Under the pieces are notes generated by a model. The model did not search any database and was not told the DNA's origin. It worked only from the letters and a program-made list of their open reading frames with translations. Shown piece after piece: positions 1 to 32,000 of a stretch of DNA of 32,000 nt. The DNA comes from Candidatus Helarchaeota ASGARD archaeon Hel_GB_B. Lineage in GTDB: Archaea > Asgardarchaeota > Lokiarchaeia > Helarchaeales > HEL-GB-B. How positions within the stretch are numbered: position 1 is the first letter of the stretch; each line of letters begins with the position of its first letter. A program made the translations under genes and the position numbers. Location of the stretch: NCBI GenBank assembly GCA_005191425.1, contig SUPR01000034.1, positions 1-32,000 on the forward strand, in the 5' to 3' direction.

Positions 1-358
1 TTTATAAGTTTTAATTAATCTTAATTATTTTTCATAATAACGGTTTATTTTAAAAAATTATTCAATTAATTATTTCAATTCGAAAAATTTTGATTTTAAA
101 ATGGAAATTATCATATACGCAGTCTAAAACTTTCTTTTTGATATTATTCCCTACCCAATCTGATTAAATTAACTCGTGGTCTATTCTGTATATGTAAATT
201 TTGTTATTTATAATGTAGAATTTATTGTTTCAATGGTTTTAATGTATTTTTTTACTTGGATTTAAATAAGGCTAAAAATAATAAGATATTCAATTTAAAG
301 ATAAATTAATTTATAGACTTTGATTAAATTACTAAAAGAAAAATTAAAAAATAATGGT

Positions 359-1699
359 TTAAATTCCAATTATAGCGACTATCACCAGAAAAATTGCAAT
401 AATAACTAAAATTACGGTAAAACTTAGCGTTAAATGTTTTCCAGGTGCAGGCTCGGGTGTGGGTGGAGCGCCACCTTTAATTAAATTATATGCGACAAGA
501 GCATCACATCTACCAGACCCTTGAGTATTTGGATCTAACTTCAGATCAATTCCTGATTTCATAATGATTTGTTTGATTTCATGAGAACTTATTTCAGGTT
601 TAGCACATTTTAATAAAGTAGCAACTCCAGCGCAATGAGGAGTAGCCATGGAGGTCCCAGATGCAGAGGTATAATAATTATTAACAGGATGTCCCATACT
701 TGTATTTTTAGCCCGAGCTGCAACAATATTATAACCAGGGAAGCAAATATCTGGTTTTATACGTCCATCAGCAGTTGGCCCCCGGGAACTAAACCAAGCA
801 ATTCCGTCATTTTTATCTGTAGCACCAACCGTTATTACTTTTTTGGCGCATCCAGGTGTACCTACAGTTTTTGATTCTGGTCCACTATTACCTGCTGCAA
901 TACAAACTACAATTCCTTTGTCCATTGCAGCATCTACCGCTTGACAGACTGCATCAGTCCCATCGCAAGACCCAGATACATTAGCACCTAAGCTCATGTT
1001 CATAACATGGCAATTTTGTTTTGCTGCCCAATCAATCCCGGCAATTACCCCTGAAAATGACCCAGATCCATTTGATGCAAGGACTTTAGCAGCAATTAAT
1101 TTGGCTTTAGGCGCGACGCCCTTATATTTTCCTTTAGATGCAGCCCCTGTACCTGCAATAGTACTTGAGACATGAGTTCCATGTCCATTTCCATCAATAT
1201 TTTCTAAATCAGTACCTTTTTCACTGGTAAAATCAGCTTTTGCAATAACCTTATTTTTCAAGTCCGGATGTGTATCATCAATTCCTGTATCAATAACAGC
1301 CACAATTACCCCTTCCCCTTCAACTCCATCAGCCCAGATCTGTGGGACATTTAAAAGTGGGACTGATTCGGATAACATTACATGGACTTCCATATCTTCA
1401 TCAATAATTTTCACATCAGCCATTGGACTAATTGTCTCAAGTAAATCAGTAGCAGATGTTTCAACTGCAATTGCATCAATAATATCATAAACATAAAGGA
1501 CTTTAATTTGTGGATATTCCTTTTTTAATTTATCTGCAAACTTATTAGGATTTTTACATGTAATAATAGCGCTTACTTTTTCGACTTGCCCTTTTTCTAT
1601 ATCTCTAACTTCAACCCTAGCTTCTTTCTCAGCCATTTTTTGTAATTTTTCTACAAACTTTTTATTTCTGAATGCATTCAAATTTGCCATATAAACCAC
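359..1699 (-). CDS. Subtilisin-like serine protease (peptidase S8, AprX-like) with N-terminal propeptide, Pro-rich linker and C-terminal membrane anchor
   Basis: Catalytic triad motifs VAVIDTG, GHGTHV, GTSMATPH; oxyanion AAGNSG; linker PPTPEPAP; hydrophobic tail LSFTVILVIIAIFLVIVAIIGI. Confidence 0.95.
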   Translation of the reverse strand: MVYMANLNAFRNKKFVEKLQKMAEKEARVEVRDIEKGQVEKVSAIITCKNPNKFADKLKKEYPQIKVLYVYDIIDAIAVETSATDLLETISPMADVKIIDEDMEVHVMLSESVPLLNVPQIWADGVEGEGVIVAVIDTGIDDTHPDLKNKVIAKADFTSEKGTDLENIDGNGHGTHVSSTIAGTGAASKGKYKGVAPKAKLIAAKVLASNGSGSFSGVIAGIDWAAKQNCHVMNMSLGANVSGSCDGTDAVCQAVDAAMDKGIVVCIAAGNSGPESKTVGTPGCAKKVITVGATDKNDGIAWFSSRGPTADGRIKPDICFPGYNIVAARAKNTSMGHPVNNYYTSASGTSMATPHCAGVATLLKCAKPEISSHEIKQIIMKSGIDLKLDPNTQGSGRCDALVAYNLIKGGAPPTPEPAPGKHLTLSFTVILVIIAIFLVIVAIIGI

Positions 1700-2194
1700 A
1701 AATATTAAATCTATCTAAACTACTTGACCATTAAATTACTTTAAGTATATATTCAGAATTTTTATAAACTTTAGGTATTTGACAAATTAAGTTTTTTTTC
1801 TAAATTTTAAATATTTTGATTTTTCAATTTATTCCTTGTACCTTTTTTAATTAATAGAGAACAAAATATCTGCTTTAAGTTTAATTTTTTATTTTTTACT
1901 TCAAAATTGAGAATAAAATACTTTACATTATTATTATAATATTTTTCTTTAAAATTCTCACATATTTTTTTCTTAGAATCAAAGACATGAAATATAATTA
2001 ATTTTTTATATAAATGAAAATAAAGACATGTCCGAAGATATTAAATTTGTAATTTGATGATTTGATGATTTCTTATTTTATACTTTAAAATGATTTTTGG
2101 TTATTAGTAATAAATTACAAAAAAAATATAACAAAAAACGACTATTTTTTAATTTGAACATTAATTTTAAAATTTTAATTGAGGAAGAAGGAAT

Positions 2195-2719
2195 ATGGAC
2201 TTCGAAAAGGTTGTTAAAAATAGATTTTCTATTCGCTCATTTAAGGAAGATAAGGTTTCAGACCAAATTATCATAGGACTATTAAATTTAGCTATACGTG
2301 CACCATCAGCTGGAAATATACAATCTTGGGAATTTATCATTATAAAAAATAGAGAAACTATAGAGAAACTTGCAAAAGCCGCTTTAAATCAAATGTTTAT
2401 TACTCAATGTAGTCATCTTATTGTAGCTTGCGCGAATCAAGAGTTATCATCAAAAATTTATGGAAAAAGAGGATGGGATTTATATTCAATTCAAGATGTA
2501 TCTGCTGCAATTATGATACTTTTATTAGGAATTACAAATGCAGAATTGGGAGCGTGTTGGGTGGGTGCTTTTAATGAAAATGAGGTGAGAAAAATTTTAA
2601 AAATTCCAGATGGCATTAAACCGGTTGCTTTAATTCCAATAGGAATCCCAACAGGAATTGAAAAAAGTGGACCAACAAGAAAAAAACTCGAGATGAAATT
2701 ACACTTTGAAACTTATTAA
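2195..2719 (+). CDS. Nitroreductase family flavoprotein
   Basis: RFSIRSF, APSAGNIQSWEF and LGACWVGAF motifs; GAGGA RBS upstream of ATG. Confidence 0.93.
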   Translation: MDFEKVVKNRFSIRSFKEDKVSDQIIIGLLNLAIRAPSAGNIQSWEFIIIKNRETIEKLAKAALNQMFITQCSHLIVACANQELSSKIYGKRGWDLYSIQDVSAAIMILLLGITNAELGACWVGAFNENEVRKILKIPDGIKPVALIPIGIPTGIEKSGPTRKKLEMKLHFETY

Positions 2720-2723
2720 TTTA

Positions 2724-3458
2724 TTATATAGAATCATTATTAAAAGGTCTTTTAAGAAGGTTCATAAATTTACAAATATATAGCCCACATCTTGAAATTA
2801 TACTATTTTTTTTACCAAATGGAATAGTCCTTCCTTTTTTAATTTCTTCAATTATTTGGTCTAATGAAATTGAGTCTAACTCAAAACCAGTAACTCCATT
2901 TCCAATGTCAAATGCCCAGTGAGCATCGCTTGAACCAATACCAGGAATATTCAAAGTGGCGGCTAGTTTCCTTGCGCGTTCATTTTTATGATAGCCAATA
3001 CTTGCGTTAAAAGTTTCAATTCCATCAAAATTTTTTTTACGAGGTATTTTTTTAATAAAATTACCATTTACACTATTTCTTGTTATATGTAAATAGGGGT
3101 GCGCAGCAATAGCAATACCACCTGCTTCGCGGATTTTTTCAATAGTTTCTATAGCAGATAGATTTGGTTCTATGTCCTCAGTAATTCCAATTGCTACAAT
3201 ATCACCATCTGCGCTGGAAATTTCCGAACCAGGTATTACTTGAAATCCATTTCTATTTTCCATTTCTTTAAGAATTTTTATACCCATTAATCCCCCTTTA
3301 ACATTGTCATGGTCAGTAATTGCAACACCATTTAACCCTTTTTTCATTGCAACACTTATAATTTTTTTAGGTGTTGCTAAAGCATCTTTTCCCCAAATAA
3401 CGTGATGGGAATAACAACTATGTACATGTAAATCAATAAATTTAAGAGGCTTTTCCAT
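2724..3458 (-). CDS. PHP-domain metal-dependent phosphoesterase
   Basis: DLHVHS, TDHD, GSEIS, AHP and SDAH metal-binding motifs. Confidence 0.92.
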   Translation of the reverse strand: MEKPLKFIDLHVHSCYSHHVIWGKDALATPKKIISVAMKKGLNGVAITDHDNVKGGLMGIKILKEMENRNGFQVIPGSEISSADGDIVAIGITEDIEPNLSAIETIEKIREAGGIAIAAHPYLHITRNSVNGNFIKKIPRKKNFDGIETFNASIGYHKNERARKLAATLNIPGIGSSDAHWAFDIGNGVTGFELDSISLDQIIEEIKKGRTIPFGKKNSIISRCGLYICKFMNLLKRPFNNDSI

Positions 3459-3659
3459 AATTTTTCAGCCATTAATTTTGGTTTTGTTAAATTATAGTTT
3501 TTAGAAATATTGTTTTAATTATAAAAATCAAGTTAATTTTTAAGTGTTTCTCAATAAATACCTTTATAATGTTAATTAAATAAAAAAAATTGAATAATTT
3601 GTAAAATTTTGTTATTATTTTTATTCAATTTTTTGTAATAAATTTTTGACAAAATTAAA

Positions 3660-3664
3660 GGTGA
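3660..3664 (+). promoter_or_regulatory. Shine-Dalgarno site (GGTGA) for thiL
   Basis: GGTGA 7 nt upstream of ATG 3672; the same motif precedes the genes at 22541, 25628 and 30197. Confidence 0.7.
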
Positions 3665-3671
3665 AAATTTA

Positions 3672-4688
3672 ATGAAAATATCAAATCTTAATGAGCAAAT
3701 AATTCTCAAAATTTTTAGGAAAAATTTTATTACAATGCCAAATATTTTTTTGGGAGTAAATAAGAACTTAGGAGAATTTAATGACGCAGGAGTTATAGAA
3801 TTAGATAATGGAGCGTTATTAGTTGTTACTACAGATATGATTGGGTTAAAAACGCATATACCGGATATTGCTACACCGGAACAAGTAGGAAAAAAGGCAA
3901 TTACTGTGAATGTCAGTGATTTAGCAGCAATGGGAGCAAGACCAATTGGTATGGTAATATCGGTCGGAATACCTCAAGATATAAATGTAGAATTTTTAGA
4001 AAAAGTTGCAATGGGAATGAATAAAAGTGCAGAAGAATACGGGACATGTATTTTTGGAGGAGATATTAACAAAACAGATGACTTAATAATAGCAGGGACA
4101 GCACTTGGACTAACTACTAAAAATAAATTAATTACAAGAAATAATGCAAAAATTGGAGATATAGTCTGTGTGACGGGGACTTTGGGAGATTCTGCAGCCG
4201 GGTATTTCGCATGGAAAAATAATCTTAAATTGCCAAAAAATATTCAAGATGTACTTTATCCGAAATTTTTAGAACCAATAGCTAGAATTAAAGAGTCTTT
4301 AATTTTAAAAGATCTGGGGATTGTTTCATCTTGTGGAGATATTAGTGATGGACTTGGATGGGAATTGTATAAGACAAGTCGAGCAAGTAAGGTAAGTTTT
4401 GTTATTTATGAGGAATCTCTTCCAATTCAAAATGAAGTATTTTATGTGGCAAATAAATTGAAACTTGACCCTTTAGACCTAATTTTATATTATGGAGAAG
4501 ATTTCGAATTATTATTAACTATATATGGAGATAAATGGAAAGAAAGTATTAAAAAAGCCCATAAACTCGGAGTAAATTTAATTAAAATTGGCGAAGTTTC
4601 CAATTATAAAGAAAATAATATATTATTGCGGAAAGACAACACAGAGTACAAAATAAAAAATGTTGGTTATGACCAATTCAAATCATAA
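3672..4688 (+). CDS. thiL: Thiamine-monophosphate kinase
   Basis: NDAGV, TTD, NVSDLAAMGARP, GGD, DISDGL and GEDFELL motifs. Confidence 0.93.
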   Translation: MKISNLNEQIILKIFRKNFITMPNIFLGVNKNLGEFNDAGVIELDNGALLVVTTDMIGLKTHIPDIATPEQVGKKAITVNVSDLAAMGARPIGMVISVGIPQDINVEFLEKVAMGMNKSAEEYGTCIFGGDINKTDDLIIAGTALGLTTKNKLITRNNAKIGDIVCVTGTLGDSAAGYFAWKNNLKLPKNIQDVLYPKFLEPIARIKESLILKDLGIVSSCGDISDGLGWELYKTSRASKVSFVIYEESLPIQNEVFYVANKLKLDPLDLILYYGEDFELLLTIYGDKWKESIKKAHKLGVNLIKIGEVSNYKENNILLRKDNTEYKIKNVGYDQFKS

Positions 4689-4869
4689 TAAATTTGTAAT
4701 TAAAATTTTTCAAATTAAATTAGGAAACTTCCTTAAAGAAAATTAGAGGAGAATAATAAAAAAAAATTTTAAAAAAAATTTATTTAAATTATTTTTTGAC
4801 ATAATTTTTATTTTCTACAAACATATTTCAATTATTTTGAATAAAATATAAATTGTAAGAAAAAAGAAA

Positions 4870-5346
4870 ATGAAACAAATGAATATCAGAATACGAGAAT
4901 ATATTCCTATTGACGAGAAAAGCGTATATAAAATCAATAAAGAGACGTTAGAAGTAAGTTTTAAGTCATTATACAATATTTTTCATAGGAATAATCCAGA
5001 TTTATTTCTCGTTGCAGAAGATTTAATTTCAAATAAGATTGTCGGATTTATCCTTGTAACTATTACTAAAAAATTTGAACCAAGAGATTCAGGAATAATA
5101 TATGCAATAGCGATCAGTCCAAACTACCAAAATAAAGGAATTGGAAGAAAATTAATTGAAAAATTGTCTGAAAATCTCGTAAGAAGGAATATTTTTACTC
5201 TTTATCTTCATGTTAAAGAGTCAAATTATAAAGCGATCCAATTTTATTCTAATTTGGGGTTTAAAAAACTTGAACTGGTTAAAAAGTTTTATTCCTGGGG
5301 TGAATCAGCCTTTAGAATGAAATTAAATATTCAAAAAAATAATTAA
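4870..5346 (+). CDS. GNAT N-acetyltransferase, RimI/Ard1-like
   Basis: Acetyl-CoA motif YQNKGIG, LHVKESNYKAIQFY and FYSWGESAFRM tail. Confidence 0.88.
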   Translation: MKQMNIRIREYIPIDEKSVYKINKETLEVSFKSLYNIFHRNNPDLFLVAEDLISNKIVGFILVTITKKFEPRDSGIIYAIAISPNYQNKGIGRKLIEKLSENLVRRNIFTLYLHVKESNYKAIQFYSNLGFKKLELVKKFYSWGESAFRMKLNIQKNN

Positions 5347-5359
5347 TATGGGGACTTAA

Positions 5360-6058
5360 TTGAATAAGATTTTAAAAATTTATGATGGAATATATTTGAT
5401 TGGAGGGCCAGGAATTTCTGGAGATGGAGATTGTTTGATATATCTTATTTCAAGCAATGATGAATTAATATTAATCGATTCAGGGGTAGATGAAAATTCT
5501 GTTGATAATATCATAAAGAATATTAAAAAATTGAATCTTAATCCAAATAATCTTAAATATTTAATATTGACACATTGCCATATCGACCATATAGGCGGCG
5601 CATCGGCATTACAAAGAAAATTTGATATAAAAGTTGTTGCACATGAGATAGAATCTCCAATTATTGAAGGTAGAAAAAACCCAGAAAGAACTGCAGCATT
5701 TTTTTATGGAGTCGAATATGAACCATGCAAGGTAGACATTAAGTTAAAAGGAGAATTAAATATGATCGAATGGAAAGGAGATACCATTAAAATTTTATTT
5801 ACGCCGGGTCATACTCCTGGTGGTATATCGCTATATATTGATATTAATGATAAACGAGTACTTTTTGGACAAGATATTCACGGCCCGTTAATGAAAAGTT
5901 TTGGTTCCAACTTAAAAGATTATTTAAAATCAATGAATAAATTATTGAAATTAGAAGCGGACATTTTATGTGAAGGCCATTTTGGTGTTTTTGAACCAAG
6001 AGAAAAAGTGATAAAATACATTCAAGGGTATATTGAACAATATTCGCGTAAATTATAG
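5360..6058 (+). CDS. Metallo-beta-lactamase-fold hydrolase
   Basis: THCHIDHIGG, TPGHTPG, GQD and EGH motifs; TTG start after GGGGA. Confidence 0.92.
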   Translation: MNKILKIYDGIYLIGGPGISGDGDCLIYLISSNDELILIDSGVDENSVDNIIKNIKKLNLNPNNLKYLILTHCHIDHIGGASALQRKFDIKVVAHEIESPIIEGRKNPERTAAFFYGVEYEPCKVDIKLKGELNMIEWKGDTIKILFTPGHTPGGISLYIDINDKRVLFGQDIHGPLMKSFGSNLKDYLKSMNKLLKLEADILCEGHFGVFEPREKVIKYIQGYIEQYSRKL

Positions 6059-6229
6059 GACTTTTTCTTCATTTTTCTTAATTAATTTTATATTAGCGGG
6101 ATCAATTTGGAGGTTGAGAGTTTTAATTATTTTCTTTTTAATACTATAAATTGTGTCATTATCATCAATTTCAATTTCGATGATCCCATTGTTTTCTGGT
6201 TTTCCGAAAATTTTAAACTTGTACTTCAT
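6053..6229 (-). CDS. 58-aa ubiquitin-like (beta-grasp) small protein without C-terminal diGly
   Basis: IEIEIDDNDTIYSIKKKI...NIKLI aligns by eye with ubiquitin ITLEVEPSDTIENVKAKI...QRLI. The ATG at 6229 lies 1 nt past the upstream stop, so it is preferred over the ORF-track start at 6244. Confidence 0.55.
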   Translation of the reverse strand: MKYKFKIFGKPENNGIIEIEIDDNDTIYSIKKKIIKTLNLQIDPANIKLIKKNEEKVL

Positions 6230-6230
6230 T

Positions 6231-7337
6231 TTATGTCGCAACATACTCCAGATAGGCTTTTTGAAATTTAATGTAAAAAGAAATTCCTAATGCAATGGAT
6301 AAAATAGAACTAAAGACATAAATCAAAAAATCAGAAATACCACTTAAAATAAGATTAGTCAGCTCGACTTCACCCCCATGCATTGCGCCCATCATTAATG
6401 TAGAAATATACCAAGTTTCATATATCCATGAAACTCCAAAAATTATAAAAAATAAGCCAATGATAGTCTTTTTCCCTTTTGAGATATAACCACCAAAAGA
6501 TTGAAGGGTATAAATTAAAGCTCCAAGGACTATTAAAAGGTCAAATATAGATATTGTGGGTATCCAGCCTCTAAAATAACTTACAGCATAGATAATTATC
6601 CTTATTGGAAGATAAAATTGATATCCAAAACAGATTAGAAAAAAACCTGAAATATATAAACTAACACTAAACATTTTTTTAAAAAGAGAAATGGTAGTAG
6701 TTATAATCGCTGTAAGAAAAATACCTAAATTAATAAAAAATAAACTATCAACTGGATAAAATGGATAGACAGTCATTACAAGAGGTTTTAATTCGGAAAT
6801 GATTGGATAAGATAAGAAAAAAAGAATAGAAATAATAACACAAAATATTATGCTAAGAGATATTTTCCATTTATAATTTGGGATACTTTCATTAATCCAT
6901 TCAGATGTAAATTTACTAAAAAAGTTTATCCCAATAGCTTGAAAAACTAACCATGCATAAACACAAATAATTACAATTATTGTAATATATATGGTAAAAA
7001 CTCTATTAATTATTTCATTAAAAAAAATAAAGAAAATTAATGTGCCAAAAATCGTAAATAGAGGAGCAATAATGCCCCGCCATTTTGATTCTAATAAAAA
7101 ATCTCTTACTTTTTCGTGAGTAAAAGAAAGTAATGCCAAAACAAAAAACGAATGAGCAAAACTTAAACCAATCATTACTGTAATAGACATAACTGCATGG
7201 GGCTTTATAACAAATAAATTAAATGAACTTATAGTTAAAACTAGTGTAATAATTATAAAAGATATTGAATAATATCTATATTCTTTACCAAAAAGAAATT
7301 TTAAACCAGAAAAAAATTTCTCAATAATAGAAGACAT
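6231..7337 (-). CDS. Polytopic membrane protein of unknown function (about 9-10 TM segments)
   Basis: Repeated long hydrophobic stretches across all 368 aa; no family motif recognised. Confidence 0.75.
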   Translation of the reverse strand: MSSIIEKFFSGLKFLFGKEYRYYSISFIIITLVLTISSFNLFVIKPHAVMSITVMIGLSFAHSFFVLALLSFTHEKVRDFLLESKWRGIIAPLFTIFGTLIFFIFFNEIINRVFTIYITIIVIICVYAWLVFQAIGINFFSKFTSEWINESIPNYKWKISLSIIFCVIISILFFLSYPIISELKPLVMTVYPFYPVDSLFFINLGIFLTAIITTTISLFKKMFSVSLYISGFFLICFGYQFYLPIRIIIYAVSYFRGWIPTISIFDLLIVLGALIYTLQSFGGYISKGKKTIIGLFFIIFGVSWIYETWYISTLMMGAMHGGEVELTNLILSGISDFLIYVFSSILSIALGISFYIKFQKAYLEYVAT

Positions 7338-7398
7338 CTGAAATATTCCTATATTTGAATTTATTATAATCTATCTTTACTTAAGCAATACTATTTAA

Positions 7399-8322
7399 TT
7401 AAAGCAACCCACTTTTTACTAGCAATTGAAATTCTTCCAAAGTGAGGCGTTTCCCTTCTTTTACTTTTTCTAATGCTTTTTTTACTCTAGTTTCTACAAC
7501 TTCACTTATTTTATTAATGTCATTTCTTTTTTGAATTAATTTCTTTTTCAAAATTCTAATCCTAGGAATTAGCATGCTCAAATTTTCATGATTTTGATCA
7601 GCCAATTTTCTACAACTTAAAAATTTTTGGTGTGCTTTATCAGCTTCAGGTCGAATTTTAGTATCAATTTCATTATAAATATCGACCATTTTCTGATGAT
7701 GGATTTGACTTTTTTGAGCAATATTTACAATTTCTCTCTGTTTTTTCTTCAATTCTTTTTGTATTTCTTTAATTTTATTTAATTGGTCTTCGAGTTGATT
7801 CAATAAAATTAATAGGTCTTTATTACCTTCTAATGTTTTTTCTAATCGGTCAATTTGACCAATAATTTCTTTTTCTTCATTTGTATTTATAACATTGGTT
7901 TGGTATTTCCACTCGAGACTTTTAATTTGTTTTCGTATTTTCATAATTTTTTTTAAGTCTTTACTAGATATACTATCTAAATCCTTTTTTATTTGATTTG
8001 CATTTTTTTGATATTCGTCTAATTTTTCCTTTATTGCTTCTTTTTCTTTTTTTAGGTCTTTTACTTTTTTATTGAATTTGTCCCTCAATTTTTTTTCAGC
8101 TTGAGCTTGATTTAGGAGTTCTCCCACTTTAGAGTTAAGATAATCTCTTTTTTTAGCCCATTCTCTCGCTTCAGCTTGAAATTTATCCCTTTTCTCTTCA
8201 AATATTCTGGCTTTTCTTTGCAATTCTACTAATTCGACAGTAATATCATAACAATCTTCTTTTATATATATCACACTCGTATTTAAAAGACATCTATTAT
8301 GTTTGAAGTCAAATTTATTCAA
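7399..8322 (-). CDS. Archaeal coiled-coil protein (COG1340-like); true start uncertain, probably downstream of 8322
   Basis: Heptad K/E-rich sequence; KRDYLN, LEWKYQT, EEKEIIGQI, ADKAHQKF and terminal GKRLTLEEFQLL match the family pattern as recalled. Confidence 0.75.
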   Translation of the reverse strand: MNKFDFKHNRCLLNTSVIYIKEDCYDITVELVELQRKARIFEEKRDKFQAEAREWAKKRDYLNSKVGELLNQAQAEKKLRDKFNKKVKDLKKEKEAIKEKLDEYQKNANQIKKDLDSISSKDLKKIMKIRKQIKSLEWKYQTNVINTNEEKEIIGQIDRLEKTLEGNKDLLILLNQLEDQLNKIKEIQKELKKKQREIVNIAQKSQIHHQKMVDIYNEIDTKIRPEADKAHQKFLSCRKLADQNHENLSMLIPRIRILKKKLIQKRNDINKISEVVETRVKKALEKVKEGKRLTLEEFQLLVKSGLL

Positions 8323-8610
8323 AAATATAAAATTTTTTCTACATATTGATAATTTCTCAAGTTATTCAATCTCAAAATGCCGTTTTAATTATTCTTTATT
8401 AAAATTCTAAAATTTATCATTATCTAGACTATTTAATAATTATTTTTAAATATTTTCAAACTATTATGATATAAACTATAATTAAGGCATTAATATTTTA
8501 GATTAACGACTCTCAAATCATTATAAATATTATCTTAATGTGATTAAGATATTATATACTTTTTTTAAAAATATTAGTGAGATTCATAATTAAAAAAACG
8601 AGGAATCATT

Positions 8611-9933
8611 TTGCAAAATTTATTATATAATCGAAATGCTAAATTAGAAATTTCTCAGTCAAATGTTCAATTAGATTTTAGACCATATAATAAATTTTTG
8701 CATAAATTTAATTTCACGAAAATTTCAGAAAATGTCCTAAATAATTATTTACAGAATCAATTTAAATTTTATTCAGATTGTAATTATAACCTTAATACCT
8801 TGTTCAAAAGTTTCATACAATTATTTGCAAAATCATTAACAAAAAATAATAAGTTAGTAGTGGAACTGCCTGAAATTCAATGCACTTTAATAATTCTTGA
8901 TTATTTTAAATTACTTGATATTAGAAGGATTATTAATAAGGACAAAATGAATTATTACAAATTGTTTCTTGGGTTAGATAGATTATTATTCATAGATAAA
9001 GTAAATAAAAGAAATATCCCGAGGGAAATAAAATTTTCTAAAGGTGCTTTATCACTATTAGACCTGATAGATGAACAGATAAATTATGACCTAAATCAAA
9101 AAATGAAAAATAATAAAAAATCTATTAAAAAAAATTTGAAAAGTGAAATTATCAATTCAATAAAATTATTATCTATTTTGTTGACAAACTATGAAAACTC
9201 AAACATAGTACTCGATAAAAATATTAAAAACGCTACCTTAATTTTACATGAACTATTATTCCAAATACCACCTATTTATTATTACTCATTATTTGACCTA
9301 TATCGAATAAGGTATACCGATAAATTTAAAAATATGGTAAAAATTAAGATCCCTGAGTTATTTAAGAGAGACTTTATAAATTCAAATTTATATAAACTAC
9401 AAAAAATGGTTTCTAAACAATATCCGAGTTATGAATTACAAAATATAGGGTTAAATAATAGACCTATTTCTACATTAATATTTCATTTATTTATATTAGT
9501 AAATGTTAATGTTCATAATAGAGAAAATAATTTAGAAAAAGGATTTAATGATATACTTAATATTGCAATCGACCTTTTTAACAACAAATCAGTCCCTTTA
9601 CAATTTTTATCTAAGTCTAACAAAATTACAAAATATAATTTTCAGAACAAATTATCTGACTTTTTTAGATATGGCCTCAAAAAGTTCTTTTCTCCAGATG
9701 CTTTAAACTTAATTTTGTATCTCAAAAATTTTATTTATACAATTTTTGAAAAAAGTTTTGGGAGAAAAGAAATGTTATTTTCATATTTACATCTTCCTCA
9801 ACAAATAATTTCTTTTATAGTATTATTATCATTAATGGTTAACTTTAATTATAATGGAAAAAAAGTGAACATTGAAGATGTATGTCAAGGAATTAGAATA
9901 TATGCATTTCTCTTGTTGGACATAAATTTTTAA
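8611..9933 (+). CDS. Hypothetical helical protein, possibly with tandem AAA+ lid-like repeats
   Basis: 440-aa open frame with GAGGA RBS before a TTG start; no Walker A/B motif; lid-like segments described in findings. Confidence 0.6.
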   Translation: MQNLLYNRNAKLEISQSNVQLDFRPYNKFLHKFNFTKISENVLNNYLQNQFKFYSDCNYNLNTLFKSFIQLFAKSLTKNNKLVVELPEIQCTLIILDYFKLLDIRRIINKDKMNYYKLFLGLDRLLFIDKVNKRNIPREIKFSKGALSLLDLIDEQINYDLNQKMKNNKKSIKKNLKSEIINSIKLLSILLTNYENSNIVLDKNIKNATLILHELLFQIPPIYYYSLFDLYRIRYTDKFKNMVKIKIPELFKRDFINSNLYKLQKMVSKQYPSYELQNIGLNNRPISTLIFHLFILVNVNVHNRENNLEKGFNDILNIAIDLFNNKSVPLQFLSKSNKITKYNFQNKLSDFFRYGLKKFFSPDALNLILYLKNFIYTIFEKSFGRKEMLFSYLHLPQQIISFIVLLSLMVNFNYNGKKVNIEDVCQGIRIYAFLLLDINF

Positions 9934-10205
9934 TTAAATCATGATAAAATAAAAGAATCAAAAAAATGATTTTTAAAAATTTAAAAGAGAAGATTACCCA
10001 GTTTTTATGAATTCCAAAAGAATTTAAGAGAAATTGAAATATTATCTGAAATTTTAAAATAACTTTTAATGGCGTTCTACAATAAATTTTATATAATTTA
10101 TTCTTTAGAGGAATTTCGCTGGTATTATATGGGAAATATTTATATTCAGTTAATATTTATAGTCATTTTGATTATAAAAATAGAATTTATAAAAAGAAAA
10201 CGAAA

Positions 10206-11036
10206 ATGATAATTTCAGTCGAGCTGCTTTTCGTAGGAAATGAATTATTGAACGGAAAAATTATAAATACAAATGCACAATTTTTATGTGAGAAAATCAC
10301 AAATATTGGAGCCCAAGTTAGACGCATTATAACCATACCAGATGATGTTGATATTATTTCAGATACTATAAAATACATTTTAAAAAGTAAACCTGGTTTC
10401 TTAATTATTTCAGGCGGTTTAGGACCTACCTTCGATGATATGACATTAAAAGGAGTAGTTAAAGCACTAGGAAAAGAATTTGAACTTAAATTAAATCAAG
10501 ACGCCTTAGATATGATAGAAAAGCAATACAAACTTGCGGAAAAATTGAATATTTTAAAAAATAAGGGATTAAATGAACATAAGATCAAAATGGCAACTAT
10601 TCCATCAAATAGTATTCCCCTGTATAATTCTGCTGGAATAGCTCCAGGAGTCCATATTAAATATTTTGATAATATAGAAATATTTTGTTTACCAGGCGTT
10701 CCGAAAGAAATGAAATCAATATTTAATAGCTCGATAAAATCAATAATTATGAATAAAGTATCTCAAACTGGTCTAAAATTTTCAAAAACAGGTTTTATTG
10801 TACAAGACTGTGTTGAATCTGAAATCGCGCCATTTGTAAACCAGATAATGAGTGAAATTTCAAATGTTTGGATAAAAACTCAACCGCGATTAAAAAATGG
10901 AAAGCCTTGGGTTGAAGTATTTATTACATGTCTTGATAAACAAGAAATTTCAAAAGATAAAGTTTCGGACGCTAAAAATAGACTAATTAAATTATTAGAA
11001 TCTAATGATAAATCTATTAAATTAATAGATGAATAA
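10206..11036 (+). CDS. CinA-like molybdopterin-binding-domain protein (COG1058 type)
   Basis: VGNELLNGKIINTNAQ, SGGLGPTFDDMT, GIAPG and LPGVPKEM motifs. Confidence 0.9.
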   Translation: MIISVELLFVGNELLNGKIINTNAQFLCEKITNIGAQVRRIITIPDDVDIISDTIKYILKSKPGFLIISGGLGPTFDDMTLKGVVKALGKEFELKLNQDALDMIEKQYKLAEKLNILKNKGLNEHKIKMATIPSNSIPLYNSAGIAPGVHIKYFDNIEIFCLPGVPKEMKSIFNSSIKSIIMNKVSQTGLKFSKTGFIVQDCVESEIAPFVNQIMSEISNVWIKTQPRLKNGKPWVEVFITCLDKQEISKDKVSDAKNRLIKLLESNDKSIKLIDE

Positions 11037-11049
11037 TTAATATTATTAA

Positions 11050-11829
11050 GTGAAAAATATGATTTTTCAATTTATTATAGGGACAGCGGGCTCGGGAAAA
11101 TCGACATTATGCAGTGCATTAAGTAATTACATGAATTCACAAGAAGAAATTGATGCAATAACAGTTAACCTTGACCCAGGTACTAAAAATTTGCCATATA
11201 GGCCAGATATTGACATTAGAGAATTTATAAATACTGAAGAGATAATGCTCCAATATAACCTTGGTCTGAACGGTGGAATAATTGCGAGTGTTGACATGAT
11301 AATTAATTATATTAATGATTTAAAAGATGAAATTGAAATATTAAAACCAGACCACGTTATTATTGATACACCAGGACAGATGGAATTATTTGCATATAGA
11401 AGTATAGGAAAATTTTTAATTTCCAATTTGATAGATAAAAATGGTGGAATTCTATACTTAGTTGACCCTAACCTGGCAAAAACACCATCAGGTTATTTAT
11501 CTACACTGCTATTAGGTCTTTCAGTTCAAATTAGATACCATGTCCCTCAAATTTATTTATTATCAAAAATAGATATTTTGTCAGAAAAAGAATTTGAAAA
11601 TATATTAAATTGGTCAAATAATGAAGACAAACTAAAAAATGCGATTGAATCAGAAAGTATAGGTGAAAAAAGGGAATTTAATATTGCAGTAAATAGTCTT
11701 CTCAATAAAATAAATTTATGTGGGTCTTTACTCCCAATTTCTTCGTTAAGACCTGAAACTATGTTAAATCTATATGCAGAAATTTCGAGAATTTTTTTAG
11801 GTGGTAAAGATTTTGATGAAGAGTTTTAA
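11050..11829 (+). CDS. GPN-loop GTPase (signature loop reads GLN); alternative ATG start at 11059
   Basis: GTAGSGKST, NLDPG, DIR, YNLGLNGG, DTPGQMELF and SKID motifs. Confidence 0.92.
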   Translation: MKNMIFQFIIGTAGSGKSTLCSALSNYMNSQEEIDAITVNLDPGTKNLPYRPDIDIREFINTEEIMLQYNLGLNGGIIASVDMIINYINDLKDEIEILKPDHVIIDTPGQMELFAYRSIGKFLISNLIDKNGGILYLVDPNLAKTPSGYLSTLLLGLSVQIRYHVPQIYLLSKIDILSEKEFENILNWSNNEDKLKNAIESESIGEKREFNIAVNSLLNKINLCGSLLPISSLRPETMLNLYAEISRIFLGGKDFDEEF

Positions 11830-11883
11830 AATAATAAAAAGTAATAGAAATAGAAAATAAAATTTAATTAAAATTTTAGTTTT

Positions 11884-14634
11884 TTATGATTTTGCTTGTC
11901 TCTTTAAGTCTTCAGCAGTAGCTTTAAAGCCTTCTGCGATATCTTTTTCGCCTAATTGCTGTGATATTTTTGATGCTTCCATATAGAATTGTGCAGCCCG
12001 TTCAAGATTACCATCAACTGTTGCTGCCTCTGCTTCAATAATGGCTTTTCTACGTTGTTCTTCAAGAGATGCTCGAGAAGTTTCCAATTCAGACTTTTTC
12101 CTGAATTCATTTGCTTTATTTTTGTAAGCGATAGACATTTCAGAATCGCCCATATCCGCGGCAATCTTACTTGCTATAGTGTAATATTGAGCTGCGTCTT
12201 CCCAACGTTCTTCAGTTATTGCGACTTCTGCAATTTCAATTGATTCCTTCAATTGTGATTCTAACTGCTCTATTTTTTCAGCTTGCCTAACACGTTCTAA
12301 TTCAGTTTTTCTTCTACGCCTTAATTCAGCTTCTCTTCGCTTGGCTTCTTTTGATTTTTCGTTTAATTCTCTTGCCATTTCTTTATCACCAATTTCAAGA
12401 GACAATTTTGAGGCGAGTTTATAGTGTCTGCTTGCATCTAATAGATTTCCTTGGTTTTCTGCTTCAGCTGCCATGTCTAGAACCTTTTTACGTTCTTTTT
12501 CTAATGATTCTCTTTGGGCGGCTAATTCTTTTCTGGTGCGTTCTTCTACTTCTTTTTTACGTTCTATTTTCCATTTTTTCTTTAGCTCGTCCGTTTTACC
12601 CTGCAAAGTATATGCTCGACTGGCATATTCAGCTGCTCTATCTTCATCGGACAATTCTACTGAAATCAATGCAGCTCTCTGCCACTTTTTAGAGGCATCA
12701 GAAAATCTTCCTTGTTTATACAGTTTTTCTGCTTCTTTTACAATATTCTGTCTTATAATGCGCTTTCTTTCTTTGGTCTTTTTCTTCTTTTTACCTTCGA
12801 AATGGATTCTTTTATAGGCATAAACTGGAGTGAAAAGAACTAATATAGTCGCAATTGTAAAATAGAGTATAAAAATCAAAAAAGGTTCAGTTAAACCCCC
12901 AAAAATTGTTAAAATTTGACCAATTGTAAACGATCCAAAAATTTGAGTATCTTGGACTCCAAGCATATTAATTAAATTAATAAAATAATCAATAACATCA
13001 GTTTTTAAATAATGACCGACTTTCCATGGGGCTAAAGTTATTAAGATTAAAGCAGTTATCCCTACTGCGCTCAATAACGGTATTAGAGCGCTGTATTCTA
13101 ATTTCTTTTCAATATCCTTTTGTAATGGAGGTAATAAATATACTGTTTCAGCTTTTTTAATATTTTTAGAGGGGCCACGAGTTCTAATTTTTCCAAACCA
13201 TTTAGCAAAAGTTGGATAGGTAAACTTCCCTGAGAAATATTTCATAAGATTTTCACTAGTCCCTTCGATTATTACATCAGTTTTTACAGATTCACCCCTA
13301 GTAATAGTTGCTTCACCTTCTCTAAAATTTACAGTTAAAGCACCAATATCCCAAATTTTAATTACTACAGTAAATTCGCTACCCCAACTGAAAACTTCAG
13401 AAGCAATTTGTGGTTCCATTAATCTTAAAGTTATTACAGCTCTTACAGCTCTTGCAACTCTGTCCAATAGTTCATCTCTCTTTTGTTTTTCTTTGGTACG
13501 GCACTCATCAGCTTTTAATTGAAATTCCTTAGCTTTGTCTTTTTCTCCTGCATCTTTTGATAATTCTGCTGCTTTAATAAATATTCTAGCCGCTGCTAAA
13601 TATTCTTCAGATTCAAGAAATTTATCGCCTTTATTAAGTAGATTTTCACGAATAACTCGAATAACTTTGCGTTTTTTCTCCATACGCCATTCGGCTCTTA
13701 ATTGAGGTTCTTTTTCTCTAATATCTCTGGCTTGAGCTGTAAATCCAGTTGCGACCTCTTTTTCTCCTAAATCTAGTGATAGTTTTGCTGCTGTTTCATA
13801 GGCTTCTGCCGCTGCTTTAAATTGACCTCTTTCGAGCATTTTCTCTGCTTTACCTAACATTTTAGCTCTTTGGTCTTCTAGTCTGATACGCTCTTTTTCA
13901 AGTTCTGCTCTTCTTCTTTCTTCCTCTTCTCTTTTTTCAATATCTTTGGCAATTTCACGCATCTCTTCTGCTCTGGCACTAAACATTGCAGTCCGCTCTG
14001 GTTGTGCCATATCTTCCGATATTTTTGCAGCCTCTTCATATAGATCACCTGCTTTTCTATATTGTTCTTTTGCAACAGCATCTTCCGCTTTTCTCAAGAC
14101 TTCTCTCCGCTTAACTTCCAACTCTTTTACTTTTTGTTGTAATTCAAATTTTCTTCTTAATTCAGCTTTTTTACTTGTTAAATCATTTACTTTGTTCCGA
14201 TATTCGCTAATCATGTCTTTGTCATTAATCTGTTTACTAAGTTCAATTACTTTATTATAATCTTTGATAGCATCATCAAACCGACCTTCGTTAACAGCTG
14301 CATCACCAGATTCTATTAACATTTCTCGTTCTTGTTCGATTTCGGCTTTACGTCTATCTAATTCCTTTTGCTTTTTGATTTCCATTTCTTTTTTAGAAAG
14401 TAATTTTACTTTTTCTTCAAAGATTTTTACTCTATCTTTTTCATTTAATTGTTCACTAAGATCTCTCGCAATAGAATAAAATTTAAGAGCTTCAGAAATA
14501 TTCCCTTTTGACTCAGATTCTTCTGCGGAAGCAATTACTTTTTTTCTCTGTTCTTCCAATTCTTTACGTTTTTGTTCTAATTCCCGTTTCTTTTCTTCTT
14601 CACTGAGTTCTTTTTTTTCTCCTTCGTCACTCAT
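11884..14634 (-). CDS. 916-aa membrane protein: 5 TPR/SNAP-like repeats, SCP2-like domain, 2 TM segments, 4 repeats
   Basis: Nine copies of the pattern A..A...G....A...Y..A..LS..LG.K..A..F..KA; aa ~390-500 match the SCP2 pattern; hydrophobic segments at aa ~515-537 and ~573-607. Confidence 0.75.
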   Translation of the reverse strand: MSDEGEKKELSEEEKKRELEQKRKELEEQRKKVIASAEESESKGNISEALKFYSIARDLSEQLNEKDRVKIFEEKVKLLSKKEMEIKKQKELDRRKAEIEQEREMLIESGDAAVNEGRFDDAIKDYNKVIELSKQINDKDMISEYRNKVNDLTSKKAELRRKFELQQKVKELEVKRREVLRKAEDAVAKEQYRKAGDLYEEAAKISEDMAQPERTAMFSARAEEMREIAKDIEKREEEERRRAELEKERIRLEDQRAKMLGKAEKMLERGQFKAAAEAYETAAKLSLDLGEKEVATGFTAQARDIREKEPQLRAEWRMEKKRKVIRVIRENLLNKGDKFLESEEYLAAARIFIKAAELSKDAGEKDKAKEFQLKADECRTKEKQKRDELLDRVARAVRAVITLRLMEPQIASEVFSWGSEFTVVIKIWDIGALTVNFREGEATITRGESVKTDVIIEGTSENLMKYFSGKFTYPTFAKWFGKIRTRGPSKNIKKAETVYLLPPLQKDIEKKLEYSALIPLLSAVGITALILITLAPWKVGHYLKTDVIDYFINLINMLGVQDTQIFGSFTIGQILTIFGGLTEPFLIFILYFTIATILVLFTPVYAYKRIHFEGKKKKKTKERKRIIRQNIVKEAEKLYKQGRFSDASKKWQRAALISVELSDEDRAAEYASRAYTLQGKTDELKKKWKIERKKEVEERTRKELAAQRESLEKERKKVLDMAAEAENQGNLLDASRHYKLASKLSLEIGDKEMARELNEKSKEAKRREAELRRRRKTELERVRQAEKIEQLESQLKESIEIAEVAITEERWEDAAQYYTIASKIAADMGDSEMSIAYKNKANEFRKKSELETSRASLEEQRRKAIIEAEAATVDGNLERAAQFYMEASKISQQLGEKDIAEGFKATAEDLKRQAKS

Positions 14635-15105
14635 TATAAATACCTTCGAATTAAAAATGATTAAAATTCAAATACGAATATACCTTTTTTAAAGTTTTAA
14701 TTTTCAAATATTTAATAATTTCCTTTCTTAATTTGAATTTTTTTTTATATTTCCCTCAATACAAATTTTAAAGGTTTTTTAATTATAATAAAAAGATAGT
14801 TATGGAAAATGTTCTTTTTTTAAAAATTTTAATTTATTTTTATAGGTCAATTATTTTTAAATAATAAAATTTTAATTTGATTAATTAACTGAGAGTTTTA
14901 AATAAAAATAATCTTTAATTTTAGAAATTGAGTTTTAATTCGCTATTAATTTATTTATAAATAAAAATTTATTTAAAAGTGAAAAACTTAATAAAAAATC
15001 ATTAAAAATATTTTTTCAGTTTAATTAATTAGAAGGTTTCGAGAAAAAAATAAAGAGAAAATTGATTAATTAATAAAATAACCGATTTAGGTAGGTAAGA
15101 TAATT

Positions 15106-15879
15106 ATGGATATGTTTTTAAAAGGAAAAGTTGCTTTTGTAACAGGTGGTGCTTCAGGAATTGGAAGACAAGCATGTTTAACATTTGCAAGTGAAGGAGC
15201 AAATGTGGTCGTTGCAGATAAACAATATGAAAAAGCTGAAGAAGTAGCCGAAGAATGCAAAAAATTAGGTGTAGATGCAATTGCACCACATTGTGATGTT
15301 ACTATCCTTGAAGAGTCATCTGCAGCTGTAAAGTCTGCGATTGATCATTTTGGAAAAATTGATATTTTAGTCTGTTGTGCAGGAATATTAAGAGATTCAA
15401 TGGCACATAAAATGACAGAACAACAATGGGATGAAGTATTGAATGTCCATTTAAAAGGACATTGGTGGTTATGCCATGAAGTTATTCCCCATATGAAACA
15501 AGAAAAATATGGTAGAATAGTCTTTATTTCATCAACAGCTTTTAAGGGAAATAGAGGACAAGCTAATTATTCTTCAGCAAAAGCAGCAATGGTCGGATTG
15601 GCGAAAACATTGGCTGAAGAATTGGGCTATTTAGGAATTACAGCTAATGTTGTTGCTCCAGGGCTAGTACATACACCTTTAACAGATGCTTTTATAAAAA
15701 GTGATAAGAGTAAACCAATGATAAATTCAATTTTATTAAAAAGAAGAGAAGATATAGGTCCACTTTTTGGTACTACACAAGATATTGCAAATGCAATTGT
15801 CTTCCTTTCATCAGATAGAGCATCATATATTACAGGACAAGTATTGGTAGTTGCCGGTGGCGCATATAAAATAGCATAA
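15106..15879 (+). CDS. Short-chain dehydrogenase/reductase, FabG/3-oxoacyl reductase-like
   Basis: TGGASGIG, AGILRD, catalytic YSSAK and NVVAPG motifs. Confidence 0.92.
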   Translation: MDMFLKGKVAFVTGGASGIGRQACLTFASEGANVVVADKQYEKAEEVAEECKKLGVDAIAPHCDVTILEESSAAVKSAIDHFGKIDILVCCAGILRDSMAHKMTEQQWDEVLNVHLKGHWWLCHEVIPHMKQEKYGRIVFISSTAFKGNRGQANYSSAKAAMVGLAKTLAEELGYLGITANVVAPGLVHTPLTDAFIKSDKSKPMINSILLKRREDIGPLFGTTQDIANAIVFLSSDRASYITGQVLVVAGGAYKIA

Positions 15880-15904
15880 TTAATAAAAACAATATCTGTT
15901 TCAC

Positions 15905-15913
15905 TTTTTTTTT
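15905..15913 (+). terminator. Oligo(T) tract, possible archaeal terminator of the SDR gene
   Basis: T9 run about 25 nt after the stop codon; weak evidence in an AT-rich genome. Confidence 0.3.
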
Positions 15914-16085
15914 ATTTAATAGTTTCTTTTTCATTTATATTATATTTTGGAAAAATTTTGTCTCTAATTATGACAATATAGTTATTTTGACTTTATTAGA
16001 TTATTTGAAGACTTGTTAGATATAAAAATTAAAAAAAAATAATAACTTTTTAAATTATAGATTATTATTTAATATTGAACAAAAT

Positions 16086-16658
16086 ATGGAAAAAATAAGC
16101 GAACCTTATACTAGATTAGTCAATTTTGATAACCATGAACTTTTTAGTAAAATCATTTTGGAACAAATTGTAAAAATAAAAAAATATTTACTGATAGGAA
16201 CTTACAATTTACAAGATATTCGCTTAAATTTGAATAATAAATTTATTTCTCTTTCAGATGTTTTAATTAACTTGGCAAATAAAGGTGTAATAATCTATTT
16301 TTTAATACAACCTCGAGCCTATAAAACAAAATTAATTACAAAATTACGAAATAATATAAAGAATGGTAATTTAAGAGTTAAATCTTGCTCTCGTATACAT
16401 CTTAAAACAATAATTATAGACTTAAAATTAGTATATCTTGGGTCAGCAAATTTGACTGGTTTTGGTCTGGGTACTCGTTCAGCTATGAAAAGAAATTTTG
16501 AAATTGGACTTGTAACTACTGAAGAGAGTTTGATAGCCCAAATTACTCGCAATTTTTTAAATATTTTTGATGGAAAATATTGTAATAAAAAAACATGTTA
16601 CTATTATAATAATTTTAAATCAAAAAGACCTTGTTATGGAATAAATCATCAAAATTGA
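16086..16658 (+). CDS. Single-HKD phospholipase D-family protein (PLD-like nuclease/phosphodiesterase)
   Basis: HLKTIIID (HxKxxxxD) followed by GSANLT and a RNFEIG segment; three Cys in the tail. Confidence 0.85.
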   Translation: MEKISEPYTRLVNFDNHELFSKIILEQIVKIKKYLLIGTYNLQDIRLNLNNKFISLSDVLINLANKGVIIYFLIQPRAYKTKLITKLRNNIKNGNLRVKSCSRIHLKTIIIDLKLVYLGSANLTGFGLGTRSAMKRNFEIGLVTTEESLIAQITRNFLNIFDGKYCNKKTCYYYNNFKSKRPCYGINHQN

Positions 16659-16741
16659 TTTTGAAAATGAATTTTAATTACGCTAAAGAAATAGATTAAA
16701 AATTTTAAAAATGGTTTAAAAAAATAAAGGATTTTAAAAAT

Positions 16742-17860
16742 CTATAATTTAAATGGCTTTATAATATTTTCTGCAATATATTTTATTGCGCTCTTTTTGT
16801 CCGGGCCAATGGGTGAACCTACAACTACCTGATTAACGCCAATTTTTTCTAGGCCTTTAATTCTTTCAATACAATAATCTGCATTTCCAGCTATAGTGAA
16901 TGCTTCAAACATTTCGGGAGTCACTGACTGAGCTACAGCACCAAAATCGCCTTTACCCAGTGCTTCATTAATTTTGTCAACATCTTCTTTTTTAATACCA
17001 TGACGGTCTAGAACAATGGGAGGACTTCCAACGGTTATAAAAGCCACTACAATAGCTGCTGCATTTTTTGCAGCATTAGAGTCTTGGTCTGCAGAGAAGC
17101 TTGCATAAGCAGTAATATCAATGTCATTTAAAGATCGTCCAGCGCTTTCAGCACCTTCTTTAATATTTTTAATTGCAGATTCGAAGTCTTTAGGGTGTGA
17201 TGCATTAATAAGGACGCCATCAGCTAATTGTCCAGCTAAAGCAAGCATCTTTGGTCCTTGTGCGCCCATATATATTGGAATTTTATTTATGATTGTGTCA
17301 GTGGTTATTGGTTTCCCGCAAACATCGCAGACCATTGGTTCACCTTTTCCTTTTGCTGCTTTTTTTGCTGCTTTTACTGCTTTATTTTTTAACATTGCAC
17401 CACAGTTGTGTTTTGGAGTTTGGAAGCCAAGTTTTGCACCTTTAAAAGTAAAAACTGAACCTTCAAAATCTAATTTTTTCCCTTGATGGAGAGTTTTTAT
17501 GGCTTGAACTGCTTCTTTAATCCGAGTTAATGGTTTTTCAAAAGAAAGACCAAGTTTCGCAAAAGTTGCTTTATCTCCTGCTCCAATACCTAAGATTGCG
17601 CGTCCCTTTGAAATTTCATTTATTGTCTGTATTGCTGCTGCAGTCCATGCAGGAGATATTAGAACAGCATTAGTGACTCCAGTCCCCATTTTTATTATTT
17701 TAGTATTTAATGCAATAGCCGTTAACGTAGCGTATACATTCCTATTATTATAATGATCCGTAATCCAGACATTTTCAAACCCATTTTCTTCAGCTAATTG
17801 TGTAAGTGCCACAATTTTTGAAATGTTAGAATCAGGAACAAATTCAATTCCAAATTTCAT
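16742..17860 (-). CDS. mer: F420-dependent methylene-H4MPT reductase (Mer family) with an internal His/Cys insertion
   Basis: MKFGIEFVP, WITDHYNNRNVY, GVTN, GIGAGD, IPIYMGAQGP, LINASHPKD and VVGSPIGP; ATG at 17860, alternative GTG at 17872. Confidence 0.88.
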   Translation of the reverse strand: MKFGIEFVPDSNISKIVALTQLAEENGFENVWITDHYNNRNVYATLTAIALNTKIIKMGTGVTNAVLISPAWTAAAIQTINEISKGRAILGIGAGDKATFAKLGLSFEKPLTRIKEAVQAIKTLHQGKKLDFEGSVFTFKGAKLGFQTPKHNCGAMLKNKAVKAAKKAAKGKGEPMVCDVCGKPITTDTIINKIPIYMGAQGPKMLALAGQLADGVLINASHPKDFESAIKNIKEGAESAGRSLNDIDITAYASFSADQDSNAAKNAAAIVVAFITVGSPPIVLDRHGIKKEDVDKINEALGKGDFGAVAQSVTPEMFEAFTIAGNADYCIERIKGLEKIGVNQVVVGSPIGPDKKSAIKYIAENIIKPFKL

Positions 17861-18309
17861 TTTTTTTTTCACTTTTTTAATTTAATTGAAGATTTCTAAT
17901 AAATAACATAAGATTTTATTATTATAAATTTTCCCCTTTTATGATAAATTTACTTAAAATCAAGGTTATTTTAGTTAATTTCTGAAGAATTTCCAATAAA
18001 TGTTAGTTCCATAACTTATAATAATAATTATTTACCTAAAAATTAGTAAATTTATAATTTAAATTAATAATAAATTAAAGATAGTCAATAAAAATTAAAA
18101 TATTTATTTTATGCGTCAATATAAACGGAAATAAATAATCTTGACTTGTAAAATGGAATGATATCACCCATTAATTAAAATATATCCATGTTATATAACA
18201 GTACGAAATATAAAATTGTTTTGAAAAAATTTTACTAAATTTAATTAGAAACAATACTTTTTTATTAAAATCATTAATTTATATACATAATTTAAACTAA
18301 TTTAGTAAA

Positions 18310-18763
18310 TTGATTATCTACGGAAAATTTAGACAATTTAAAAAAAAGATTATAGAATTGTTAAAGAAAGATGCACGGGCGTCTTTTTCGAAAATTTACT
18401 AATGACCTAAATGTTTCGGAGTCGAACATTAGAAAACGAGTGAATAAATTAGTTAAAAATGGAATTATCAAGAATTTTACAATTGTATTAAATCCAGAAG
18501 CTATGGAAAGGTCTATAATGTCATTTTTAACAATTATTCCAAAACAATCAAATAAATTAGTTAAAGAAATTGCAAACAGAATTATAGATTTTCCGGAAGT
18601 TTCTGAAGCATATTATATGAGTGGTAAATACGGGCTTTTAGTCAAGGTTTCAGTACAAAACTTGTCAAAACTCGATGAATTTATTGAGCGAATTCGGAAT
18701 ATACAAGGTATAAACGAGATTGAATCATGTATTGTATTAAAAGAACTTAAAGATGAATATTAA
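18310..18763 (+). pseudogene. Lrp/AsnC-family regulator with a frameshifted 5' end (pseudogene or sequence error)
   Basis: HTH helix 1 (KKKIIELLKKDARASFSKI) is in a frame that stops at TAA 18400-18402. The rest (TNDLNVSESNIRKRV...AYYMSGKYG...) is in the +1 frame. Confidence 0.75.
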
Positions 18764-18826
18764 TTTTGAAACAGCTATTTCTACAAGAAGAAAAAAAATA
18801 GATACGAAGAATTTAATTACTGAGTT

Positions 18827-18988
18827 TTATTCGTTAGCTTTTATTCTGTTCCATAGTTCAGATTTTAGTAAGTCTCTAACGGCTACTCTAATTAGTTCTG
18901 ATCGGTTTGGATAGACTCTTTTTTTTACCAATTCTTCAATTCCTTCTAAATATGAAACAGGTAAATGTAATGTAATTAATTGCATCAT
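18827..18988 (-). CDS. Ribbon-helix-helix (CopG/Arc/MetJ) regulator, CdrS-like, 53 aa; absent from the ORF track
   Basis: Hand translation: MMQLITLHLPVSYLEGIEELVKKRVYPNRSELIRVAVRDLLKSELWNRIKANE*; YPNRSELIR is the typical motif; GTGA RBS at 18997-19000. Confidence 0.9.
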   Translation of the reverse strand: MMQLITLHLPVSYLEGIEELVKKRVYPNRSELIRVAVRDLLKSELWNRIKANE

Positions 18989-19082
18989 TTTCAAGATCAC
19001 TTATTAATTGTTTTTTATTCGGTTTAATTATTATTTTTGATTATGTTATAATTGAGTTCGCTAAGTGTTATTAGTGTATATA

Positions 19083-19134
19083 TTACGGGGATAATACATC
19101 TCTACGTATTCTTCTAGTAGTATTCTCTCCGTAA
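19083..19134. promoter_or_regulatory. Imperfect 15-bp inverted repeat, candidate operator upstream of the RHH gene
   Basis: TTACGGGGATAATAC (19083-19097) and GTATTCTCTCCGTAA (19120-19134) are 13/15 complementary with a 22-nt spacer. Confidence 0.6.
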
Positions 19135-19142
19135 GAATGGGG

Positions 19143-19150
19143 TTTATAAA
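19143..19150 (-). promoter_or_regulatory. Candidate TATA box (TTTATAAA) for the RHH gene
   Basis: Canonical archaeal TATA with an A-rich BRE-like stretch on its upstream side on the minus strand. Confidence 0.45.
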
Positions 19151-19211
19151 GATATTTTAAAACTTTTTAATATTCAAAAATATTAAAGTGAATAATGAAT
19201 TTACAGCGAAA

Positions 19212-20246
19212 TCAAAGTCTTACAAAATATGATGCCCCTTTAACGCCTGCATTTGATAAAGAACCTTTAATAATGGGGATTTTACGATGCTCTGGATAAA
19301 CAGATGATTTAAAAGAGGACATCATTTCATTTTTAAATAGATCATAGGCGTTCATAATAGAGCCCTCTAAAATTAAAATATCTGGGTTGAAATTAGTTAT
19401 AAAAGCTGCAATTGCATAACCTATATGCTTACCAAGATTTTTATAAGTTAATAAACAATTTTTATCTACATTAAAATTAGCAAATGCGGGATAGTTTTGT
19501 ATAAATTCTTGGTTTTTAGTTGACCGAGCAAATTGCTCTATCATCCAAGCTCGTTCTTCTTTTCGAGTTTTTATAATTTGATTAGAAACAATTTTTGATG
19601 ATGGACCACCAAATATTTTCATTAATATTGGATAAACTGCCATACCACTGGCAAAATCTTCAAGATTTGAGCCAATTCTTGCTTGTACCTCATCCTTATT
19701 ACTCCCAAAATATGGTGTTTTAGATAATTCAACAGCTAAATACCCAGTCCTTTTTCCGCCCCAGTAAGGCATTCCATTTAATATCATAGCTGCACCGAGG
19801 CCTGTTCCAGGTGCTATTAACCCAAGTGCACTGCATTCCAGTCCTTGTTCTTTATTTGGAGCATATTTATAATATCCCAAGGCAATTGCTTCACAATCAT
19901 TAATTAGCGAGACTTTTTCAGCAGGAAATGTTTCCTTTATTCTTTTTTGTATATTATATTCGCCACAGCCAATATTTTCAGGTGAATATAATATGCCATC
20001 TATTGTTGAAAGTGGGCCAGCTGAGCCTATACCAATTTTAACTTTTAAATCAGGAAATAATTTTGCAAAATTATTGATTAAATCATCAAGACATTCGAAT
20101 AAACATTTTTCGAAAATTTTTTTGCTCCTTTTTGATGGAAATTTAATTATTTTTAGGTTATCAATAATATTTCCATAAGAATCAATTATAGCACCCCGAA
20201 TTTTAGTACCCCCAATATCTAACCCAATTGTTGGTCTGTTGTCCAT
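19212..20246 (-). CDS. ROK-family kinase (sugar kinase-like), divergent
   Basis: GLDIGGTKI, GSAGP, INDCEA, GTGLG, NFNPDILIL and AGVKGA motifs; AGGTGA RBS. Confidence 0.85.
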   Translation of the reverse strand: MDNRPTIGLDIGGTKIRGAIIDSYGNIIDNLKIIKFPSKRSKKIFEKCLFECLDDLINNFAKLFPDLKVKIGIGSAGPLSTIDGILYSPENIGCGEYNIQKRIKETFPAEKVSLINDCEAIALGYYKYAPNKEQGLECSALGLIAPGTGLGAAMILNGMPYWGGKRTGYLAVELSKTPYFGSNKDEVQARIGSNLEDFASGMAVYPILMKIFGGPSSKIVSNQIIKTRKEERAWMIEQFARSTKNQEFIQNYPAFANFNVDKNCLLTYKNLGKHIGYAIAAFITNFNPDILILEGSIMNAYDLFKNEMMSSFKSSVYPEHRKIPIIKGSLSNAGVKGASYFVRL

Positions 20247-20335
20247 TTAATCTCACCTGTTCTAAATTATATTTAAAATAAAATATTTAATATGGAGGAA
20301 AAAACAAAATAAAAAAATAATAGATAATTTTAAGA

Positions 20336-20797
20336 TTATTTCATCATAAGTATGGTTGCAACACCATCTGCAGCTACTTTACCATTATGATTCGGGTCAT
20401 AGACACAGTTATCGATAATTACTTGCGTTTTAATTTCCAAAAATTTTAGTTTACCATCTTTTTTAGTATATTTTTTTATGACTTCAGCGTGTGCAGTTAC
20501 GGTATCTCCAAAATGAACTGGCGCAGTAAATCGAATTTCTTGCCCACCATATATACATCCAGGGCCGGGTAATTTCATTCCCAATACTGCGCTTATTAAA
20601 GCTGATGTAAATGCGCCATGTACAATTCGAGTTTTAAATTGCGTGCTTTTTGCATATTCTTCGTCGATATGGACTGGATTAAAATCGCCACTTATGCCTG
20701 CAAATAATGTATCATCAGTTTGAGTTATAGTTTTTGTGAATTCTGCTTTTTCACCAATTTGAATATCATCAAATGTTCTTTCATTATATTTTCCCAA
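20336..20797 (-). CDS. MaoC-family dehydratase / (R)-specific enoyl-CoA hydratase
   Basis: FAGISGDFNPVHIDE catalytic D/H motif, IVHGAFT and FTAPVHFGDTV. Confidence 0.92.
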   Translation of the reverse strand: MGKYNERTFDDIQIGEKAEFTKTITQTDDTLFAGISGDFNPVHIDEEYAKSTQFKTRIVHGAFTSALISAVLGMKLPGPGCIYGGQEIRFTAPVHFGDTVTAHAEVIKKYTKKDGKLKFLEIKTQVIIDNCVYDPNHNGKVAADGVATILMMK

Positions 20798-21013
20798 ATG
20801 GATCTAACTCCATAAGTTTGTAATTTAACTTTAAAAATGATGATTAAAAAGATTTCTTTTTTTTAAAAATAATCAATTAAAAGATATTTAAATAAAAAAC
20901 TTAGGTCAATTTGTCAAACTATATATGATTTTTAATGAATAGAATTAATTTTTAATTGGTTATTAAAGAATATGTTTTATATAAAAATCAGTTCAATAGT
21001 ATTGTAAAAAATT

Positions 21014-22354
21014 TTAAAGTTCAACAGGTTTGTCCATTAAATAGGGGTCAGATGCTTTTTGGCCGGTGATTTTATAAACTATTTCCCAGAATTTCGCAGG
21101 TCTAATTCCACGATATGACTCTCTTATCTTCTTTTTGATCAATTTCATTGTATTTAATGCCTCTTGTTTTGTAAGTTTAGATGGTTCGCTTTTAACTTCA
21201 CTAAGAATCTGTTCAATTTGGGTATCAGATGCATTTATTCCCGCTTGATTTAATAAATATCTAATTGTAGTTCTGCCGCTATATTTACCCATATAAAAGT
21301 ACCTATTTCTACCAATTTTACGTGGATTATATGGCTCAATAGTCCACGGACCACCAGAGATCATAGCGTGAATATGAAGTCCAGATTCATGAGAAAATGA
21401 ATTTACTCCAACAATTGCTTTATGAACAGATAGAGGCAGACCAAAATAAGCTTCGGTCAACTCTGCTAACTCATAAAGGTGCTCTGTTTTGACAGTTTTA
21501 ATACCATACAAACAATCAAGGGCCATAACTACTTCTTCTAAAGCAGCATTTCCACTGCGCTCGCCAAATGCATTCACTGTAACGTGAGGATAATTGGCGC
21601 CTTCCTCAAGAGCAGCTAATGTATTTGCTGTAGCTAATCCGAAATCATTATGACAATGAGGAGATATAATAATGTCTTGAGGAATATCGGGGTGATTTAT
21701 TATTTTATTTATCAAATATTTCATTGATTTTGGTCGAAGATACCCCACCGTATCTGCAATATCAATTTTATTAGCACCAGCATTTATAGCAACTTTACAA
21801 AAGTCAATAAGACTATCTAAGGGAGTACGAGTAGCATCTACTGGAACGAAGTCCGCAACTATACCATGATCAACAACATATTGAATAGACTGTTCGATTC
21901 GGTTTAATGCTTCCTCTTTTTCTATTTTCAGGACCCTTTTTAATGATAAATCTGAAATTGGGAAAAAAACTGGGACTTCATCAACTTCGCATTCTACAGC
22001 GACTTGAACATCTTTTAAATGAGCTCTAGCGGGAGCTGCTATTTTTGTATTAAATTTTTCTTTTGCAATTTTGGAAACTATGAATTTATCGTTATCACTT
22101 ACAGCTGGATATCCAACGACAACAACAGCGATGCCCATATCGTCCATTATTTTAATTATATCTAGTTTTTGATTTAAACTTAATTGTACACCAGGAGTTT
22201 GTTCCCCATCTCTGAGAGTTTCATCCCATATTTTGATGTCCTTTTTCATTTTTTCTGGTCTGTTTATTTCTAAGTTGTTATAGTTAAATAATAATTTTTT
22301 ACCTGCTTTAAGTTCGTTGATCTTTTCTACAATTGCCTTTTTATCATCATTCAA
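21014..22354 (-). CDS. DRE-TIM metallolyase (homocitrate/isopropylmalate/citramalate synthase family); substrate not assignable
   Basis: DETLRDGEQTPG, IADTVG, HCHNDFGLA, GERSGNA, HESGLH and GKYSG; no evident LeuA regulatory domain. Confidence 0.88.
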   Translation of the reverse strand: MNDDKKAIVEKINELKAGKKLLFNYNNLEINRPEKMKKDIKIWDETLRDGEQTPGVQLSLNQKLDIIKIMDDMGIAVVVVGYPAVSDNDKFIVSKIAKEKFNTKIAAPARAHLKDVQVAVECEVDEVPVFFPISDLSLKRVLKIEKEEALNRIEQSIQYVVDHGIVADFVPVDATRTPLDSLIDFCKVAINAGANKIDIADTVGYLRPKSMKYLINKIINHPDIPQDIIISPHCHNDFGLATANTLAALEEGANYPHVTVNAFGERSGNAALEEVVMALDCLYGIKTVKTEHLYELAELTEAYFGLPLSVHKAIVGVNSFSHESGLHIHAMISGGPWTIEPYNPRKIGRNRYFYMGKYSGRTTIRYLLNQAGINASDTQIEQILSEVKSEPSKLTKQEALNTMKLIKKKIRESYRGIRPAKFWEIVYKITGQKASDPYLMDKPVEL

Positions 22355-22540
22355 TTTAATACCTCAAAAAATACGGAATACAAACTACTAATAAAACTTT
22401 TTTTAATAGTAAATTTCTATAATTAGTCATATCTCAAATATATCAATAAAATTAATTTAAAAAAAAGTCATGAATTTTAACAAGATTTTAAAATATTTAT
22501 AGAAATGTACAATGAATAAAATATTTCAAGGTGAACAAAA

Positions 22541-23023
22541 TTGGCTTCAGAAAAAATTAGAATTAGGGAATATAAAAAAGGCGATTATCTTTATACCAAG
22601 AGATTGATGCAACAATTGACTGCAAGCGTTGGAAGAGAATTTGAGGAAGATAGATGGAAAAAACATATCAGTATAAGGTTGAGTAGTGGACTGGGTGGTA
22701 TGTTAATAGCTGCAGATGAGGACGACCATTGTTTTGGTATGGCTTTTGTAGAGGTCAGGACCAAGCCAACAGGTCAGTATTATCAGCACCACCCTAGGAC
22801 AGATAAATATGGATATATAACAAATGTGATTGTCGATGAAAAGTGGCGCGGAAAAGGTATTGGAGAAAAATTGATAAGAAAAGCTATTGAAGAATTAAAA
22901 AATGCAGGCATTGAAATCATAAGAATAAATGTCAGAGAAAATGCAACAGAAGCTAAGAACCTTTATAAAAAAATAGGTTTTAAAGAGTCCTATACAGTAA
23001 TGGAATATGAAGTAAAAGATTAA
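22541..23023 (+). CDS. GNAT N-acetyltransferase
   Basis: VIVDEKWRGKGIG and AKNLYKKIGF motifs; AGGTGA RBS before a TTG start. Confidence 0.88.
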   Translation: MASEKIRIREYKKGDYLYTKRLMQQLTASVGREFEEDRWKKHISIRLSSGLGGMLIAADEDDHCFGMAFVEVRTKPTGQYYQHHPRTDKYGYITNVIVDEKWRGKGIGEKLIRKAIEELKNAGIEIIRINVRENATEAKNLYKKIGFKESYTVMEYEVKD

Positions 23024-23091
23024 GCAAAAATCTTGCTAATTAGAAATATTTATTTAATTTTTAGGCTAAAATCTTAATTTTTGATGGAACT

Positions 23092-23613
23092 ATGTTTTCA
23101 ATTATTTTTGCACCAGAAGAATTTTATTTAGAATTACAACAAAAACATTTGAAAATACCAATCTTAGATTTGATTAGAAATAAAATTAAGGAATTGAGAT
23201 CGATTGATTTAATTATAAAAACACTCATTGATGAAGAGCATACAATAACCAGTGAGAATTTTCAAATTATTTATTTGATCAACCATAATTTATTAAAAAG
23301 TTTTAAATTAGGTAAATATACATGGACATTGAGTGATGATGATATAAAAAAAGTATTGAATGGAACTTCTATTTTATTTTTAACCGAACGGAAAATTTTT
23401 ATACCAATTAAGAAAGTAAGCAAAATGATGAAGGGAATTATAGAAGAAAGAGGTATCAATATAAAAATTGAAAAAAATGGTTTTTATGATGGATTAAATA
23501 ATGATGATGATGATAAAATAAAAATAGAAGTAATATCCCGTAATGATGAAAGATTTAATATTCTGGCTGATGAGTGCAATGGTAAATTATTAATTTTTTA
23601 TTTAAACGTTTAA
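23092..23613 (+). CDS. Hypothetical protein
   Basis: 173-aa open frame, 2 nt from the next gene; no motif recognised. Confidence 0.6.
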   Translation: MFSIIFAPEEFYLELQQKHLKIPILDLIRNKIKELRSIDLIIKTLIDEEHTITSENFQIIYLINHNLLKSFKLGKYTWTLSDDDIKKVLNGTSILFLTERKIFIPIKKVSKMMKGIIEERGINIKIEKNGFYDGLNNDDDDKIKIEVISRNDERFNILADECNGKLLIFYLNV

Positions 23614-23615
23614 TT

Positions 23616-24260
23616 GTGAAAATCATGATAGTACATAAAAAATTGTATTCTATTTTATGTTATATTGAAATTACCTTAGGAATACTCTTAATTATCTCTA
23701 CGATTATTGAAATTTTTTTTCTAAAAGTCCTCTATGATGATAATTTAGTTGAGAATATATATGTCATATTTTTAGGAATTGGAGGATTTGCAACCCTATT
23801 TGGAGGTTTATTTAGCTTAGGTATTTTACCAATTGCTAGTTGCACGCCTTCATTTATTTGTATGTTATTACTATTAAATAATGAAGATTTTTGGGCAGTA
23901 TTCAGACCAGATATTTTAGTTTTTTTAATATTATCTTTAATAATTGGTGTCCTTTTAATTATTTTTTATCAAGAATTTATCCCTGAAAAACGAAATGAAC
24001 TAAAAGATTTATTATTAAAAGAATTGGGCGGTATTAAAAATAAACAAATAGAAAAATTAAATATGATAGGAATAGAAACTCTTAATGAGTTAATTGAAGA
24101 GAAGGAGAATCTCAAAGAAATTGCAAAGTTAACAAATATTGATAGAAAAATATTAAAAAAATGGATAGATAAAGCAGAAGCTTATGAAAAAGAATATCAA
24201 GATTACCAAAAAGAAAAATTGAAAAAATCATATTGGAAAAGTAGAAAAAATAAGAGATAG
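23616..24260 (+). CDS. Membrane protein (about 4 TM) with C-terminal helix-hairpin-helix-like domain; alternative ATG at 23625
   Basis: Hydrophobic N-terminal half; LKELGGIKNKQIEKLNMIGIETLNELI...IDRKILKKWIDKA resembles an HhH/DUF4332-type module. Confidence 0.7.
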   Translation: MKIMIVHKKLYSILCYIEITLGILLIISTIIEIFFLKVLYDDNLVENIYVIFLGIGGFATLFGGLFSLGILPIASCTPSFICMLLLLNNEDFWAVFRPDILVFLILSLIIGVLLIIFYQEFIPEKRNELKDLLLKELGGIKNKQIEKLNMIGIETLNELIEEKENLKEIAKLTNIDRKILKKWIDKAEAYEKEYQDYQKEKLKKSYWKSRKNKR

Positions 24261-24760
24261 TCCGAAAATAAATATATAAATTTCAGTTTTATCGTTATTG
24301 AAAGTACCTTTTAAGAAAAATCCTAATTTGATTAATTTTTTTGTGAAAACTGAAGAAAATTGTATAAAATTTGGATCGGGCATGCTAACTTAATGGATTA
24401 ATTTGAGTTTATAATTGATAATTGTAGTTTTAATGATTTAATTTTAATAAAGACGACACCGAAAAATTAAAATTTTTAGTTAAAATATTCGATAATATAA
24501 CATTTCATTAAGTTCTGGATAAAAGTTTGGAACATCTAACAAAAATATATAAAGATAAAGTTTAATATCAATATTAATTTCATTATATGATATTAGTTTC
24601 AAAAATCCTTAATATAATATATTAAAACATAAAAAACTAAAATATATTATAATTTAAAATAAAAATTGTAGAAATTAAAAATAGCAATGACAAATTTTTT
24701 ATTTATAAATTTTTTAGCCTAAAAAAATGTTATTTTAAAAATAATTGATGGTGGGTTTTA

Positions 24761-25618
24761 TTGGCAATTAATAAAATAATGAGTTTAAAAGAAGCAGTTT
24801 CTCAATACGTAGAAGATGGTGATCTGGTTGGTATTGGTGGACTGTCATTTTGGAGAAAGCCAATTTCAGCGATAAGAGAAATAATTAGACAAGGAAAAAA
24901 GAATTTAGGAATAGTCACATTTGTTGGGGGACTTGATGTCGATTTATTAGCTGGAGCAAATTGTATAAATAGAGTCCGTGCCAGTTTTGTTGGTATGGAA
25001 TTATTTGGTTTGGCACCAAGATATAGAGAGGCTGTTGAAAGTGGAAAATTGAAGGTCATAGAGGAAACTGAGGCGTCTATTGCATTAGGACTTAAAGCAG
25101 TTTATTTAAGATTACCATTTATGCCATTAAAAGGGATTATTGATACAGATATCTTAAAGGTACGGGATGATATTAAAGAATTTGTTGATCCATTAAAAAA
25201 TGAGAGATTAGTAGCTGTTCCACCAATTAAGCCAGATGTTGCAATAATTCATGTCCCTTATGCTGACGAGAAGGGTAATGGAAATATTGCCGGTGCTGTT
25301 TGGATTGATGACGATCTATCGAAAGTTGCAAAGAAAGTCATTATTACTTGTGAAAAAATTGTTGAAACTGAAGATATTATTAGATTACCTGGTAAAGGAC
25401 AAATCCCTATGCAGAAAGTAGATGCAGTAGTTAGAGTTCCTTTTGGAGCACACCCGACCAGTTGTTATCCGTTTTATACTTTTGACCCAATTCACATTAA
25501 AAATTATATGAAGATCAACTATGATGAATATTTTAATACATTTATTAAACCTGAAAATATTGGAGACTACTTGGAAAAAGTTGGAGGTATAAAATCTATT
25601 TTAAATATAATTACATAG
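24761..25618 (+). CDS. Family I CoA-transferase-fold subunit A (GctA/IpdA-like)
   Basis: GGLSFWRKP, EETEASIALGL, RLPFMP, PDVAIIH, GN and APFGAHPT-like PFGAHPTSC motifs. Confidence 0.88.
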   Translation: MAINKIMSLKEAVSQYVEDGDLVGIGGLSFWRKPISAIREIIRQGKKNLGIVTFVGGLDVDLLAGANCINRVRASFVGMELFGLAPRYREAVESGKLKVIEETEASIALGLKAVYLRLPFMPLKGIIDTDILKVRDDIKEFVDPLKNERLVAVPPIKPDVAIIHVPYADEKGNGNIAGAVWIDDDLSKVAKKVIITCEKIVETEDIIRLPGKGQIPMQKVDAVVRVPFGAHPTSCYPFYTFDPIHIKNYMKINYDEYFNTFIKPENIGDYLEKVGGIKSILNIIT

Positions 25619-25627
25619 GTGATAATT

Positions 25628-26491
25628 ATGGATTATTCAATTGATGAATTAATTACAGTCTTAATGGCACGAGAAGTTACAAATACGGATGTAATGATAG
25701 TTGGAGTTGCGACACCTTGTGTTTGGTCTGCATTTACATTAGCAAAAGTCACCCACGCGCCTAATGCAATTTTTCATTATATAATGGGTAATACATTTGT
25801 GTATGAAGCCCGAAGAGTTTCATTATTATGGCTAGAAAATACAGCTATATCGCGATGCCATCGGATCCATAATAGCGGAGAATGTACCCTTGAATTGCTG
25901 CCCCATGACACTCTTACAACAATCGAATTTTTCAGACCTGCACAAATTGATCAATATGGAAATACGAATAACACATGTATTGGATCGTGGGACAACCCAA
26001 AAGTAAGGTTACCAGGAGCCGCTGGAATTCCGGATTTCTCTGGTTTTTATAGTAGAGGACAGAGTCTTTATGTTACTCGTCATGATAGACGAACTTTTGT
26101 ACCTTCTGAAAAATTGTTTTTTAGGTCAGGTGTTGGGTACGTCAATGGTCAAATGCCAGTTGCAGGAGGAGCAGGCCCTAAATTTATCATAACAGACCTT
26201 GCATATCTTGATTTTGACGAAAAAACTAAAAAAATGCGAATTAAAACGCGACATCCAGGAGTTTCAATCGAAGAAATCCAAGAAAAAACAGGTTTTGAAT
26301 TAATTGTTCCTAACAAAGTTCCTGAGACCAAACCACCAACAGACCATGAGCTAAAAATGTTAAGAGAAAAAGTAGACCCACTTGCTATTAGACGTCTTGA
26401 AGTTCTAACAGGGAAAGAACGAGACGAACATTTACAATATGTTATTGAAAATGAAATAAAAATGGAAAAAAGAGTTATGGAACGCATTTAA
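25628..26491 (+). CDS. Family I CoA-transferase-fold subunit B (GctB/IpdB-like) lacking the canonical catalytic Glu
   Basis: AQIDQYGNTN, RLPGAAG, ITDLA, HPGVS and TGFEL motifs; AGGTGA RBS favours ATG 25628 over GTG 25619. Confidence 0.85.
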   Translation: MDYSIDELITVLMAREVTNTDVMIVGVATPCVWSAFTLAKVTHAPNAIFHYIMGNTFVYEARRVSLLWLENTAISRCHRIHNSGECTLELLPHDTLTTIEFFRPAQIDQYGNTNNTCIGSWDNPKVRLPGAAGIPDFSGFYSRGQSLYVTRHDRRTFVPSEKLFFRSGVGYVNGQMPVAGGAGPKFIITDLAYLDFDEKTKKMRIKTRHPGVSIEEIQEKTGFELIVPNKVPETKPPTDHELKMLREKVDPLAIRRLEVLTGKERDEHLQYVIENEIKMEKRVMERI

Positions 26492-26525
26492 TTCGGAAAT
26501 TACAAATTTATAGAGCATATCACCA

Positions 26526-27293
26526 TTATTTTTTTAAAATTATTTTTTCAAAATTCCTTTGTAAATTTTCAATAACAAAATCTTTTTGTAAATTTTTTAT
26601 CTCTACAATATCTTTAATTATCGTTGGAATAAGAGATGGTCTACCAATTATGTTTAACTTTTTATAATTGACAGGGCCGTCTGATTCAGTTAATAGCCGG
26701 TTAATAGGAGTTAATTTTACAAGATTTCTAACATTTTTTGAATATTTAACAGAAAAATTTATTGAATAGAAAAAACCATTATCAATACCTTTTTTAATCA
26801 ATTTTTCGTTTGCTGAATACCAATGAATTATTATTGGACTGATTTTATACGTTTCTAATATCTCCATTATTTCAGATTCAGCATTTTTACCGTGAACTGT
26901 AACACCTAATTTATGTTTTTCAGAAAATGATAAAAATTTATTAAAAATTGATTTTTGTTTTTCCCATATATTTGGATCTTTTGTATAATATCTATCTAGA
27001 CCAATCTCGCCAATAATTTTTATTATTGATAGATTTTGTTCAATTAATTTAATAACCGTTCCGAATAAATTTTCTATATCAGAATTAGAATTTATTGTAA
27101 TAGGGTGTATACCTAAAGCAGGTAAAATTACATCCGGAAATTGGTGATATAATTCCAATACTTTTTTATTTTCCTCTTTAAACATTGAAACGACTACTAC
27201 TTTTCTAACAGATTTATCAATTGCGTCTTTAATAACATTCTTAACTTCTTTAAATTGCGTTAAATGACAATGAGAATCGTGATAATAGCTCAT
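26526..27293 (-). CDS. tatD: TatD-family metal-dependent nuclease/hydrolase
   Basis: DSHCH, GIHP, IGEIGLD, VHG, IHW and LTESDGP motifs; ATG at 27293. Confidence 0.92.
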   Translation of the reverse strand: MSYYHDSHCHLTQFKEVKNVIKDAIDKSVRKVVVVSMFKEENKKVLELYHQFPDVILPALGIHPITINSNSDIENLFGTVIKLIEQNLSIIKIIGEIGLDRYYTKDPNIWEKQKSIFNKFLSFSEKHKLGVTVHGKNAESEIMEILETYKISPIIIHWYSANEKLIKKGIDNGFFYSINFSVKYSKNVRNLVKLTPINRLLTESDGPVNYKKLNIIGRPSLIPTIIKDIVEIKNLQKDFVIENLQRNFEKIILKK

Positions 27294-27317
27294 TTTGAAA
27301 ATCAAAATATTATTTTA

Positions 27318-27962
27318 TTATTTTTTTAAATTTAATTTTGGATGTTTATTTAATGTTTCAAGGACTTTTTCAAACCGTTCATTGTATTTTCCAGCCAGTT
27401 TTACAACTTTAATATTCCAATCGTTAATTATTCCTTTTATCATTTCATCTATTTCAATTTGAAATTGTAGGTTCACAGACCTAAAATTATCATTTTCAAT
27501 AGGGTAATTTGTTCTTTGTGTATAAAATAAAAAATCATATGTTTCAGCCCAATTTCTACAAATTGTTTCTAAAACATGGAGGTTCTTTTTTGAAATTGAA
27601 TTTTTATTTGCAGATCTTTTAGCATAAGCAAAATTGTCGATAACTGTCCTGTCAGTAACTACAACATTGTTATTACTTTGTCTTTCGATTTCTTTATTTA
27701 TTTGAGCATTAATCACCCAATATTGAGACAAAAAGGCGGAAAGGTCATTAACTGATGCAGGTATATCTCTTACAATTTCTCCGACCCAACCTACTATAAT
27801 ATGGTTTTCTTTTAAATATGACATGATTGTATGTCCTAAAGTGGTTTTTCCAGTTGAATGCGTACCTAAAATTCCAATTTTAATATAATTCTTCTTATCT
27901 CTTTCAAAATAGGCAATTAATTTCTTTTGAACAGTTCTTTTTAAAGTAGTTGATTTGTTCAA
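27318..27962 (-). CDS. P-loop NTPase, AAA_28 / nucleotide-kinase-like
   Basis: Walker A GTHSTGKTT, then TDRTVID, YDFLFY and DNFR motifs. Confidence 0.8.
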   Translation of the reverse strand: MNKSTTLKRTVQKKLIAYFERDKKNYIKIGILGTHSTGKTTLGHTIMSYLKENHIIVGWVGEIVRDIPASVNDLSAFLSQYWVINAQINKEIERQSNNNVVVTDRTVIDNFAYAKRSANKNSISKKNLHVLETICRNWAETYDFLFYTQRTNYPIENDNFRSVNLQFQIEIDEMIKGIINDWNIKVVKLAGKYNERFEKVLETLNKHPKLNLKK

Positions 27963-28127
27963 AAAGGATCATCTGGGAAAATTTTGTTTAATTGATATTT
28001 AGGATTATTAATTCTAAAAAACCACTCATAATAATTTTCTGTTAGAAGCTAATAAATGTTTTCTATTTAAATATATATAATCTATTAGCAATAAAAATGG
28101 AAATTGAGATCGATTAAAATAAGCTAA

Positions 28128-29846
28128 TTATTGTTTAATTAATTTATTTGCGTCAAAAATTTCAAGAAAAGCAATATCCCGCTTTAATGATTTTTCATCT
28201 TCAATACTTTGGTTATATACAATAGTATAAGCTTTTTTAATATTAATATAATTACTCCTTATACGCCCTAATGACTGTTCATAACGCTCTAAGGATAAAG
28301 TTGTCCCATAATAAATTGCAACATCTGCTTCAGGTAGATCAGTCCCTTTCTCAATTAATCGCTCAGAAGCAAAAAGAATTTTAGCGGTACCTTTCTTGAA
28401 CTTCATTATCTGTGCGTGTTGTAAATTGCCAGACATTTTACCATGAACATAAGTGCTCTCGATATTTCTTTGAACCATTATATTATGTAAATACTGGGTC
28501 ATATTTACAAATCTACACAGGACTAAGACCTTTTTCCCCTCTTTTATAAAGCGTTCTAGCCAAAATAAAAGGCGTTCTTCTTTTTTAGATAGATATAATT
28601 TGTTAGATTCTTTAATTTCTTTTATTTTTTCGTTCATCTGCTCTTTTATATATTGAAAATTTTCATTATTTAATAAAAATGAATTTTTTATTTTATCGAT
28701 AAACCTAACAAATGCCCTAAATGTATTTTCGAGTAGAGTTTGGCGGGCAATAGTCATTAAAAGAAAAGAACTTGCATGAGTTAACGATTTATTCAAAAAG
28801 TCTTCATCGGTTCTTTCTTTTATTTTCTCTTGTAAATTCTTTTTCCCTAAAATATCATTAATAAATAATAGGCTTCGGTTCGCAGGAATTTTTTCTCGAT
28901 TTGTTAAAATTTTATATGTTTTATTAATTACAGATAAATTTTGAAGTTTAATTTCTTGGATTTTTTTGTCTATATCAATTACCCAATCATCAAATACTTG
29001 AATTCTCTTTAATTGGATCTTAGGTCTGTAATTCTCAAAATCGTCACCGGTAGGGAATATTTGGACAGCCCTTGACTCTCCAAATGTCTTAATTAATAAA
29101 TTTCTTTTTTCTTTTTGTGCTATAGATGCAGTTAACCCAACTATAATTCTATCAGAATTTTCATCAAATACGCCTAATAAATTTAAAAGAGGCTCAAATC
29201 TTTTATTTAGGCGCCAATATTTAGATGAAAACTCCCGTAATACGAAATTTTCAATATCTTCTTTTTTTATTTCATTATATTGTTCCATTAACTCATTTAT
29301 AATATCATCGAATGACCGTCCCCAAGTTGTTTCAATATAACGGATTGTCTCTTCTTTTGTCCGTTTTTTACCATAACTCTGAGCGAAAACATCTAATATC
29401 TCGTCAATAACTATTAATTTCACTTTATTTATTGTTTCCTTATCAATCATTTGAGTTCTTGGCGTTTTTGCAATTAATGAATTTAATAATAAAACAGGTG
29501 TAGCATATATTATCTTGGAAATCCTGGCATGGTCTCTGCTCATTCTAGCAGGAATTTCATTCCGTTCCGGTAATAAAAATAAATTTCCATGACGCCCTAA
29601 CCCATAATCTTGGCTCATTTTAAATAATTGATGTTTTAATTTCCGATCTGCTACTAAATATAATATCTTTTCATCTTCTTTTATTTTCCCATTTTCAATT
29701 AGTCCGTCTACAATTAAACATGAGATTAATGTTTTTCCCATTCCAGTAGGTAATAATATTAGAATAACATTTTTTCCTTCATCTATTTTCAATATTGCTT
29801 GATCTCTCGCATTAGTCTGATAATTTCTCGGAACAATTACATTCAT
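28128..29846 (-). CDS. Superfamily 2 helicase-like protein (Hef/FANCM- or XPB-like core) with no nuclease domain
   Basis: PRNYQ, LPTGMGKT, IDEILD, GLTAS, VHG, EKGTDLPEAD and EQSLGRI motifs. Confidence 0.82.
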   Translation of the reverse strand: MNVIVPRNYQTNARDQAILKIDEGKNVILILLPTGMGKTLISCLIVDGLIENGKIKEDEKILYLVADRKLKHQLFKMSQDYGLGRHGNLFLLPERNEIPARMSRDHARISKIIYATPVLLLNSLIAKTPRTQMIDKETINKVKLIVIDEILDVFAQSYGKKRTKEETIRYIETTWGRSFDDIINELMEQYNEIKKEDIENFVLREFSSKYWRLNKRFEPLLNLLGVFDENSDRIIVGLTASIAQKEKRNLLIKTFGESRAVQIFPTGDDFENYRPKIQLKRIQVFDDWVIDIDKKIQEIKLQNLSVINKTYKILTNREKIPANRSLLFINDILGKKNLQEKIKERTDEDFLNKSLTHASSFLLMTIARQTLLENTFRAFVRFIDKIKNSFLLNNENFQYIKEQMNEKIKEIKESNKLYLSKKEERLLFWLERFIKEGKKVLVLCRFVNMTQYLHNIMVQRNIESTYVHGKMSGNLQHAQIMKFKKGTAKILFASERLIEKGTDLPEADVAIYYGTTLSLERYEQSLGRIRSNYINIKKAYTIVYNQSIEDEKSLKRDIAFLEIFDANKLIKQ

Positions 29847-30196
29847 TTTGTTCGACTTATCTTGATCTGATTAATTTGATTAATTTAGTTTATATTCTTT
29901 ATATTACATATATTTTTTTAAAAATAAAATATATGTCTTATTTTTTCCTAAAATCCCTTTAAAATTTGAAATTTTCAAAATCTATTTAAATAATAATTTA
30001 TTAACATAAACATTTAAAAAAATGACTTGATTGGAACAAATTTTTATATATTTTGCCGATATAAATATTACATAAAATAATTGAATTCAATTTTAATATT
30101 ATAAAATGAAAAAAGGTTTCAACTTGATGAACCCAAAAAAAAGTGGTTTTTTGATTCAATTTAATGATATAGATAATTTATGTAGGTGAACTACTT

Positions 30197-30715
30197 TTGT
30201 TGATTTCAGATCAAGATGAATTTTATATTAATATTATCCAACAAATTCTTGGTGGCGATTCCACAATTATGGATATTGTAAGAGAATTAGAGATCGAAAA
30301 AGAATTAACTGATGAGCAAATCGCCGCAAGATTGGGTATTCGCTTGAATGATATAAGAAGAATTTTATATCAACTATATGAAACAAGATTAGCGGATTGC
30401 CGAAGAGTCCGAGACGAGAAAACTGGCTGGTATGTCTTTTTTTGGCATATGGTCCCTGATAGAATAAATAATGCTATTATTAAGAAAAAAAAGGCAGTAT
30501 TAAATATTCTAAAAGAGCGCTTGAACTACGAAGAATCACACATCTTTTTTAAATGTAATAACCCGAATTGCGCCAGAATTCCATGGGAAATTGCAACAGA
30601 ATCTGGCTTTAGGTGCCCTATTTGTAATAATGACCAGTTGGAGAGTGTTTCAAACCAAGATATTATCGAATTTCTTAAAGATCAAATTTCAAATCTTGAA
30701 AAATCTATTAAATGA
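30197..30715 (+). CDS. tfe: Transcription factor E (TFE / TFIIE-alpha)
   Basis: Winged helix TDEQIA...IRRILYQLY...GWYVFFW; zinc ribbon CNNPNC...FRCPIC; AGGTGA RBS before TTG. Confidence 0.93.
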   Translation: MLISDQDEFYINIIQQILGGDSTIMDIVRELEIEKELTDEQIAARLGIRLNDIRRILYQLYETRLADCRRVRDEKTGWYVFFWHMVPDRINNAIIKKKKAVLNILKERLNYEESHIFFKCNNPNCARIPWEIATESGFRCPICNNDQLESVSNQDIIEFLKDQISNLEKSIK

Positions 30716-31167
30716 TCAATAATTTAAAATTATTTATATTTTCATTTTCATCTCTTAAAGTCATTTTTACCAAAAAAAATCATTTATTTCTATTATTCCT
30801 TTAATTTCTATTCATATTTCATTGTAAATTATAAATATATCCATTTTTAACAATGAAACTTTATTAATTTTTATTAAATTTGGATTTTTTAAAATTATAA
30901 TTAGTAATCACTTCAATTACTTGTTCTTATTTTTTTCAATTAAAATTTTCAATCTTCATAATTCATTTAGTCTATATGTCCATTTTTTTTAATTCGTTCT
31001 ATATTTTTAATTAATATTTCAATTATCATTTATTTGATATATTACAAAAATAATTAAAACATAAACTGTTTTCCTATTTTGAATAAAAATAAATTATTTC
31101 CTTTAGGATAAAATTTAATCTTTTATTAAAATAATTTAAAAAATAATTTATTAATAGGTAAATTAAA

Positions 31168-32000
31168 ATGCCTTCCGAGACATTAAAGACTATTACAGTC
31201 AAATTTTGGAAAATAGAAGCTGGACCAGACGATATTAAAAATAGAGAATTAGATACTCATAATAAATATTCTAATTTAGACAAAGATATGTTTTTATTTG
31301 GAGAATTTTTGATTGATGACCAATTTGGAGGGACTTTTGGTAAAAAAGTGGAAGCATGGTCTATAAATAAAAATAAACCTATAGATATTGACGATATAGA
31401 ATACAATATCTACAAAATTTTTGATGAAAATAATAAATGGGCTGGAACAATTCAAGAGCTACTTATCGATGAAATTTGTCAATCATATAAGTCAGACCCA
31501 AAAATTATTTTTTCAGTAGACTTAAAAGGTGGTAAAAATATTTTTAATTTAATACAGCGCCCTGATTTCTTTATTTTTCCATTTATATTAAACCCCAAGT
31601 CAAAAGATGTTGAATATTTTATTCTTAAGAAAAAAAGTATTTCAATTGGTACAGATTGGGATTTAAAAAGGTGTATCCTTGGAGATGTTAAAGTCGCCGA
31701 AATTGATTCTAAAAGAGGAGGTAAAAAAGTTAAAATCTCAATCTATAACGAAGACCTCGCAAAAAATGACCTATTTTTGAAATATATTATTTTGTTTACC
31801 ATAACAATTCCATATCAAGAAGAAATTAAATCCAGAATAAAATTATATTCAAATTCTATTAAAGAAGGGACACTTATTCTACATATTTCAGATAGTGTTC
31901 TAAAACTTTCAGCTCAAAAAGTCATTCCAGATTCAAGTCAACCTGCGACTTCTAAAAAAGTTTCTAAGAAGGTTAAAAAGAAAACTATAGAAAAAGAGAC
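31168..32000 (+). CDS. Partial ORF (more than 277 aa) running off the window end; possible Tubby/LURP-one-like beta-barrel; absent from the ORF track
   Basis: Hand translation from ATG 31168 (MPSETLKTITVKFWKIEAGPDD...) is stop-free to 32000; AGGT lies upstream. Confidence 0.8.
   Translation, partial: MPSETLKTITVKFWKIEAGPDDIKNRELDTHNKYSNLDKDMFLFGEFLIDDQFGGTFGKKVEAWSINKNKPIDIDDIEYNIYKIFDENNKWAGTIQELLIDEICQSYKSDPKIIFSVDLKGGKNIFNLIQRPDFFIFPFILNPKSKDVEYFILKKKSISIGTDWDLKRCILGDVKVAEIDSKRGGKKVKISIYNEDLAKNDLFLKYIILFTITIPYQEEIKSRIKLYSNSIKEGTLILHISDSVLKLSAQKVIPDSSQPATSKKVSKKVKKKTIEKE

What the first reader, a model, noticed from the sequence alone, without database searches (positions are those of the whole stretch)
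24761..26491. CoA-transferase-fold pair lacking the catalytic beta-Glu: candidate IpdAB-like ring-cleaving hydrolase in an archaeon
Seen: subunit B reads HAPNAIFHYIMG (Ile codon 25781-25783) where glutaconate CoA-transferase GctB, as recalled, has YAPDCHIIVESG with the catalytic Glu. Subunit A has WRKP and IEETEAS (Glu104). Established, from memory: actinobacterial IpdAB has this fold, is not a transferase, has RRKP and EMDEGM in IpdA, and uses an alpha-subunit Glu (Glu105) as the base for retro-Claisen opening of a steroid-derived ring-CoA. Inference: this pair is a hydrolase or lyase acting on a cyclic or beta-keto acyl-CoA, hinting at ring-compound catabolism. Caveats: the alignment is by eye, and nearby glutamates (YEARR, WLEN) could substitute.
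Basis: partly seen in the sequence, partly recalled or inferred. Interest (0 to 1): 0.65.

Follow-up and report, generated by a model that had tools for sequence, protein, structure and literature searches.

The report
Glu-less CoA-transferase-like enzyme of Lokiarchaeia
Two adjacent genes in this Asgard archaeon encode a well-conserved enzyme with the glutaconate CoA-transferase fold that lacks the glutamate needed for CoA transfer and instead has the alpha-subunit glutamate used by the bacterial hydrolase IpdAB, so it probably cuts or decarboxylates an acyl-CoA, but nothing links it to ring or steroid breakdown.

Summary
Genes A (24761-25618) and B (25619/25628-26491) are a translationally coupled alpha/beta pair of the GctAB/IpdAB/AibAB branch of family I CoA-transferases.

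- **Missing beta-Glu:** beta residue 55 is Ile in the window and I/L/V in all 120 orthologues examined. No acidic residue lies within 7 residues of it.
- **Alpha-Glu present:** alpha Glu104 is invariant in 50 orthologues. It aligns with IpdA Glu105; GctA has Gln there and AibA has Gly.
- **Pattern across other A/B pairs:** in about 35 other pairs, alpha-Glu104 occurs only where the beta-Glu is missing. On the tree this reduces to few independent events.
- **Distribution:** the clade is one tight orthologue group (63-73 % identity) in Lokiarchaeia, including Helarchaeales. Its nearest relatives reach only about 44 % identity and are also Glu-less.

"Not a CoA-transferase" is well supported. "Ring-cleaving, ring-compound catabolism" is not supported. 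The neighbours are a MaoC hydratase and, in Lokiarchaeales, an NfsA-like flavin reductase between A and B, DUF169, a corrinoid adenosyltransferase and MeaB with an unusual B12 acyl-CoA mutase.

My ranking is an IpdAB-type, alpha-Glu-dependent C-C or thioester cleavage (0.4), then an AibAB-type decarboxylase (0.25). The substrate is unknown.

First readers noted the same feature on five other genomes in this scan; none of those notes had been followed up.

The parts
24761..25618 (+). Subunit A (alpha), 285 aa, family I CoA-transferase fold, GctA/IpdA/AibA subgroup. TTG start preceded by GGTGG at 24750-24754.
   Evidence: Pfam CoA_trans E 1.5e-20. PDB sequence matches: GctA 9e-42, IpdA 5e-29, AibA 5e-25. 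Foldseek on the model: GctA TM 0.78, IpdA 0.77-0.81, AibA 0.68. 50 orthologues with 80 near-invariant positions.
24854..24859 (+). Alpha Arg32-Lys33 of the WRKP motif (DRKP in GctA, RRKP in IpdA). Inferred to be a CoA-binding element.
   Evidence: Invariant in 48 of 48 aligned orthologues. Aligned to the RKP of GctA and IpdA. The CoA-binding role is inference.
25061..25072 (+). Alpha E101-E102-T103-E104 (EETEAS). E104 (25070-25072) is the proposed catalytic acid/base and the equivalent of IpdA Glu105.
   Evidence: E101, E102 and E104 are invariant in 50 orthologues. E104 aligns with the residue mutated in 6COJ (E105A). The column is N, Q or L in every beta-Glu-containing pair examined.
25619..26491 (+). 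Subunit B (beta), 290 aa from the GTG at 25619. The likely true start is the ATG at 25628 (287 aa), with an AGGTGA Shine-Dalgarno sequence overlapping the stop of A, so the genes are translationally coupled.
   Evidence: Pfam CoA_trans E 1.1e-11. PDB sequence matches: GctB 1.2e-26, AibB 8e-17, IpdB 6e-15. Foldseek on the model: GctB, AibB and IpdB at E 2e-17 to 6e-14. Junction sequence. Orthologues are 287-294 aa.
25781..25783 (+). Beta Ile55, at the position of the catalytic Glu of GctB (ESG motif) and of AibB Cys56.
   Evidence: I98/L20/V2 in 120 orthologues. Aligned to AibB Cys56. Only about 14 of 129 related cluster representatives have Glu in this column.
25775..25837 (+). Clade signature H53-Y54-[ILV]55-M56-G57-N58-T-F-V-x-E63-x-R65 ... 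E73. E73 lies in the family-wide acidic column and is probably the equivalent of AibB Glu72.
   Evidence: H53, M56, G57, N58, R65 and E73 are invariant; E63 is 116 E and 4 Q. Column 73 is E or D in 106 of 129 representatives. Role of AibB Glu72 from PMC7756340. The loop alignment is ambiguous by 1-3 residues.
26015..26026 (+). Beta G133-A134-A135-G136 loop (RLPGAAGIPDF), aligned with the AibB PGVAG loop whose Gly134 amide contacts the thioester or enolate oxygen.
   Evidence: G133, A135 and G136 are invariant or near-invariant. Alignment to AibB and GctB. Role from PMC7756340.
20336..20797 (-). MaoC-type (R)-specific enoyl-CoA hydratase. It is the only recurrent neighbour of the pair that is also present in this window, so it is a possible pathway partner.
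   Evidence: Pfam MaoC_dehydratas E 2.5e-25. The same family lies within 5 kb of A/B in 15 of 60 loci, including the other Helarchaeales locus L069. 53 % identical to the Lokiarchaeales copy.
23092..24260 (+). Two small ORFs (173 and 214 aa) upstream of A on the same strand, separated from A by a 500-bp AT-rich spacer. Syntenic in Helarchaeales. Membership of the system is doubtful.
   Evidence: No Pfam hit. Syntenic counterparts in L069 at 29 % (E 9e-14) and, over 56 residues only, 39 % identity (E 5e-11).

Best explanation
A and B form the alpha/beta protomer of a GctAB-fold enzyme that still binds an acyl-CoA but cannot transfer CoA by the covalent glutamyl-CoA route. The reactive carboxylate has in effect moved across the subunit interface. 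Beta position 55 is a conserved hydrophobic residue, and alpha position 104, which is Asn or Gln in true transferases, is an invariant Glu, as in IpdAB.

I propose that alpha-Glu104 acts as general base or acid on the bound acyl-CoA. It would activate water for a hydrolytic C-C cleavage (retro-Claisen type) or a thioester cleavage of a beta-oxo or otherwise activated acyl-CoA. The beta G133-G136 loop would polarise the thioester carbonyl, and beta-Glu73 would serve as a proton relay.

The substrate is probably a small aliphatic (branched or dicarboxylic) acyl-CoA of core Lokiarchaeial metabolism made by hydratase and dehydrogenase steps. The MaoC gene nearby fits this. It is not a steroid-derived ring.

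Shown: the fold, the loss of the beta-Glu, the conservation and alignment of the alpha-Glu, and the phyletic spread. Inferred: catalysis by Glu104, the type of bond cleaved, and the substrate class.
For: - **Family and fold:**
- **Beta-Glu absent:** in all 120 orthologues, with strong purifying selection.
- **Loss of beta-Glu abolishes transfer elsewhere:** solved CtfAB variants are titled E46D 'hydrolase' and E46S 'inactive'.
- **Alpha-Glu104:** invariant and aligned with IpdA Glu105, the residue mutated in 6COJ.
- **Pattern across pairs:** among about 35 other A/B pairs or fusions, alpha-Glu104 occurs in 13 Glu-less groups (plus IpdAB) and in none of 11 beta-Glu groups (plus GctAB), which have N, Q or L.
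- **Nearest relatives:** they share the EETEA motif (P0126 and P0128 partners). One of them is followed after 7 nt by a 3-hydroxyacyl-CoA dehydrogenase, which makes 3-oxoacyl-CoA.
- **Binding elements kept:** the alpha RK motif and the beta GxAG loop are conserved.
- **Context:** MaoC hydratase is retained near the pair in two orders.
Against: - No biochemical data exist for any member of this clade.
- The alpha-Glu/beta-Glu pattern rests on few independent events. On the A-subunit tree the beta-Glu state changes only twice and the alpha-Glu state four times, so it is not statistical proof.
- Sequence similarity is higher to GctAB than to IpdAB.
- No neighbour is a thiolase or dehydrogenase set typical of an IpdAB-type pathway.
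- A Glu at position 104 would serve equally well as the proton donor of a decarboxylase.
- The flavin reductase inserted between A and B in many Lokiarchaeales is not explained by a simple hydrolase.
- The monomer models are poor around the active-site loops (pLDDT below 50 for beta 56-96 and alpha 110-128). No residue-level superposition was possible.
Confidence: 0.4

Rival explanations
1. AibAB-type, biotin-independent acyl-CoA decarboxylase. The enzyme binds a carboxylated acyl-CoA, such as glutaconyl-, 3-methylglutaconyl- or (methyl)malonyl-type. The hydrophobic beta-55 pocket and the thioester loop promote CO2 loss, and the enolate is protonated by alpha-Glu104 or beta-Glu73. A flavin reductase then reduces the enoyl-CoA product, as AibC does in Myxococcus.
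For: - AibAB is a solved member of the same subgroup.
- Its Cys56 can be Ala, Ser, Asn or Val without loss of decarboxylase activity, and Glu72B and the Gly134B amide are the proposed helpers (PMC7756340). The equivalents, E73 and G136, are invariant here.
- In Lokiarchaeales an NfsA-like flavin reductase sits between A and B (32 of 60 loci; 22 in a tight co-directional chain), or an OYE reductase sits just upstream (4-6 loci). MaoC hydratase and the thiolase with DUF35 and the adjacent family-20 gene (taken to be HMG-CoA synthase, not checked) lie nearby. This parallels the aibA-aibB-aibC-mvaS and liuC logic.
- No carboxyltransferase (PF01039) was found in this genome (93.7 % complete) or in 137 of 151 genomes of the class. 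The genome nevertheless encodes an MCM-type mutase and ten HGD-D-family proteins, so a biotin-free decarboxylase would fill a gap.
- The adjacent Lokiarchaeales mutase lacks the carboxylate-binding Arg. This fits a neutral acyl-CoA arising downstream of a decarboxylation.
Against: - AibA has Gly, not Glu, at alpha-104, so the invariant Glu is not a decarboxylase requirement.
- AibAB is the most distant of the three solved relatives (82 and 65 bits).
- This genome has no orthologue of the in-operon reductase, and here the pair stands alone.
- Carboxyltransferase presence and A/B presence are not cleanly complementary (G207 and G225 have both).
- Decarboxylating glutaryl-CoA dehydrogenases or crotonase-type decarboxylases could fill the gap instead (8 ECH genes).
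Confidence: 0.25
2. Intramolecular CoA transferase ('CoA mutase') acting on an unsymmetrical dicarboxylyl-CoA. The substrate's own free carboxylate attacks the thioester to give an internal anhydride, and CoA re-attacks the other carbonyl, so no enzyme nucleophile is needed.
For: - ThnP, a Glu-less family I (Cat1-group) enzyme, was shown to catalyse exactly such an intramolecular transfer, and an internal anhydride was proposed (PMC11659651).
- The closest solved relative, GctAB, handles C5 dicarboxylates.
- The pair lies next to an acyl-CoA mutase cluster in many Lokiarchaeales.
Against: - ThnP belongs to a different subgroup (single-chain Cat1), so this is an analogy only.
- The neighbouring mutase appears to lack the Arg that binds a substrate carboxylate.
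- An invariant alpha-Glu is not needed for this mechanism.
Confidence: 0.1
3. A genuine intermolecular CoA-transferase whose nucleophile has been relocated to alpha-Glu104 (or beta-Glu63), forming the enzyme-CoA thioester there.
For: - Alpha-104 occupies the column that is Asn or Gln next to the catalytic Glu in true transferases, so a carboxylate there would lie close to the thioester.
- All public annotations call the proteins CoA-transferase subunits.
Against: - Of the two characterised Glu-less members of this subgroup, IpdAB is described as a ring-cleaving hydrolase rather than a transferase (PMC6678751, entry titles), and AibAB is a decarboxylase (PMC7756340).
- E63 is Gln in 4 of 120 orthologues and is not conserved in sister clades.
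- The genome already has two canonical pairs with the E-x-G motif on contigs C45 and C93.
Confidence: 0.1
4. A catalytically dead acyl-CoA-binding protein, with a regulatory or scaffolding role, for example for the B12 mutase module.
For: - Loss of the canonical nucleophile.
- Frequent placement between the corrinoid adenosyltransferase and the MeaB/mutase genes.
Against: - A third of all positions are near-invariant, including polar residues clustered at active-site columns (alpha E101/E102/E104, H231; beta H53, N58, E73).
- In this genome the pair is unlinked from the mutase genes.
Confidence: 0.05

Closest known systems
IpdAB (Rhodococcus jostii / Mycobacterium tuberculosis; PDB 6CO6, 6CO9, 6COJ, 6CON), the COCHEA-CoA ring-cleaving hydrolase of steroid catabolism
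   Same: Alpha/beta pair of the GctAB subgroup. No catalytic Glu in beta. A Glu in alpha at the same alignment column (Glu105 against Glu104), within a conserved E-x-x-E pattern. RKP motif in alpha.
   Different: Only 24-25 % identity (Foldseek). Lower profile scores than to GctAB (122 and 70 bits against 175 and 115). The N-terminal half of IpdB does not align. No steroid or KstR2-type gene context. Archaeal, anaerobic hosts. Substrate unknown.
AibA/AibB (Myxococcus xanthus; PDB 5MZW-5N03), 3-methylglutaconyl-CoA decarboxylase
   Same: Same subgroup and fold. Beta catalytic Glu replaced (Cys56; the Val variant is active, compare Ile/Leu/Val here). Family-wide beta Glu (Glu72/E73) and thioester loop kept. 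In Lokiarchaeales a reductase gene lies in the operon, like aibC.
   Different: AibA has Gly where this protein has the invariant Glu104. It is the most distant of the solved relatives (82 and 65 bits). The partner reductase belongs to a different family (NfsA-like or OYE), and no orthologue of it was found in the genome of this window.
Glutaconate CoA-transferase GctAB (Acidaminococcus fermentans; PDB 1POI)
   Same: Best sequence and structure match for both subunits (34 % and 25 % identity; TM 0.78 and 0.65). Same subunit sizes and gene order.
   Different: GctB has the catalytic Glu (ESG) where this protein has Ile. GctA has Gln where this protein has Glu104. On the A-subunit tree the Gct-like pairs of Firmicutes lie in the separate beta-Glu clade.
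ThnP (culture N47), Glu-less family I intramolecular CoA-transferase
   Same: Family I fold without the canonical Glu. Acts on an acyl-CoA without an enzyme-bound intermediate (proposed).
   Different: Cat1-type single chain, a different subgroup. No sequence relationship was tested here.

Membership tests
Family I CoA-transferases, GctAB/IpdAB/AibAB subgroup (fold level) | Two homologous open alpha/beta domains on separate A and B chains, matching Pfam CoA_trans | tested here: met
   Pfam 74 and 45 bits, above the cut-off of 23. Foldseek top hits are 1POI, 5MZW, 6CO6 and 6CON for both models.
Glutaconate CoA-transferase (GctAB, EC 2.8.3.12) and canonical family I transferases | Catalytic Glu in the beta subunit (E-S/G-G motif) that forms the glutamyl-CoA thioester | tested here: not met
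   Ile55 in the window; I, L or V in 120 of 120 orthologues; no acidic residue at positions 46-62.
IpdAB-type hydrolases | Beta subunit lacks the catalytic Glu | tested here: met
IpdAB-type hydrolases | Catalytic Glu105 in the alpha subunit | tested here: met
   E104 aligns with the E105 column, and 6COJ (E105A) shows Ala there. Invariant in 50 orthologues.
IpdAB-type hydrolases | Membership of the IpdAB sequence clade | tested here: not met
   Profiles score GctA and GctB higher than IpdA and IpdB (175 against 122; 115 against 70 bits), and the IpdB N-terminal half does not align. IpdAB sequences could not be placed in the tree.
IpdAB-type hydrolases | Steroid ring C/D catabolic gene context (enoyl-CoA hydratase EchA20, thiolase, acyl-CoA dehydrogenases, IpdC and others) | tested here: not met
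   None was found in the window or among recurrent neighbours in 60 loci.
IpdAB-type hydrolases | Retro-Claisen hydrolysis of a cyclic beta-oxo enoyl-CoA; no CoA transfer | not testable with these tools
   Requires an enzyme assay.
AibAB-type decarboxylases | Beta catalytic Glu replaced by a non-nucleophile, with beta Glu72 and the Gly134 loop retained | tested here: met
   Ile55, and E73 and G136 invariant. The Glu72/E73 equivalence is ambiguous by 1-3 residues in the pairwise alignment but is supported by the family-wide acidic column.
AibAB-type decarboxylases | Operon with an enoyl-CoA reductase and HMG-CoA synthase; a hydratase supplies 3-methylglutaconyl-CoA | tested here: inconclusive
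   Lokiarchaeales: an NfsA-like or OYE reductase in or next to the operon, with MaoC and the thiolase/DUF35/family-20 (HMG-CoA synthase?) genes within 10 kb in some loci. In the window only MaoC is nearby, and no reductase orthologue is in the genome.
AibAB-type decarboxylases | Decarboxylation of 3-methylglutaconyl-CoA | not testable with these tools
   Requires an enzyme assay.

The most novel reading that the evidence does not exclude
The A/B pair, the NfsA-like flavin reductase inserted between its genes, DUF169, the CobA adenosyltransferase, MeaB and a B12 acyl-CoA mutase form an undescribed acyl-CoA pathway conserved across Lokiarchaeia. The mutase has substrate-pocket residues (Phe / Tyr / Asn at the MCM Tyr89 / Arg207 / His244 columns) that match no characterised mutase. 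In this pathway the Glu-less enzyme would replace biotin-dependent carboxyltransferases, which were not found in about 90 % of the class. It would decarboxylate or cleave a carboxylated acyl-CoA to a neutral, probably branched, acyl-CoA that the mutase then rearranges.
Probability: 0.15. Interest if true: 0.8.

Novelty: new variant of a known kind. Interest (0 to 1): 0.55.

Why it matters
Public annotation names these proteins 'CoA-transferase subunit beta', 'glutaconate CoA-transferase' or '3-oxoadipate CoA-transferase'. Metabolic reconstructions of Asgard archaea that rely on such labels would assign a reaction the enzyme almost certainly cannot perform.

The clade is one of the best-conserved metabolic enzymes of Lokiarchaeia: 63-73 % identity across the class, and orthologues in about 80 % of genomes of its largest family. 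Its real reaction is therefore a missing step in the carbon metabolism of the archaeal group closest to eukaryotes.

More generally, only about one in ten of the nearest protein clusters in this subfamily keeps the catalytic Glu. About half of the Glu-less pairs examined carry the alpha-Glu instead. IpdAB and AibAB are thus the only characterised tips of a very large, mostly unexplored set of non-transferases.

Tried and rejected
- **Residue-level superposition on GctAB or IpdAB:** The monomer models are also poor exactly at the active-site loops (pLDDT below 50 for beta 56-96 and alpha 110-128). Only fold ranking was obtained.
- **Placing IpdAB, AibAB and GctAB in the tree:** Relationships to them rest on HMMER profile scores.
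- **Fused A-B forms:** the 'longer' search found none. This is weak evidence. Fusions were taken from the representative search instead.
- **Contexts of the nearest non-Asgard relatives:** P0123-P0126 lie on contigs of 1.5-4 kb, which are mostly uninformative.
- **Context of the sister clade (f21):** no metabolic neighbours.
- **Expression:** no RNA holder was listed for this stretch.
- **Statistical test of alpha-Glu against beta-Glu on the tree:** only 1-2 independent contrasts, so no test is possible.
- **Genome-level co-occurrence of A/B with the unusual mutase:** concordant at family level. Both were found in f3 and the Helarchaeales families; in f4 no A/B orthologue was found and the mutase in 1 of 13 genomes. 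Within f3 the link is only weak: about 84 % of A/B-positive against about 63 % of A/B-negative genomes have the mutase, and MAG incompleteness confounds this.
- **Complementarity with carboxyltransferase:** suggestive for genus g7 (3 of 3 have PF01039; A/B orthologue found in none) but not clean elsewhere.
- **Crowe et al. 2018 (IpdAB) paper:** not held in the library. IpdAB facts come from PDB titles, the review PMC6678751 and memory.
Full report
**What is there.**
The window is archaeal. It encodes TFIIE-alpha and a GPN-loop GTPase. The closest database proteins are labelled Candidatus Helarchaeota, and an earlier follow-up report on this genome calls it Helarchaeales. GC content is about 28 %.

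- ORF A (24761-25618, 285 aa) and ORF B (25619-26491, 290 aa) lie head to tail on the + strand.
- The TAG stop of A (25616-25618) overlaps an AGGTGA Shine-Dalgarno sequence that sits 5 nt before the ATG at 25628. Database orthologues are 287 aa. B therefore most likely starts at 25628 and is translationally coupled to A.
- A is preceded by GGTGG (24750-24754) and a 500-bp AT-rich spacer.
- B is followed by a convergent TatD gene. In this genome the pair is therefore a two-gene unit.

**Checking the observation.**
All quoted motifs are present.

- Both proteins match Pfam CoA_trans. They fall far below the NCBIfam cut-offs for 3-oxoacid or acetate CoA-transferases.
- Against solved structures, the best sequence matches are GctA/GctB (1POI; E 9e-42 and 1e-26), then IpdA/IpdB (6CO6, 6CON) and AibA/AibB (5MZW-5N03).
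- Profiles built from 39 A and 46 B orthologues give the same order: A scores 175, 122 and 82 bits; B scores 115, 70 and 65 bits.
- AlphaFold models (pTM 0.80 each) retrieve the same three enzymes first by Foldseek.

Beta position:
- The segment T-H-A-P-N-A-I-F-H-Y-I-M-G aligns without gaps to AibB T-H-A-P-D-L-T-Y-L-A-C-V-G. This places Ile55 on Cys56, the residue that replaces the Gct catalytic Glu (PMC7756340).
- The alignment to GctB (Y-A-P-D-C-H-I-I-V-E-S-G) is locally ambiguous. Since no Asp or Glu lies between residues 46 and 62, the conclusion does not depend on the register.

Alpha position:
- I-E-E-T-E-A-S aligns with IpdA R-E-M-D-E-G-M.
- The chain of 6COJ differs from 6CO6 by Ala at exactly the column of E104, and 6COJ is the E105A variant.
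- GctA has Gln and AibA has Gly at that column.

**Is it conserved or an accident?**
- The word-based search returned 120 proteins of 65-100 % identity, labelled Helarchaeota, Lokiarchaeota, Promethearchaeota, Hermod-, Thor-, Hod- and Odinarchaeota MAGs.
- In these, position 55 is I98/L20/V2 and never acidic. 105 of 290 positions are at least 98 % conserved, including H53, M56, G57, N58, R65, E73 and the G133-A135-G136 loop.
- In 50 A orthologues E101, E102, E104, the R32-K33 motif and H231-P-T-S are invariant.
- The exhaustive representative search shows one 50 %-identity cluster for the whole clade (P0032, 71 %), then a drop to 44 % identity or less.
- Across 301 genomes of the phylum, orthologues at 63 % identity or more (two truncated contig-end hits included) were found in most genomes of one large family (f3; about 50 of 69) and in the one other genome of the window's own order. 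A sister form of 54-56 % identity, with His at beta-55, occurs in family f21. All other Asgard families have only paralogues of 45 % identity or less.
- The genome of the window also has two canonical-looking pairs on contigs C45 and C93, with I-L-E-T-G and I-M-E-G-G.

**How unusual is Glu-lessness in this subfamily?**
- Of 129 full-length representatives nearest to B, only about 14 have Glu in column 55. The rest show G, T, S, A, P, L, I and others.
- I collected both subunits for about 35 further pairs or fusions, from loci, fused proteins, Asgard paralogues and the genome's own paralogues.
  - Every pair with a beta-Glu (11 groups, plus GctAB) has N, Q or L at alpha-104.
  - Among Glu-less pairs, 13 groups (plus IpdAB) have Glu at alpha-104, and 11 (plus AibAB) have A, G, T, V, N or C.
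  - No pair has both glutamates.
- The nearest relatives of the Asgard clade (partners of P0126 and P0128) even share the E-E-T-E-A motif.
- On a maximum-likelihood tree of A subunits the beta-Glu pairs form essentially one clade (two state changes), and alpha-Glu changes four times. The pattern is real but rests on few independent events, so I treat it as supportive, not as proof.
- On that tree the Asgard clade is sister to the f21 form (SH-aLRT 90). It sits among Glu-less, mostly alpha-Glu lineages and far from the Gct-like pairs of Firmicutes (L074-L076, L079).

**Genomic context.**
In the window the neighbours are, upstream:
- a MaoC hydratase (20336-20797, - strand);
- an HMGL-like synthase (21014-22354, - strand);
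- a GNAT (22541-23023);
- two small unknown ORFs (23092-24260).

Downstream are TatD, an AAA_28 protein and a helicase. The other Helarchaeales locus, L069, keeps MaoC, the HMGL-like gene, the two small ORFs and A/B in the same order.

I called ORFs in 60 Asgard loci and clustered them. Families were named by Pfam and NCBIfam. Recurrent neighbours:

| Neighbour | Loci of 60 | Note |
|---|---|---|
| NfsA-like FMN reductase | 32 | Between A and B; 22 in a chain with gaps under 150 nt |
| DUF169 | 23 | Just upstream; 13 in the chain |
| CobA-type corrinoid adenosyltransferase | 29 | Divergent upstream |
| HTH regulator | 32 | Downstream |
| ICMT-like membrane protein | 26 | Next to the regulator |
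| MeaB | 24 | Convergent downstream |
| B12-binding subunit | 17 | Convergent downstream |
| Acyl-CoA mutase large subunit | 16 | Convergent downstream |
| MaoC | 17 | |
| Thiolase | 15 | With DUF35 (9) and family 20, taken to be HMG-CoA synthase (9; not checked against Pfam) |
| AMP-forming acyl-CoA synthetase | 12 | |
| OYE reductase | 6-7 | |

- In 10-11 loci A and B are separated by an inserted ACT/homoserine dehydrogenase/threonine synthase/HAD block, so co-transcription is not obligatory.
- In the genome of the window, MeaB, CobA and an MCM-type mutase lie together on another contig (C96). No orthologue of the NfsA-like reductase was found.
- The context therefore points to acyl-CoA and B12-dependent metabolism. 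No ring- or steroid-degradation genes were seen.

**Two further genome facts bear on function.**
- No carboxyltransferase domain (PF01039) was found in this genome (93.7 % complete) or in 137 of 151 genomes sampled from the class. This domain is the common component of propionyl-CoA and methylcrotonyl-CoA carboxylases and of methylmalonyl- and glutaconyl-CoA decarboxylases.
- The genome nevertheless has an MCM-type mutase, ten HGD-D-family (2-hydroxyacyl-CoA dehydratase or benzoyl-CoA reductase-like) matches and eight crotonases.
- The three genomes of genus g7 that have a carboxyltransferase lack an A/B orthologue. Elsewhere the two are not mutually exclusive.

**Mechanistic reading.**

*What is settled.* The canonical ping-pong transferase mechanism needs the beta-Glu. 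Solved CtfAB variants are described as hydrolase (E46D) and inactive (E46S) (titles). This clade has never had that Glu, yet it is under strong purifying selection, with polar invariant residues at active-site columns. It is therefore an enzyme, but not a canonical CoA-transferase (my confidence about 0.8).

*What is inferred.* Alpha-104 is the column that toggles between Asn or Gln in transferases and Glu in Glu-less pairs. From memory, the corresponding Gln of SCOT hydrogen-bonds the catalytic Glu thioester. In IpdAB this residue is the catalytic base for the retro-Claisen hydrolysis of COCHEA-CoA (PMC6678751, PDB titles, and memory of Crowe et al. 2018, which I could not read).

- **Preferred (0.4):** an IpdAB-type layout in which Glu104 activates water for C-C or thioester cleavage of an activated acyl-CoA.
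- **Main rival (0.25):** an AibAB-type decarboxylase. AibB Cys56 can be Val. Glu72B and the Gly134B amide do the supporting work (PMC7756340), and their equivalents are invariant here. The reductase-in-operon, hydratase and HMG-CoA synthase context in Lokiarchaeales resembles the aib/liuC logic. The class-wide lack of detectable carboxyltransferases leaves a niche for a biotin-free decarboxylase. Against it, AibA has Gly at alpha-104.
- **Minor rivals:** an intramolecular CoA transfer through an internal anhydride, with ThnP as precedent (PMC11659651), and a transferase with a relocated nucleophile (0.1 each).

The catalytic-rewiring observation is right and is now backed by alignments to solved structures and by conservation. 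The step to 'ring-cleaving' and 'ring-compound catabolism' has no support in context or phylogeny. The substrate is more likely a small aliphatic acyl-CoA of core metabolism.

First readers made the same observation on five other genomes of this scan; none had been followed up. The His-55 variant mentioned in one of those notes corresponds to the f21 sister clade seen here.

**Novelty.**
Glu-less GctAB-fold enzymes are known (IpdAB, AibAB). This is a distinct, uncharacterised, archaeal clade that combines GctAB-like overall sequence with the IpdAB-type alpha-Glu, so I class it as a new variant of a known kind. Its value lies in correcting a widespread annotation and in pointing to an unassigned, strongly conserved step of Lokiarchaeial acyl-CoA metabolism.

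Noticed in passing
L035:11227-12903 (-), L058:9756-11429 (-), L029:12555-14258 (-) and orthologues: The B12 acyl-CoA mutase large subunit next to A/B in Lokiarchaeales differs from MCM and ICM at the substrate-determining columns. It reads M-R-L-F-S-G-H-G (Phe at the MCM Tyr89 column), T-V-G-Y-I-P-Y-K (Tyr or Gly instead of Arg207/Gln198) and T-G-Y-N-Y-R-E (Asn instead of His244); the residue roles are from memory. NCBIfam assigns it only to the generic mutase N-terminal domain. Orthologues of 66-100 % identity occur in 100 of 127 f3 genomes and 5 of 7 genomes of the window's own order. It may be an uncharacterised mutase specificity.
   Followed up: partly
G000 contigs C96 (9-1673), C160 (23104-24702), C182 (42857-44491): The genome of the window has three mutase paralogues with different pocket signatures: R-Q-Y-A-G-F with A-R-G-A-Y-I (MCM type), R-Q-F-A-G-F with A-Q-K-S-W-I (ICM type), and Q-R-L-I-C-G-T with G-R-N-I-R-E (neither type).
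   Followed up: partly
whole genome G000 and 151 genomes of its class: No carboxyltransferase domain (PF01039) was found in G000 (93.7 % complete) or in 137 of 151 sampled genomes of the class, although the same search hits 12 of 14 control genomes. Biotin-dependent acyl-CoA carboxylases and decarboxylases therefore appear to be generally missing in Lokiarchaeia.
   Followed up: partly
window 23092-23613 and 23616-24260 (+): Two small ORFs without a Pfam match lie upstream of A. Syntenic counterparts exist in another Helarchaeales genome: 29 % identity over 146 aa for the first, and 39 % over a 56-aa C-terminal stretch for the second. Function unknown.
   Followed up: partly
L016, L019, L020, L021, L022, L028, L033, L053, L068, L070: In about ten Lokiarchaeales genomes the A and B genes are split apart by an inserted block of ACT-domain protein, homoserine dehydrogenase, threonine synthase and a HAD hydrolase on the opposite strand. 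The two subunits are then about 4 kb apart.
   Followed up: no
L083:751-2476, L084:3049-4775 (family f21 genomes G028, G038): The sister clade (54-56 % identity to B) carries His at the beta-55 position (P-M-F-H-M-G-N) while keeping the alpha I-E-E-T-E motif. Its neighbourhood holds no metabolic genes.
   Followed up: partly
L044, L045, L048, L051, L052, L059: In six loci B is followed by DUF2284, a corrinoid protein with a B12-binding domain, a RACo-type reductive activator and an AMP-forming ligase. This is a corrinoid methyltransferase-like module next to the pair.
   Followed up: no
window 24261-24760: An unusually long (500 bp), very AT-rich non-coding spacer lies upstream of A. A TTTATAAA box at 24700-24707 sits about 55 nt before the TTG start and is a possible archaeal promoter. 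No Rfam family or tRNA was found in the window.
   Followed up: no
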